DNA of 64,000 nt, taken from positions 192,001-256,000 of the forward strand of contig CAWECG010000001.1 of assembly GCA_963807605.1 (NCBI GenBank). Reading direction: 5' to 3'. Under the pieces are notes generated by a model. It saw only the letters and a program-made list of their open reading frames with translations. It was not told the DNA's origin and did no database searches. The stretch is from Candidatus Bathyarchaeota archaeon. GTDB lineage: Archaea; Thermoproteota; Bathyarchaeia; 40CM-2-53-6; RBG-13-38-9. Positions 1 through 64,000 of this stretch are shown here, one piece after another. Made by a program: the position numbers and the translations under genes. Each line of letters begins with the position of its first letter. Position 1 is the first letter of the stretch.

Positions 1-588
1 CAGACGATAGAGGGAGAACGCCTCGATATTCTATGTGAACAGGGAGGTAGAGATGACCCATACCTAATCAGGCATCGGTACACCACTGTAACGCCGGAAC
101 TATACTTTAGGGTGATCAAGAAGAAGACCGCTGAACTAATCAAGGCTGCCTGCTTAGCAGGCGCCATTTCAGCTCGCGCAAGAAAACCCTACCAGCAAGC
201 AGTCTCAAAATATGGGGAGAAAGTCGGCCTCGCCTTCCAGGTCATCGATGATTTCCTAGACATATTCGGTCAAGAGACTGGGAAGCAGAAGGGTAAGGAC
301 ATTATTGAACATAAGCTTGACAACGCTGTCATAGTATACGCTCTATTAAAAATGAATCCTGAGCATCGCTCCAAACTCGTGAGTATGATACAAGCAAGAA
401 AGATGGATCAAGTCAAACTCAAACAAGTTTTAGGCCTTCTGGAATCCACCGGCACAAGGGCGAAGGTCCAGGAATTAGCGAAAGATCTTGTTGAGGATGC
501 TAAGAAGAGTCTGAAAGTGCTCCCAGAAACATCAGCCAGATATGCCCTTGCAGAATTGGCTGACTTTATCAGGTCCCGCCTCTACTAG
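1..588 (+). CDS. Polyprenyl synthetase / GGPP synthase, 5'-truncated by the window edge
   Basis: Frame open from base 1 (QTIEGERLDIL...); KT motif and second aspartate-rich motif GLAFQVIDDFLD..GK..GKD. Confidence 0.9.
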   Translation, partial: QTIEGERLDILCEQGGRDDPYLIRHRYTTVTPELYFRVIKKKTAELIKAACLAGAISARARKPYQQAVSKYGEKVGLAFQVIDDFLDIFGQETGKQKGKDIIEHKLDNAVIVYALLKMNPEHRSKLVSMIQARKMDQVKLKQVLGLLESTGTRAKVQELAKDLVEDAKKSLKVLPETSARYALAELADFIRSRLY

Positions 589-604
589 ATGAAACCTCAA
601 TTTG

Positions 605-985
605 TTAAAGAAGGCGAAGATGCCCGGTAACCTCGTCGATCAGTTTACTTGGTCCCGGACCTATACCGACGCATGTCAGCGTGTCAGGTCTAAGTTGTGT
701 GAGCCCCCTGTCACGAACGGTTGTTATTGGCAAACCGAGCCTTTTAGCTTTCATCTCTAATTCATGAATTTCATCTTCAGAATTCACTTTCAAAACCACC
801 TTACATTGGCCTTCATCAAGCCAATCTCTCCACCATGCGTTGTGCTTTTTCCTTGTAATCTCCGAAGCTGAAACGGACGCGTGACCCACCTGCGCAGAGA
901 CCTTACCCTTTCCCATCTTCAGGTCTTGCCTGACGACCACTGCTAGCTTATACTTGACATCCGGGTAATCTGGCACTTGGCTCAA
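605..985 (-). CDS. pth2: Peptidyl-tRNA hydrolase Pth2
   Basis: VVRQDLKMGKGKVSAQVGHA, KVVLKV, DRGLTQ, GIGPGP..IDEVTGHLRLL. Confidence 0.97.
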   Translation of the reverse strand: MSQVPDYPDVKYKLAVVVRQDLKMGKGKVSAQVGHASVSASEITRKKHNAWWRDWLDEGQCKVVLKVNSEDEIHELEMKAKRLGLPITTVRDRGLTQLRPDTLTCVGIGPGPSKLIDEVTGHLRLL

Positions 986-1017
986 CTCAGTTGTCTAACA
1001 ATAGTCTCTGCTCAGAC

Positions 1018-1737
1018 CTAGTCGAGGCCGAGCTCTGAGACATCTACTTTTCCCTCATTATCAATATCGATGATGTTGAGTGAATGGCCAAATCGTCCCC
1101 GTGTCCTTATACTAGAAGTGGTCCCTGCATTGACTAAGACGGTATTGTTAATTTGAAGTACTCTCCTCACATGTCTGTGGCCCATAAGCACTAGGTTCAC
1201 GTTATGTTTGAGGACTAGGTCAAGGATGTCTCCAGCGTCCTCTAGTACATTCATCTCGCGGCCTGAGTAGGGGACAGGCACCAAGTGATGATGGAAGACT
1301 ATGACCTTGACAACATCCTTCGTCAAAGCTCCGAGCTTATCTTCTAAGTAGTTTTGTCTTCTTCGGCCTAGTCGCCCTTCATCTCTATCTGGCTCCGGGC
1401 TATTCATGATGAAGATTCTGCATCTGCCCGTGTCAACGTCGTATTCCAGAGGACTGATCAGTTCGCGAAATAGAGACTGCCCATAGTTCCGTTCGTCGTG
1501 GTTACCGGGCGCAACGATTACTCTTGGACGGATGGACTTCATCTTCTCAATCGCTAGTTCATAGTCTGCTAGAACACCGTTGTCGGTGAGATCACCTGTG
1601 TGAACAACTATCTCAGGAGCTGGATCCAGATCATTGATTCTCTTAATTGCCCGATCGAATATGTTCTCCAGGAACTGGCCGTATCTTGAAATGTGAGTGT
1701 CAGATATCTGCACGATTCTATAAGCGATTACTTTCAA
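1018..1737 (-). CDS. Calcineurin-like metallophosphoesterase
   Basis: SDTH, TGDLTD, GNHD, HHH, GHRH motifs. Confidence 0.93.
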   Translation of the reverse strand: MKVIAYRIVQISDTHISRYGQFLENIFDRAIKRINDLDPAPEIVVHTGDLTDNGVLADYELAIEKMKSIRPRVIVAPGNHDERNYGQSLFRELISPLEYDVDTGRCRIFIMNSPEPDRDEGRLGRRRQNYLEDKLGALTKDVVKVIVFHHHLVPVPYSGREMNVLEDAGDILDLVLKHNVNLVLMGHRHVRRVLQINNTVLVNAGTTSSIRTRGRFGHSLNIIDIDNEGKVDVSELGLD

Positions 1738-2028
1738 ACTGCTTCCCTAGATCCGGTCTGTGTGCAAATTTGCTTTTTGCAGCCAATTTTTTGGTCTGCG
1801 GGACCGGAAGACGCATCTACTGTTCATTGTTCGCCAGTTCTTCCTCAGGCTTAAGCTTTAACATCTTCTGCGGCTTCCATTGATTGAAGAGTAATTGGAG
1901 CTCGCGCATGTTTTTCTCCAATGACACTATTTAATTGCATTACGGGTGAAAAGTGGTAAATCGAACTTCCTTCTGGAACATTTGTATGAGGATATTCTAC
2001 GCTTGAGATCACGAGGCTGCTATCTGTA

Positions 2029-2490
2029 ATGAGATTGGTTGAATCACCTGGGAAAGTCATCTCTATTGAGTTAAATACGATTGCTCATGCGACAGAGAGT
2101 CTCGATAAGGTAGAGACAGCCATTCTAAACGTCCTGCCAACTCAAGTGCATGACTCAACGTCATTCTGCAGACGTTACCTGAAAGGTCATCATGGAAACC
2201 CAATAGTCACATTGACCATGAGATTGGCGAAGGGGAAGGCGGCTAGGATGTCTGTTGAGCACTTATTCAGAATGCTTAGTCCCACCGAGAAGCATGAACT
2301 AGACTTAGAGTTTGAGAGATATCTAGACGAAGAAGACAATTTCTACATAAGGCTGGACAAACAGGAAGCGTTCAAAGGTAAGATCAAGCTGGCGCGGGAA
2401 GAGCCTATTAGAATCAAGATAAAAACAAAAATGTGGCAACCTACTCCAGAAGGAGCAAAAGAGATTCTTAGAAATCTGGGCATGGCCTAA
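2029..2490 (+). CDS. Exosome-superoperon RNA-binding protein (DUF54-like)
   Basis: HATES..KV, GHHGNPI, FYIRLDKQ motifs; conserved position upstream of rnp3. Confidence 0.88.
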   Translation: MRLVESPGKVISIELNTIAHATESLDKVETAILNVLPTQVHDSTSFCRRYLKGHHGNPIVTLTMRLAKGKAARMSVEHLFRMLSPTEKHELDLEFERYLDEEDNFYIRLDKQEAFKGKIKLAREEPIRIKIKTKMWQPTPEGAKEILRNLGMA

Positions 2491-3170
2491 TGAGAAAATT
2501 CGCCGACATCAACGTGAAAGCCCCTATTGGAAAGTACGATCTTCAAGATAGAATGGCAACTCTAGCTTGCGAGATCGGTCTGTCAATGGTCTGTCTGCGT
2601 TTTACTTCGAAGACCCCTTCGATCGAAGTAGAGTCATCTACGAAGATATTTCGCAATGCGGGTCTGGAGGTTGCGGTTGGAATCGACCTCTCGCCAAACT
2701 CTCGTAAGCAACTTCTTAATCAACTTAGGACTTTTCGCCGTGGTTTTGACATCGTCGCAGTTAAGTCCGCGGACACAAGGACGATGGCTGTGGCTACACA
2801 CGATAGTCGCGTTGATTTAATATCACTAGAACTCCAAAGATCCTTTCGCACCAAACTATCCCTTCTGAAGGCCAGCAAGTCGAACCTCGAACTTGAGCTG
2901 GCAAGAATCATACAGCCTGGATGCTCCGTCACCTATGAATCGTTGAAGCCCCTATGCGGAGAAATTGAGTTAGCACGGAGATGCCGGTCTGACGTTGTTA
3001 TTTCAAGTGGGGCGACTAACCCGCTTACTTTGCGCGCTCCAAGGGATATGATCTCTCTGACATCGTCTTTGGGGGCAAAGAATCAGTTCTCGCTAAAATC
3101 TGTTTCCGATATCCCCTTTGAAACCGTCAGGAAGAATCTGGCTATGCACTCCAGAGAGGTCGTAGAATAA
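2490..3170 (+). CDS. rnp3: RNase P protein subunit Rpp30
   Basis: RVDLIS, VISSGA...LRAPRD motifs; gene order. Confidence 0.88.
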   Translation: MRKFADINVKAPIGKYDLQDRMATLACEIGLSMVCLRFTSKTPSIEVESSTKIFRNAGLEVAVGIDLSPNSRKQLLNQLRTFRRGFDIVAVKSADTRTMAVATHDSRVDLISLELQRSFRTKLSLLKASKSNLELELARIIQPGCSVTYESLKPLCGEIELARRCRSDVVISSGATNPLTLRAPRDMISLTSSLGAKNQFSLKSVSDIPFETVRKNLAMHSREVVE

Positions 3171-3497
3171 ATGGGGAAGGAACGTCGAAGATATCTGCTC
3201 GTGAGAGTGCTGAGCAACGAGAAAGTCTCTGAGAAGGACCTCACGTCAGCCCTTACCATGGTGGCCCAGAATCTCTTTGGCTCGGTCGGCCTTTTGCAGA
3301 TATCACCGAGGATTGTCAAATATGACTCCCTTCGTAGCGAGGCCATTCTAAGATGTAGAGCAGAATCGGTGGAAAGGCTCAGGTCAGTTGTTGCGATGTT
3401 GACTCAGGTTGCCGGTCACCAGGCTGCTGCTTTTGTCATCCATTCGTCAGGAACTATTCGCGCTCTCCGAAGACTGCACGCCGCTGAAGATCTGTAG
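3171..3497 (+). CDS. rnp2: RNase P protein subunit Pop5/Rpp14
   Basis: RRRYL, LFGSVG, ILRC, SGTIRAL motifs. Confidence 0.92.
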   Translation: MGKERRRYLLVRVLSNEKVSEKDLTSALTMVAQNLFGSVGLLQISPRIVKYDSLRSEAILRCRAESVERLRSVVAMLTQVAGHQAAAFVIHSSGTIRALRRLHAAEDL

Positions 3498-3542
3498 AAC
3501 TATATTTGAGCAGTTTAGTGGAGATGTGCTCCAACTCTCTGC

Positions 3543-4115
3543 CTATTCCCACCGGACGACAGGTTTCCTGACAACGCCGTAAATCAGGCTGATGACTCCT
3601 AAGACTGCAATTGGATATCCTATTTGAGTGAGAATTCTCTCCTGTCGGGCCTCTGGAACCATACTCTCGGAGGTGTATCTTGCTGATATCGTGACTTCCT
3701 TCTTGTATGTTGGATCAAGACTGTTGTCGAACAGAATGTAGAATGTTCCGTTCTCAAGTGAAATGAATGTCTCGTTGAATTCGTCGACCTTTTGACGTTG
3801 CAAGACATAACTGACGTTCTTTTGTCCATTCTTCCAACTCTGGTACGTTTTGTCATTCATGACGTAGAGGTCTATTTGGCCACTCTTGTTGGAATCCGGA
3901 ACCTGTACTTTACCGTCAAGGTTTACAATCCAGTTTTGCTGGAGGTAAACATCCTTCACTGCGAAGTCTCCAATAGGAGATAGCTTCACCTTATCAAAGA
4001 GAAGGTGATTCTCGATCTTAGGTACATCTACTACGTAGGAGTAAGCTCCGAAGTTAATCATCAACAAGCCTACAGCCAGCAACGCGATTCCCGCAAAAGT
4101 TGGCGCAGCTCTCAT
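3543..4115 (-). CDS. Membrane protein with two TM helices flanking an emp24/GOLD-like beta domain
   Basis: N- and C-terminal hydrophobic helices; IDLYVMN...NGTFYILFDNS resembles GOLD-domain strands. Confidence 0.6.
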   Translation of the reverse strand: MRAAPTFAGIALLAVGLLMINFGAYSYVVDVPKIENHLLFDKVKLSPIGDFAVKDVYLQQNWIVNLDGKVQVPDSNKSGQIDLYVMNDKTYQSWKNGQKNVSYVLQRQKVDEFNETFISLENGTFYILFDNSLDPTYKKEVTISARYTSESMVPEARQERILTQIGYPIAVLGVISLIYGVVRKPVVRWE

Positions 4116-4598
4116 TCAAATGTTCACCATTCCAGCTTACGCTTCCAATCTGAAAGTTGCAGGCGAGGAAAATCACAATTCATTTTGCATGCCTCATGGC
4201 GTCCTCGTTAAGATTCATCTCTCAGCAAGTCTGGGGTCATCATGGTTTGTCTTCTTGTTGTGACATCTAATTTGCGTTCTTGCTGCATTTAACATCTCCC
4301 CTGAGCGAAACAACCAAATGTGTGCCTAGGTTCATTATCGGAAGGAAACACCACCCGTGTGTTTGAAGATAGATTGGCCAGTCAGAAAAATCGATAAGCT
4401 ACGAGCTTAGACATGGCAATGGATTCGTCGAAAAGGATCCCTCATGATCATCGACAAGCAATACTTGGTAGAAAGATCTCTGGAGCCAGTTTAGTGTTAC
4501 CGACTCAAGCTCAAGGTCGGCGATATTCCTTTTTACAAAAGGTTTTTACTGGGGCATAATGTATTTCGATAGAAAGATTTCTTGACTAGGTGAACAGT

Positions 4599-5345
4599 TT
4601 GTCGATGTTTGCAGCCCCAGGAGCGTACGATCGTGCGATAACAGTCTTCTCGCCAGACGGTAGACTTTTCCAAGTTGAGTACGCGTCGGAGACAGTGAAG
4701 AGGGGCGCGACGGTTCTTGGAATAGCTTGCAAAGAAGGTGTGGTCTTGGCAGCTGAAGAAAGAGCCGCGTCCAGACTGCAAGATCTCTCCTTCATGTGGA
4801 AAATCTTCCAGATCGATGAACATATTGGCGTGGCAGTCGCCGGTCTCAGCTGTGACGCACACACACTCGTGGACCAAGCGAGAGTTTATGCTCAAAGCAA
4901 CAGACTCATGTACGATGAACCCATCGACGTTGAGATGCTGACTCGAAGAATCGGAGAGATAGAGCAACTCTATACTCAACATGGCGGAGTACGACCATTC
5001 GGTCTGTCGATGATTTTTGCAGGCGTCGACAGGAAAGGTAGCAGAGTCTTCTGGACGGACCCAAGCGGAGCATACCTGGCCTACAAAGCATGGTCAATAG
5101 GCGCTGGAGGCGATGTTGCGAACGAAGTTCTTGAGGCAGATTACAGTGACGACCTTACACTCGAAGATTCAATCATCCTAGCGCTCAAGTGCATGGCAAA
5201 AGTGCTAGAGGGAAAGGCGGTTCCACAAAAGGTGAGGATGGCAGTAATACCGGCGGACACTAAGAAGTTCAGAAAACTCTCGATCGATGAGATTGACAAA
5301 TATCTCAAGAAACTCGAGCCAACGAGAAAGGCTCCTCAGAAATGA
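4599..5345 (+). CDS. psmA: Proteasome alpha subunit
   Basis: [30 protein letters not shown]; SD AGGTGA favours TTG 4599 over GTG 4590. Confidence 0.98.
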
Positions 5346-6031
5346 GTAGCAAGTATACAACTGCAAGAGTAGCTGTCGAAGGCGAACATTTTGAGATACT
5401 TGTAAAACCAGATCTTGCCCTTGACTTCAAGATGGGTAAGGCTGTTCCTGTCACACAGATAATTGCAATAGAGGAAATATTTTCAGATGCGAGCAAGGGG
5501 ACCAGAGCCTCTGCTGAGAAGCTCCAGAAGACTTTCGGGACTACAGAGCCGGTCAAGATAGCCGAAGAGATCATGAGGCGTGGAGAGCTACAGTTAACAA
5601 CAGAACAGAGACGACAACTGGTAGAAGACAAGAAGAAGAGCATAATTGGGTTTATCTCGAAGAATTGTATCGACCCTCGAACAGGAGCACCTCACCCGCC
5701 TTTAAGGATCGAGCAAGCTCTCTCACAGATCAGAGTTTCAATCGATCCCTTCAAGAGTCCAGAGGAACAATCAAAGGAAATTATCGATAAGCTGAGGCCG
5801 CTCTTGCCGATCAAGATGGAGCAGATGCAGCTCACAGTCAACATACGGGCAGAATTCGCCGCAAGGGCTTATGGCGCATTAAAGAGCTTCGGAGTGATAC
5901 GCAGAGAGGAGTGGCAGTCGAACGGCTCCTGGGTGGGTACAATGGAGATGCCCGCTGGAGTATACGGCCCATTTATAGAGAAGCTTGGGAAACTGACACA
6001 AGGAACAATCCAGACAAAAGTGATCAGATAG
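5342..6031 (+). CDS. Ribosome assembly factor SBDS/Sdo1
   Basis: [40 protein letters not shown]. Confidence 0.97.
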
Positions 6032-6043
6032 AGATTCAGCTCG

Positions 6044-6163
6044 TTAATCTGTATCTTCTTTAAGCATCTTCTCTAGCCTTGCGACATCGTTCCTGAGTCT
6101 TTCAAGCTCCTTCAATATGTTCTCCACGACTTCCACCAAGTTCTTCTCCTTACCCTTCTCCAA
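6044..6163 (-). CDS. Putative 39-aa coiled-coil microprotein (not in the ORF track)
   Basis: TTG...TAA, MEKGKEKNLVEVVENILKELERLRNDVARLEKMLKEDTD; heptad hydrophobic pattern; AT-rich stretch upstream. Confidence 0.55.
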   Translation of the reverse strand: MEKGKEKNLVEVVENILKELERLRNDVARLEKMLKEDTD

Positions 6164-6581
6164 GTCTGATCGACCGATCCGAGTCTTCTCTACATCACAC
6201 ATATATTATTGAGGTTCACATGTCAAATATCTTGCTCCATAGACAATCTGCGCGCAGTCATTTGTGATCTCGCAAATGGAAGCTCAGCATGGGATTCGGC
6301 TGAACTCAAAAGATGGTCAAGAATGGCGCGACAAGAAACGAATAAAGCGATGCTTAACCTTCAAGATCGAGGCAAATCACAGAAAGACTTAGTAAGGTCA
6401 GTCAATGAACTAACGTGAACTTACTCAAAAGCAGAAGTGTGAAATGGCTTCACAGCAGGAGGACCACATTCCAACCTAGTCCAATAAGATTGGACAAGAG
6501 AACAGGTGAGTCCCCCCTTGGCATGCTTTGAATAGTCGATGATAAAGTAATAAAATTAGAAGGTCTTAAAGAGACACGGGA

Positions 6582-7304
6582 GTGTCAACCTTGACGATGT
6601 ATGTTGAAAAGAGGCAGGTCGTTACACCCGGCGAGTTGCTTGCTCAGGGCGACTACTATCCAGATCTTAACACGTTCAGAAATGGCGAACTCATCTACTC
6701 AACGGTGATGGGAATCTTCGACTTCAGAGGCAGTCGCCTCTCAGTCGTCCCGCTTAAGCACTGCTACATCCCATTCGTCGGTGATCTCGTTATAGGAAAG
6801 ATAGTAGACATCGGCATGTCTGGTTGGTCTGTCGACATAAATTCGCCTTACCCGGCGCTTCTGCCGGCAACGGAGACTGCGAGCAGAGAACGCGGGCCGA
6901 GGAGGGAGAGTCAAGGACTATTCGTCATCGGAGACCTTGTAAAAGCAAAGGTACTCGCATTCGACAGAACTAGAGATCCGCTACTTACCTTACGGGATCG
7001 AGGACTTGGGAAAGTGACCCAAGGAAGAATGATAAAAATCTCACCATCTACGATCCCGCGTCTAATAGGTAAGGAAGGCTCGATGATTAACATGCTGAAG
7101 AAAGAGACCGCATGCTCCATAGCAGTGGGTCATAACGGAATTGTGCTCATCTCATGTGAATCTCCAGAAAACGAGGAAGTTGCAGTCAAAATCATCAGAA
7201 TGATCGAACGTGAAGCTCACACACAAGGGTTGACAGATAGAGTATTCGAACTAATCAAAAAAGAGCTTAAAGGTGAAAAAGTTGTCAAAAGAGAAGATAC
7301 CTGA
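6582..7304 (+). CDS. rrp4: Exosome RNA-binding subunit Rrp4
   Basis: [19 protein letters not shown] (S1), [11 protein letters not shown] (KH). Confidence 0.97.
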
Positions 7305-8049
7305 AAGACTAATCAACGATAATGGTATCAGGCTTGATGGAAGGAGACCTGAAGAGCTTAGGCCGACCAAACTCCAAGTGGGAATACTTGAGAATGCGGA
7401 CGGATCAGCCTACATTGAACAAGGGAAGAACAAGATCATGGTCGGAGTCTACGGGCCTCGAGAAATTCATCCCAAACACCTGGTTCTGGCGGACCGAGCT
7501 GCCATCAGATGCAGATATCGCATGGCACCATTCTCAACCGATGAGAGAAAGAGCCCTGCCCCATCAAGACGAGAGATTGAGATCTCCAAGGTAATCAGAG
7601 AGGCCTTGGAACCATCAGTGATGTCCGAATACTACCCCCGAACAGTCATCGACGTATTCATAGAAGCACTTCAATGCGACGGCGGGACAAGGTGCGCTGG
7701 AATAGTAGCAGCATCCCTAGCCCTAGCCGACGCTGGCATCTCTATGAAAGAGCTCGTCTCAGCCTGCTCAGCAGGCAAAATCGACGGACAGATCGTCCTC
7801 GACCTCTTCGACACCGAAGATAAGTATGGCCAAGCAGACCTGCCAGTCGCGATGATGCCAAACCTCAACGCGGTAACCTTGATACAGATGGACGGCAACC
7901 TCAGCAGGCAAGAGTTCGAGAAAGCCTTAGAGATGGCGATGGAAGGGTGCAGACAGATAAGAAACCTCCAAGCCGAGGCGCTCAAGAAGAGATACCGAAC
8001 CATGCTTGAGGTAGAAAAACCCCAAGAGGTAAGCGAGGGAGCTAAATAA
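7273..8049 (+). CDS. rrp41: Exosome catalytic subunit Rrp41 (likely start TTG 7282)
   Basis: [38 protein letters not shown]. Confidence 0.98.
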
Positions 8050-8864
8050 TGTCAACAACCCCTCAAGGCCCATTCGCGGCGAAGCTTGAACGAAACTCGA
8101 TACTTGAGCTTGCATCAAGGAATCGCCGGCTCGACGGCAGAGGCTTGACGGACTATAGAGAGATGAAGATCGAGACAGGCGTGGTAGAGAAGGCAAGCGG
8201 ATCAGCACAGGTCACGCTTGGCAAGACAAAGATTCTCGCCGGAATAAAACTAGAAGCTGGAACACCCTTCCCAGACACGCCGAATGAAGGAGTACTCACA
8301 GTAAATGCCGAGCTTACGCCCCTAGCCTTCCCAACCTTCGAGCTCGGTCCTCCTGGGGAAAATGCAATCGAGCTTGCAAGGGTCGTCGACAGAAACCTCA
8401 GAGAATCCAAGACCATAGACGTTGCAAAGCTATGCATAGAACCGGGCAAGCAAGTCTTCGTAGCGTTTGTGGATATTGACGTGCTCGACCACGACGGAAA
8501 CCTCATCGACGCGTCAACATATGCCGCGCTTGCAGCCCTCATGACAAGTAAAATGCACAAATACGAGGTCAAGGATGGAAAGATCGTTTACCAAGAAGGC
8601 TTCCAGCCTCTTCCATTGAACAACTATCCCGTACCAGTAACCTTTGCAAAGATCGGAAAGACCTTGATGGTAGATCCCTGCCTGGCAGAAGAAGATGCTA
8701 TGAGCACCAGACTAACGGTGGGAATCGAAAAGGATGATGCCGTATGCGCGATGCAAAAGGGGGGGATGGGTGAGCTGGACTCCAACGAAGTTAAAGCCGC
8801 GGTAGACTTGGCGATTAACAAATCAAGAATTATTCGAACACTCATCATGGAGACTGCGAAGTAG
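8049..8864 (+). CDS. rrp42: Exosome subunit Rrp42
   Basis: RLDGRGL.DYR, PFPDTPNEG, ELARVVDR, DHDGNLIDA. Confidence 0.98.
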   Translation: MSTTPQGPFAAKLERNSILELASRNRRLDGRGLTDYREMKIETGVVEKASGSAQVTLGKTKILAGIKLEAGTPFPDTPNEGVLTVNAELTPLAFPTFELGPPGENAIELARVVDRNLRESKTIDVAKLCIEPGKQVFVAFVDIDVLDHDGNLIDASTYAALAALMTSKMHKYEVKDGKIVYQEGFQPLPLNNYPVPVTFAKIGKTLMVDPCLAEEDAMSTRLTVGIEKDDAVCAMQKGGMGELDSNEVKAAVDLAINKSRIIRTLIMETAK

Positions 8865-8865
8865 A

Positions 8866-9258
8866 ATGCCAAGGATGAGTAAGACTCGGCTTGGAGGAGG
8901 TCTCGCCACACGATACGGAACTGCGCCCAGAAGACGGTACATCGACGTTCTTACCAGGATGCGACGGTTCCACGAATGTCCAAGATGCCGAGTCAGGGCA
9001 GCCAAGCGAGTAAGCGTCGGACTCTGGCAATGCAGAAAGTGCGGATATCAATTCACTGGAGGCGCTTACGTTCCTTTCACAAAAACCGGAGAGACAGCCA
9101 AGAGGTCTGCCACAGCAATCACCTACTCGCCCACCATCGCTGAGACTTCTGCCGCTTCCACTGTCCCCGGAACTCCTCTCCCTAAGTCTCGAAACTCCAA
9201 AAGAAAGCCTCGCAGAAAGAAACCCTCAGAGGAGACTTCAAAGGAAGAGACTAAGTGA
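8866..9258 (+). CDS. rpl37ae: 50S ribosomal protein L37Ae (eL43) with a long C-terminal tail
   Basis: RYG, CPRC...GLWQCRKC..FTGGAY zinc ribbon. Confidence 0.95.
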   Translation: MPRMSKTRLGGGLATRYGTAPRRRYIDVLTRMRRFHECPRCRVRAAKRVSVGLWQCRKCGYQFTGGAYVPFTKTGETAKRSATAITYSPTIAETSAASTVPGTPLPKSRNSKRKPRRKKPSEETSKEETK

Positions 9259-9773
9259 TACTTGTAACTACTGGAAGAAATCCCACTCAGAGCACCAGAA
9301 GATTATGCAAGGAACTTACCAGATTTATGCCCAACACGCGTAGACTGGTAAGGGGTAAGCTAGGCCTACGCCAACTTCCAGATGAACTTGCCTCGGCTGA
9401 ATCTGATCGGATGATCATCGTATACAGGGGATTCGGTGGACCAAGTCAGCTGGGACTAGTCAGACTTGACGGCAGTCAGCTGAAGAAGATCCCTCCAACA
9501 ATAATGTTGCAGAGTATGAAACTCGAGCCAACCAGAAAACGGCACTCAAGCAAGGTAGAATGCATAACCGCGGACTCAAAGGATGCCCTACATCTGGCTG
9601 AGGTTTTCTCAGAATTCCTAGAGCTGCCTTTGGCTGATTACAAAACCTCCGATTTCAAACACTCACTGCATATATCAAGTGATGCAAGAAGAGTTTTGAC
9701 GATCGCTCCTATTCATCTGCAGACAGGGCATATGGAAGGATTCAGTCTAATCGCCAAGAAACTGCAATGGTGA
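9255..9773 (+). CDS. Brix/Imp4-domain ribosome biogenesis protein
   Basis: MILVTTGRNPTQSTRRLCKEL...RGK N-terminus; conserved position. Confidence 0.85.
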   Translation: MILVTTGRNPTQSTRRLCKELTRFMPNTRRLVRGKLGLRQLPDELASAESDRMIIVYRGFGGPSQLGLVRLDGSQLKKIPPTIMLQSMKLEPTRKRHSSKVECITADSKDALHLAEVFSEFLELPLADYKTSDFKHSLHISSDARRVLTIAPIHLQTGHMEGFSLIAKKLQW

Positions 9774-9779
9774 GGTTCC

Positions 9780-10040
9780 TTAGGGCACAAGCGCAAAGCT
9801 GTAGAGGCTGAAGTTGCGGTGCCATTCCGCTCACTCTCCAGTCTCAAAGCAATAAAGACAGCGATGGTAGTGGATGAGAAGAATTGGCCAACACAAAAAG
9901 CAGCTACAAGAATCATGACCCGGAAGAAGACATTAACACTTAATGTCCAAACAGACAATATCTCTTTCTTAAGGGCCGTACTCAACACCAATCTCAGACT
10001 GTTGCTAACTTGGAGAAGAATTGTCGACGCTCTTGGATAA
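9780..10040 (+). CDS. pcc1: KEOPS complex subunit Pcc1 (start uncertain; first canonical start is GTG 9819)
   Basis: D.SFLRAVLNT.LRLL motif; lies between Brix and pfdB. Confidence 0.8.
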   Translation, partial: LGHKRKAVEAEVAVPFRSLSSLKAIKTAMVVDEKNWPTQKAATRIMTRKKTLTLNVQTDNISFLRAVLNTNLRLLLTWRRIVDALG

Positions 10041-10442
10041 GATTTCGAGAACCACGATTTCTTGAACAAGTAAGATCATCTTTGTAGAAAATCATCGATA
10101 GTTGTAGTAAGATCTTGACGTCTTCACCTAAGTCGTAACTTTGTTATACTGGCAAAGAGATCATAGCATTTCACAAGTGGGAAGTAGATGCTTGATTTCA
10201 ATAAGCCCAAGTCGTGTTAAGTCCCTCCAGAGAATCTAGGTCTCTGATGCCATCTGCTTCCATTTGCAAATGGTATAGTTGTAACCGTCTTACACGTAGC
10301 GGAATAGTTCAGGGTTAGATCACAAAACTCACATGACATTGCCTTTGTTTTCGTCTCAACGAACGTTCTATATATGACATACACACTCCAATTAGATTTG
10401 TCCTCTCAAACAGGACTCGCAGTCAGACCGGAGGTGACTGTT

Positions 10443-10481
10443 TTGCCTAAGGCCAAGAAGAAGGCTAAGAAGAAAAAGTAA
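10443..10481 (+). CDS. Putative 12-aa lysine-rich micropeptide MPKAKKKAKKKK
   Basis: SD GGAGGTGA at 10430-10437, 5-nt spacer, TTG start, TAA stop; TATA-like CTATATAT near 10368. Confidence 0.6.
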   Translation: MPKAKKKAKKKK

Positions 10482-10607
10482 GTTAGACTGGCCAGCCTCT
10501 CACAACGCGCTCAAACTCACTCGAGTAGTGTTTGAGAGTCAGTTAGCTTCATATCCAAGTAACTCATCAGCATAGAAGCCATTACTGCAGACAAGGATGT
10601 CGAACAA

Positions 10608-10973
10608 TTGGAAGAGGAAAGAGAGATACCCCCAGAGCTTAAAGAACAGCTTGTAAGGCTTCAACAACTACAACAAACTCTTCAGGCCGTCGTAACTCAA
10701 AAACAGCAACTTGAGCTTGAGAGGACCGAGAATGAGAAAGCTATGTCGGAGCTTGAGAAGGTAACGGATGATACGCCTGTCTACAAGAGTCTGGGTACCA
10801 TATTGGTGAAATCTGATCGGCAAAAGCTGTTGGGTGAACTTAAGGAGAGAAACGAACTAACAGATACTCGGATCACAGTTCTCGGGAAACAGGAAGAGCG
10901 AACGAGAACTCGGCTCAAAGAGCTTCAACAGAAGCTTCAGGAGAGGCTGGGTCCCCCATCGGAGCCTAAGTAA
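10608..10973 (+). CDS. pfdB: Prefoldin beta subunit
   Basis: QLQQLQQ.LQ...QKQQLE, VYKSLGTILVK. Confidence 0.96.
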   Translation: MEEEREIPPELKEQLVRLQQLQQTLQAVVTQKQQLELERTENEKAMSELEKVTDDTPVYKSLGTILVKSDRQKLLGELKERNELTDTRITVLGKQEERTRTRLKELQQKLQERLGPPSEPK

Positions 10974-11209
10974 AGCTATTCCATTATTTTTCAAAGATCC
11001 ACGACCCGCCTCGGTAACGACTTCAGCACAACAATCTCTGACGGGATCCGACATCTTTTCATTGCGATCCGGACTGTCAAGATGAGCTATAATTTCAGAT
11101 GTCAAGACTCTTGGTTAATTCAACCCTGCGTTATCATTTTTTGAAATTATTGCACAAACCTACAATGTAGTCTCAAGGACAGTTTGCAAAACTGCTGAGG
11201 AACTGATCT

Positions 11210-12307
11210 ATGTATCAAGTTTCCGAGCTTCGATATATGGTCAAAAGGGCCAGAAAGATTACAATTCTGACGCACAGGAATGGTGATCCTGACGCTATCT
11301 GCTCTGCCTTCGCTCTCAAGAGACTGCTAAAGAGTCTGAATCCTAGACTGGAAGTTGTTGTAGGAACGCCTGAAGGAGTCAATAAACTCTCCGAAAAGAT
11401 CCTCAGCCGATTTGGAGTGACGGTCGAGTCGAATCCCCAACTTCAGGATCTCGACATAATATTCATGGTGGATACTAACAGTCTACTACAACTAGGAAAA
11501 CTGGGGACTACTGTTGAGTCTCTTGGAAAACCGGTTGCAATCATCGATCATCATTATCCAAACGAATCAATCAAAAGATTCCCCCACATCGAATATTGCA
11601 ACGAAAAATCGCCCTCCACCTGCGAGATAGTCTATGAACTTTACAGACAGTCAAAAAAAGAATGTCCCCGGCAAGAAGCTTCAATGCTCCTTGTTGGAAT
11701 CGTATGTGAGACTAGACATCTCAGACTGGCGACATCTAAAACTCTTCTCGTCGTAGCTGAGCTAATTGAGCGAGGAGCCCAGATTGAAGAACTCTCCCCC
11801 CTTCTCGAGGTCCCAATGGACGATTCGGAAAGGATGGCAAGACTCAAGGCTGCACAGAGATGCAACACGCTTCGTCTAGGAAAATGGATCGTTGTGACTT
11901 CAAAGGTTGGATCGCATCAAGCCTCCGCTGCGCGAGCTCTTATAATGCTTGGCGCCGACTTGGCTACAGTAGGAGGGGACGACAAAGACCGGCTTAAGCT
12001 GAGTCTTCGTTCAACGAAAGAATTCCACCAAGCGACTGGAATCCACCTTGGAAGGGATCTCGCTAGGCCATTAGGTGAATACTTTGACGGGAGCGGGGGC
12101 GGTCACTCTCTTGCAGCCGGAGTCAGCTGTTCGGGAAGACTAGAACCTGCTTTAGAGAAATGCGTAGATTTCATCAGGGATTTGATGAGGAACGACCAGA
12201 AACCCACACGAATCCGTTGCCATGCTGAAGAAGAGATAACACAGTCCACGGCCTCAGAAACCCGATCCCTCGAGTGCAAAAGAAATGACAATAATCAACA
12301 TGCATGA
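11210..12307 (+). CDS. DHH/DHHA1 phosphoesterase
   Basis: HRNGDPDA, VDT, IDHH, SLRS, GGGH..AAG. Confidence 0.93.
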   Translation: MYQVSELRYMVKRARKITILTHRNGDPDAICSAFALKRLLKSLNPRLEVVVGTPEGVNKLSEKILSRFGVTVESNPQLQDLDIIFMVDTNSLLQLGKLGTTVESLGKPVAIIDHHYPNESIKRFPHIEYCNEKSPSTCEIVYELYRQSKKECPRQEASMLLVGIVCETRHLRLATSKTLLVVAELIERGAQIEELSPLLEVPMDDSERMARLKAAQRCNTLRLGKWIVVTSKVGSHQASAARALIMLGADLATVGGDDKDRLKLSLRSTKEFHQATGIHLGRDLARPLGEYFDGSGGGHSLAAGVSCSGRLEPALEKCVDFIRDLMRNDQKPTRIRCHAEEEITQSTASETRSLECKRNDNNQHA

Positions 12308-13130
12308 TCTGACTTTCACTTATGCAGGGTCAACGAGGCCTGCAATCGAGAATGTGAACCTGTCCGTGGAAAGGGGAGAATTTGTTGTGCTCACAGGACC
12401 AAGTGGCTGTGGAAAGACCACTCTGGCACGATGCCTGAACGCCCTCATACCAAGCTTCTACCAAGGTGAGATGTCAGGCACGACATCAGTCTTAGATATT
12501 GATATCTCGAAGTCAAGCACAAGCGAGCTTGCAAGGAAAGTAGGGTTCGTCTTTCAAAATCCTGAAAATCAGTTATTCTCACTATCAGTTGAACGTGATG
12601 TAGCGTTCGGCCCTGAGAATCTAGGGCTCCCGAGAGAAGAGACCCGAAGGCGGGTTGAATGGGCCATGACAGCGGCTGGCGTAGCTGAGTTCCGAGAAGC
12701 CGCTCCATACGAGCTCTCAGGAGGACAACAGCAGCGGGTAGCCATAGCAGCTGTCTTGGCAATGAAGCCTGAGATAATAGTCCTAGATGAGCCTACCTCA
12801 TTCCTAGACCCGCGCTCTGCATCTCAAATACTTGAGGCTATAGCTAAGTTGAGAGATGAGGTCGGCGTAACGATAATCCTGATAGAACATAGACTCGATT
12901 TGGTCTCAAAGTACGCTACTCGGATTCTAATAATGGATCGCGGCAGAATAATTCTTGAAGGATCGCCGTCAAGGGTCTTCAGTGAAGAAGTCGAGCTGAT
13001 AGGGGTTGGGATACCCAAGGTCTCCATGCTCTTCAATCTCCTGAAGAAGGATGGTTTCAACCTGGGCGCAATTCCAGTCACCGTCGATGAGGCATCCCAA
13101 AGAATACGGAGATATCTTACCCATGATTGA
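12285..13130 (+). CDS. ECF transporter ATPase (EcfA)
   Basis: GPSGCGKTT, FQNPENQ, LSGGQQQR, LDEPT. Confidence 0.93.
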   Translation: MTIINMHDLTFTYAGSTRPAIENVNLSVERGEFVVLTGPSGCGKTTLARCLNALIPSFYQGEMSGTTSVLDIDISKSSTSELARKVGFVFQNPENQLFSLSVERDVAFGPENLGLPREETRRRVEWAMTAAGVAEFREAAPYELSGGQQQRVAIAAVLAMKPEIIVLDEPTSFLDPRSASQILEAIAKLRDEVGVTIILIEHRLDLVSKYATRILIMDRGRIILEGSPSRVFSEEVELIGVGIPKVSMLFNLLKKDGFNLGAIPVTVDEASQRIRRYLTHD

Positions 13131-13953
13131 AGTCAAAGACCTTCACTTCGAATACGACGGAAAAGAGGTTCTGCACAACGTCAATCTTAGGGTAACGGAC
13201 GGCGAGTTTGTAGCCATAATGGGAGAGAACGGCGCGGGAAAGACCACACTCGTGAAACACTTCAACGGCCTGCTTAAGCCAACCAGGGGTGAAGTGCTGG
13301 TCGATGGTCTATCTACAAAGAAATCAACAGTGGCTGCCCTCTCGAGATACGTAGGATTGGTCTTCCAGAATCCCGATCACCAACTCTTTTCTGAGACCGT
13401 ATTCCAAGAGGTTGCCTTTTCACTGATAAATTTCGGCTATCCCGAGGAGACCATTAAAAAGAGGGTGAAGCTTATTCTTGAAACGTTGGACCTCGCTTCC
13501 TACACCGAGGACTCCCCCTTCTTACTGAGCGGAGGCGAGAGGAAGAGGGTTGCCTTGGCCTCAGTTCTGGTCTCCGACCCCAAGTACGTCATCCTTGATG
13601 AACCCACAATCGGACAAGATCATCAACAGAAAGATAAGCTCAGAAACTTCATCATACAGTTGAACTCTCAAGGTAGAACTGTAGTCATCGTAACCCACGA
13701 TGTCGAGTTCGTTGTCGAATGTAGGCCGAGAGTGATTCTTCTCTCAAGAGGATCCATAATCGCCGACAATCCTTATGATGTGATCTTCTCAGACAACGAG
13801 CTGATAGAGAAGGCATCGCTTGCTTCCCCACAGATTGCGATGCTGATGTCATCCCTAGGCGACTTGGGTTTCAGCCCCAGAATCTTGGATATCTACCAAG
13901 CAAAGTCGGTTCTCGAGCAGAGGTTGAGCAATGTTGTCTTTAAGAATCTTTGA
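13123..13953 (+). CDS. ECF transporter ATPase (EcfA')
   Basis: GENGAGKTT, FQNPDHQ, LSGGERKR; ATG 13123 overlaps the upstream gene end. Confidence 0.93.
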   Translation: MIEVKDLHFEYDGKEVLHNVNLRVTDGEFVAIMGENGAGKTTLVKHFNGLLKPTRGEVLVDGLSTKKSTVAALSRYVGLVFQNPDHQLFSETVFQEVAFSLINFGYPEETIKKRVKLILETLDLASYTEDSPFLLSGGERKRVALASVLVSDPKYVILDEPTIGQDHQQKDKLRNFIIQLNSQGRTVVIVTHDVEFVVECRPRVILLSRGSIIADNPYDVIFSDNELIEKASLASPQIAMLMSSLGDLGFSPRILDIYQAKSVLEQRLSNVVFKNL

Positions 13954-14734
13954 AGGATTCAGGTTCAAGCACAGCGCCACGCCAATCCACCGAATGGACC
14001 CGAGACCGAAATTTCTGATAGCCTTGACTATTTTCGCCCTGTCCCTTGCATTCATGAACATCATCGTCCTTCTGTTTCTCTTTGCAGGGCAACTCCCACT
14101 GGTCTACGTCGCCAAATCAGTGCGTCGATGGTTCAACTCAATAAAAGGAAGCACGCTCCTAGGAGCACTCATATTCGTTATGAATTTTATTACTGGATCA
14201 ACATTAGTCTTCTCAGCAACTATGAGTGTGAGATTCCTCGTTCTGGTTTCAGCCTTCTCTTTATTCTTCATGACTACCTCCCCGGACGATCTGGGGTTGG
14301 CCCTTGAGAAGGCGAGGCTGCCATACGCCTTGAGCTTCACCTTCACAATGGCAGTTAGACTGGTTCCAACGATAGCCCTCGAGGCTCAAACCATAGTTGA
14401 CGCTCAAAGGTCCAGGGGACTAGAGTTAGATAGAGGAAACCTCCTGCAGAGAGTCAGAAAGTATATTCCAATACTCATCCCGCTAATCGTCTCAGCCATA
14501 AGAAGAAGCACAGAATTGGCAGAGGCCTTGGAGTCTAGGGCGTTCGGAGCAGTAAAGAATCGTGAGTCCCTAGTAACCCTCAGAATGAAGCCGATCGACT
14601 ACATAGCAGGTATAATGGCAGTTGCCATTCTCGTGATAGGAATCTATGCTCAATTCTCAATCGCGATTCCAAATCTCGATACTGGAATAAAGATGCGGGC
14701 TCTATGGAGCTGCCTAGGTCTTCTTGGCCGATAA
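13931..14734 (+). CDS. ECF transporter transmembrane T component
   Basis: HRMDPRPK, AQRSRG and ALESRAF motifs. Confidence 0.93.
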   Translation: MLSLRIFEGFRFKHSATPIHRMDPRPKFLIALTIFALSLAFMNIIVLLFLFAGQLPLVYVAKSVRRWFNSIKGSTLLGALIFVMNFITGSTLVFSATMSVRFLVLVSAFSLFFMTTSPDDLGLALEKARLPYALSFTFTMAVRLVPTIALEAQTIVDAQRSRGLELDRGNLLQRVRKYIPILIPLIVSAIRRSTELAEALESRAFGAVKNRESLVTLRMKPIDYIAGIMAVAILVIGIYAQFSIAIPNLDTGIKMRALWSCLGLLGR

Positions 14735-14926
14735 AATGAATTGTTCAAATACCGATTTACGATCACTCAGCATTTACAGAAATAGTCATGCGTCAGTCAA
14801 ATCAGATATTCATGAGACTCCTCAATAAGTCGAAGGAAGCTCAAGCTTCAAATCCTAAACTCTGACCAGAATAGTCCGGTTGAAGGAGGAATATCAATAA
14901 ATCACTCAGAATCCGGTGACGGTCTA

Positions 14927-15562
14927 TTGGGTAAGTTAGATGCATCCAGTTTCGCAGACAAGATCTTGGCAGCTTCGAGTCTTGCCTCTGAGGGGTCCGA
15001 AGGAGAAATTGAGTTTGCCTTCACGGACAAGGTAATGAGAGATCCCTCGGCAAAAGTAAAGATCCTTAACTATACTAAAGAGCATTCACGTGAGGGATTC
15101 GCATTCGATGACTATGTAAGTGTAAAGGCTGGCTCATCAAATCGCCACTCAGGCAGAGCACCTCTTGTGACGAGCGGCTCAGTCAAACCGGCCGAAGAGA
15201 AGGTTAGAGGCCTTCTAACTTTCATTTCATCGATTGGTAGGTTGGAGGATCTTGTGGAGTACGTTACGGTTGCTGTTAAACCTAAAGGGACAACGATGTT
15301 CTACACACAGTCCAGAGAGTCTAAAGATATGGATCCTCTCTTGAGGGAGCGTCTCAAGCAACTCGAGTCAAAATGGGCGGAGCTACCGGAGTTCGCCAGA
15401 CAACTACTTACTGCCACATTCCTAATCGAGAATGACAACTCCTATGAGATAGAAGTGGAAAGAGTGGATGGACCGTTTACAGGAAAAGAAGGCCGAGCGA
15501 AGGAGATTGTAGCTGCGGTTTTTCAGTCAAGATTGAAGCTCGTCAGAAGCTTCACAAAATGA
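14927..15562 (+). CDS. Hypothetical protein
   Basis: 211-aa ORF with GGTGA SD; no family recognised. Confidence 0.7.
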   Translation: MGKLDASSFADKILAASSLASEGSEGEIEFAFTDKVMRDPSAKVKILNYTKEHSREGFAFDDYVSVKAGSSNRHSGRAPLVTSGSVKPAEEKVRGLLTFISSIGRLEDLVEYVTVAVKPKGTTMFYTQSRESKDMDPLLRERLKQLESKWAELPEFARQLLTATFLIENDNSYEIEVERVDGPFTGKEGRAKEIVAAVFQSRLKLVRSFTK

Positions 15563-15765
15563 ACTGAGTCCCCTTATGAAATACGCTAGGCGCTGCAGAC
15601 TCTCGTGTTATCATACGGGAAAGAATCTTGAAGACGCCAGAGATGATCGTCCATTCATGGGCTGCTGATTCCTCTGATTAGCTCTCTTTCACTTGATCTT
15701 ATAGGTGACAAAATCGAAACCATCTACGTCTTAAGACGTTGATGCTCGGGGATTGGCGAGAAGAC

Positions 15766-16446
15766 ATGATAAGGGTAATTGTGGATGAAAGGGAGAGATC
15801 GCAAGTTCCCGCAAGACTCAGAGAATTGGGTTTGACTTTAGATTTCAGATTGCTCGAGGAGGGTGACTATGTCATGGCTGGATACGCAATCGAAAGGAAG
15901 ACTGTGCGAGACTTTCTCTCGTCTTTGTATTCGGGAAGACTCTTTGATCAAGCCTACCGGTTGGGACAAGCTTATCGTTTCCCACTAATGATTGTTGAGG
16001 GCGATTATCACTCGATTCTCAACGAGATGAGAAATCCCAGAGTATTCTGGGGAGCCTTGGCGACTCTCTCCTTTGGATATGGCCTAAGAATCTTCTTCAC
16101 GTGGAATGCAAAACAAACAGCCGATCTGATAGGAATCCTCGCCAGACATCTGCCTAAGATTAGGTCGCGTCCACCAGCTGTTGTTAGAAAGCCGAGGTCT
16201 AATAGAATGCGTGAGGGGCAAGCTGCCCTTATCCAAGGGCTACCAGGGGTTGGATCTAGGTTAGCGGAACAACTTCTGAAGCGTTTTGGTACTCCACGAA
16301 GGGTATTGTTAGCTACAGAAGCCGAGCTCAGTCTTAGGGGCGGCTTAGGAAGGGCTAAGGCAACTAAGATAAAGTTTCTTCTTGATACGGACTACAATGC
16401 CTTAGATGAGTCTAAGCAATTGAGGCTGTCTGAGGCCAGACCGTAA
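15766..16446 (+). CDS. xpf: XPF/ERCC4 structure-specific endonuclease (nuclease + HhH2)
   Basis: VIVDERE, GDY...IERKT..DF..S...GRLFDQ, LPGVG. Confidence 0.93.
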   Translation: MIRVIVDERERSQVPARLRELGLTLDFRLLEEGDYVMAGYAIERKTVRDFLSSLYSGRLFDQAYRLGQAYRFPLMIVEGDYHSILNEMRNPRVFWGALATLSFGYGLRIFFTWNAKQTADLIGILARHLPKIRSRPPAVVRKPRSNRMREGQAALIQGLPGVGSRLAEQLLKRFGTPRRVLLATEAELSLRGGLGRAKATKIKFLLDTDYNALDESKQLRLSEARP

Positions 16447-16492
16447 CCATAAAAAGAGCTACGTGAAGTCTTACAGGGGGGTTGCCAGTAGA

Positions 16493-17092
16493 ATGACGCT
16501 CAAGACGTTCAGCGCGGCTTGCTACCAGATCACTAAAGGCGTTGAGAGGACTTTATCGAGGATATCCCAGCGCCAGGTTGAGGGGATGATCAACATGATG
16601 CTCTGGGCTAAGTTCCGGCGTATCCTTGTGATAGGTGTCGGTCGAAGCGGCCTCATAGGCAGAGCCTTTGCCATGAGATTGATGCATCTCGACTTTGATG
16701 TCTACGTTATGGGTGAGACCATTACCCCGGCAATAGGTAAAGGAGATTTGATAATCGCAATATCAGGTTCAGGAACAACGAAGCTTGCGGTGACGGCTGC
16801 TGAGATTGGAAAGGAGGTTGGTGCGAAGATAATCGCGGTCACTTCCCACCCCAACTCGGACCTGGGAAAGATAGCTGACCACCTTGTCCAGATTAGAGGT
16901 CGAACGAAGATCGCTAAAGAGAGAGACTACTTTCTTCGTCAGCTAACGGGTGTTCACGAGCCCTTAGCTCCGCTCGGGACGATATTCGAGCTTAGCGCAA
17001 TGGTCTTTTTCGACAGTTTAATTGCGGAACTGATTGAAAGATTAGGAAAGAGTGAGAGTGAACTCCGGAGAAAACACGCAACTATAGAGTAA
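16493..17092 (+). CDS. hxlB: 6-phospho-3-hexuloisomerase (SIS domain)
   Basis: GVGRSG, AFAMRLMHL, GETITP, ISGSGTT, APLGTIFE, HATIE. Confidence 0.95.
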   Translation: MTLKTFSAACYQITKGVERTLSRISQRQVEGMINMMLWAKFRRILVIGVGRSGLIGRAFAMRLMHLDFDVYVMGETITPAIGKGDLIIAISGSGTTKLAVTAAEIGKEVGAKIIAVTSHPNSDLGKIADHLVQIRGRTKIAKERDYFLRQLTGVHEPLAPLGTIFELSAMVFFDSLIAELIERLGKSESELRRKHATIE

Positions 17093-17116
17093 GTAGATCT
17101 CGTCACCAAGCACAGT

Positions 17117-17803
17117 TTACTTTTTCTCAACGAGTTCAGCAAAGCCGTCCTCTAGGTGGCCTCTATCTCCAAGCCAGATCTTATGAAAATCCCTAACGAC
17201 TAACCTTTTCTTGAATAAGGGACCGTCGAGCACGAAGGTCTCGTACTCTCCTCCCTCGCCCGAGAGATTCACCCCGTACTTGTCTCTCAAGAGAATTAAC
17301 TCTTTGATTGCCTCTTGGTCAAGTTTCCTGCCAAGCCATTTCTGGCCTAGACCTAAAGCTGCTACCGCAACTATTACCGGGTTAAGCCCTGACATCAATT
17401 GATCATGGAGAAGCTGTAGAGGATCCAGCCCCCATAATGGTGTGAAACACTCCATTCCAAGGTATCTCGCCGTCTCCTCTATCCTTTTTTTCTGGTATTG
17501 GCTTGCAATAGCTCCAGCAGCAATCCCGTCTATCCCGAAGCGCTTCTTAACTTCTCCCAGATGTCTTTTGAGTTCGTCCTTTTCTTCTTCTCCCTGCCCC
17601 GTTATGTTATAGGTTAAGATTGGCAGATCCATAGCTTCGGCTTGTAGGGATGTCCATTGAATGCAGGGGTGGTGGAAGAGCCATGATTCATCGCTTCTAG
17701 GGATAAATGTGATCAGGTGCTCGATATCGAAATTCTGTTCTCGGGCCTTCATGATTGTGTAGCAACTGTCTTTTCCGCCGCTGAAGAGGACTCCTACTCG
17801 CAT
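17117..17803 (-). CDS. dph6: Diphthine--ammonia ligase (Dph6)
   Basis: FSGGKDS PP-loop, GAIAS.YQ, PLW, GEGGEYETFVLD. Confidence 0.93.
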   Translation of the reverse strand: MRVGVLFSGGKDSCYTIMKAREQNFDIEHLITFIPRSDESWLFHHPCIQWTSLQAEAMDLPILTYNITGQGEEEKDELKRHLGEVKKRFGIDGIAAGAIASQYQKKRIEETARYLGMECFTPLWGLDPLQLLHDQLMSGLNPVIVAVAALGLGQKWLGRKLDQEAIKELILLRDKYGVNLSGEGGEYETFVLDGPLFKKRLVVRDFHKIWLGDRGHLEDGFAELVEKK

Positions 17804-18076
17804 GATTCATCTTCGCTTTCGGTTGTGCCTGCTGTCTTTATTAGCGCGCGCCCAACCTTCACATCACAATGTGTTGAACCGAACATATTTACTCTTTGAA
17901 GTGTCTGCTATCACTTGTGTTCCGCAGGTGGCTCCATTAGCTGTCGAGCTTACAACGAATATGCAGATAGTCGCGAAGATTTTATCAGTTTCAGTAATAG
18001 GAAAAACAATCCAAACCTATACATTGATGCTCGTAAGATGGACTTGTGAGGATTTCTGTCAAGAAGTGAGAGATAT

Positions 18077-18265
18077 ATGCCACAGATATGCATATTTCAG
18101 ATAGATACGGGAATAAAGGGATCATCTGGAATCTCGATTTGTCCTATTTCGGAGACTGTCGCAGACATCTGGACTGGCAAGCTGAACGTCGATCGGCTGC
18201 TCAAATGTTGCCAATTTTGTCCCTATAGGGTAAACGCTATTCGATTCAAAGAAAGTCCGAGCTAA
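18077..18265 (+). CDS. Small Cys-rich hypothetical protein
   Basis: 62 aa with C, CP and CCQFCP; ORF evidence only. Confidence 0.4.
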   Translation: MPQICIFQIDTGIKGSSGISICPISETVADIWTGKLNVDRLLKCCQFCPYRVNAIRFKESPS

Positions 18266-18623
18266 GCCATGTTTCAGAGGGAACGTCTTCAAAGAGTTCT
18301 CCCCATTTTTTTTGACGTGTGATTATAACGTCTCCGAGCTGGTGGGCATGAAAGATAATTCGAAGAAACGCGCGCGCTTCCTGAACACCTAATCCACTAG
18401 CGCCCATGCTCGTAACTGTACTGTCTGTCTTCACAGTAGAATCCCACATTGGGATGGCAGGCCATATGCATTATCCTACGGGCGAACGCTCCGCAGACTT
18501 TTTGCGTGCACAACAGAAAGTCAAAAGCCTCGAGGTAACGTCTCACTGAAAAGACAAACTATAAAAGTTTACATGATCTTTTGGAGCTAGCCTTTAGCAA
18601 ATTTAGGACTGGAGTAAATAGAG

Positions 18624-20841
18624 ATGCCGCATTACAAGTCAACTGCAGAGATAATGAAGATAATACAACACAAGGATCAGATCCGAAAGATCTAGGCAAC
18701 ATTTGCCTAGTCCGGAATATATTGGTATTATCGCCCATGTTGATCATGGCAAGACTACCATGTCTGATTCCTTGTTAGCCTCCTCCGGTTTACTTTCTCC
18801 ATCCGTAGCCGGAAGTGCCTTGGCTCTTGACTATATGGAGGAGGAACAGAAAAGACAGATGACTATCAAAGCTGCTAACGTCAGTCTCCTGCATGAAAAG
18901 GACGGAGTTTCCTACGTCATTAACCTCATCGATACACCGGGACACGTCGACTTCTCAGGTAGAGTAACAAGATCTCTGAGGGCGATCGACGGCGCCGTTG
19001 TGGTTGTTGACGCTGTTGAAGAGGTCATGGTCCAAACTGAGACAGTGACGCGGCAGGCCCTTGAAGAGAGGGTTAGACCTGTCCTCTACGTCAACAAGAT
19101 CGACCGGCTCATCAAGGAGCTCAAACTAAGCCCGGAACAGATCGAGGAAAGAATTACCAGAATAATCAGGGATTTCAATCATTTAATTGAGATGTATGCT
19201 GAACCTGAGTTCAAGAACAATTGGAAGATTAGTTTTGCGACCAACACGGTGGCTTTGGGCTCAGCCAAGGATCGTTGGGGTTTCAACTCTGAGATTGCTA
19301 AAAAGAAAGGAATCAAGTTCTCTGACATTGTCGTTGCCTATGAGCAGAATAAGGTTGAGGAGTTGAGGGAGAAGGCTCCGCTTAACGAAGCCATACTGAA
19401 CATGGCTGTCGAGTCGATGGCCCCACCAGATGTTGCCCAAAAATACAGGATCCCAAAGATCTGGAAGGGAGATATCAACAGCGATATCGGCCAGGCGATG
19501 ATGAATTGTGATGACAATGGCCCGGCTGTGATGGCCGTCTCAAACATTGTCGTCGATCCTCAAGCTGGGGTCGTTGCAACGGGTCGTCTCTTCTCCGGAA
19601 CTCTGCGTGAAGGGGATACGGTCCATTTGGTTGGGGCCAAGTCCGACTCTAGGATTCAACAGGTCTGTATATACATGGGTCTTTACAGAGAGATAGTCGG
19701 CGAATTAACGGCTGGAAATATCCCAGCGCTATTAGGGCTTGATGCTGCGAGGGCTGGTGAGACGATCTCCTCGGCAAAAGATGTGGCGCCTTTTGAAGCT
19801 GTCAAGTATGTTACAGAGCCTGTTGTAACGCTGGCTGTCGAGCCGAAGTACAGTAGAGATCTACCAAAGCTTGTTGATACTTTGAGAAAGCTCTCGATCG
19901 AGGATCCTAACTTGGTCACAACGATCAATGAGGAAACTGGGGAGTACCTCATTGCCGGTATGGGCACGCTACACCTTGAGATAGCGACGACCTTGATTCA
20001 AAAGACAGGTCTCCAGATCACTATGTCGAAACCCATCGTCATCTACAGAGAGAGTATCAGGAAGCCTGCAGGCCCAGCCGAGGGTAAGTCGCCTAACAAA
20101 CACAGCCGGATCTACATCGAGATTGAGCCTATGAGTGAAGAAATTGTGAACATGATTAAGACAGGCGAGATCGGCGAGTATATGGACAAATCGGCAATGG
20201 CAAAGATCCTGAGAGAACACGGCTGGGCCCCTGATGAGGCAAAGGGTGTCTGGAGCGTAGATGAGGGTTGCAACATACTCACCGAGGTTACCAAAGGAGC
20301 CCAATTCCTACAAGACGTCAAGGATATGGTCGTCGCTGGTTACAGGTGGGGGATAAAGGAAGGACCATTGGCATATGAGCAGATTAGAGGAGTGAAGGCC
20401 AAGATTGTCGATATCCAACTTCACGAGGATCCGGTTCACAGAGGACCTGCCCAGATAATGCCCATGACAAGGAGAGCCTTCTTTGTCGCCTTCCTCTCCG
20501 CAGAGCCGACACTTCTTGAGCCGATTCAGAGGATGACTGCGAAGGTCGCTCCAGACCTTCTAGGATCAGTGACCAGCGTAATTAGTCAGAAAAGAGGAAA
20601 GGTTGTCTCAGTGGATCAGAAGGAAAACATAGTATACATAGTAGGCGAGATGCCCACCGCTGAGACTTTTGATCTCTCTGAGTCCCTTCGAAGCGCAACC
20701 GCGGGGAGGGCTTTCTGGGGTCTAGAGTTCGCCAGATGGTCTGCTGTTCCAGCGTCATTAATCGGTCAAGTCATTCAAGACATTAGGAAGAGGAAGGGGT
20801 TGCCGCCTGAGCCCCATAAGGCCCAAGACTTCATGGAGTAG
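18624..20841 (+). CDS. fusA: Elongation factor EF-2, two exons (18624-18687 + 18719-20841), 728 aa after splicing
   Basis: Exon 1 MPHYKSTAEIMKIIQHKDQIR joins exon 2 to give RNIGIIAHVDHGKTT; DTPGHVDF, NKID; diphthamide loop HEDPVHRGPAQ. Confidence 0.95.
18688..18718 (+). other. 31-nt bulge-helix-bulge intron in the EF-2 pre-mRNA
   Basis: Central helix TCCG/CGGA, 3-nt bulges AAA and ATA, intron stem GA-CTAGGCAA/TTGCCTAG-TC; canonical cuts restore the frame and the conserved RNIG. Confidence 0.88.
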
Positions 20842-20866
20842 AGACGACCGTAAGATCCCAAGTTTC

Positions 20867-21058
20867 CTAGACGCCAAAGATCCGTCTCAGCGCCCAAATG
20901 ACTATCCCTGCTAGGAAGGCTAGACCAAGCACCATCATGAAGACTAATGCGTAGGTAACTACTCTCCCAAGCAACTTCAGATCCAAATAGCTCTCCTCTC
21001 CTTTCTTATCTTTGTCTTCAGATTTCCTACCGTATCGTCCTGCCAACACCCAGGTCAC
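20867..21058 (-). CDS. Small single-TM membrane protein
   Basis: 63 aa, charged N-terminus and a long hydrophobic helix. Confidence 0.55.
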   Translation of the reverse strand: MTWVLAGRYGRKSEDKDKKGEESYLDLKLLGRVVTYALVFMMVLGLAFLAGIVIWALRRIFGV

Positions 21059-21231
21059 CGGCAGAACCTGTTGGTGTGCTATCGTGCTTTAATTCTTTGG
21101 GGCTGAATCTCAGATCAGTCGCTGATAGACCCGTTCGATGAACTACCCATGCGTTGAACTAGGTTTTCTCGTGAAATACATTGCTAGACAGTTATCATCT
21201 ATTCCCAGTGGAATTGTTTCCTGGGGAGTTG

Positions 21232-21732
21232 TCATTTCTCCCTTAGCTTTATTGCTGCCACAAGTGTGGCGAGAGATAGGCCGATGACCGTGCCTCCTGC
21301 AACAAGTATCTGAAGTATTGAGGTTAGAGGGATGGTGACTAGGGGGATGGTTTGTGGTTTGTTGATGAAGTGAGGGTCATGACAGCCGGTGCAATTGATA
21401 GTGATAATCCCGTGCTTTCCGTCTTTCCAAGCTTGGTAGAACTCCGCGTGGCACTGGGCACAGAGAGTAGGGGATTGCTCTATGGGAATTACTTTTCCAT
21501 TCTTGAGTGTCAACGTTGACATATCGGGGCTATGGCATGTTGTGCAGGGGGACGTGGGAAATCTATGCCTATCCATGCTCATGGGATGACATCTGGTACA
21601 GTCCACATTATCAGGATCAGACGCCTTGAAGTACTGGCTCTGCAACACGATGACAGCTACAACTAGAATAAATGCAAGAAAAATAACGATCCTTTTCAGA
21701 TCTGTTGGAGTTCTTGCTTCGAGCCTTGTCAT
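21232..21732 (-). CDS. Membrane-anchored tetraheme cytochrome c
   Basis: Four CxxCH motifs (CTRCH, CTTCH, CAQCH, CTGCH); N- and C-terminal TM helices. Confidence 0.9.
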   Translation of the reverse strand: MTRLEARTPTDLKRIVIFLAFILVVAVIVLQSQYFKASDPDNVDCTRCHPMSMDRHRFPTSPCTTCHSPDMSTLTLKNGKVIPIEQSPTLCAQCHAEFYQAWKDGKHGIITINCTGCHDPHFINKPQTIPLVTIPLTSILQILVAGGTVIGLSLATLVAAIKLREK

Positions 21733-21748
21733 AATTGCTCACTATGAT

Positions 21749-23009
21749 TCAGTGTTTGAGCGCATTTGCCATAAGATCCATCACCGAGGTTACCTTGACT
21801 CCAAGGTTATAGTGTTCGTTCAGATCATTCAGTTGTGAGCGACAATTCTCGCAAGCGGACGCGACGGCGTCTGGCTTCGTCTCTCTTATCTGTTCAGCCT
21901 TCCTTCTTCCAGTCTTCATCCTCAACTCTTTGAAATCTGGTACTGCTACAACACCGCCACCAGCTCCGCAGCACCAATTGTATTGCCTGCTTGGGGGGGC
22001 CAGTTCTCTGAACTCCTTCACAGCGGCTCTTAGAACGGTTCGAGGCTCTTCGTAGATCCCGCCGTTTCGTCCAAGCTGGCAAGGATCGTGATATGTTACG
22101 ACTTCAGGGTTTGCTGATGGGTCGAGCTTGACTCTCCCGTCTTGGAGGTACTTGGCCATAATCTCCACGATGCTCTTGACTTGGAAGGGGAAGCTTCTGT
22201 TGAACCACTTTGATGCGAACTGCTTCATCACGCGGTAGCCATGTCCACACTCAGTCATGACGACGCTCTTTACATTTAACGTCTCGGCTTCCTTTATGAT
22301 CTGGCCTGTCAGGACCTTGGCGGCTTCAATATCTCCTAGAAAGTAGCTGTAGTTGGCTGCGTCAAAGAGGCTTAGCGACCAGCTATCTTTGGTATAGTTG
22401 AAGATCTTCGCAACCGGCATTATCGTGTGTGCTCCTGCTATGGGAACGTACAGCATATCCGCACCCCGGTTCTTGACCGGGATTCTTGCTTCTGGATCCG
22501 CAGTCTCTGTCTGAAGCTGGGTTTCCAAGGTCTTAATTTGTTCCAGGTAGAGATCTTCGTATTGTGAGATGTTCTTTGCCTTCTCAACCCCGACTTGAGC
22601 TATCATTGTGAGCATCTCAGGGGCTGTGCCTCCGGTCTTGCAGAGGAATCTTCCGGCTGAGACTGGCCAGGGAGGATTCTATGCCGAAAGGGCAGTGGAC
22701 AGTGCATCTTCTACACAGAGTGCACTCGAACATGGCATCCGAGACCTCTTTGAAGTTCTCATCGTTAAGCTCCATGGCTTTGAAGAACTTCGGGGCTAAT
22801 CTTCCTGCGAGGGTGTAGTATCTTCTGTGGACTCTGCGCAACAGGGCAAGCTTGTAGGCTGGTGAGTGGATCGGTGCATCGGTCTCGTAGTACATGTGGC
22901 AACGTTCTGTACAGGCACTGCAACGGGTGCAAGTGTCCAAGTGGTAGAATGCCTGTCTGGTCAGTCTCTTCTCAAGTGTCGCTGCAGTCTCTTTTCTGTT
23001 GTCAGTCAT
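21749..23009 (-). CDS. HdrD/DsrK/TmcB-like Fe-S oxidoreductase, split by a +1 frameshift near 22665
   Basis: 5' part has CTRCSACTERC and CTLCRRCTVHCP; 3' part has CCG domains TECGHG, YHDPCQLGR, CCGAGGG, ACENC. Confidence 0.88.
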
Positions 23010-23722
23010 TTTCTCTCCAGCGTGATAAGCAGGCTAGTCAGTCCCATGCCCATGGAGTGAACCATCTTGCCGAGCGGAAAGTAGATCATAAAAATCAAGG
23101 TTAGCAAATAATGGATCAAGAAAGCTAGATCTGTTGGAAGATAGGAGGGTGAGAGCGCAGCCAGACTGACGAAGTATCTTCTCAGTTCAAGAAGGTTTGT
23201 GTTTGAGAAGAATCGAATATAGATGCCGGATACAGCTATTGCCAAAACGAGTAGAATGGCAAAGTAGTCTTCAGGATCTGAGAGTTTCCTGAGAAATCTC
23301 GGAAATCGGCGACCAAAAAGGAAGAGGAGCGCGATGATCATTATGGCGCCTGTTGCACCGTCAAAGTACTTTGACACCAGTTGAAAGGTATTCGGATCGG
23401 TCTTGAGGATCTCCCAGAACCAGATGTATTTGAAGAAGGCTTTGTAGTGGCTTATCACCACCATAATCAACGAGAGATGTAAAAGCAGTGCCCCAGCCCA
23501 GAGGGCCTTCTCCTCACGCAGTAACCTTGGGTATACGAGAACATCGCGTAACACTCTCGGGAAGGCTCGGCCAAAGCCTCTTGAACCGGGGTAGATTGTG
23601 AACTGCATTTTTGCCTTTGGCCTGCGCATCCACCTGTAAAGTCTGTAAAGCATACCATCTATTAGCACGATTAACGCGATGTACGGTAGGACCGCTGTGA
23701 TAAAGAACGTTGTCCAGTCCAT
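23006..23722 (-). CDS. NarI/DsrM-like diheme cytochrome b membrane subunit
   Basis: Five TM helices, four His ligands (LLH..SH; IH..KMVH), RR..LS.PEDY, YFP.GK.VH. Confidence 0.88.
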   Translation of the reverse strand: MDWTTFFITAVLPYIALIVLIDGMLYRLYRWMRRPKAKMQFTIYPGSRGFGRAFPRVLRDVLVYPRLLREEKALWAGALLLHLSLIMVVISHYKAFFKYIWFWEILKTDPNTFQLVSKYFDGATGAIMIIALLFLFGRRFPRFLRKLSDPEDYFAILLVLAIAVSGIYIRFFSNTNLLELRRYFVSLAALSPSYLPTDLAFLIHYLLTLIFMIYFPLGKMVHSMGMGLTSLLITLERK

Positions 23723-23752
23723 TGGCCCGGTGCTCTTCCATTTTCTTAGCGG

Positions 23753-23992
23753 CTATTTGGTCTTCTTCACATGGAACTTGATCGTTGTTCCTTCGCGTTC
23801 TGTTTTAAGGATCTCGTTACCTGATGTCTTCGCCCACGCGGGGATATCTGCTAGAGTTCCAGGGTCGGTTGCCAGGACTTCTAGCACTGTCCCTGCTGGG
23901 TAATTTCTTATAGCCTCTGTGAGTTTGACTATGGGCACGGGACAGAAGAGTCCTCGTACATCCAATGTGGCGTTGGGTTTGATCTCAGTCAC
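23753..23992 (-). CDS. tusA: Sulfur carrier TusA
   Basis: LDVRGLFCPVP, VLATDPG..DIPAW. Confidence 0.95.
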   Translation of the reverse strand: MTEIKPNATLDVRGLFCPVPIVKLTEAIRNYPAGTVLEVLATDPGTLADIPAWAKTSGNEILKTEREGTTIKFHVKKTK

Positions 23993-24005
23993 TTGTGGTC
24001 GCGCC

Positions 24006-24485
24006 CTAAATGAATAATGTCATTGACGCTCCTTGGCATAGTTCCACGAATGTGGCGGCGCCGATCAAGTCATCCACTTCGGGAATCAGGTCCTCTTTGG
24101 TTATGCCGGTTAACTGCATCGTGGGAGTGCATGCGTGGAATTTGACTCCTTGTTCTTTTGCCATTTTGATCATTTCTGGGAGTGTCGGCATATTGCTCTT
24201 CTTCATTTTGCCCTTTATCATCTTGGTAGCCATGGCTGTCATCCCTGGAAGCATGCCGAGGATGTTTGGAATCGGTAGCGAAGGATTCCCGACTGGGGAC
24301 AACTTGAGATTAGCCGATTTCTTCTTGGTTATTATGTCCATTCCCCAGAAGGTAAAGTACAGGTGAACATCCCAACCCATGGCCGCAGCGGTCGTGGCTA
24401 TCATGAACGGTGGAAAGGCCATGTCGAGTGTTCCTTTAGAGATGACAATTAGAGCTTTCTTTTTCTCTTCAGTCAAATGTCTCAC
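24006..24485 (-). CDS. DsrE2-like (DrsE_2) sulfurtransferase
   Basis: GTLDMA.PP..A..AAAMG..V.LYFTFWG, ACTPTM, GAATF. Confidence 0.9.
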   Translation of the reverse strand: MRHLTEEKKKALIVISKGTLDMAFPPFMIATTAAAMGWDVHLYFTFWGMDIITKKKSANLKLSPVGNPSLPIPNILGMLPGMTAMATKMIKGKMKKSNMPTLPEMIKMAKEQGVKFHACTPTMQLTGITKEDLIPEVDDLIGAATFVELCQGASMTLFI

Positions 24486-24572
24486 CTCCGAGAACTTTCT
24501 CAGTCTCCCTCAGGTGGCACGTGTCCAGTTTTCCAGCGTTTTCTGGTTTCATCAATTGTCTAAACCCATTCC

Positions 24573-24911
24573 TTACTCTCGCCAGCCTGACCTTGTAGTC
24601 TTGGCCTCTTTGACCAGCTGTTCTTTCATGATGGACCTTACTAAGTTACATGCTTCTATGATTCTGGGGTTAGAGAGTGAGTAGTACACGCTTTTTCCTT
24701 CTCTTCTCTCATTGATTATCCTGTTGCGGCGCATGACCGAGAGATGTTGAGAGACGTTGGGTTGTCTTAGTTGTGTGATGTTTGCAAGCTCGGTGACAGT
24801 CTTTTCGCCTTTTTCCAGAATGTGAAGTATCTCGAGTCTCTTAGGATTGGTTAGGACCTTGCAGAACTCTGACTGCAGCTTGTACAGGGAGGGTTCGGAC
24901 TCAGATAGCAA
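24573..24911 (-). CDS. ArsR/SmtB-family regulator
   Basis: KVL.NPKRLEIL, VSQHL, REGKSVYYSL. Confidence 0.93.
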   Translation of the reverse strand: MLSESEPSLYKLQSEFCKVLTNPKRLEILHILEKGEKTVTELANITQLRQPNVSQHLSVMRRNRIINERREGKSVYYSLSNPRIIEACNLVRSIMKEQLVKEAKTTRSGWRE

Positions 24912-24914
24912 GAG

Positions 24915-24934
24915 TATTCAATATTTCGAATATT
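24915..24934. promoter_or_regulatory. Putative ArsR operator (palindromic)
   Basis: TATTC-N8-GAATA and AATATT-TCG-AATATT immediately upstream of the arsR start. Confidence 0.45.
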
Positions 24935-25130
24935 ATGGCTCTATTAAAGCATTTGCGAGAATTACGTTCTAACTGGGTATTATCGATTAGGGCTAGCTCT
25001 AGAAGCAGGTTTACGCGCGCGCGCTTGGCGTGTTCTTAAGTTATGTCGGTGCAGAAACTTTAAGCTCTATCTTGCTAAGAGACACGATAGGCATCTACAA
25101 CGTGCTCTTCCCTTTAAAGAGAAGTCAGCG

Positions 25131-26810
25131 ATGTTTGACTTAGCGAAAGATAATCCGATATTTTATCATGTGCTGGTTAGTGTTGTAGGTGTCGCTGTGG
25201 GCATCCTGACTTGTGCTTTCTATCTGGTATATCTGACCTTATGGTCAGAGATCACTAAAATCATAGAGTACTATAGGCCCTTCTTTTTTGTTTCTGCCTT
25301 TCTAGCCTTGGGTTTGTCTTACTTACTAGTCAGACTTTTCGCAGAAACAAAGATCACAGGGAGTGGAACTCATACTGTCCTAGAGGTTTTCCACCTTAGA
25401 AATGGCGATGTGAGTTTTCGCGACGCATTGATCAAGCCATTGGCGTCCATGTTTACCCTAGGATTCGGAGGAAGCGCTGGACCAGAGGGTCCCAGCTTGC
25501 TTCTCGGTGGGGGCGTAGCCTCGGGAATCTCAAAAAAGTTCAAAGTCAAAACAAGTTTCATGCGAAGCATATTTATCTCTGGTGCTGCTGCTGGTCTGTC
25601 CGCGACGTTTAGAACTCCCCTGACCGGAATACTTTTCGCGTTGGAAATCCCTTATAAACGAGGATTTGAAAGGGAGACATTTATCGATGCTTCCATCGCC
25701 TCAATTGTGTCTTATCTTGTCGCAGTGACAATTCTGGGTAGTGAGAGGATTTTCAAGATTGTAGAGAATGTTCAACTATCTTTAGACAATATTCTTTTGT
25801 CTCTACTCTTGGGGCTGCTATGCGGCGTCTATGCCCTATTTTTCGTCAAGACTTTCAATCTATTCGGAAGATTTGGATCGGAGATTAGAAAGAAAGCTGG
25901 AAGTTACGGAATGATCGCTTTGGGTAGCATCATGTTGGGGGCAGCAGGATATTTCTCTCTTTTCAGCATTGGTGTAGGCCTGAATTTTGTCGACGCTCTC
26001 GTCTATGGGGAAGCCATGACATTGACCTTTTTAGTCATTCTGATTCTAGTAAGGACTTTTGCAACCTGTGTAACCTTGAATTTCGGTGGTGGTGGGGGGC
26101 TCTTTTTCCCAACAATAGTTATTGGTGCAGGCATTGGTTACCTTTTCTCCACTATTTCAGGGACACCCTCGCAGGAGCTCTTTATTGCGATAGCTATAGC
26201 TGCTTTACTGGCTGGAACGCACAAGATGCTTCTTACGCCCGTCGCTTTCATAGTTGAAACATTGGGGGGCGGTTATGCCATACCTGCCCTGCTTGCTAGC
26301 AGTGTAAGTTACTTGGTGTCGGGAAAGTCTTCGTTCTATCCCCTTCAACTTGATACAAAACTGAAGTATGAAGAGCTTGCCCTTCAAAGGTTCTACGTCG
26401 ACGCGAAGAAATCGATTCCAGAACGCTTGCGTACCACTATGGCAAAGGACTTTATGACAAAGAATGTCTTAGCTCTAAACTTGGGAATGAACGTTAAAGA
26501 TGCCTTAGGGAAGTTCAGTACGACACACTTCAGAGTCTTACCCGTTATAGATCAAGAATATGACGTTGTTGGATATGTGACTCTAGAAGATCTCGGACAC
26601 ATAAGAAAGATGCATTATGAGAAAGATATTTCAGAAATCTTGACTCATAAGCCTTTAACCGTCTATGAAGAGACTAGTCTGGAGAAAGTTGCCGATTCTA
26701 TGATTGAGCGTGACGAAGACCACGTCTTCGTGACGGATAATAAGGGGAAACTCCTAGGAGTAATTGCAAGCATTGACGTGGTAAGAAAAATATTGGAGCT
26801 TTCCGCATGA
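25131..26810 (+). CDS. CLC chloride channel/transporter with a C-terminal CBS pair
   Basis: GSG, GGSAGPEGP, GAAAG..ATF..PL.G.LFALE, GGLFFP; CBS domains. Confidence 0.93.
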   Translation: MFDLAKDNPIFYHVLVSVVGVAVGILTCAFYLVYLTLWSEITKIIEYYRPFFFVSAFLALGLSYLLVRLFAETKITGSGTHTVLEVFHLRNGDVSFRDALIKPLASMFTLGFGGSAGPEGPSLLLGGGVASGISKKFKVKTSFMRSIFISGAAAGLSATFRTPLTGILFALEIPYKRGFERETFIDASIASIVSYLVAVTILGSERIFKIVENVQLSLDNILLSLLLGLLCGVYALFFVKTFNLFGRFGSEIRKKAGSYGMIALGSIMLGAAGYFSLFSIGVGLNFVDALVYGEAMTLTFLVILILVRTFATCVTLNFGGGGGLFFPTIVIGAGIGYLFSTISGTPSQELFIAIAIAALLAGTHKMLLTPVAFIVETLGGGYAIPALLASSVSYLVSGKSSFYPLQLDTKLKYEELALQRFYVDAKKSIPERLRTTMAKDFMTKNVLALNLGMNVKDALGKFSTTHFRVLPVIDQEYDVVGYVTLEDLGHIRKMHYEKDISEILTHKPLTVYEETSLEKVADSMIERDEDHVFVTDNKGKLLGVIASIDVVRKILELSA

Positions 26811-26929
26811 GGAGCGGACGCTAATCGAAGTCTGGTTTTACTATGCAATATCTACAGTCATTTTCGGGAGTTTCTTTCTGATATACGGTGCATTTACTGA
26901 GAAATAGCTATGCCGTCTGGAAAAGATTT

Positions 26930-26954
26930 TGGCGGACGCGACGGGATTTGAACC
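26930..26954 (-). other. Isolated tRNA 3' fragment (T-loop + acceptor strand + CCA), att-site-like; possibly tRNA-Arg
   Basis: GGTTCAAATCCCGTCGCGTCCGCCA; no matching 5' half nearby. Confidence 0.7.
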
Positions 26955-27122
26955 TCTTTATGGCGGAGCTTGAGAGGCTCTCAAAGAACTGCTTGTCTAG
27001 CCTGCTCTTTAGTCGTCATTTCTCTAACATACGGTTCTACTGCTATCCATAAAGAGGAAACAGAGGGAGAAAGGCATAACGCTAAATTAACGTTGAGTGA
27101 GACATAGTAGTGACGTGTCTTT

Positions 27123-27371
27123 ATGCCGAGAAGGAAGAAGAGTTCAAGCATAATATCTGAAGTACTAACATCCGCTGAAAACCTAAGGAACAGTCTAAAC
27201 GCTGTCCCAGCTGAGGTTCAAGAAAAAATTAGAGATTTGGCTTTAGTTATAGTCAGCAAAACTGAAAAGCGGCGTGGTCGCCCACCAGGAAAGCGAAGGG
27301 GCAGACCGAGAAAGAAAAGGGGCAGACCAAGGAAGAGGGCAAAAGCAGTAGAGACGGCACCACAAGCTTAA
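27123..27371 (+). CDS. Small basic protein with three AT-hook-like RGRP motifs
   Basis: KRRGRPPGKRRGRPRKKRGRPRKR. Confidence 0.8.
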   Translation: MPRRKKSSSIISEVLTSAENLRNSLNAVPAEVQEKIRDLALVIVSKTEKRRGRPPGKRRGRPRKKRGRPRKRAKAVETAPQA

Positions 27372-27385
27372 GTGGACGGCAAGCG

Positions 27386-27428
27386 TACGGGGAAGCCCAC
27401 GGTTTTAGTCGTGGGAGGAAGACGGTAC
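27386..27428 (+). mobile_element. Orphan IS200/IS605-family terminal hairpin
   Basis: GAAGCCCACGGTTTTAGTCGTGGGAGGAAG; same GAAGCCCAC..TTTAG..GTGGG pattern as the tnpB element ends. Confidence 0.65.
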
Positions 27429-27546
27429 AACTCGGTGTTTATACGATTATTAGTATAAACACTAATGTGTTGACACTGCTGATCGAAGCTAAAATCTCTC
27501 CGATTTCAGTTTCAATATCTATCCTAATAAATGAGGGCTTTCATGA

Positions 27547-29562
27547 ATGGCCGCGAAGGGACTCTTTAGACTCGTTACAGACTACACGCCTAAGGGCGAT
27601 CAGCCAGAAGCCATCAGATTACTATCAGAAGGCGTTAAACAGCGACTTGAGGGTCAGACCCTTAAGGGTGCTACAGGAACAGGGAAAACCTTTGTCATAG
27701 CACATGTCATAGCGAATACGCAGCGACCAACCTTAGTAATCTCGCACAATAAGACCCTTGCAGCCCAACTCTATACAGAGTTCAAGACATTCTTTCCAGA
27801 AAACGCTGCTGAATACTTCGTAAGTTACTACGATTACTATCAACCTGAAGCCTACGTTCCAAAGACCGACACTTACATTGCCAAAGAGACCTCGATAAAT
27901 GATGAGATTGACAGGCTGAGGCATTCAACTACCCAGTCCCTGCTCTCCCGAAGGGACGTAATAGTTGTGGCCAGTGTCTCCTGCCTGTATGGTCTTGGTT
28001 CTCCCCAAGAGTACCTGAGAGTCGTCCTCCACCTGAGAAAAGGTCAGTCTGTAAACAGAAACGAGGTACTCAGGAGACTTGTCGATATGCAGTATGAGAG
28101 AAACGATGTTGCCTTGAGCAGAGGGCGCTTCAGAGCAAGGGGGAATACGATTGAGATCTGCCCGGTCAACCAGGAGAACGTCTTCAGGATCCAGCTTCTG
28201 GGCGACAGGATCGAAGAGATCGTTGAACTCGATCCCGTCACCGGATACATGAAGAATATGAAAGAATACGTCTTCGTATTCCCAGCCAAACATTTCGTAA
28301 CACCGAGAGATGAACTCCTACGAGTGATCAAATCTATCCAGGAGGAACTGGAAGCGAGACTTCTAGAGCTGAGATCTGCCGGGAAGTTGCTTGAGGCTCA
28401 AAGACTTGAGCAAAGAACAAGATACGACTTGGAGATGATCGCTCAGATGGGTTACTGCCCGGGGATTGAGAACTATTCCAGACACTTCGATGGACGTAAC
28501 CCAGGTGAGCCCCCGCAGACTCTGCTGGATTATTTCCCTAAAGGATTCCTGACTGTTATTGACGAATCCCACGTTACTATCCCCCAACTGCATGGAATGT
28601 ACGGTGGAGATCTGTCGAGGAAAGAGATCCTGATAGAGCACGGATTCAGGTTGCCTTCAGCCAAAGACAACAGGCCATTGACCTTCGAGGAGTTCAATGC
28701 AAAGGTCGGACAGGTAATCTATATGTCAGCGACCCCTGCCCACTATGAATTGCAGAAAAGCCAAAGGGTTGTTGAACAGATAATTAGGCCGACAGGGCTT
28801 GTTGACCCTGAGATAATAGTCAGACCGGTAAAAGGTCAGGTCCAAGATCTGCTCCAAGAGATAAAGGCCAGAGCACAAAGAAAAGAGAAGACTCTAGTCA
28901 CAACCTTAACAAAGAAGATGGCTGAGAATTTGGCTGAGTACCTGCAGGAGAGTGGAATTAACGTTCATTATCTTCACTCGGAGATTCAAACTCTAGAGAG
29001 GGTTGATATACTAAAGGATCTTCGCCTCGGAGTCTACGATGCCGTAGTCGGCGTCAACCTTTTGAGGGAAGGGTTAGACCTTCCGGAAGTCTCTCTTGTC
29101 GCAATCCTGGATGCTGACAGCGAAGGTTTCCTACGCTCCGAGACCTCACTCATACAGACCATGGGCAGAGCCTCCCGGAATATCTCAGGTCAAGTGATAA
29201 TGTACGCGGATCGCATCACGAATTCAATGAATAGGGCTATAGACGAGACCAACCGTAGGCGCGCAATCCAGCGAGTCTACAATAGGGAGCACGATATAGT
29301 CCCTGAGACGATAAAGAAAGAGGTCAAGAGTATACTCGCTGCAGCCCCAGTCCTTCAGGCTCAACATGGGATCTCAGTTCCCGAAGCACCAAGATCACTC
29401 AGGGTCAAATTCCGGTCAAGAGACGAGTTTGAAGCAGTCATAGCCAGTCTGGAGGAGGAGATGCTTGAGGCTGCAAAGAAACTGGAGTTCGAGAAAGCGG
29501 CGGCTATAAGGGACCAGATAAGGCTGCTTAGAAGGGGTGAGAAGGTTTCAACGGCAATATAA
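27547..29562 (+). CDS. uvrB: Excinuclease ABC subunit B
   Basis: [36 protein letters not shown]-terminal UVR motif. Confidence 0.98.
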
Positions 29563-29564
29563 TC

Positions 29565-32365
29565 GTGAAGGGTGCAAGGCAGAACAATCTCAAGAACATA
29601 ACAGTGGTAATTCCAAGGAATCGTCTAGTCGTTATGACAGGGCTGAGTGGCTCAGGGAAATCTTCTCTGGCCTTCGACACGATCTACGCCGAGGGACAGC
29701 GGAGATATATAGAATCACTATCAGCTTATGCACGACAGTTTCTCGGCCAACTTGAGAAGCCTGACGTTGATTACATAGAGAACCTCTCGCCGGCTGTCGC
29801 GATCGAGCAGAGAACGGCAAGCGCCAATCCGCGATCAACAGTGGCAACGGCGACGGAGATCCACGATTATCTCAGACTCCTTTTCGCGAGAATAGGAATA
29901 CCTCACTGCTACATCTGCGGAAGAAGAATCGCCAAGCAGACTGTTGAACAGATAGTCGATTCCGTAATGAGCCAGAAAAGCGACTCCTTAGCTAAGATTC
30001 TGGCTCCTGTTGTGCGGGGAAGGAAAGGGGAATACAAAGACCTCCTGGAAGACCTCAGACTCAAAGGATTCGTAAACGCAAGAGTAGACAAGAAAGAGAT
30101 CAGGATAGACCAACCCGTAAGACTGGAGAGATACAAGAAGCATACAATAGAAGCAGTTGTCGACAAACTCAGACTTACCACTCAAGAGAAGCCCAGACTC
30201 GCAGAGTCGATACAGATAGCATTGAATCTCTCGGGCGGGATTGTCACCATCGAGGCCGGAGGGTCCGAACTGGCCTTCAGTGAAAAACTCGCATGCCCAA
30301 AATGCGGGATAAGTATAGAGGAGCTGGAGCCCAGGATGTTCTCCTTTAACAGTCCCTACGGGGCCTGCGAGGAATGTACAGGCTTAGGAGTCAAGATAGG
30401 AATCGACCCGGAACTTGTCCTGCCCAACAAAGAGAAATCGATCTCGGAAGGGGCGATAAAACCATTCTTCGGCCCCATAGATGGGTGGGTTCTCTCCCAA
30501 TTTCGACCAATTGCTAGGCGACATGGCCTAGACTTTGACACGCCAGTTAAAGAGTTGACCGAGAAGCAGCTGCATCTAATCCTCTACGGAAACCCTTCGA
30601 CAGAAGGGGGGAAACTTTCGAAGGTGTTGTCAACATGCTTGAGCGGAGATACAAAAAGACTCAATCGGAGGCCATGAAAGAATGGTATCAGAAATTCATG
30701 AGCGAGACGCCCTGCCCGAAATGCAGAGGAGACAGACTCAAGTTACAGTCTTTGTCTGTCAAGATTCGTGACGTATCGATCGCGGAATTAACAAGGATGT
30801 CGATAACTGCTGCGACAAAGTTTCTGTCCACTTTAGTGCTAAGCGACAGAGAAAGGTTGATTGCCGAGAGGATACTAAAGGAACTAAATCAGCGACTGAA
30901 CTTCCTGGTCAACGTTGGACTTGGTTATCTCACCCTCGATAGAAGGATGAGCTCCCTATCAGGTGGAGAGGCTCAGAGAACCCAGCTTGCCACACAGATC
31001 GGTTCGGGTCTAACTGGCGTGTTGTATGTTCTGGATGAGCCGAGTATAGGTCTCCATCAGAGAGACAACAGAAAACTCCTTGAGACACTGCGTAAGATGC
31101 GAGATTTGGGAAACACAATAATTGTCGTCGAACACGACGAGGAGACGATTCTAGAGTCTGATTATCTGATCGACCTGGGCCCGGGGGCGGGGAGAAATGG
31201 TGGCCAAGTTGTCGCCACTGGGACACCGGAAGAGATTATGAAAAACCCTCAATCTTTGACAGGGAAATACCTGAGCCATCAACTATCCATACCCGTACCT
31301 GCAGGCAGGAGGCCCGGAAATGGGAAAACCCTGACTGTTCTAGGCGCTTCTGAGAATAATCTCAAGAATATTGACGTAACTATTCCTCTTGGCACTTTCG
31401 TCTGCGTGACGGGAGTCTCAGGTTCAGGCAAGAGTACCTTTCTGAATGAGATACTGTACAAAGCGCTAGCCCAGAGACTTCAAGGCTCGAGGGAGAAACC
31501 AGGAGCTTACAGATCACTGGTTGGAGTCGATAATATCGACAAGGTGATAATAATAAATCAGTCACCCATAGGCAGAACCCCTCGAAGCAACCCAGCAACA
31601 TACATCGGTGTATTCACACCGATGAGAGAGCTCTTCTCGAAACTTCCAGAATCAAGAGTTAGAGGATACAAACCTGGCAGATTCAGCTTCAATGTTCGTG
31701 GAGGAAGATGTGAAGCTTGTCAAGGTGCTGGAACAATAACAATTGAGATGCACTTTCTACCCAACGTCCATGTGCCATGTCAGGTCTGTCGAGGTAAGAG
31801 ATACGGGAGGGAGACCCTTGAAGTGAAATATAAAGAAAAAACCATATCCGACGTGCTCGAGATGACCGTGGAAGAAGCTTTGGAGTTTTTCTCAGCGATC
31901 CCACAGATCTCAAACAAACTGCAAACCATAGTCGATGTTGGCTTAGGCTACATAACGCTAGGCCAAAGCGCAACTACCCTATCAGGGGGTGAGGCGCAGA
32001 GAGTTAAGTTGAGCGCGGAGCTCGCGAAACGAAGCACCGGGAAGACGGCATACATACTGGATGAACCCACCACTGGTCTTCACTACGCTGATGTTGAGAA
32101 ATTGCTCAATGTGCTTCAGAGATTAGTTGATGCCGGAAACACTGTGCTAGTCATTGAGCACAACCTGGAGGTTGTGAAGACCGCAGACTACATAATTGAC
32201 TTGGGACCTGAAGGCGGTGAAGAAGGGGGGTACGTAATCGCCTCATGCACACCTGAGGAGCTTACAAAGGTCAAGGGCTCCTACACAGGCCAGTACCTGA
32301 AGAAGATATTCCAACAGGACGTCATACAAAGTGGCGAGTGGGAGAAGCTCTCGCAATTCGACTAA
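29565..32365 (+). CDS. uvrA: Excinuclease ABC subunit A, split by a -1 frameshift near 30590-30615
   Basis: GLSGSGKSS, zinc fingers, LSGGEAQR (twice), GVSGSGKST; FEGV..LERRY continues in the -1 frame. Confidence 0.95.
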
Positions 32366-32489
32366 GGAAACTAAGTAGCAAACTCATCCCGGGACAATCT
32401 AAGGAGAACTGGACCAGCTTCCGAGAAAAAATTAAACAATTAGGACAGCACTAGTTCTGCAACACAACTTTCCTCAATGGGCGGATATT

Positions 32490-33578
32490 TTGGTCGAGGA
32501 CAGCCTACCTAAAGTGGATATCCCTACAACTCACGTACTAGAGCAAGCGCTTGTGACTTCGAGGAGGCAGGAAGCCATCAACACAGTAAAATCCTGTCTC
32601 GGACACGACGGCGTCATTGCGAGCGGCGGCCTCTCCAGGTACAGTCATGAATACTGGACGCGAGATATGTGCTACAGTCACGAAGCCGTCGAAAGTCTCG
32701 GATTTGAAAAGTATATTGGACAACACATCAATAGATTGATTGAATTCAGTCGAGAAGGTCAAATCCCGACCCTATTCTTTGGATATCCAAGACGTCTTTC
32801 ACCCTCCGCAAAGTTCACCGACGAAATAGACAGCGAATTATTAACACTTGACCTCATGAGGCAAATGAAAAGACTTGAGGGCTTTGACGAAGTCTGGAAG
32901 TATGTAGAGTCCAGAACGGACAGCGCCGGATTTGTTTATGGACGTGACTGGCGGGATGGGATGAGGATATACAAAGATAAGGCAACCTTTTACAACCAAG
33001 TTCTTCTATACAAGATCTGCCCGGAAAGGACAAAGAGGAAGATCAGAGACGGAATAAACGATGTCTTCTGGTTACCTAGCAGAGGCTATTACGCTGATTA
33101 TCTGGACAAGAAAGGCAAGAAATCTAGGCGTCTAGACGTACTGGGCCATGCCTTAGCCATACTCTACAATATTATTCCGGAATCAAGAATCGGGCTTGTC
33201 AACCATTCTCTTAAACGTGCCCTGACCAAATATGGATACGTCAACGTAAAGCCTCGTTACCCACGCTCCAGTTGCGGATGGTGGAGACTAATCCCTAACA
33301 ACTTCTACCAGAACGGCGGCATTTGGGGACTCGTCCAAGGACATATGATACTCGCGCTGTTGCATCTAGACTCAATAAATGAAGCAACCGATCAATTCTG
33401 GAAAATGACGCGATGGAAAGGATTCAACGAATGGTACGACCCAGTGACCGGAAAACCAAAGGGAAGCAGAAACCAGCTATGGACTGCGGCACTGTGGCTC
33501 AGATGCTACGATGCTCTATCAGGGAGAGTCGGTTTGAAGTCTTCGGCGAACCCCTCCACTCATAATCCTATCAACTGA
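32490..33578 (+). CDS. Six-hairpin glycosidase (amylo-alpha-1,6-glucosidase / debranching-like)
   Basis: WTRD, DWRD, YQNGGIW, FNEWY...G...QLWTAA. Confidence 0.8.
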   Translation: MVEDSLPKVDIPTTHVLEQALVTSRRQEAINTVKSCLGHDGVIASGGLSRYSHEYWTRDMCYSHEAVESLGFEKYIGQHINRLIEFSREGQIPTLFFGYPRRLSPSAKFTDEIDSELLTLDLMRQMKRLEGFDEVWKYVESRTDSAGFVYGRDWRDGMRIYKDKATFYNQVLLYKICPERTKRKIRDGINDVFWLPSRGYYADYLDKKGKKSRRLDVLGHALAILYNIIPESRIGLVNHSLKRALTKYGYVNVKPRYPRSSCGWWRLIPNNFYQNGGIWGLVQGHMILALLHLDSINEATDQFWKMTRWKGFNEWYDPVTGKPKGSRNQLWTAALWLRCYDALSGRVGLKSSANPSTHNPIN

Positions 33579-33590
33579 GCTAGCCTGCAG

Positions 33591-34724
33591 GTGGACGGTT
33601 TGAATTTCTACATAACACTGACAACACAATGCAATCTACAGTGTAGATATTGTTACGGGAAATCGTGTCAAGATTTCGGGAGCAACTTTGGAGATCTAGC
33701 AATTGACTATGCTCTCCCAGCATCGACAGACTACGACATCTCTGACCTAGCCAATTTTCTCCGCCGAGACCCCAAACCGACCATTATCTTCTATGGTGGA
33801 GAACCCCTTCTACAAGCTGAAAAAATCAAGGAGATAATGGACAGGATAAATGCGGACAGATATATCATCCAGACCAACGGTCTCCTTCTAGACAGATTGA
33901 ATCCAGCTTACCTCAAGAGGCTAGATACGATTCTCGTCTCGATTGACGGAGACGAGGCCCTTACGGATAGAAACAGAGGAGGAGGCGTCTACAGAAGAGT
34001 AATCAAGAGCCTAAAGTCCATTCAGCAGAATGGTTTCAAGGGTGAGCTTATAGCTAGAATGACAGTGGCCGTCAATACTCAAATTGACCAAGAAGTGTTC
34101 TGGCTTCTCTCAAACAAAGACTTCCCCTTCCCATCTGTTCATTGGCAGCTCGACGCACTATTCTGGCAGAATGATCCTGATAAATCCGACTTCGAGAGCT
34201 GGGCCGAGCAAGTCTACAACCCAGGAGTAAGTAAACTGGTGGAGGTTTGGCTTGAGCAACTGGAGAAGTCAGGTGAGGTTCTTAAGATATACCCTATCGT
34301 CAGCCTCATGAGGTCACTTTTGCTCAGCGAAGAAAGTAAACTTAGGTGTGGGGCAGGCTGGAACACTTTCAACATACAGACTGATGGCAGGATAACCCCT
34401 TGTCCAGTTATGTCTGGGATGAAGGATTTCTATCTTGGAGATATCTGGAAAACGAACCCTCTGGACCTTAAAGACTCCGTCTTTGTTGATAGGCCATGTA
34501 CGGAATGTAAAATCCTCAGTCTCTGTGGGGGGAGATGTCTATATGCCAACGCAACAAAACTGTGGGGTGAAGATGGTTTCAGGCTCGTTTGCAGCACCGT
34601 CTCCAACTTGGTAGATTCGTTGCGCAGAGTTGAACCTAGAGTAAGACGATTACTCCAAGAAGGTGAAGTGGGGATGAAAGATTTCGACTGTGGTAGATAC
34701 AATAGTTGCGAGATTATTCCTTGA
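33591..34724 (+). CDS. Radical SAM/SPASM protein (AF0577/TIGR04084-like)
   Basis: CNLQCRYC, YGGEPLL, CGAG..G.ITPCP, C..C..LCGGRC, CEIIP end. Confidence 0.88.
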   Translation: MDGLNFYITLTTQCNLQCRYCYGKSCQDFGSNFGDLAIDYALPASTDYDISDLANFLRRDPKPTIIFYGGEPLLQAEKIKEIMDRINADRYIIQTNGLLLDRLNPAYLKRLDTILVSIDGDEALTDRNRGGGVYRRVIKSLKSIQQNGFKGELIARMTVAVNTQIDQEVFWLLSNKDFPFPSVHWQLDALFWQNDPDKSDFESWAEQVYNPGVSKLVEVWLEQLEKSGEVLKIYPIVSLMRSLLLSEESKLRCGAGWNTFNIQTDGRITPCPVMSGMKDFYLGDIWKTNPLDLKDSVFVDRPCTECKILSLCGGRCLYANATKLWGEDGFRLVCSTVSNLVDSLRRVEPRVRRLLQEGEVGMKDFDCGRYNSCEIIP

Positions 34725-34744
34725 TTAGCCAATGAGTCTGGTTC

Positions 34745-35899
34745 TTAGATGAAAGCCATGTTCTCTCTTCTGAAAACGTTATCATAGTTCTTGTAACCTA
34801 GGAGCTTCTCTATCTGGTCTGTCTGTTTGCCTTTGATCTTGTTTAGTTCTTCTGAGGAATAGTCTACGACGCCTTTTGCAATTTCCTTCCTATTGTGAAC
34901 TATCGAGACAACGTCACCAGCATTGAAGGTGCCCCTTACTCTTGATATCCCTGAAGGTAGCAAGTTTGCACCCCGGAGAAGCGCCTTCTTTGCCCCTTCA
35001 TCGATCACTACTGTTCCATGGCTTTTTGAGAAGTGTATCCATCGCTCTTTGTTAGTGTAACTAGCTCTCGATGGCTTGAAGTGTGTACCAAGCTCCTCAC
35101 CTGCGAGGATTCTTAGGAGAATGCCTCTTTCCCTAGCGTTTGCTATTACCATGTTACAGTTGGATTTCATTGCTATCTTTGCCGCTTCAATCTTCGTTTT
35201 CATGCCGCCTTTGGTTCTCCACGAGCTTGCTTCACCACCAATTCTTTCTATGTTGCGGGTTATCTCTGTGACTTCAGTGATCAACTCCGCATCCTTGCGC
35301 TTGGGGTTTTTGTCATAAAATCCGTCGACGTCAGTCAGAAGAATAAGTAGCCCAGCATCCACTTTAGCTGCAACTAAAGCTGAGAGCTTATCGTTATCGC
35401 CGAAAGTGGCTTCAATCTCGTGGACTGATATCGGATCATTCTCGTTGATGATCGGGATTACACCATATTTCGTTAGGATTGACATTGAGTTCCGTAAGTT
35501 AAGGTAGGTTCGCCTGTTCGAGAAAGCCTCATATGTCAAGAGTAGCTGGGCTACTTTGACTCCGCATTCTCTGAACACACTTCGCCAAGTTTCTATAAGT
35601 ATGCTCTGGCCGACTGCTGCGGCTCCCTGCCTAGTGGGTATGTCCCTAGGCATGACTGCCATTCCCAGTTCCTTAACTCCTGACCCAATTGCGCCAGAAC
35701 TAACAAGAACCACCTCTCTTCCTTGCGCTAGGAGAGAGCAGACCTGCCTTGCAACACGTTTCATGTACCCTCTGTCAAGAGTTCCATCTGGCTTTGTAAG
35801 GACAGAAGTGCCAATCTTGACAACTACTCTTTTGACATGTTCAAGATTTCTAGTCATACGGTCTGCTCCCAATCTTCTTGAATGTCTCAGGGATTCCAT
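34745..35899 (-). CDS. proB: Glutamate 5-kinase with PUA domain (start may be ATG 35857)
   Basis: VVKIGTS, VSSGAI, AAVGQ, INEND, FGDND.LS, GGMKTK. Confidence 0.97.
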   Translation of the reverse strand: MESLRHSRRLGADRMTRNLEHVKRVVVKIGTSVLTKPDGTLDRGYMKRVARQVCSLLAQGREVVLVSSGAIGSGVKELGMAVMPRDIPTRQGAAAVGQSILIETWRSVFRECGVKVAQLLLTYEAFSNRRTYLNLRNSMSILTKYGVIPIINENDPISVHEIEATFGDNDKLSALVAAKVDAGLLILLTDVDGFYDKNPKRKDAELITEVTEITRNIERIGGEASSWRTKGGMKTKIEAAKIAMKSNCNMVIANARERGILLRILAGEELGTHFKPSRASYTNKERWIHFSKSHGTVVIDEGAKKALLRGANLLPSGISRVRGTFNAGDVVSIVHNRKEIAKGVVDYSSEELNKIKGKQTDQIEKLLGYKNYDNVFRRENMAFI

Positions 35900-37191
35900 G
35901 TCTTGTTCAGTTTTCGATGAGTGAAAGATTTGGCATTCTTGCCTACGTAAGATGATACGACCTGACCGCTTCCGGTCACAAGGTACTTGTAGATTACAAG
36001 ACCTTCAAGGCCTACAGGTCCTCTTGCGTGAATCTTCTCGGTGCTGATTCCCACTTCAGCTCCAAAGCCGAATCTATAGCCGTCGCTGAATCTAGTGGAG
36101 GCATTGTGTAGAACGACCGCTGAGTCGACCTCGCTCAGAAATCTTCTCGCATTCTCTTTGTTCTGTGTTATTATCCCGTCTGTGTGGTGTGAGCCGTAAC
36201 GGTTTATGTGGTCTATTGCGCCCTGAAGTGAGTCTATAACTTTTATGGAGACGATGAGGTCAAGGTATTCAGTGCTCCAGTCTTCCTCAGTGGCCTCTTT
36301 AATACTTGGCAGGATCTTTCTGGTCTTGGCATCTCCTCTTAACTCTACGTTGGCTTTTTCGTATCTTTCCGCCATCTTCAGAAGGAATCTCTCAGCTATG
36401 TCTCTGTGAACTAGGAGAGTCTCCATCGCGTTGCATACTGCAGGGTACTGAACTTTTGCATCATAACAGATCTCGATGGCCATAGGTTGGTCTGCATCTG
36501 AATCTACGTACTCGTGGCAGATACCTTCTGCATGACCCAGAACAGGAATCTTGGTGTTCTCTCTGATGTATTTGACAAGTGATCCTGAGCCTCTGGGAAT
36601 AAGCAGACTAATGTACTCATCCAGCTTCAGAAGCTTTGAAACATCCTCTCTGGTCTCGACAAGCTGAACTGAGTATTCTGGGATCTCATCAAATCGTTTG
36701 ATTGCCCTTCTTATCAGTTCTGCAAGGAATTGGTTGGTTCTCGCAGCTTCTGTACCACCTTTGAGTATGATGGCGTTGCCTGATTTGAGGCATAGTGTTG
36801 CTATCTGGACAAGTGCGTCTGGTCTAGCTTCAAAGATGGCGGCTATGACGCCTATCGGACAGGTTACCTTGTAGAGTTCAAGTCCGCGATCCATCTCCGT
36901 GGCGAGCAAAGTCTTTCCGACAGGGTCCTCAAGTTGAGCTAGTGACCTCAACCCCTTGGTAAGATCAGTGATCTTTGGTCCGTCAAGTCTTAGTCGCTTA
37001 ACTAGAGATGCGGAGACACCCGCATTCGCGGCTTCCTCAACATCTCCCGCATTTACCTCTTGAAGCCGCGTTCTTTCTCTCTCTATCTCCTCAGCGATGG
37101 CTAGGATGGCGCCATTCTTTATCTCAGTGCTGAGGTTACTCATCTTCAAGGCTGCAGCTTGCGCACGCTTTGCAACCTCGAGCATATCCAA
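35887..37191 (-). CDS. proA: Gamma-glutamyl phosphate reductase
   Basis: IFEARP, KSGNA.ILKGG, GICH.YVD, CNAMETLL, ISTEKIHARGP.GL. Confidence 0.97.
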   Translation of the reverse strand: MDMLEVAKRAQAAALKMSNLSTEIKNGAILAIAEEIERERTRLQEVNAGDVEEAANAGVSASLVKRLRLDGPKITDLTKGLRSLAQLEDPVGKTLLATEMDRGLELYKVTCPIGVIAAIFEARPDALVQIATLCLKSGNAIILKGGTEAARTNQFLAELIRRAIKRFDEIPEYSVQLVETREDVSKLLKLDEYISLLIPRGSGSLVKYIRENTKIPVLGHAEGICHEYVDSDADQPMAIEICYDAKVQYPAVCNAMETLLVHRDIAERFLLKMAERYEKANVELRGDAKTRKILPSIKEATEEDWSTEYLDLIVSIKVIDSLQGAIDHINRYGSHHTDGIITQNKENARRFLSEVDSAVVLHNASTRFSDGYRFGFGAEVGISTEKIHARGPVGLEGLVIYKYLVTGSGQVVSSYVGKNAKSFTHRKLNKTWNP

Positions 37192-37472
37192 AATTAATTC
37201 TCCTGTAAATATGCCTGATGATTAGTGACAGCAGGCTCAACGGTTTAAAATTGTCGATCTAATCGGAGGAGCTGCACGCCCCCAAATAAGACGTCTACCC
37301 GGGTTAGTACGTTTATATCGCGTGGCGCTCTACGGCAGGGAACCCTATGCCTGATTGCAGTAGTGCAAGACCGTAATGAATGCGGTAATCTTCGCAATCT
37401 TCCACTCATCATTAACCTTGCTCATGAGGCTCAACCGTTGCGGAATTGAGGTCCACACCGAAACTGGCTAGC

Positions 37473-38825
37473 TCATTTTGGCAAATTTGGCTGCTTAATC
37501 GGAAGTTCTACTGTAGTGTATCTTGCTAGGAACTTTGCAAAAAGCTCTGGGTGCTCTGTATGTATTGGGTGAATCTTTTTGGGTTGAATCAGTGAAACAA
37601 CCTCCTTCAATTCATTTGGCATTATGTGTCCTGAACAGTGAATCTGGTACAAGGGTAGCCCAAAATGGTCTAGCCAATTCAGGAGTTTGGTGAATTCTAT
37701 CTCGCCTTCCTCGTTGAATGGTTCGGATGCTGAGTGAATGAAGTTGCTTCCGGGTTGAGGCCTTATCTCGATGAGTTCCTTCAGATCGAAGAGGCCGCAG
37801 ACCATAATGACGCTATCTTGCATGTCTTTGATCTGATCAGAGTCCTTGACATTCAGGTGCGATTGAATCTCTTCCTCCCACTTGTAATATCTCTTCTTGC
37901 GCTTCTGAAAGATCAGAAGATTCTCGTCGTCTATCTCTGGAAGGTTCAATCCTTCATCGTGCCTTAGCTTGTCAAATATGTAAGCCTGCCTCATAGAGAT
38001 GGTAAGTCTTCTATCATTCTCTTTCGCGACTTCATAGAAAGTTCTAAACCTATCGATGTCGGCGTATGAAAAGTCCGCCAGAACCAGTTGATCAGTTCCT
38101 TTGACGACTTTGTCAACTTTTGACTTTACTTCGTCTTCGCTGGACACGTCGGCGCCGCTGATGTTTGTTCCTTCACAAATCATGGCTACAGGTTTCGCCT
38201 GTTTAGCCTCGGAGATAAAGTCATAAGTCATCTTGGCTTTGACGCCGTGCATCCTGAAGTCTCCGGTGTAGACGACTGCTCCTTCAGATGTGTGAATTAT
38301 GAATCCGTAAGCGGCTGGGACTGAATGATCAACATGGATGGGTTCAACCTCTAACCCTCCGATCTTTATCTTGTCACCTGTTCTGAAAGCATTAATCCTG
38401 AGTCCTCCAATGTCGGACTCGAAAGTTCTGATTCGTATCTCGCTCAGACTCTTGAGCAGCGTCGCCGTAACCTCTCCGCAATAGACGGGTATCTCTCTAT
38501 TCAAGAAGGAGATGCAGGACGCATGGTCACTGTGAGAATGGGACAGGATTACGGCGTCCACTGCCGGTTGAGACTCATCAAAACAATATAGGCCCTCCAC
38601 GTCGGGCAGGATGCCGAACTCGAGCAGCCCTTTCTCGTCTCTTGGTGAGAGATAGGGCTCATGATAGAACTTTCTCCTCTCCGAAAAGCTCATTCCGAAA
38701 TCAAGAAGTATCCTAGTGTCCAAGTCCTCCAGCAGAATCTTATTTCCGCCTATTTCGTTTACTCCGCCATAGTATTTGAGTCTCAATAATACTACTTCCG
38801 CGCTGAAGATACTCGGCCCTTTCAT
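37473..38825 (-). CDS. MBL-fold / beta-CASP hydrolase (RNase J-like)
   Basis: GGVNEIGGN, SHSHSDH, DHS, YTGDFR, H.SGH, PIHTE. Confidence 0.9.
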   Translation of the reverse strand: MKGPSIFSAEVVLLRLKYYGGVNEIGGNKILLEDLDTRILLDFGMSFSERRKFYHEPYLSPRDEKGLLEFGILPDVEGLYCFDESQPAVDAVILSHSHSDHASCISFLNREIPVYCGEVTATLLKSLSEIRIRTFESDIGGLRINAFRTGDKIKIGGLEVEPIHVDHSVPAAYGFIIHTSEGAVVYTGDFRMHGVKAKMTYDFISEAKQAKPVAMICEGTNISGADVSSEDEVKSKVDKVVKGTDQLVLADFSYADIDRFRTFYEVAKENDRRLTISMRQAYIFDKLRHDEGLNLPEIDDENLLIFQKRKKRYYKWEEEIQSHLNVKDSDQIKDMQDSVIMVCGLFDLKELIEIRPQPGSNFIHSASEPFNEEGEIEFTKLLNWLDHFGLPLYQIHCSGHIMPNELKEVVSLIQPKKIHPIHTEHPELFAKFLARYTTVELPIKQPNLPK

Positions 38826-38845
38826 TTCTTATTGCAGGAAGTTAC

Positions 38846-40191
38846 GTGAACTTACCCACCCCTAAAGGGTGTGGGCTTCTCCCCTTGCGGATAGAGAAGT
38901 TCCTGCTTCAGCGACGAAGCATGCCCACCAATAATGGTGGGTAGCGGCTTCATCTCCACAGGCGTGTATTCGGATGGTTCCCACCCTATTCTTTCGAGTC
39001 CTAAACGCCTTATATTTAGTGATGCATTGAAGTCTCTATCAATCTTTAGCTCACAATGGGGACACTTGTGTATCCTCACTGCAAGAGTCTTAGGAACCTT
39101 AGCGCCACATCCACTGCAATCTTGGCTGGTGTTCTGGGGTGGTACTTGGATTCGTAGTTTACAGGCGGTTTCAGCCTTGTACCCTACCATCGACCCAAAT
39201 CTTCCCCATGAAGCATCAGCCATATTCTTGGCATTAGGGATCCCCTGCATCAAATCCTGAATATTCAGATCTTCCATGCAGATTACATCGTGTTTGTCAA
39301 CGTAGTATCTTGAGAGTTTGTGTAAGAAGTCATTTCTGCAATTTGTTATGTTCTCATGGATTGATGCAACCTTGACCTTCTGTTTCATCCTGTTTCTTGA
39401 TTCCTTCTTCTTTCTTGATAGCCGCCTCTGCTCTTTTTGGAGTCTCTTCAGTTTTTTGTCGATGTTATGCGGATGAGGGGTCACTCTTCCATTAGAATCG
39501 TAGGCATAGTTTATTATGCCAACATCTATCCCAACAGTTTTGCTTCTGTCCGCTGGCTCAGTATTTATCGGATGGTCGTACTCATAGGAGGTTATTGCAT
39601 ACCAATTGTTGTTTGCAGAATGTTTGATGGTAACCTGTTTGATCTCACTATCAATCTCTCTATGCAGCCGTATTGGGATGTCTCCTATCTTGCTGAGGTG
39701 GAGTAATCCCATCTGTCGTATCTGCTTGGCACCATGCTTGATTGAGAATCCAGATTGGTTGTAGATGAAGGCCTTGAACCATCCACGTCCCTTGAATCTT
39801 AGCCTCCCAACCTTCCTGCCTCTCTTCTTCATCTGTGAGAGTGCCCTGAGATTGGAGTACAGTTGGTAGAGGACGTATTGTCGTGTCTTTGAGTGTAGCT
39901 TCTCAAGCTCAGGCTTGTATCTGCATAGGGCAGGGATCATCTCTTGTAGAAGTTTCCTGTTTGGCACCTTTACACTGCACCTAACTATTCCCAAGAAGTA
40001 GTTGTAGAGCCACCGACAAAGCTCAAGGTATGCAGACATCTCCTCCTCTTGTTCCCTTGTTGGGTAAAGCCTACAGCGCACTGAAGACTGCATTGTACTC
40101 ACCATATTTTTTGTAAACTCCACTTATAATGCTGATATCAGTTCGCTTTCATCCCAACCCTAAAGGGGGTGGGATTTCCCGCTCACCTTTT
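38846..40191 (-). mobile_element. IS200/IS605-family tnpB-only (IS1341-type) element
   Basis: Left-end hairpin 40151-40175 and right-end hairpin 38855-38875; right end finishes in TCAC; TTAA flanks the left end; no tnpA. Confidence 0.85.
38852..40123 (-). CDS. tnpB: RNA-guided endonuclease TnpB
   Basis: RLYPT HTH; RuvC GIDVG, MEDL, DRDFNAS.NI; CSGC/CPHC zinc finger; all intact. Confidence 0.95.
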   Translation of the reverse strand: MEFTKNMVSTMQSSVRCRLYPTREQEEEMSAYLELCRWLYNYFLGIVRCSVKVPNRKLLQEMIPALCRYKPELEKLHSKTRQYVLYQLYSNLRALSQMKKRGRKVGRLRFKGRGWFKAFIYNQSGFSIKHGAKQIRQMGLLHLSKIGDIPIRLHREIDSEIKQVTIKHSANNNWYAITSYEYDHPINTEPADRSKTVGIDVGIINYAYDSNGRVTPHPHNIDKKLKRLQKEQRRLSRKKKESRNRMKQKVKVASIHENITNCRNDFLHKLSRYYVDKHDVICMEDLNIQDLMQGIPNAKNMADASWGRFGSMVGYKAETACKLRIQVPPQNTSQDCSGCGAKVPKTLAVRIHKCPHCELKIDRDFNASLNIRRLGLERIGWEPSEYTPVEMKPLPTIIGGHASSLKQELLYPQGEKPTPFRGG

Positions 40192-40264
40192 TTAAGAAGA
40201 AGGGAGAAAGAACGATGGAATAAGAGCGTCCTTCTAAGATTCTCAAAGGTAAGGAGAGGTAGAA

Positions 40265-41419
40265 CTATTCTTTTCCTGTTCTATCTATAAGGAGTGTGCA
40301 GGCTCCATTCTCAGACTGTACCGTGATCCTAACTAGGTTGGAAGAGTCATTGTAAGATTGGCCTACCCTGAAAGTTGCATTTTCTAAACCCGGTGCCGCT
40401 GGATCCGCGTTGACTATTTTAACCATGCCCGATTGCGGTGGGAGCTTTTCATTAACTTCAGTTATGAGAACACCGTGACTTGGAAGATACTGATCAAAAC
40501 CCAATTGTTGTCTAACCTCAATAAGGTAGTACTTGCCCGAAGTCAACGGAAGAATTGCAACCTGGACTTGGTTGGAAGTCACCTCAAGGGGGCTGAGGGT
40601 GATCTTTACTATGGATCCGGCGTCGATCGTTTTTGTCTTGACTGGCCACCCTAAGTAGAGTCTGCTCCAGGCACTCAGTTGTGCTGGGCTGGATCCGCCG
40701 GGAGGTTTGCCATTGAAGAAACCACGATCCATCAGATCCCAGTATTCCAGATAGTCGTTTTTGGGTCCGTAGGCTGGGTATAGGTCTGGAAGGCCAAGGC
40801 TGTGCATGAATTCGTGGGCAAAGACACCTAGGGGATCTTTGCCCGCCGCCTCTTCCTCAGGGACGACCATGGTGTTCTTCAGTGCGAGTCCATCTGCATA
40901 GACGGGCGGGTTGCATGTAATATAGTCAGACCAGATATCACTTACAACCCCGCTAGTCTCTTCGCCTTCTCCAGCGTGAACTATCGCTATGTGTTTGTAG
41001 AGGTTGAAGTTGACTAGATGCTCGACTGCGTGGGCGGAATCCATGAATAATTGCCGAATTTCAGAATCTCTGCCTAGCATGAAGTCATAGCCGTAGTAGG
41101 TGATGTCGTGTGGAAGTTCTACCCAATCAGTAGTATTCCCAGTAAGCCACGTGGCATTGTAGGAGACTTCTGTCAGGTATCTGTTAAGGTCTCCGAATAT
41201 GCTTTTCCCGATTTCCTGCATTGTCTTATGATGCTTGACATCTTTGAATTCTGCAAGTATGACTATAGTGGATTGAGCACCGTAAGCGCCGTTATTCTCA
41301 GAGGTTGATGTAGTTGAGGCCTGAACGTAGAGAATAGCGAAAGAATGCTGCGTAACGACTATACATAACAGAATCCCAATTGCTAAGATACGATAGAGAG
41401 AGACTCCTCTGACTTCCAT
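40265..41419 (-). CDS. Secreted M6-family (immune inhibitor A-like) metalloprotease
   Basis: Signal peptide, VHAG.GEE, HEFMHSLGLPDLY, WDLM, YYLIEVR. Confidence 0.9.
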   Translation of the reverse strand: MEVRGVSLYRILAIGILLCIVVTQHSFAILYVQASTTSTSENNGAYGAQSTIVILAEFKDVKHHKTMQEIGKSIFGDLNRYLTEVSYNATWLTGNTTDWVELPHDITYYGYDFMLGRDSEIRQLFMDSAHAVEHLVNFNLYKHIAIVHAGEGEETSGVVSDIWSDYITCNPPVYADGLALKNTMVVPEEEAAGKDPLGVFAHEFMHSLGLPDLYPAYGPKNDYLEYWDLMDRGFFNGKPPGGSSPAQLSAWSRLYLGWPVKTKTIDAGSIVKITLSPLEVTSNQVQVAILPLTSGKYYLIEVRQQLGFDQYLPSHGVLITEVNEKLPPQSGMVKIVNADPAAPGLENATFRVGQSYNDSSNLVRITVQSENGACTLLIDRTGKE

Positions 41420-41634
41420 AGAGTTGCCTTCGATCTGAAGAGGCTTGTATCTCTGATCGGATTTTCGAAAGGGCGACTAAGTGTTTTTCGTATAGCCTAT
41501 TGATGTCTATGATACAGATTCATGAACTTTGGTTCACTCGCGGTTTCTGGGCAACTTATGTTCCTCTGAACTGCTGCGATGTGGCGGTTTGAGGCTGAAA
41601 AGTCGACTGCTAACCGCGCGAGTCTCTTGCAATA

Positions 41635-41900
41635 TCATATTTTCTGTGTTATTTTTGTGAACTGGCTTGGTGACCGTATCCTGTCGAGGTGGTCGTGCTT
41701 GATCGCTGATGAGGTGGTTGCGAGTAACACCAGCAGACAGAGAAGCACATGTGACAAGACGTTTCTTAGGCCGCGTGTTCGAAGCTGAGACAATCCGAAA
41801 TGTGTCTTGAGCCTTGAGAATGTTCTCTCCACCGAGGATCGACGTTTATACAGTTGTTTCAGACGGGTAGGGCCGTGAGAGCGGAAGCGTGCGCTTCCAA
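41635..41900 (-). pseudogene. C-terminal fragment of a DDE transposase
   Basis: LYKRRSSVERTFSRLK..FGL..LRTRG (Y..R..E..F..K signature); 5' part missing. Confidence 0.75.
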
Positions 41901-41902
41901 CG

Positions 41903-41955
41903 CTGTAAAATTACGCATCTAGAACTGTAAAATTACGCGGGTAATACTGCAAAAC
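41903..41955. repeat. Direct repeats with a 22-bp period (CTGTAAAATTACGC twice plus a degenerate third copy)
   Basis: Copies start at 41903, 41925 and 41947; related TGTAAAATTGCGC at 42241. Confidence 0.75.
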
Positions 41956-42356
41956 GTTTTATTTCTGCTGGTGTTGCATTTCGTGGAACTATTGTAAGAC
42001 CATTCTGTGAAGCCGACGTAGTCCAGTTTGGACATTACGCCTTCACACAGTACAAAGGCTGCCATGGCCCTAATAGCGTTTTCTCGATGTTGCCCATGAT
42101 GTTATCCCCGATAGAAGCGGAACAAACAGGAACTTACTTCCATTCTAAAAAAATTTTTTTTGTGTGTAAAGTTCGTGTTTTTTCCTGTCTTTTCCTGTCT
42201 TTTCCGGTAAATTCGTGTAGCGCGCGCTCATGTGAAATCATGTAAAATTGCGCGTGCGCTCCTAACCTACGTATGATTCATTGTCCCGTATTACCAGTGA
42301 TTAGCTGAGGGAAGTAGCATGGCACGCGGGTGTGGGGAGATAAGCGTGTGCGTTTC

Positions 42357-45300
42357 CTACGTCAACGAACTTTGACGCTTAAACTTGGATCTTGGTCGTC
42401 GTAAAAGAAGATTCGCTGCAATCACCCCTACGACTAATGCTGATAGGTAACCTAAGTTGCTGTTGAATTCTGGGACGCTAAACATGAAGGACTGTAGTCT
42501 GAAATTGATTTGCGCATCCGATCCGTTCGATAGGCTGATTGCGGTTGAAGTAGGGTTGTAGTAGGGTAGGGAGGGGAATACTAGGTACTTGTCTTCTTGA
42601 AGCCACATGCTGTAGTATCCGTTGAGTGTGTAGGTGTAGTCACGTGTTTTTGATCCGACTGCGTCTATTGTCGCCCAGTTTATCGGGACTAGTACGCCGA
42701 ACATGTTGAGACTTGTAACGTTCCCGGTAAGGTGTGCCAGACGATTAAGGTCCATTTCTATGGTAGCTTGTCCACCCGGAGAAACAGTGACCATACTAAC
42801 AAAATATCCTTGTGAATAACCAGGTAGGTAAGCTAGAACCCTGTAGGAGCCGGGCGGCAGTCCATAGTCTGTTTGAATACGGCCGTCTGTCGCGTCGTAA
42901 TAGTTGACCCACCTGAGCGCTGGATCACCTGCATAACTACTGAAACCAGCAAGCTCCAAGGTGATAATTTTGCTGCTTGCCGGCACATAAGTGATATTGG
43001 CAGCTACGAAATTACCCAGCGAGTCGTAGAGCTCGGCGCGGAAAGGAACCCTAGAGAATGGATATGTGTCTATGCTTGCCGGTAGACCTTCCTTTTCTAG
43101 GATTACGGAAAGGTCGATTGTACTGCCTACTACAACATTTACTCCAAAGTCACTTGCGAGTCCATCAACTATGTTTATTGAAGAATTGTACATGTTCTCC
43201 TGATAATAGCCGATAGTGTAGACGTGAATTAGGTATTTGCCGCCGCGCAGCCCCGGAATTGTGACTGAAGCGCTACTGGAAAAGGGGTTCTGCCGAGTGA
43301 AGAATGTCCCGTATACTAATCCATTGTACTGGTCAACAAGGTCAACTCTTATGTTTGCACCAGGGTATTTCCAGATCTGAGGCTGTCGAGGCGATTGTGA
43401 GTTTACTGAGCGGACCGATAGCTGCAGGGATCCGAACTGGACAACATCAAGACTGGCTTCGATCATACTACAGCTAGCGGTCGTAACAGAGAAGTAGTAG
43501 TATTGAAAGAAATCGGGAGTAGTAACAGTAACATTGTAGGTTTCGTCTGGAAGTCCATAGTCGCGTAAAGTGCCAAGAAACCCTGTTACGATTACATCAG
43601 CGGATTTCGCTCCCTTTGCAACAGTAGTGTAATTCTCACCCCGCAATATTGCACTCTTATCATAGAGTTCAACCGTGACTGTCTCGGAACGCGGAACACC
43701 ATTAACAAGAGGAGTTCCTTGCGGAAAGTCTTTGAAGTCAATACGAATGTCAGCTGACCCAGAACGAAAAACGTCAAAATCAACTTGTACAACTGCTGGG
43801 TTAAGATACGATGAGAAATCAACTATCGTATCATTTGGTTGAAGGTACTGATTAATCCAAACCCTCACCTTGTAAGGCTCCGGCAGGATTCCTGCAACGT
43901 AGCCCGAAAAATCCTGTGGTATATGCCCGTCAAGTTCAGTCGATCCATCATATGTAAAATTGTAACTAAGTGAATTCGGATCCGTAACATTCTGGAGAAG
44001 ACGCCATGAATTATCGAGGGAATCAAGGATCTCAATTGTGACTGGTCTAGGATATAGCGCTGGAACACGCGCCAAAGATTTATTCCATAACGAAGATACG
44101 GAATTATAGTCGGAAAAATTATAAGCGCTTGGGCTATAAGAGTTCCCGCCAATAAGCGCATAGGTCAAATCGTTACTTGTGTCAAAGGTCAATGAGCCTC
44201 CTGGTCCAATATTAATCGGAGTAATGGGTAGTGTGGACCAAGCGGTAGCGGGAGGCGCGCTTGGATTATAACTCAAGAAGGTGTTGGTGCCTCCACCTTC
44301 GAGCGCATAGATGAGGTCGTTCGAGCTGTCGAATGAAAGGGATCCGCCTGCGCTTATTACCACTGGTGTAGTTGGGGGAGTTAAGGGAGTGTTCCATGAA
44401 TTGGTCGTCGGATTATAACTCCAAAAATCGCTGGTACCGCCACCCCTTAATGCATAGAGATTGCCATTATTGGAGTCGAATACTAAGCTGCCGCCTGCGC
44501 CTACGAGGTTCGGGGTTGTGGCAACCGACGGCCATTGGTTAAGGGTTGGAGAGTAACTGTAGAGGTCAGTCGTGTTGCCGATCAGTGCGTATAATATACC
44601 AGTATCAGAGTCGTATGCGATCGAGCTCCCATTTTGCTCTGGAATTTGGCGCCCGTTAGTGCCTGTAAGAGATTGCTCAGTCTGCCACTGATCGATGGTA
44701 ACATCATAAGCCCATAAGGCACTTGAGCCTCCTCCTTGAAGAGCGTAGATGTACTCTGACCCATCGTAGGCAAGCGATCCTCCCCCTCCAACTTGACCCG
44801 GTGCTGGCGATACAAACGTCCACTTGTTGGAGACCGTGTTATACTTGAGGAAGTCAGAAGTCCCATTCCCCCGAAACGCGTAGATAAAGTCCCCCTGTGC
44901 GCATCCTCCTCCGCCGACTACAGAGGTACTGCCAACGTATGCGAATGCAGCACCGAATCCCGGTGCGGAATGATTGGCTATGAAGCCCCATGGCACTGGC
45001 ATGTTTTCGCATTTGGACCGTACAATCCCTTCAAGCGTGGGACAGGAGGTAATGCACAAGTCTATTCCATCCGCTGATTGTCCTGGACGAACTGTGACAA
45101 GGTTATTCATAATTGTGGGCCAATACCCCGACGCATAGGCGGTAAGATTGTAAGTTCCAGCAGCCAGACCGTAAACAGTATAATGGCCAAGAGCTGAAGA
45201 ATTGAAGAAGGCTTGGCCAACAACTTTTCTCCCGTCAGGTGTTACTCCTTCAGCGATGACTTTTCCGCCGTCTAAGCAGCCAAGCCGAAGCGGACCTCCG

Positions 45301-45986
45301 TAGTAGCCATATCCATAGCCATAATTGTATCTGAAGAGGTTACTGCTGCAATCAACAACCGTTCCAGATATGTAGGCAGGATTTGGATCGGCGGAAACGA
45401 CTAAGATTGGGAAGTTTTGCCACCCTATCGACTTTCCATCTATAAAGGCCTTGAAGAAGTATAGTCCGACAATGCTGGGGGCTGTGACATTAAACAGCCT
45501 GACGAATTGAGGTATACTGGCATTGATACTGCCTGTTCCGTTTCGGATTTCGATTCTATACCAGAGGGGGGCTATGGGATCACGATTTGAAAGTGTTCTT
45601 AGCGAGATGTATCTGTAGTTGTTCGTTATACTGCTCCAGATATAGCTCGAATTGGGTCCCAGCACAAACTCAGGAGGAATGTAAAGATCGATGGTTCGAA
45701 AAATCGCTGAGCTCAATGTCACGTTGAAGAGGAGGTCACCAATAGTTTGTTGGAGTACCATACCCTCCGGATATTCGAGTTTAACTTGGGCTTCAGATGT
45801 GTTAAGATAGTCGTTGTGTGCGGGGAGGTTGTCATATACACCGCCAGGAATCTGGCCTGGCGAAACTTTGACAGGGCGCGTGTTTGTAATGGCAGCGCTG
45901 GCACTGCTAGTAACTAGAAAATTGAATAAGAGAAGAATAAGCAGTGAGGTTACGAATAATCGTCGCAGAGCTAATTTCTCCATCAT
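42357..45986 (-). CDS. Large secreted surface protein: carboxypeptidase-regulatory/Ig-like domains, Kelch-like propeller, PEF-type C-terminal anchor
   Basis: Signal peptide; repeats GGSL.FD...LYAL.GG...F.SYNP..N.W; VPEF + TM + RRPR tail. Confidence 0.85.
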   Translation of the reverse strand: MMEKLALRRLFVTSLLILLLFNFLVTSSASAAITNTRPVKVSPGQIPGGVYDNLPAHNDYLNTSEAQVKLEYPEGMVLQQTIGDLLFNVTLSSAIFRTIDLYIPPEFVLGPNSSYIWSSITNNYRYISLRTLSNRDPIAPLWYRIEIRNGTGSINASIPQFVRLFNVTAPSIVGLYFFKAFIDGKSIGWQNFPILVVSADPNPAYISGTVVDCSSNLFRYNYGYGYGYYGGPLRLGCLDGGKVIAEGVTPDGRKVVGQAFFNSSALGHYTVYGLAAGTYNLTAYASGYWPTIMNNLVTVRPGQSADGIDLCITSCPTLEGIVRSKCENMPVPWGFIANHSAPGFGAAFAYVGSTSVVGGGGCAQGDFIYAFRGNGTSDFLKYNTVSNKWTFVSPAPGQVGGGGSLAYDGSEYIYALQGGGSSALWAYDVTIDQWQTEQSLTGTNGRQIPEQNGSSIAYDSDTGILYALIGNTTDLYSYSPTLNQWPSVATTPNLVGAGGSLVFDSNNGNLYALRGGGTSDFWSYNPTTNSWNTPLTPPTTPVVISAGGSLSFDSSNDLIYALEGGGTNTFLSYNPSAPPATAWSTLPITPINIGPGGSLTFDTSNDLTYALIGGNSYSPSAYNFSDYNSVSSLWNKSLARVPALYPRPVTIEILDSLDNSWRLLQNVTDPNSLSYNFTYDGSTELDGHIPQDFSGYVAGILPEPYKVRVWINQYLQPNDTIVDFSSYLNPAVVQVDFDVFRSGSADIRIDFKDFPQGTPLVNGVPRSETVTVELYDKSAILRGENYTTVAKGAKSADVIVTGFLGTLRDYGLPDETYNVTVTTPDFFQYYYFSVTTASCSMIEASLDVVQFGSLQLSVRSVNSQSPRQPQIWKYPGANIRVDLVDQYNGLVYGTFFTRQNPFSSSASVTIPGLRGGKYLIHVYTIGYYQENMYNSSINIVDGLASDFGVNVVVGSTIDLSVILEKEGLPASIDTYPFSRVPFRAELYDSLGNFVAANITYVPASSKIITLELAGFSSYAGDPALRWVNYYDATDGRIQTDYGLPPGSYRVLAYLPGYSQGYFVSMVTVSPGGQATIEMDLNRLAHLTGNVTSLNMFGVLVPINWATIDAVGSKTRDYTYTLNGYYSMWLQEDKYLVFPSLPYYNPTSTAISLSNGSDAQINFRLQSFMFSVPEFNSNLGYLSALVVGVIAANLLLRRPRSKFKRQSSLT

Positions 45987-46021
45987 TTGCTTTTGTCATA
46001 TTTATCTTCTATCAGGCTTTA

Positions 46022-47275
46022 TCATTCATATTTGAGGGCTAGAACAGCATTCATTCTTGATGCACGCCAGGCAGGGTAGAACCCTGCAAGAACAGCAAGT
46101 GCAATTGGGAAAGTCAAGGAGAAGATGAACAGTTGGGTGGAAAAGATTGGAGTATAAGAGCTGCTAGAGGCTGGGACTGGGGCTCTGCCGCCGCCGCCAA
46201 AGCCACGTCCGCCGGTGTTGATGGTGAAGGAGGAGGAGATGCCCCCGCCAAGCATGAAAGATAAAACTATGCCGAATAATGTTCCGATTATGGCACCTGC
46301 TACTCCTGTAAGCGCAGCTTCAGAGAGGAATAGTGACAAGATCTGCTTTGGCTTGTAACCAATAGCCTTCATTATCCCAATTTCACGTGTTCTCTCCATT
46401 ACGGAGACGAACATGGTATTAGCAATTCCTATAGCTGCAACCACCAAAGTCACCACGGCCACCCCGCCTAAGAAGAGTGTCAGCGACCCCGTAATTGTTT
46501 GAACAGTCTGAAGCATGGCAGTGGAACTGAAGACCCTCGCATTACCCCCGAAGTAGCTTTGTATTGAAGTAGTTACATCGTTCACGTTATCCGCTGAGTC
46601 AACCATGACATACATACCGCTATAATATTTTACTCCGAAGATCGTGCGGGCTGACATACTCGTAAAAATACATGCATCAAGGTTCGTAAATCCCACAGTG
46701 CCGTAAGGAGCCATGATCCCCTTAGCAACGAAGGTATAACTCGGGGCGGCGCCTCTACCAGTTGCCATGCCTTGAATAGTGACCATACCGTTTACCCCTA
46801 CTGGCGGAAAACCACTGTCGTTAGGTGGGTTGGCTACTTCTGTGCCTATTACTGCACCTGTAGGGTCAAACCCACCAACTGTGGTGCCCTCGACGAATGT
46901 AATACCTCTGTAGAGTGATGTGAGTTTCGTCTGGTCCAATCCAATAAGTTGGATCGGTAGAGAGTTGCTGCCATAGTTGATGCTTAATCTTTCTTGGAAA
47001 TATGGAATAACATCTTGTACATCAGCCATATTCCTGACTACTGCGACATCCTGATCCCTGATAGGAGTTCTCAGTGAGGTTGAGGAAACAGTCAATGTTG
47101 TGACTCCAATCTTGTCGATTTGAGTTTGAACGCTTGCGCTCAGGCCGCTGGTTGAAGCGACCAGCGCTACTATCAGAGAGCAGCCGATGACTATTCCAAG
47201 TATCGTAAGGGCACTGCGGAGTTTCCGATCCTTCAACGCTTTGAAGGCCATATGATAATAGTCGTTGATACGCAA
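46022..47275 (-). CDS. MacB/FtsX-family ABC permease (copy 2)
   Basis: RS.LT.LGI.IG, SVMERTREIG.MKAIG, YPAWRAS. Confidence 0.93.
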   Translation of the reverse strand: MRINDYYHMAFKALKDRKLRSALTILGIVIGCSLIVALVASTSGLSASVQTQIDKIGVTTLTVSSTSLRTPIRDQDVAVVRNMADVQDVIPYFQERLSINYGSNSLPIQLIGLDQTKLTSLYRGITFVEGTTVGGFDPTGAVIGTEVANPPNDSGFPPVGVNGMVTIQGMATGRGAAPSYTFVAKGIMAPYGTVGFTNLDACIFTSMSARTIFGVKYYSGMYVMVDSADNVNDVTTSIQSYFGGNARVFSSTAMLQTVQTITGSLTLFLGGVAVVTLVVAAIGIANTMFVSVMERTREIGIMKAIGYKPKQILSLFLSEAALTGVAGAIIGTLFGIVLSFMLGGGISSSFTINTGGRGFGGGGRAPVPASSSSYTPIFSTQLFIFSLTFPIALAVLAGFYPAWRASRMNAVLALKYE

Positions 47276-47277
47276 GG

Positions 47278-47526
47278 CTAGCTTCCGCCTGTTGAATCCC
47301 TCAAAATCACTAACCCGAAAATACCAAAGAAGAATCTGAAGATTTGCCCCAGGTCTGTCATCAGCGCTTGAAATGGGCTTCTCTCCGCAGTGCGCCTTGT
47401 GACGGCCGTGTTAACCGGCGCAGTAACTTCGAAAGTATCCTGCCCGTAATACGTCACAATACTTCGACCTCCAGACAAATTCGTGAACGGCTCCTGCAAA
47501 AACAGCCTCTCACTAACTCTTGTCAT
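47278..47526 (-). CDS. Internally deleted, still in-frame paralog of 48806-49795
   Basis: LFLQ.PF.NLSGGR.IVTYYGQD fused directly to the C-terminal PFQ.LMTDLGQIFRFFFG. Confidence 0.75.
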   Translation of the reverse strand: MTRVSERLFLQEPFTNLSGGRSIVTYYGQDTFEVTAPVNTAVTRRTAERSPFQALMTDLGQIFRFFFGIFGLVILRDSTGGS

Positions 47527-47548
47527 AATTATCTTCTATCAGGCTTTA

Positions 47549-48802
47549 TCAGTCATATTTGAGGGCTATAACAGCATTCATTTTTGATGCACGCCAGGCA
47601 GGGTATAGCCCTGCAAGAACAGCAAGTATGATTGGGAAAGTCAAGGAGAAGATGAACAGTTGGGTGGAAAAGACTGGGGCATAAGAGGTGCTAGAGGTTT
47701 GGACTGCGGGTCTGGGAGCGCCGCCAAAGCCACGTGGCTGGAAGTTGAAGGAGGAGGAGATGCCCCCGCCAAGCAAGAAAGATAAAAAGATGCCGAATAA
47801 TGTTCCGATTATGGCACCTGCTATTCCTGTAAGCGCGGCTTCATAGAGGAATAGTGACAAGATCTGCTTTGGCCTGTAGCCAATAGCCTTCATTATCCCA
47901 ATTTCACGTGTCCTCTCCATTACGGAGACGAACATAGTATTAGCAATTCCTACAGCTGCAACCATCAAAGTGACCACAGCCACCCCGCCTAAGAAGAGTG
48001 TCAGCGACCCTGTAATTGATTGAACGGTCTGAAGAAGGGCAGTGGAACTGAAGACCCTCGCATTACCCCCGAAGTAGCTCTGTAGTGAAGCAAGCACATC
48101 GTTTACGTTATCCGCTGAGTTAACGATGACATACATACCGCTATAATATTTTATTCCGAAGAGAGTGCGGGCTGACATACTCGTAAAAATAGATTCATCA
48201 AGGTTCGTAAATCCTACAGTGCCGTAAGGAGCCATGATCCCTTTAGCAATGAAGGTATAAGTCGGGGGGGCGCCTTTACCTTTACCACTTGAGGTGGCCT
48301 GAATAGAGACCAGACCGTTTACCCCTATTGGCGGAAAACCACTGTCGTTAGGTGGAAAGGCTATATCTGTGCCTATTACTGCGCCCGTAGGGTCAAACCC
48401 ACCAACTGTAGTGCCCTCGGCAACCGTCAGACCTTTGTAGAGTGATGTGAGTTTCGTCTGGTCAAATCCCACAATACTGACAGACAGCGTGCTGCTGCCA
48501 TAGTTGATGCTCGATCTTTTTGAGAAATATGGAATAACATCTTGTACACCAGCCATATTCTTGACTGCCGCAACATCCTGATCCGTGATAGGAGTTCTCT
48601 GTGAGGTTGAGAAAACCTGCAAAGTTGTCACTCCAATCTTATCGACTTGAGCTTGAACGCTTGCGCTCAGGCCGCTGGTTGAAGCGACCAGCGCCACTAT
48701 CAGAGAGCAGCCGATGACTATTCCAAGTACCGTAAGGCCAGTGCGGAGTTTCCGATCCCTCAACGCTTTAAAGGCCATATGATAATAGTCGGCGATACGC
48801 AA
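47549..48802 (-). CDS. MacB/FtsX-family ABC permease (copy 1)
   Basis: Same motifs; highly similar to 46022-47275. Confidence 0.93.
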   Translation of the reverse strand: MRIADYYHMAFKALRDRKLRTGLTVLGIVIGCSLIVALVASTSGLSASVQAQVDKIGVTTLQVFSTSQRTPITDQDVAAVKNMAGVQDVIPYFSKRSSINYGSSTLSVSIVGFDQTKLTSLYKGLTVAEGTTVGGFDPTGAVIGTDIAFPPNDSGFPPIGVNGLVSIQATSSGKGKGAPPTYTFIAKGIMAPYGTVGFTNLDESIFTSMSARTLFGIKYYSGMYVIVNSADNVNDVLASLQSYFGGNARVFSSTALLQTVQSITGSLTLFLGGVAVVTLMVAAVGIANTMFVSVMERTREIGIMKAIGYRPKQILSLFLYEAALTGIAGAIIGTLFGIFLSFLLGGGISSSFNFQPRGFGGAPRPAVQTSSTSYAPVFSTQLFIFSLTFPIILAVLAGLYPAWRASKMNAVIALKYD

Positions 48803-48805
48803 AGG

Positions 48806-49795
48806 CTAGCTTCCGCCTTTTGAATCCCTCAAAATCATGAATGCGCCGAGACCACCAAAGAAGAATCTGAAGATTTGCCCCAAGTCTGTCATCAGCGTTT
48901 GAAATGGGGTTCTCGCCACTGCACGCCTTATGGGCGTGGTAACCGGCGGAACAACTTCCAAAGGTATCGTGAAAAGATCATTGTGAATTACGTTCAGCGA
49001 ATCCAGATATGTAACAGATACTTCCACGGGATAAATTCCTGGAGTCGTTGTTCGCTTGACTTGAATCGTGCCGCTGAAAGGCCTTGGAACATTCGGGTCA
49101 GCCTCTCCGACATATACAAATGCTCCTCCAATGAAAGCTGGTGAAGAAATTGAAACGTTTGTGTTGCCCAGAAGTACAGTTGCGAGGTCTACAACAGTTC
49201 CTGATATTGTGAGGTTCCCGCCTGGACTAATCGTGCTGGGGTAGACGCTCACGGAGAATACGCTTGAATAAGTTCTTTGCGTAATGAGAGCGGGAATATC
49301 CATATTTATTTGTTCACTGAGGTATAATGTCGCTCCGGTTCCGGGAACTACTTGGAGATAATTCGCCTCCATCTTCAGGACATGCATCCCAATGCTTGCG
49401 TTGCTGGCAATGTTCAGGAGGAATTCAGTTTGAGCAACCCCGCCGGGCGATATATCCTGCCCGTAATACGTCACAATAGCTCGACCTCCAGACAAATTTG
49501 CGAACGGTGCCTGCAAAAACAGCGTCTCACTAAGACCCGTCGATGTACGATTGCCAATGTTTTGTACGCTCACATAGAGCGGAAGATTCATGTCACCCGG
49601 GCTCGCGTATATCGAACTGCTTGCGTTTGGGGAGCCCCACAAGCTATTCACAACCTTCAACGTCGAAGGGGCTAAGGGCGGGTAAGGTGGAGGTTGAGCC
49701 GCTACTCTACCATTATCATGCGTCTGAAGGGATACTGTGGTACACGCAATCCACAAAACGATCAAAATCTGAATATATCTGCGCATTTGAACCAA
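48806..49795 (-). CDS. Secreted COG1361-like (S-layer/Ig-fold) ABC accessory protein
   Basis: Signal peptide, PGD..L.V.V.N.G, PG.YPV.V.VTY.D, C-terminal hydrophobic segment. Confidence 0.75.
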   Translation of the reverse strand: MVQMRRYIQILIVLWIACTTVSLQTHDNGRVAAQPPPYPPLAPSTLKVVNSLWGSPNASSSIYASPGDMNLPLYVSVQNIGNRTSTGLSETLFLQAPFANLSGGRAIVTYYGQDISPGGVAQTEFLLNIASNASIGMHVLKMEANYLQVVPGTGATLYLSEQINMDIPALITQRTYSSVFSVSVYPSTISPGGNLTISGTVVDLATVLLGNTNVSISSPAFIGGAFVYVGEADPNVPRPFSGTIQVKRTTTPGIYPVEVSVTYLDSLNVIHNDLFTIPLEVVPPVTTPIRRAVARTPFQTLMTDLGQIFRFFFGGLGAFMILRDSKGGS

Positions 49796-49808
49796 GCTTA
49801 ATTCACCA

Positions 49809-50525
49809 TTAGCTACGTTCTTCTCGTTCTATTACTCCATCACGTAGAATTATTCGTCTCTGAGTTTCGGAGGCAATCTCAATATTATGCGTCACCAAAA
49901 CAAAAGTTGTATTCAAACGCTTATTGACATCTATGATAATTTTAAGGATTGCCATAGCGGTCTTGGTGTCGAGGTTGCCTGTCGGCTCGTCGCCCAGAAC
50001 AATAGCTGGATCTGTTGCCATAGCACGAGCGATTGCTACCCTCTGCTGCTCCCCGCCACTCAACTCAGCAGGCCGATTCAGGCTTTTAGAAGCTAGACCA
50101 ACCTCACTCAAAGCCTTGATGGCATGATCCTTGCGTTTTATTGGATCTGCACCTTGAGCTATCAGAGGCAGCTCAATATTCTCCACAGTATTCAGCCGAT
50201 GAATCAAATTGAACGACTGGAAAACAAAGCCTATGCGTTCATTCCTCATTACTGCAAGTCTCTCTTCGCTCATCTTCGAGGTATCCTGTCCCTCAATCAA
50301 CACCTTTCCGCTACTTGGTCTGTCAAGCAGCCCCATCAGTTGAAGCATAGTGGATTTTCCACTTCCTGAAGGCCCTAAAATAGAGACAAGCTCGCCTTTC
50401 TCAATCTTAATCGAAACCCCACGTAAGGCCTCAAAACGCATTCCGCCTATCTTATAGACCTTAACCAGGTCTCTAGTCTCAATCGCTGGACTGTTGTTGT
50501 TCCTCTTCAACGATTTTTCTCCCAC
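49809..50525 (-). CDS. ABC ATPase, LolD/MacB type
   Basis: [40 protein letters not shown]. Confidence 0.95.
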
Positions 50526-50874
50526 GTATTCTCAATGTCAAACGGGCTGCAACAAAGACTAGCAGAATTACTAATACACCGACTACAAAAGAGATAGCCA
50601 AGAAACTGGTTACACTCTGAGCAGCTACCTGACCACCAGTAAAAACACGAGGTGTGGCCGTAGATACAGCCTGCGATGCACCCTGAGGTGTATACTGCGT
50701 GGTTGTTGGGCCTGGGAAAGCATATAGAAGAACGGCGTTAGCGAGGTTGCCCAATCCTCCGAGTATAGACCCTACGATGATAAACTTCCAACTCACATCT
50801 GCTTTTGTCTTACTAAGGACTAAGCCAATCATAATTCCCGCGATTAATAGAGGCAAGATCGTTGGTGTAGGCAT
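50479..50874 (-). CDS. Hypothetical 3-TM membrane protein
   Basis: Three hydrophobic segments; first gene of the ABC operon. Confidence 0.7.
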   Translation of the reverse strand: MPTPTILPLLIAGIMIGLVLSKTKADVSWKFIIVGSILGGLGNLANAVLLYAFPGPTTTQYTPQGASQAVSTATPRVFTGGQVAAQSVTSFLAISFVVGVLVILLVFVAARLTLRIRGRKIVEEEQQQSSD

Positions 50875-51286
50875 ATCTCATCTGACCTGCACGATTGTCA
50901 ATTGCAAGTATATTAACTGATCATGAATCGTACATTATATTCTTGCGTTGAGCAGAAATGCATTCTTTCCGCAGAGCTGAGTAGCGGGGGGAGTCTCATT
51001 ATAAGAGCGTTGTGGAACAATGTTCAGCTATCGCGTGCGCTAGAGCATCCGATAGTGAAGATTACGTGCAGTGACAGTAACAAGCATTTAAAACGCAGCT
51101 TGAGTTTACATGATATAGTGAATATCGATACGCAAACATCTGTTCGACATACCTATTAGGAACTGCTGTTCTCCGAGATAGCTCGTGCGATTGAGGAGTT
51201 TAGGACGATCATCTATTCCTCATTAACACTCCATCTAGGTTTGAAATAGTCTTCGCATTTGCAGTTCGAGGTGTTGACTTAGAAAC

Positions 51287-52285
51287 ATGGAATTCGCCGT
51301 CGATGTCAGGAATCTCACAAAGGTCTATGAGGACAAGACTAGGGCACTGGACGGTGTCGATCTAAAGGTTGAGGCAGGAAAGATATTTGCTTTGCTCGGC
51401 CCCAACGGGGCTGGAAAGACGACGTTGATGAGAATTCTAACTACTCAGATTAAGCCCATTGCTGGTGAAGCATACGTCTCCGGATTAGATGTTCTGCGAA
51501 AGGATTCCGAAGTTAGAAAAGTAATTGGCTATGTTCCTCAAGAGATGAGCGTTTGGACTGATATTACTGGCTTTGAGAATCTTCTCATATACGCAAAGAT
51601 CTATGGTATCCCTTCCGAACAGCGGAGAACACTTCTTGACAACGCTCTGGAGGATATGGGGCTAACTGATTTTAAGGACCATCTCGTCAAAACATATTCC
51701 GGTGGAATGATAAGAAGGCTGGAGACTGCATGTGCTTTACTGATTAAGCCGAAGATTCTATTCTTGGACGAGCCTACTATTGGCCTGGATCCTGCCGCAA
51801 GGAAGATTGTCTGGGAGAAGCTTATGGAATTTAAGAGAGAGTTTGGGACGACAGTATTCTTTAACACACACTATATGGATGAGGCCGATCTCTACTCCGA
51901 TGAAATAGGCATAATCCACGGGGGCAAAATAGTCAAATCCGGTTCACCCGACGCACTAAAACATTCCCTCGGGGGAGAGGTCCTTCTATTCACCCTAGAG
52001 AGCGATATTGATTTCGAGGATATTCGTAATAAGATGAGAAAACTAGCTTTTGTCAGTGACACACTGATCAATGATTTAGAACTGAGAGTGATCGTTGAAG
52101 ATGCGGAGACTGCGCTACCACATGTTATGGAAATCTTGAGAAGAGAGAATATTCATATTCAGAAAATCTCGTTGAACAAGCCGACTTTAGATGATGTTTT
52201 TCTAAGATATGCGGGGAGCAGGCTTGAGTCTGACCATGGGATTCGCGAGATCAGGCAAGTGAGAAGCATGATTAAGCGGGGGTAA
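51287..52285 (+). CDS. DrrA-type ABC exporter ATPase
   Basis: GPNGAGKTT, YSGGM.RRLE, LDEPT.GLDP, PTLDDVF. Confidence 0.93.
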   Translation: MEFAVDVRNLTKVYEDKTRALDGVDLKVEAGKIFALLGPNGAGKTTLMRILTTQIKPIAGEAYVSGLDVLRKDSEVRKVIGYVPQEMSVWTDITGFENLLIYAKIYGIPSEQRRTLLDNALEDMGLTDFKDHLVKTYSGGMIRRLETACALLIKPKILFLDEPTIGLDPAARKIVWEKLMEFKREFGTTVFFNTHYMDEADLYSDEIGIIHGGKIVKSGSPDALKHSLGGEVLLFTLESDIDFEDIRNKMRKLAFVSDTLINDLELRVIVEDAETALPHVMEILRRENIHIQKISLNKPTLDDVFLRYAGSRLESDHGIREIRQVRSMIKRG

Positions 52286-52308
52286 GCATAACGAATTTCT
52301 TCAAAAAT

Positions 52309-53052
52309 ATGCTTGTCATGATCGAACTTGAACTTAGACGAATAAGACACGATAGAACTGAGATATACACACGTGCGGTTCAGCCAATTTTGTGGATAGT
52401 TGTTTATGGAACCATAATGAGCAGTGTCAGAGCGATACCGACCAACGGAATCCCATATATCGATTATATAACTCCAGGGGTTCTCGTCCAATCAACGACT
52501 ATGATATCCATTTTCTATGGCCTGATCATGGTGTGGGAGAGGGAATCTGGCATTTTGAAGAAGCTTTTCGTTACACCGACCTCAAGGTACGCAATAATCA
52601 TAGGCAGATCTATGGCATCAGGCGCTAGAGCGCTATTCCAGGTGTTTATAGTCGTGCCAGTTGCTCTTTTGATAGGTGTTAAATTCGTGATTAACCCTCT
52701 TTATTTCATTGTAGCTCTCCTTGTGATATTCTTCGCATCAGGAGGATTCGCATCAATTTCTATCCTTACGGCCACTTTCATGAAAACCAGAGAAAGGTTC
52801 ATGGGAATAGGTCAAGCCATTATTATGCCACTTTTCTTTGCTAGTGACGCTTTATACCCTATTACAATGATGCCCCCCGCAATACGCTATTTCGCGATTG
52901 TAAATCCATTGAGTTACGAAGTGGACGCTGTTAGAGGGTTATTGATAAGTGGGGATTTAACAAACCTATTACTAGACATCGTAGCCATAGGATTGTTCGA
53001 CGTGATACTTTTCACTCTGGCCTCAGCAAATTCCAGAAAGATAATAGAATAG
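52309..53052 (+). CDS. ABC-2 type permease (DrrB-like)
   Basis: QPILW, Y..YITPG, WERESG.LK, NPLSY.VDA.R. Confidence 0.92.
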   Translation: MLVMIELELRRIRHDRTEIYTRAVQPILWIVVYGTIMSSVRAIPTNGIPYIDYITPGVLVQSTTMISIFYGLIMVWERESGILKKLFVTPTSRYAIIIGRSMASGARALFQVFIVVPVALLIGVKFVINPLYFIVALLVIFFASGGFASISILTATFMKTRERFMGIGQAIIMPLFFASDALYPITMMPPAIRYFAIVNPLSYEVDAVRGLLISGDLTNLLLDIVAIGLFDVILFTLASANSRKIIE

Positions 53053-53625
53053 TTTGTTCTGCACACGCGAACAAACGAGAAATTACTTCTTAAGTCATGA
53101 AATCTACAATTAAGGATGGAAATTTATGGATATGAGAATCAAAGAGGAATTTACTGCACTCTAGTAGTCTTGCCTTTGAGACAGTTGTATTGTTTCACGA
53201 ATCCGTTAAACCCACCTCAATTTTGCCTTGCATATACATTCTCGCTGGGAGAGCGGATCATGCTCAGGTTCACCTTTTGTTTACGCTAAGGCGTACTTCC
53301 ATTCACGAACCGTCTCTAACAGTACATAGGAGATCGACCCGTTCTTGGCATGCTCATTGGTTCAATAGAAAATCCACGGTCTGTCTATGAAGCTATCACA
53401 TGGGAGAGAAGAATCAAGAGACTCGGAAATGTTGTAAGTAATCTGTGTGGGATTTGATTCATATCGTCTAACCAAGACACCTGATGACACAGGAGATTAC
53501 ATTATACAAGAACAACTAAAGCCGTAGTGCTTTCTTACAAATGTTCAACAATCCCTTTACTTGATCACCAATAACTTATATTCCCTAGATGGGGAGGTTG
53601 TACATACATTTGCGGTGACTAAGTT

Positions 53626-53817
53626 ATGGATCGACGAAGGGCGTTAGTTATTGCGGTTGGAGTCTTATTTATGGTCGCAAAAATTAAGAGAGAGTTTCCG
53701 TCGGCCTACGAACGTATCACTTCGGAAATGAGCATTACAGATCAAGAACTTATAGAAGCAAGCGAACTTGTACAAAAAGAAGTAGAGAAAGAAAAGCTAA
53801 GGGGCATGGCAACATGA
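53626..53817 (+). CDS. Small hypothetical protein
   Basis: 63 aa with GGTGA SD. Confidence 0.55.
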   Translation: MDRRRALVIAVGVLFMVAKIKREFPSAYERITSEMSITDQELIEASELVQKEVEKEKLRGMAT

Positions 53818-54005
53818 CTGAGTATCCTCCTTGGTGAGGAGATATAGCAGAGTGTTTTGCTTGCGATGTGGAAGGGTTTTTTCGACGTGTAGATTGATAC
53901 GTGGAAATTCGCCAATCATATACTCACTGAGTAACGACGCGCTGCCTCGCGGACTTAATCGAAAAGTTATTGAAATTTGAGCGTATGAACAGTGTTGCGC
54001 ACGCC

Positions 54006-56081
54006 TTAGCGACCTGATTTCTCTTGTATCATTGCCAACCTGGATCTGCGTATTCTCTTAGCAACAACTGTGAGTGCAAATAATGGGCTCAGGATGTACA
54101 GCGTCGTTGATGAGAATGCTGCAAAAAGAAATGCGATTACGGATGCTGATGTTGGGTTGATGGATGCTACTGCATTATAGATGAAGGCTGTTGCATGTAT
54201 TGTGCCGACTAGCGGTAGTAAGAGAATTCTAAACGTGGCTTGTAGGCTGTTTGAACTAGCTATCCAACCGGCTACTGTGGGAGACCATGAATAATAGAAG
54301 CTATTCCACCCATTCACAAGTATCCTTCCGATACGGTTGGATCCTATCATCTCATCTCTGACAAGTCGCATATAGGCTACTTCGGGAGCCAGCCCACTTC
54401 CGTAAGCAGCAGTGGCAATTATACACGGAGGCGCGTTTGAGACGGACGGCGTACTAGTAGGTGGGCCCGCCTGAATCGTATAAGTTGAACCTGAAGTTTG
54501 AGACTTACCGTTAACATTCCAGAAGGATAAGTCATCCCGAGAATTTACATCAACACGATACCCATCCCTAACCCATACAACGAATTGGTAACCGCCAAGA
54601 TCAGCTGAAGTTGTCTTCCAAGTAAACACATTCAATGAAGACCATTCCTGAACAACACCCCATGCCCCCCCAACCTTAAGCCTCCAAAACCTGTACTGAA
54701 TCACAGCACTTACATTAGGACTATTTGCAGTACACGTAAACGTAATGGAGGAGCCGGCCTGCTGAGGCGACGGCTTATTCACGGTAAAGCTGATTATCGT
54801 CGCCTGATTAAAAGAAGGCGGATATGTACTCGTAGTAGTCGTTGTCGCAGACGAAGTCGTAGTCGCACTCGTAATAGTCGTAGTACTAGAAGAAGACGCA
54901 GTCGTCAAAGGATTAATGACGGAAGTCCCAGATACCTGAAGACCAGCTGCGCTCCACCCACTAGTTGCATACTCGCTTCCCTTACCAGGCGTTCCATACG
55001 AGAGATTGAGTGCAAAGTCATAAGTTCCTTGTGAGGCACCAGCCGGCACGTTAAACGCTCTTTTATACAACCCTGAACCTGGGGAGATGGACGCAACCAC
55101 GTCGTTAGAAGGGTCAGTGATCTCGTTCAGCGTTCCGTCGTTACGTATGCTTGCTCCAAGACCCACGTTTATGTTTGCCGAATTTGGATTGTATATGTAG
55201 TATTGAGCTTGGAAGCCACTGCCAGCGGCTACGCTCGCCGGGGTGATACTGCAGTTAACAAAGGTCGGAGGCACTTGCGGCAGATTCCAAGTATAGGTTA
55301 CAGCAAACCGGTCAGGCGAGGGAAGTGGGCCAGGCTGCGCTTTTACGTCCAAAGTTGAAGTGTCAACCATGAGAAGCTGGGTGGGAGAAAAAAAGCCAAG
55401 ATTATTTTTACTGCCGATATACGCGGAAGCTCCGTAAAAAATCGTATCACTTGTTTGAGGAAGGGTGGCTAGTCGATTATTGATAGTAGTAGCCTCAAAA
55501 ATCCATTCAGCTGAGCTGAATGAAGATGCGTAAGAGATCGTTTGATCCCAGCCATTAGGGGTAGTCAGATCATGGATTACAACATGCCATTGTCCAGATC
55601 CTTGGTATTGAATAGTCGCATTCATAATGTCTCCAGGATTTACATTGAACACGCTTACCAAAGAGGCAGGCAGAATCTCGTACCAAGCATAATATCTCAT
55701 ATTCCCACTTGAATCGATCTCCTGTGCTGTTCCAGTCTGAATAAGATCCTGTGTGTTAAATCCCCCCACTCCTATCCAAGCAGAAGAATAAGCCGGTCTT
55801 GGGGACGATGAACTCACAGTAGGTACTGTCCATTGCCCCCATATATCGAGGACTTGTGATGTGCCTATTTTCGAGATAGCATACCCAGCCCAATTCGAAG
55901 AATATGCAAGGGCCTGTAATCTGCTGCTCATTTGTCCCGCTTGGGGTAAACCTTCGGGACGGACATGAATGCAAGGGGCTGAAACTGTGCCTATCGTCGG
56001 CGGTGTAGCAGATTGAAGGCATGGAACCGCTAAACAGGCAGAAACCATTATGACGAATAATAGACTAGCGCGTGGCCACAA
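54006..56081 (-). CDS. G1-family glutamic (eqolisin) peptidase with Ig-like domains and CFI-box-CTERM
   Basis: SSNWAGY, WIGVGG, LIQTGT, AWYE, SAEWIFE; S/T linker; CIIATAAYGS..APEV..R..RD tail. Confidence 0.88.
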   Translation of the reverse strand: MWPRASLLFVIMVSACLAVPCLQSATPPTIGTVSAPCIHVRPEGLPQAGQMSSRLQALAYSSNWAGYAISKIGTSQVLDIWGQWTVPTVSSSSPRPAYSSAWIGVGGFNTQDLIQTGTAQEIDSSGNMRYYAWYEILPASLVSVFNVNPGDIMNATIQYQGSGQWHVVIHDLTTPNGWDQTISYASSFSSAEWIFEATTINNRLATLPQTSDTIFYGASAYIGSKNNLGFFSPTQLLMVDTSTLDVKAQPGPLPSPDRFAVTYTWNLPQVPPTFVNCSITPASVAAGSGFQAQYYIYNPNSANINVGLGASIRNDGTLNEITDPSNDVVASISPGSGLYKRAFNVPAGASQGTYDFALNLSYGTPGKGSEYATSGWSAAGLQVSGTSVINPLTTASSSSTTTITSATTTSSATTTTTSTYPPSFNQATIISFTVNKPSPQQAGSSITFTCTANSPNVSAVIQYRFWRLKVGGAWGVVQEWSSLNVFTWKTTSADLGGYQFVVWVRDGYRVDVNSRDDLSFWNVNGKSQTSGSTYTIQAGPPTSTPSVSNAPPCIIATAAYGSGLAPEVAYMRLVRDEMIGSNRIGRILVNGWNSFYYSWSPTVAGWIASSNSLQATFRILLLPLVGTIHATAFIYNAVASINPTSASVIAFLFAAFSSTTLYILSPLFALTVVAKRIRRSRLAMIQEKSGR

Positions 56082-56093
56082 ATATCTACACTA

Positions 56094-56489
56094 CTAAAGG
56101 ATGGTTAGACTGGAAACGTCAATCCCAGAAAAACTTGCATTTACAACGACGGTGCCCCTGATTACGACACGCGTCCCATTTAGGCTCTGAAGCGTGGAAG
56201 GCATTATATTTGCGTGAGAAAGATTTAGTGCGATGTAACTTGCTCCAACCTCATCACGCAAAACATAATTACTATCCATGCTAACAAACGAACCTATCAC
56301 GGTAACGTTCTTCCCCTCAGAAGGAGTCAAGTTTCCGGCTACGCTGGAAACAGACGTTATGACGCCTTGTGCCACGTTGGATCCCTGAAACCTCGTTCCC
56401 CCTTCAAATCCAACAAGTGCCGAAACTAAGCCAATGCCAATCAAAAGCAGACACACGGATAATTTCGAGATTTCCAAAAAAAAATCCAC
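56094..56489 (-). CDS. Small secreted or membrane-anchored protein, OB-fold-like
   Basis: N-terminal TM; GKNVTVIG...GTRVVIRGTV. Confidence 0.6.
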   Translation of the reverse strand: MDFFLEISKLSVCLLLIGIGLVSALVGFEGGTRFQGSNVAQGVITSVSSVAGNLTPSEGKNVTVIGSFVSMDSNYVLRDEVGASYIALNLSHANIMPSTLQSLNGTRVVIRGTVVVNASFSGIDVSSLTIL

Positions 56490-56559
56490 TTATATTTATT
56501 TGATCACGTGTTCTATAAAGATTATACCAAGCGTTGTGTTGCACTACTGGTTCTTACGT

Positions 56560-56630
56560 TTTCTTTCTGGGTTACTTATGGGTTTCGGATTAGTCCTGTG
56601 AGGAGGTCGTGGGCGTGCGTAATTTCGTTC
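56560..56630. repeat. Degenerate copy of the 3' end and downstream region of gene 57274-58230
   Basis: GTTTTCTTTCTGGGTTACTT and GGGTTTCGG.TTAGT.CTGTGAGGAGG shared with 57220-57300. Confidence 0.75.
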
Positions 56631-56688
56631 TCTCACATCTCTGCAGAAACAAGCGCGCGGCAAATATCATGGGAGGAGAGAGATTCCA

Positions 56689-57192
56689 CTACGTGCTTAG
56701 AGCAGGGCTACCCTTCTGCTTTGCCAGTAGTGGAAGTGCGCCGCCTATGATGCCGAGTATCGCACCGAGAATGATTAGCCCACGCGCGATAAAGAAAACG
56801 CCCATAAACCCTACGAAAAGACTAACGATGGAGAAGATCACTATCAGAGTTGCCCATCTGGTTGCTTGCGCAGGACGCCTGTTGAACATGAGAGCAGAAA
56901 TCAATACAATTATCCCTGAAACAAAGACAATTCCAAGAATCCACGTTCCTCCCATTGCGCCGTAAGCTGGTCGTGCCATTGCACTACCCGTTCCACCTAT
57001 GGCAGACCGTGTAGCGTTACCTATTCCACCCATGCCAGGCCGCGTACCACGGTATGTTCCCCCCGTCCTCAAAAGTCTCCGCACCGCTGTGTAGAGGCCG
57101 CCTAGAATAATCAAGATGCCCCCGACTAGTGAGACTAAAAATGGTGTTCGCGCGCGTTTTGTCGGCTTAATTTCTGACATTTTTTCACCCAT
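56689..57192 (-). CDS. Hypothetical membrane protein with a Gly-rich loop
   Basis: SLVGGILI, G.ILGIIGGAL; four TM segments. Confidence 0.75.
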   Translation of the reverse strand: MGEKMSEIKPTKRARTPFLVSLVGGILIILGGLYTAVRRLLRTGGTYRGTRPGMGGIGNATRSAIGGTGSAMARPAYGAMGGTWILGIVFVSGIIVLISALMFNRRPAQATRWATLIVIFSIVSLFVGFMGVFFIARGLIILGAILGIIGGALPLLAKQKGSPALST

Positions 57193-57273
57193 GTAAAGCG
57201 TTTCACTACTAGCTCTTAAGTTTTCTTTCTGGGTTACTTGTTCTCTGTGTCGTTTCGCGTTGTGGGTTTCGGG

Positions 57274-58230
57274 TTAGTTCTGTGAGGAGGTTGTGCGCCT
57301 GCGTAATGCGTGCGCGTTCCGCAGCATTGAGAATCCAGCAGTGATGTGACCGGTGCTACCGTTTACCGTGGCGTAGCCGATGACGTTGCCGTTGGCATCC
57401 ATGAGGGGCACATTGTAAATGTATCCGAGTTGCTTTGGCTCTCCAGTATTCCAGCCCTGAGTCATGGAATTTTGGACTGCTTTCACAGCATCTGCAGAAG
57501 TTGGGGTATTGATCTTTCCCAAGGGCACATTCATGACTGCCGTACCATTGTATGTTACGTTCACTACCCACATGCTGCCCCTGTCCTTTGCACCACCGAC
57601 CATGAATGAATTCAACGCATCGCTTACTATGGTCTTCGCCTGGTCACTAGTTATCGTCAGTGTAATTGATGGTCTCGTGATGATTTTGCCATTTCTACCG
57701 TCAACCCTCACGTGGCCCACGACTGTATTATTAGAGTTAAGGAGGGGTACACTGTATATGACTCTCATCAGTCTGGGCGTTCCAGCCTGCCAACCCTTGC
57801 CTAACGATCCTTCTACGATGCTCTTTGCCTGATCCGCAGTCGAGGCACCAGTCTGGTTAGACACACGTATCGATGTGACCACACCTTTTCCGTCCTCGAT
57901 CGGGACAATCCAGCCTGCCCTAAGAGGGACGGGGGTGTCCACTGTGAAGTTTTGGATATCGGCACTGACCACTGTCTTGGCCTGTGCAGAGTTTATGGTC
58001 ACATTCCCAGACAAACTCTGGTTCCATTGCGTGCCTGCAGAAAAGTTTCCATGCATGTGGAGGAACATGCCTCTCCTTGCCTGATTGAACATAGACCAAG
58101 ACCTGTCAGAACATGCCTGGCCTGACCCCGGGTTTGTTGCCGTTGTGAATGTTACGCTTACCGCTAGTGCTGAACCTATTATTGCTGCGATAATCACTAC
58201 CACAGTTAGAGTTTCGATTTTACGATTCAT
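57274..58230 (-). CDS. Secreted PepSY-like repeat protein
   Basis: Signal peptide; four units of (S/A)DQAK.IV...(W/Y).VP....G.VV..V.V. Confidence 0.65.
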   Translation of the reverse strand: MNRKIETLTVVVIIAAIIGSALAVSVTFTTATNPGSGQACSDRSWSMFNQARRGMFLHMHGNFSAGTQWNQSLSGNVTINSAQAKTVVSADIQNFTVDTPVPLRAGWIVPIEDGKGVVTSIRVSNQTGASTADQAKSIVEGSLGKGWQAGTPRLMRVIYSVPLLNSNNTVVGHVRVDGRNGKIITRPSITLTITSDQAKTIVSDALNSFMVGGAKDRGSMWVVNVTYNGTAVMNVPLGKINTPTSADAVKAVQNSMTQGWNTGEPKQLGYIYNVPLMDANGNVIGYATVNGSTGHITAGFSMLRNAHALRRRTTSSQN

Positions 58231-58445
58231 AATTCTTCACTGGCGTATCAGCGTGCTGAACTTGGGATATGTACGTTGCGGTACATTGTTAGTGAACAAT
58301 GTTAATCCAATAGTTATGTGCGAGCGTGGAGGATTGTGGTTGTTCTAGTCAGATCATCAAACAGGAACCCATCGAACATATGTTAGTACGATCGCGTCGT
58401 TTCCTAGTCTGAACAGGTAACCTAACACGTGCTTTGCATTCATTG

Positions 58446-59147
58446 TTACTCTAGTGAGTACTCGAGGAGCACGTTGTAACCGAACGCTTCTTTGTCTTCC
58501 ACTCTGCCTTTCGGTATTATCCTCACTATCTTTGCGCCATTGCTATCGTGCATTCCAATCACCAGATCGAAAAGCCTTTCTCCCGCTTTTCTAGGCTGGC
58601 CGTCCCTGCCAAGAGTCAAATATCTTTGGATAGGCATCAATCTTAGGAATTCCTCATCACTCAAGTTCTCATAAAACTTGTTTTTGAAGTACCTGTAGCT
58701 TGCAGGTCTGCTGTAGGCATAGACTCTCTTCAAACCTAATCTCCTCGCTAGATCTGCTTGGGCTTTAACCAACAGCCTGCCGATATTCAGTCCCCTTGCT
58801 TCTGATCCTACTCCGACTGAAAAACACACTAATGAGTTTCCATGGGGGTTATGTGAGTTCCTAATCCTACCGTTGTCAGTGACTTCCATCCAAGAGGAGG
58901 GTACGTCTTCGGGCAAGTCTGACTGAATAATTAGCGAGCTGATTATCCCAGCCAGTTCATCGTTCAAGTAGCCCCCGATCTCACCTTCAGGGAACACTCT
59001 AAATCTTTCTTTGAAATCTTCTTTGGTACTTCCGAGTCCAGAACCCCAAGCAAGATTGTTAATCTCCACTATTTGGTTCAAATCCTTCAGATCGGCTTGT
59101 CTTATGGTAACCTTATTACTAGTCGAGGTACCGCCTCTTGAAATCAC
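58446..59147 (-). CDS. GNAT-family acetyltransferase
   Basis: SVGV...ARGLNIGRLL acetyl-CoA motif; FPEG. Confidence 0.85.
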   Translation of the reverse strand: MISRGGTSTSNKVTIRQADLKDLNQIVEINNLAWGSGLGSTKEDFKERFRVFPEGEIGGYLNDELAGIISSLIIQSDLPEDVPSSWMEVTDNGRIRNSHNPHGNSLVCFSVGVGSEARGLNIGRLLVKAQADLARRLGLKRVYAYSRPASYRYFKNKFYENLSDEEFLRLMPIQRYLTLGRDGQPRKAGERLFDLVIGMHDSNGAKIVRIIPKGRVEDKEAFGYNVLLEYSLE

Positions 59148-59315
59148 TTTGTCTCACCCTTACAGATGGTGTATACATTAATAGACACTAATTCGCGGAG
59201 TGAGACATAAAAGTTCATAGCAAACAATAGTAGGCGCTTGATCCAAGTCGTGCTTATTTTAGCCAATATGACCAATCAACGATCAAGCCGCGAGTAAGGC
59301 TATCCACTAAAAATT

Positions 59316-59346
59316 TGGTGGGCTGGGGGGAGTTTTAGACCCATCC
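59316..59346 (-). other. Degenerate tRNA 3'-end-like fragment (att-like)
   Basis: ...TCCCCCCAGCCCACCA with an altered T-loop; no 5' half. Confidence 0.4.
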
Positions 59347-60185
59347 GGGCATAAAATCCTCACCTTTTTCATAGAAAAATCCATTCCAGACGTATCTCCT
59401 TTGTATAATACAGTATTGTAGCCTAAATTGTTTCTCACTGCTACAATTAGCTCGATGGTATGGTAAGTGTTTTTGCAGAAAAAGCGCTCAAACCATTTTT
59501 ATGCGCGCTCATATTTGCAGTCTGGGCATAGTGAAGATTTAATCTATGAAAAATCCTGGAAAAAAAAGAAAAATAATTATTGATAAATGGATAATTATGT
59601 TATTGTCAGGCCTAGAGAAATCTCCTCGCCAAAGCGCTATTTCATAATGTGGACGTTAGCGCGATTGAGGATAGCCTGGATGCGAAGCCATAATGCCCCA
59701 TTTGTGGGCGAATAGGCGCATGCCAAACATGCTCATCCAGGAACAAAGATAGAAGAGCGACCTTCACATAGGCACGTACAAGCTTATATTTTACGAAAAT
59801 AATGAATCGGCTGGATCTGTAAATCATGCCAAAACAGAAAAGTATTAGACATCCTAAGAAAGGCAAAAAGGACAACAGAAGTCGTCCCTACAAGCGCGCG
59901 AGTTATTGAATGCGTCCTTTTCAGATGTCTTAACTCGTCATGCTACATACACTTGTTGATGCGCCTTTGAGATGTGTATGCAAAGAGGGTGGCTGTGATG
60001 GGCTACTATCCGAAGTGCCGTGCGCAATTCGTTGAGTTATAATCCGCCTGCTCCTACTGTCTTGTTCCGCTAAGAAATGCGAAGTACGAGGACCGGATTC
60101 GGTCGACTGCAAGGATCGAAGAATTTTACTGTTGACTGCGTCGTCCCGGAGTTTGGTGCTCACACAAATTAAGCGCGCTGTAGGT

Positions 60186-60383
60186 TTAAGATACTTCGCG
60201 ATAAGTCAAATCTACTATCTTTGCTTTAGAAGCGTTGGCTTTAATCGACTCTACTCCGTTCATGCAACCAGTCTTTGACTCGTAGGCTTCACTTGCTGCT
60301 GCTATCTCACCATTAGGAGCTATCAGTCTGAACCTGAACTTTCCCGCAGAATCTTTGTACACTTCAAATTTTGGCTCATCCAT
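60186..60383 (-). CDS. YegP/DUF1508 family protein
   Basis: KFEVYKD.AG.FRFRL.A.NGE..A.SE.Y.SK..C.NG.ES.K. Confidence 0.93.
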   Translation of the reverse strand: MDEPKFEVYKDSAGKFRFRLIAPNGEIAAASEAYESKTGCMNGVESIKANASKAKIVDLTYREVS

Positions 60384-60639
60384 TCAGTCTCTCTTCCCGG
60401 AACTATAGTGTGTGGAAGACTTATTAAATATGTTTTATTTGACTAGCGCGTCCGCTCGTTTCTACGATAAGCAATGTCAGAATGACCTATTCCACAAAAT
60501 TGAAACCGATGTTAATGATATTAGTTGGTGAGCGACGACAACACAAGATCGCTTGCTACGCTAGAGGCCACTTCGTGTTTATAGGGACAGTCGCTCAAAT
60601 GCTCTTGAACCAGAGAAACGGGAGGTGACGGGAGAAGAA

Positions 60640-60729
60640 ATGGATACAGATGAAGAAGAAATGGAAGAAGACGAAGATGATGAGGCTGAAGAAGAGGAAG
60701 ACCACACACATAGAGATAGCATCTTCTGA
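60640..60729 (+). CDS. Putative 29-aa acidic micropeptide
   Basis: SD GGAGGTGA 60621-60628; MDTDEEEMEEDEDDEAEEEEDHTHRDSIF. Confidence 0.5.
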   Translation: MDTDEEEMEEDEDDEAEEEEDHTHRDSIF

Positions 60730-61082
60730 AAAAGAACACTGACTACCGTCGGATAAGCTAGAGCTCTAAGAGAGACTAACGCGGGCGCTAATAATATCGT
60801 GATTGCGAGGTTGGAATCTAAGCGGGGGTTGACCTAATCGTGTCCCCTTATTGTGAGCTACTCTGCCGACGCCGGTTATGTTTCCTGCTGGATATAGTCT
60901 TTCTTCTCTGTTTGTTCTTTTTCTTCTTGATCCGATATGTCATTCAACTCATCTCTTAACATCTGATTGACTGCAGATTCGTGTATGGGAGCGTATCCAT
61001 ATCATACTTGCGAATATTACGCACGCGCTCTTTGGTCTTGGATCCGATGCCCCCGCTCTCTCACATTCTCGAGGCTTTTACT

Positions 61083-61367
61083 TCAGAGTGATTTTGAGAG
61101 GGTTATCTCGATGGTTGAGACTGACCTCGTGCCACCTTCTTGCGTGGGCATCTCTTCTGTCCCAAGACTCACGCGTTCAACCCTGAGGTTCTTAATGAAC
61201 TTACGTCTAGTTATTTCCGCGACATCTACAGCGATCGATATGGCTTGCCCTCTAGCCTTAAGGGTGACTTCTTTTGTCTCTCCTCTACCGAAGATGGTTA
61301 TCACGGCCAACACATAGTCCATGATGCGCGCACGCCCTATGAATACCGAGTTAGGTTCCTTGGACAA
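61083..61367 (-). CDS. albA: DNA/RNA-binding protein Alba
   Basis: VFIG...M.YVLA, LKARGQAIS.AVDVAE, VSTIEI; TTG 61367 after GGTGA. Confidence 0.93.
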   Translation of the reverse strand: MSKEPNSVFIGRARIMDYVLAVITIFGRGETKEVTLKARGQAISIAVDVAEITRRKFIKNLRVERVSLGTEEMPTQEGGTRSVSTIEITLSKSL

Positions 61368-61526
61368 GAGATCACCAAGCACTTCACGCGTAATAACGTG
61401 CTAACACAGATATAATATTGGTTGGTGAGCACACACCAGAATACTTACTGCTCGCTATGCTCGCAGAAGGTTATGAAAAAGAAAGTATGCTAGGAAGTTA
61501 CGAAAAAAGAAGGAGGGATGTTTTGG

Positions 61527-61830
61527 TTAGTCTCTTCTTCTCTTGACTACAACTGCGGATAGTGCAGCGGCTAGTCCTGCTAATGTTAGGTAGGGTGTTA
61601 GGATCTCAAGCTTGCTGGTTGGCAGGGTGACTCCGCCTACGGGTCTTGCGAGTAGCGGCTGTCAGTTAGGAACTTGGTCCGTGTAAGAATGGGGCTGCGA
61701 TTGAGTTATATCAACCGGGTTAGTGCCATCAGCATTCATCACCCATATGCTTTCAGATCTTCTAGTGAATGCGATCTTTGTTCCGTCAGGAGACCAAGCG
61801 GGGAAGTCATCTTCCAATCCACTAGGAGGG
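61527..61830 (-). pseudogene. Remnant of a TolB/PD40-repeat surface protein with a PVGG-type membrane anchor
   Basis: PAWSPDGTKIAF, VMNADG; in-frame TGA at 61662-61664 (PN*QP, expected PNWQP), then PVGG...TM...KRRRD. Confidence 0.75.
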
Positions 61831-62214
61831 GGGCTCACTTGCTTCCTACCTGAGGCGCGCGCTACCCGCGGGCGAATAGGGCATGCCCTCACAACATCCA
61901 GGCGAGCAGAAAGAACTAAAAAGAAACTTCACATAGGCGCGCTCTCTTGTTGAAGAGAGTGCGATTCCGCAAAGGCAGCAGACCAGTTAACGGCACCGCT
62001 GTGGAATCAGAGGTCCAAGGCGACATTCGTTGTTATTTCTTCGAAAGCTTCCACTTACCTGACATGTTGTAGGTTAATGATTATCAAGCTTATTTGGCTA
62101 CGCACGTAGGATGCTGAGACGCTCTTCACACACGCTGTCCACTATTTTCGGTTTTTCACCTACACATACTCGAAAATTCTTTTATCCTCATTGAGTTACC
62201 TTCTTGGCTGGTGA

Positions 62215-62478
62215 TTGGGAATGTCGCTCAACTGGGATCCGACGACGGTATCGAACCTAGTCTTTTGCATCATAGTGTTGGTGATGGGAGTCTGGGGCTA
62301 CCAGAAGAAAAAGGACAAAACACCTCTCTTCATAGGCGTCGCTTTCCTGTTCTTCGCTATCTCACATATCGCAACAATACTTGGCTCGGCTGCTGATTTG
62401 TCATATCCGCTACTCATCACACGTGTAATCGGTTACCTGGTAGTCATATATGCCCTGTACAAATACATCAAGCCCTAG
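62215..62478 (+). CDS. Small 3-TM membrane protein
   Basis: NL..C.I...G..GY, PL.IG.AF.LF..SH. Confidence 0.75.
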   Translation: MGMSLNWDPTTVSNLVFCIIVLVMGVWGYQKKKDKTPLFIGVAFLFFAISHIATILGSAADLSYPLLITRVIGYLVVIYALYKYIKP

Positions 62479-62848
62479 GCAGACTCACACATCAACGACA
62501 ACTGTTACTAAGTTCCATCTTTTTTTGTTTCACAACTATTTTCTGACCTCGATCCTAATTACACATCAACAAAGTGCGCTAGAATCGATTTGGTGATAAG
62601 GCGCTCTCACGCGCGCCCTCGGCTACGAAATTCACGTAGGTTCACCCCAAGAATTCAAACCTAGTTACTAGTATCTGTGCTCTAACTCCGACGGGATTCG
62701 ATGCGTTAACGGTGCTGAAATTGGGCTCAAAACTCGCGTGGGTTCAAGCCTCGAAGGTTTTGACCCCAGCTCGCTAGACCGCTTGCCCAATGCAGGATCC
62801 TAGTTGATATAGCTGTACTCAGCTAGTCTCATCTGTGATTTTGGAGCT

Positions 62849-64000
62849 ATGGAACCAACTGGGCCGTCTCCTCGTCTCTACGGCATTTTTGGTTGGATTA
62901 TTGTAGCGTTGGTCTTCGTCGGCGTGATCGTCTATGGCCTGTCGGTCTATCTGAACTGGATCGTTCTAGAGTACATGTACGCCTCCAAGGCAGGCCTTGA
63001 CTGGTTCTCGATAAACTTCTACCACAACAACACGTTCATCGTTGCCGCTGTTCTAGCGTTTCTCTTCGTTAACCCAGTTCCCAGGAGAAGCCATCTCTTC
63101 GAGGCTTTGTGGTCGCTGGGTGGGGCGTTTGCGCGTGTCAGAGGGGAAGAGCAGGTTGTCTCGCTCGGCCCAGGCAAGGTTCTTTGGCTGTTCTGGCAGA
63201 TCGTCAAATGGGCTATCGCGTTCTGGATAATCGCAACCGCGAACGGCATACCGGGTTTCGGCAACATGACGGTCATAATCACGATGCTGCAAAGCGGGCT
63301 AGGCAATTGGGGGCAGGTCGTTAGGATCTTTCTGCTCCCGCTGGTCCCAGCCTCCGGGACTGAACTCGTTGCCTTGATGCCTACTATGGAAGTTCAGTAT
63401 CGTCTCATCTATGATATCGTTGGCGCGGTTGTCTTTGTAGGAGTCATAAGGCTCATTCTAATGCTCGTCCGCGATTTCGCCCGCATGAAGACGAATGCTT
63501 GGATGAGGGATCTGTTCCTGATAATGGCTCTGGTTGTTCTGGCGATTATTGCCGATGCACCCTACTGGCTCATGAACATTGTAACGCCCTACGACTACCT
63601 GATCGCAGTCATTGTCTTCGTAAGTTTCCTCGTCATCGCAGCTTCTGTCCAGTTCGGAGTCATCCGGAGGACGATAGGTATGACGCGCCGGAAGCGATGG
63701 ATGGTCTACATCATGGCCTTGTTCATATTGGGCATACTTGTCGTGAACCTAGGTTTCGTCGCAGGATATTCCCTGAACTGGAACAACAACTGGAGCAACT
63801 ACGAATGGAAGCCCATGACGATGAAGGAAATCGAGGTCACGCGATGGTCGGCAGGCATCCAGAATGTCGTGACGGCGCCTCTCTCGAGTCTTCCCGCAGG
63901 GAACACTAGCACAATCGTCTCGCTTGTGCGGCAGTGGGATCACGATGCATCGTACACGAAGATGATAAATCAGATAGGCGTCAATTGGATGCAGCTCAGC
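62849..64000 (+). CDS. UPF0182-like membrane protein, runs off the window (not in the ORF track)
   Basis: ATG 62849 with a frame open to the window end; multiple TMs; EI..TRW.AG, VRQWD motif. Confidence 0.75.
   Translation, partial: MEPTGPSPRLYGIFGWIIVALVFVGVIVYGLSVYLNWIVLEYMYASKAGLDWFSINFYHNNTFIVAAVLAFLFVNPVPRRSHLFEALWSLGGAFARVRGEEQVVSLGPGKVLWLFWQIVKWAIAFWIIATANGIPGFGNMTVIITMLQSGLGNWGQVVRIFLLPLVPASGTELVALMPTMEVQYRLIYDIVGAVVFVGVIRLILMLVRDFARMKTNAWMRDLFLIMALVVLAIIADAPYWLMNIVTPYDYLIAVIVFVSFLVIAASVQFGVIRRTIGMTRRKRWMVYIMALFILGILVVNLGFVAGYSLNWNNNWSNYEWKPMTMKEIEVTRWSAGIQNVVTAPLSSLPAGNTSTIVSLVRQWDHDASYTKMINQIGVNWMQLS

Follow-up and report, generated by a model that had tools for sequence, protein, structure and literature searches.

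A 31-nt stretch (18688-18718) that interrupts the coding sequence for EF-2, an essential translational GTPase, in an uncultured archaeon of the Bathyarchaeia is very likely an archaeal bulge-helix-bulge (BHB) intron, a type ordinarily excised from tRNAs, with its removal being needed for EF-2 to be made. Four lines of evidence for this are shown, namely the anatomy of the gene, the conservation and covariation of the insert among relatives, the ruling out of internal initiation and frameshifting, and the presence in the genome of genes for the enzymes expected. Dozens of related genomes share this intron, at an identical codon position, so that these organisms apparently must splice EF-2 mRNA.

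Gene anatomy and the structure at the junction

The window, i.e. the whole 64,000-nt stretch of DNA analysed, is from a metagenome-assembled genome that is 94% complete and has a single copy of the EF-2 gene. The frame that opens with ATG 18624 reads MPHYKSTAEIMKIIQHKDQIRKI and is ended by a stop codon after 23 codons, while IGIIAHVDHGKTT is in a different frame, within an ORF extending from 18703 to 20841 (Table 1). Deletion of the 31 nt yields an EF-2 of 728 aa in which the conserved IRNIGIIAHVDHGKTT is present, the joined sequence being ATC CGA A/AT ATT GGT (slash at the joint), or I-R-N-I-G. The predicted spliced junction would be ...CAGATCCGAA directly followed by ATATTGGTATT..., and NIGIIAHVDHGK is a tryptic junction peptide obtainable solely from spliced EF-2 mRNA. 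In contrast, reading through the unspliced form, or starting in the insert, would give a peptide such as ...PEYIGIIAHVDHGK.

Translation of 18721-20838 matches the NCBIfam aEF-2 model TIGR00490 with 857.6 bits over profile positions 22-720 of 720, and the sole part of the profile absent from exon 2 is the stretch encoded by exon 1. The Pfam domains of exon 2 are GTP_EFTU and EF-G D2, III, IV and C. When spliced in silico, the 60-aa N-terminus is 83-85% identical, end to end, to that of intronless EF-2 proteins. Exon-1 variation in the alignment of relatives is mostly at third codon positions, and in many of them a GGAG/GGAGG-like motif, at equal spacing, precedes the exon-1 start (ATG, GTG or TTG).

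Table 1. Features of the EF-2 locus, in window positions
Feature	Position	Strand	Remarks
Possible archaeal TATA box, TATAAAAG	18560-18567	+	56 nt 5' of the start codon; from sequence inspection, role inferred
GGAG ribosome-binding motif	18611-18614	+	9 nt 5' of ATG 18624
EF-2 exon 1	18624-18687	+	21 codons (MPHYKSTAEIMKIIQHKDQIR) and base 1 of the Asn codon
Outer (exon-exon) helix, weak, 5' strand ATCAGA	18676-18681	+	pairs with 18720-18726, A18721 bulged
Central BHB helix, exon strand TCCG	18682-18685	+	pairs with CGGA 18713-18716 in the MFE fold
5' bulge AAA	18686-18688	+	unpaired in the fold; predicted EndA cut between 18687 and 18688
Very likely intron, 31 nt	18688-18718	+	removal restores the frame and IRNIG; homologous inserts at the same site in relatives
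Intron hairpin (inner helix h')	18689-18712	+	arms 18689-18699 and 18703-18712, loop CAT 18700-18702, U18691 bulged; adjoins the 5' bulge and central helix
Exon-1-frame stop TAG	18693-18695	+	third codon past the Arg codon
Central BHB helix, intron strand CGGA	18713-18716	+	MFE fold and covariation in homologues
3' bulge ATA	18717-18719	+	predicted EndA cut between 18718 and 18719
EF-2 exon 2	18719-20841	+	bases 2 and 3 of the Asn codon, then 706 codons and the stop

Folding of 18666-18736 gives an MFE of -16.8 kcal/mol (z = -2.5 relative to shuffles, which for a single sequence is modest). BHB criteria are satisfied by a 4-bp central helix, two 3-nt bulges on opposite strands and the intron-side helix h', and the cuts predicted are those of the known rule, between the second and third residues of each bulge (PMC2738675). 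All coordinates of the original prediction (frames, BHB parts, the 31-nt removal and the 728-aa product) held, and the central helix, AAA bulge and intron hairpin that it claimed are reproduced by the MFE fold. Its relaxed exon stem, ATCAGA/T(A)TTGGT, held only in part: the pairing is possible, being 75% paired across 51 homologues, but is absent from the MFE fold, lacks compensatory support and has two of its six pairs mostly unpaired among the homologues. Because this outer helix is weak, the motif is probably a relaxed BHB rather than a strict hBHBh', and its cleavage would depend on a broad-specificity enzyme, the activity of which is itself inferred.

By itself a BHB-like motif is not rare in this genome, a loose structural scan having accepted 779,374 of ~743 million (start, length) pairs, or ~0.1%. 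What is beyond chance is that the motif is on one of two equivalent cut pairs that restore both the frame and the protein motif, and that it recurs, with covariation, in 64 loci.

Conservation among relatives and competing explanations

Relatives (40) and public genome contigs (80) provided 110 EF-2 loci, of which 8 lack the 5' end, leaving 102 that are informative. All genomes in the comparison are metagenome-assembled, yet as many as 64 independent assemblies agree on the insert. An insert is present at exactly the same codon in 64 of the 102 and absent from 38; the loci that have it belong to Bathyarchaeia and to four MAGs of the Nitrososphaeria. Across the class, a query with the N-terminus of an intronless EF-2 also turned up many families that lack the intron. 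The genome was also searched for more copies of the EF-2-type intron sequence, with none that is convincing.

Statistics for structure, covariation and frame are based on the 51 distinct insert-bearing sequences, in which insert length ranges from 25 to 54 nt with modulo-3 classes of 21, 15 and 15. Application of the BHB cut rule gives [IV]-R-N-x-G in 63 of the 64 insert loci (the exception, L098, has L-R-A-V-G), whereas without the join the bases just 5' would be read in the exon-2 frame as Y, D, N or H. The third base of the 3' bulge, which becomes the second base of the Asn codon, is A in 50 of 51; the two before it vary (AT, AG, TA, AA, AC or CA). All 51 homologues keep the central helix paired (100%); the four Nitrososphaeria loci show compensatory replacement of CG by UA, and in other loci U-A has become U-G. 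For the inner helix, the four bulge-adjoining pairs are 94% paired and double-sided changes occur at all four. None of 500 shuffles matched the observed covariation values, and slid controls were 26-53% paired versus 82.5%. Comparison of relatives for presence or absence and for stem covariation had been suggested as a check on the original prediction, and it is these 64 loci with the insert, 38 without it and the covarying central and intron helices that constitute the outcome.

A stop codon (TAG, TAA or TGA) is at exactly the position of TAG 18693-95 in 47 of the 51 homologues, and within six codons in all 51. In insert-bearing loci the Ile-Arg exon codons are confined to AT[CT] CGA or CGT, whereas intronless loci have AGG, CGC, CGT, CGG, AGA or CGA for Arg, preceded by ATA, ATT, ATC or GTG/GTC; the exon codons are frozen solely where the intron is present.

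A reading in which the insert is retained would have EF-2 start internally at TTG 18703 (MPSPEY...), without its first 21 residues, and the 23-codon ORF would be a separate leader peptide. In its favor, the TTG is in frame and the ORF listing gives a 712-aa ORF from it. However, this TTG is within the intron hairpin, without a ribosome-binding motif, and is idiosyncratic: in 47 of the 51 distinct insert loci the interval from the upstream stop to IGIIA contains no in-frame start (ATG, GTG or TTG). Exon 1, which varies mainly at third positions and has a GGAG motif of its own, is also conserved as the true N-terminus of EF-2, and exon 2 misses exactly 21 positions of the aEF-2 profile. The possibility, which the original prediction had named as its alternative, is very unlikely and was rejected. 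No more probable is recoding by ribosomes as they cross the insert, whether through programmed frameshifting or through translational bypass of the kind known from phage T4 gene 60. The two are alike superficially, with a stop two codons past the junction that lies within a stable hairpin and with only a short gap to cross, but inserts of 25-54 nt in all three modulo-3 classes do not fit any single direction of shift, and those with an in-frame length still hold a stop. Unless A and AT are joined at the BHB cuts, there is no invariant Asn codon. Inspection of the window sequence shows no matching pair of take-off and landing codons in the exon-2 frame, and what covaries, a 4-bp helix plus two 3-nt bulges, is the element recognised by EndA rather than a signal for bypass. 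It is the absence of a downstream-frame start codon from 47 of the 51 distinct inserts that is the basis for regarding both internal initiation and frameshifting as excluded.

An assembly or sequencing artefact, or decay of the gene to a pseudogene, is all but excluded. The genome is metagenome-assembled and there is no support from raw DNA reads at the site, but many independent assemblies and studies contain the same-codon insert, in 64 loci altogether, and its sequence is lineage-specific and shows compensatory changes, in keeping with the earlier contention that the insertion is not a homopolymer error. Being single copy in a 94%-complete genome, the essential EF-2 gene is not a dispensable pseudogene, and its exon 2 is intact over 706 codons. 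Other types of intervening sequence were considered and rejected. Self-splicing introns (group I or II) and other known RNA families are not supported by Rfam, which gave no match anywhere in the window at the gathering score and none in 18500-18900 with E up to 1, and 31 nt falls far short of a ribozyme core. An intein would be an in-frame insertion coding for a Hint domain, whereas the insert has just 31 nt, shifts the frame and contains a stop.

The claim that an EndA-type BHB intron must be removed for EF-2 to be made is thus supported by everything that is testable with sequence, with splicing in vivo remaining an inference because no RNA data were found. No RNA sequencing run containing the stretch was identified, and three nanopore metatranscriptome runs from the same study, searched at 80% likeness, gave two short unrelated pieces, without the joint and with nothing usable. 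In a collection of 5.8 billion proteins, a query with the spliced 60-aa N-terminus retrieved intronless lineages only, no protein there matching exon 1 of an intron-bearing lineage joined to its own exon 2, and the 13 metagenome contigs found in a scan for the spliced junction are likewise all from intronless lineages. No spliced-junction read, circular intron or peptide is behind the EF-2 model.

Splicing enzymes, further introns and a possible regulatory role

Two tRNA_int_endo (EndA-domain) genes and one for RtcB are encoded in the genome. The alpha EndA subunit, encoded at C4:303338-303904 on the minus strand, scores above the TIGR00324 cut-off, has its closest matches in crenarchaeal catalytic subunits (2cv8, 3p1z_B and 2zyz_B) and is aligned gap-free through the specificity loop. 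It retains the Tyr/His/Lys triad, the Trp, and, in the Crenarchaea-specific loop, a Lys that corresponds to K44 of A. pernix (the roles of the triad, loop Lys and Trp residues are described in PMC3241643). The second subunit, encoded at C3:661461-661988, is under that equivalog cut-off and matches beta-subunit models. The enzyme is inferred to be of the crenarchaeal two-subunit type, with the specificity loop and broad specificity. Only 31 tRNA genes were found by ARAGORN, 25 of them intron-bearing, and, judging by these, the genome is heavily EndA-dependent.

In the mechanism envisaged, a single pre-mRNA would be transcribed from a promoter 5' of ATG 18624, and TCCG of exon 1 would pair with CGGA at the 3' end of the intron, flanked by the two 3-nt bulges, the intron hairpin and the weak exon-exon helix. 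A two-subunit EndA (catalytic alpha and structural beta) would cleave past the second base of each bulge, RtcB would ligate the exons, and the 31-nt intron would probably be circularised; in vivo cleavage, ligation and circularisation are each inferred. Joining would form the Asn codon A/AT and put exon 2 in frame for synthesis of the 728-aa EF-2. Unspliced RNA would yield only the 23-residue peptide since a stop follows the 5' splice site and there is no general start in the downstream frame.

EF-2 is not the only gene concerned. The suggestion that other apparently truncated core genes hide such introns held, with at least five further mRNA BHB introns verified, in aIF5B, argF, rnhB, nadE and cbf5; this is a lower bound, as the reported set (six with EF-2) is limited to cases verifiable through conserved protein motifs. 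The same cut rule restores universally conserved motifs in all five. The aIF5B intron is conserved, with covariation, in two families (f1 and f3), and in the two translation GTPases, EF-2 and aIF5B, the introns are at or just upstream of P-loop codons. In cbf5 the predicted cut is between the first and second bases of the catalytic Asp codon, G/AC. The crenarchaeal cbf5 intron has the identical boundary, and unpublished partial cDNAs of several species fit its predicted borders (PMC2738675). A de novo genome-wide census, combining BHB geometry, ORF logic and codon scores in several versions, gave mostly false positives and missed known cases in which the first exon is short.

Whether the intron, besides being spliced, is a control point is a separate matter. 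In such a reading, output of EF-2 and aIF5B would be gated by EndA and RtcB, with the near-invariant stop silencing unspliced mRNA. The presence of a stop at the same codon in 47 of the 51 homologues through three different triplets suggests selection on termination rather than on sequence; the location of introns in two translation GTPases and the extent of EndA dependence among tRNA genes are also in its favor. Against it, no expression data are behind the reading, the argF, nadE and rnhB introns have no tie to translation, related lineages manage without the EF-2 intron, and even for the long-known cbf5 intron function is still unknown (PMC7714728). The conserved UAG may also partly reflect hairpin geometry, as its U is bulged. 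Gating is accordingly considered unlikely, and the coupling of translation capacity to EndA activity, raised in the original prediction, is speculation that has not been shown. A bolder reading goes further, with routine multi-gene BHB splicing of mRNA in Bathyarchaeia and at least one Nitrososphaeria lineage, EF-2 and aIF5B included, an old EF-2 intron, and stop-based gating of translation capacity. Its multi-gene part is largely shown, by the six genes verified, and the EF-2 intron occurs in most families of the order, in two deep Bathyarchaeia branches and in a Nitrososphaeria clade. Gating and antiquity are not shown, and as a whole the proposal is tentative and less likely than not.

Relation to known systems and implications

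No description of an EF-2 intron was found in the literature searched, consistent with the earlier statement that none was known. The closest counterpart is the BHB intron in cbf5 pre-mRNA of Crenarchaeota (Watanabe et al. 2002; Yokobori et al. 2009, PMC2738675). Both are short coding-sequence introns with a relaxed BHB and cuts, predicted in the case of EF-2, between the second and third bulge residues, both disrupt a conserved codon so that splicing is obligatory, both go with an EndA that is hetero-oligomeric, and each has been gained and lost patchily among relatives. The crenarchaeal cbf5 intron also shares its codon and phase with the cbf5 intron of the present genome. Differences are that the host gene is one for an essential translational GTPase, that the lineage is Bathyarchaeia plus a few Nitrososphaeria MAGs, that the EF-2 intron has a conserved in-frame stop just past its 5' splice site, and that one genome has at least six mRNA introns; unlike cbf5, EF-2 lacks cDNA evidence.

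Non-canonical tRNA and rRNA BHB introns (PMC3241643, PMC5829648) similarly have a 4-bp helix, two 3-nt bulges and relaxed flanking helices, and the enzymes predicted are the same, an (alpha-beta)2 EndA with the Crenarchaea-specific loop. With EF-2, in contrast, the substrate would be an mRNA and the outcome a restored reading frame. Haloferax volcanii HVO_1309 (PMC7714728) is an mRNA cut at a BHB by the archaeal splicing endonuclease, as is inferred for EF-2, but there the gene is euryarchaeal and the intron is in its 5' UTR, leaving the reading frame intact; besides HVO_1309, cbf5 was the only other mRNA example known in 2020 (PMC7714728).

More distant parallels are instructive chiefly through their differences. 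HAC1 and XBP1 mRNAs are spliced by the IRE1 endonuclease, with RtcB as the ligase in metazoa, in a stress-regulated manner. They have in common with the EF-2 case a short, structure-defined mRNA intron, independence of the spliceosome, exon ligation and a change of frame, but the endonuclease and motif are different, the two systems are not homologous, and no regulation is shown for EF-2. In phage T4 gene 60, ribosomes bypass a 50-nt gap, with a stop and a hairpin after the take-off site. There too a short non-coding gap within a gene starts near a stop in a hairpin; the EF-2 gap, however, varies in length, has a BHB as its covarying element and on inspection lacks matched take-off and landing codons.

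For more than 20 years cbf5 was the sole coding-sequence example of EndA-dependent mRNA splicing in archaea (as stated in 2020, PMC7714728). If the inferred splicing occurs, an essential, highly expressed translation gene needs the tRNA-splicing pathway across a large, environmentally abundant and uncultured class, as do no fewer than five other genes of the present genome, and for some prokaryotes the splicing of mRNA by tRNA machinery ranks as a regular trait and not a curiosity. Many natural substrates with covariation data become available for considering recognition by broad-specificity EndA and the gain and loss of introns, and whether translation capacity is tied to tRNA-splicing capacity is a question that can be tested. 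There are also consequences for annotation. Usual start rules call EF-2 here from TTG 18703, as 712 aa without the first 21 residues, and, as that frame offers no start codon at all in most relatives, EF-2, aIF5B and others in these MAGs are likely annotated as truncated or frameshifted. Such misannotation of EF-2 and aIF5B could affect marker-gene phylogenies and estimates of completeness. Elsewhere, in a sister family, the P-loop of EF-2 is interrupted by a true intein.

The insert and its conservation

The stretch 18688-18718, 31 nt within the gene for translation elongation factor EF-2, is very likely an archaeal bulge-helix-bulge (BHB) pre-mRNA intron, a mechanism proposed without RNA evidence. 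The kind is known; what is unexpected is its location in an essential host gene, and its occurrence in EF-2 appears to be new. The original prediction had claimed both a real intron and this interpretation of it, and both held.

In this 2.65 Mb genome (completeness 94%), GGAG lies 9 nt ahead of the ATG at 18624, which starts a frame that reads MPHYKSTAEIMKIIQHKDQIRKI and ends at TAG 18693-95, while the body of EF-2 (IGIIAHVDHGKTT...) is in a different frame that runs on to 20841. With the insert deleted, ATC CGA A is joined to AT ATT GGT, and the product is a 728-aa protein containing ...KDQIRNIGIIAHVDHGKTT. The aEF-2 equivalog profile TIGR00490 scores 857.6 bits against translated 18721-20838, covering positions 22-720 of its 720, the part absent from exon 2 being exactly that encoded by exon 1, and the first 60 residues of the spliced product align along their whole length with intronless EF-2 proteins at 83-85% identity. 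The divergent neighbor specifies a Dph6-type diphthamide synthase (PF01902, 214 bits), an enzyme modifying EF-2 itself; just downstream, one gene encodes a small protein that carries four CXXCH haem-binding motifs and weakly matches a paired-CXXCH domain, and another a CCG-domain (HdrD/GlcF-like) protein.

Features of the EF-2 region (window positions) and other mRNA introns of the genome (C1, C3 and C4 are its contigs, the window being C1:192001-256000; arrows mark junctions)
Feature	Coordinates	Strand	Length	Motif restored
Dph6-type diphthamide synthase	17117-17803	minus
EF-2 exon 1	18624-18687
EF-2 insert, very likely an intron	18688-18718		31 nt	I-R-N-I-G
EF-2 exon 2	18719-20841
Four-CXXCH protein	21232-21732	minus
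CCG-domain protein	21749-22615	minus
aIF5B intron	C1:148014-148050	minus	37 nt	VLGH↓VDHGKTT
argF intron	C1:88030-88060	minus	31 nt	STRT↓RASFE
rnhB intron	C4:128220-128245		26 nt	GVDEAGR↓GPLLGP
nadE intron	C3:875125-875156		32 nt	LGY↓FTKFGDG
cbf5 intron	C3:1143681-1143699		19 nt	GGTL-D-P

BHB-like shape alone is common, with ~0.1% of all start/length pairs passing a loose filter, and so the case for the EF-2 intron rests on comparative data. EF-2 loci were gathered from 40 same-order genomes and 80 public genome contigs, 110 in all: at 64 of them an insert falls at exactly this codon, another 38 are without one, and in 8 the 5′ end is missing. Of the inserts, 51 are distinct; their lengths span 25-54 nt, and they have central helices TCCG/CGGA (41), TCCG/CGGG (5), TTCG/CGAA (4) and TGCG/CGCG (1). 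Applying the cut rule for cbf5 introns, between the second and third bulge residues (PMC2738675), yields [IV]-R-N-x-G in all insert-bearing loci except one (L098, L-R-A-V-G); the bases just upstream, in the exon-2 frame, would be read as Y, D, N or H. At two loci of a same-genus genome (L028 and L054 of G001) exon 1 has a different 5′ half (MILAYYLMKIVMNKDQIR), with the intron and splice site unchanged.

When these 51 inserts are aligned with their flanks, the central helix is 100% paired, with double changes from CG to UA; in the intron helix, the four pairs adjoining the bulge are 94% paired and all four have changed on both sides; and the exon helix is 75% paired without compensatory change. 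Neither the pairing nor the covariation observed was matched in any of 500 shuffles, and sliding the partners lowers pairing from 82.5% to 26-53%. Codons flanking the intron are frozen where it is present, AT[CT] followed by CGA or CGT. In intronless loci the Arg codon is AGG, CGC, CGT, CGG, AGA or CGA, Ile is ATA, ATT or ATC, and Val there is GTG or GTC; RNA structure thus constrains the exon bases only where an intron needs removal.

The minimum free energy fold of 18666-18736 (-16.8 kcal/mol, z -2.5) pairs TCCG 18682-85 with CGGA 18713-16, leaves AAA 18686-88 unpaired and forms an intron hairpin at 18689-18712, with ATA 18717-19 coming directly after the central helix. The 5′ strand order is exon helix, central helix, bulge, intron helix, and the 3′ order intron helix, central helix, bulge, exon helix. 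This topology is that of the archaeal BHB. An exon-exon stem also predicted originally can be drawn, yet is absent from this fold.

Alternatives to splicing and the early stop

Internal initiation would dispense with exon 1, and the original prediction had raised TTG 18703, in-frame here, as an alternative start. In 47 of the 51 distinct loci, however, no ATG, GTG or TTG occurs in the exon-2 frame between the upstream stop and IGIIA, and the TTG is therefore an accident of this genome. Were ribosomes instead to shift frame or bypass the insert, no single shift or readthrough could serve all orthologues, since intron lengths fall 21/15/15 into the three classes modulo 3 and an in-frame stop is present at every locus. 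A pseudogene is likewise ruled out by EF-2 being single copy, the only other match to an EF-2 query in the genome being aIF5B, and an artefact by the agreement of 64 independent assemblies on the insert. No Rfam match to a known RNA family was found.

Counting from the Arg codon, the third codon downstream (columns 24-26 of the alignment) is a stop in 47 of the 51 distinct introns (44 TAG, 2 TAA and 1 TGA), and the other four have a stop within six codons. Three stop triplets at one position may reflect selection to end translation of unspliced RNA early, though the U of the stop is also a bulged base of the hairpin and structure may contribute. The feature is not common to all the other five introns of the genome.

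No RNA sequencing run was found to contain the stretch, and runs compared with it gave nothing; spliced forms sought in public proteins and metagenome contigs matched only intronless lineages. In the absence of RNA evidence, splicing in vivo and circularization of the intron are inferred only, as is any regulatory role, which is unlikely.

Splicing machinery and other mRNA introns

Two genes with tRNA-intron endonuclease domains and one for the ligase RtcB are present. One endonuclease-domain protein, of 188 aa, scores above the endA equivalog cut-off; its nearest solved structures are 2cv8, 3p1z_B/3ajv_B, which is A. pernix EndA (PMC3241643), and 2zyz_B. Of these, 2cv8 is from Sulfolobus tokodaii and 2zyz_B from Pyrobaculum aerophilum, and all are crenarchaeal catalytic subunits. 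Aligned to solved relatives, the protein retains the Tyr/His/Lys triad and Trp, and the Crenarchaea-specific loop is gap-free with a Lys where A. pernix has K44; this loop and its Lys enable the enzyme to cut relaxed and non-canonical motifs (PMC3241643). The 175-aa paralogue is under the cut-off and matches beta-subunit models. A two-subunit, broad-specificity EndA, its activity being inferred, would fit the relaxed EF-2 motif. ARAGORN with intron detection found only 31 tRNA genes in the genome, 25 with an intron.

The EF-2 intron belongs to a multi-gene intron set in this lineage. Five further genes were checked, and in each of them this geometry and cut rule bring back a motif that is universally conserved; in argF, rnhB, nadE and cbf5 it is a universal catalytic motif. 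In cbf5 the cut lies within the catalytic Asp codon, G↓AC, between first and second base, exactly the boundary of the crenarchaeal cbf5 intron, for which unpublished partial cDNA from several species fitted the predicted borders (PMC2738675). The aIF5B intron, 43,951 bases before the window start, is a canonical BHB in the P-loop codons (outer helix TCTA/TAGA, central GGCC/GGCT, inner 6-bp). Across loci L132-L161 it is conserved, its stems covarying, in families f1 and f3, and absent from the examined genomes of f2, f5, f6, f7 and f8, and so its distribution differs from, and is narrower than, that of the EF-2 intron.

No EF-2 intron is described in the literature searched, with most subscription journals outside its scope, and a prior report is not excluded. 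Work that traced archaeal EF-2 evolution in detail, Bathyarchaeota included, makes no mention of one (PMC6143161), and a 2020 study of EndA substrates gives cbf5 mRNA as the only reported BHB intron outside tRNA/rRNA, besides its own 5′-UTR case (PMC7714728).

Distribution and history

The EF-2 intron is widely conserved. A quick maximum-likelihood tree built from EF-2 residues 1-254 places it in 45 of the 52 rows that make up the main Bathyarchaeia clade (those without it form one or two subclades), in two deep Bathyarchaeia rows, and in four Nitrososphaeria rows, these with the compensated TTCG/CGAA helix; rows of Caldarchaeales, Wolframiiraptor and other sampled Nitrososphaeria lack it. At least six gains or losses are needed, two being forced by well-supported branches. 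The pattern is consistent with an old intron that was lost precisely; repeated gain at one site is not excluded.

A different insertion is seen in genus g9 of sister family f2 (L025 of G016, L026 of G025) and at L115, whose EF-2 genes lack the BHB intron and have, within the P-loop, an intein of ~480 residues, AHVDHGK↓C...VVHN↓TTM. The f2/g9 intein site is 12 codons downstream of the BHB intron site.
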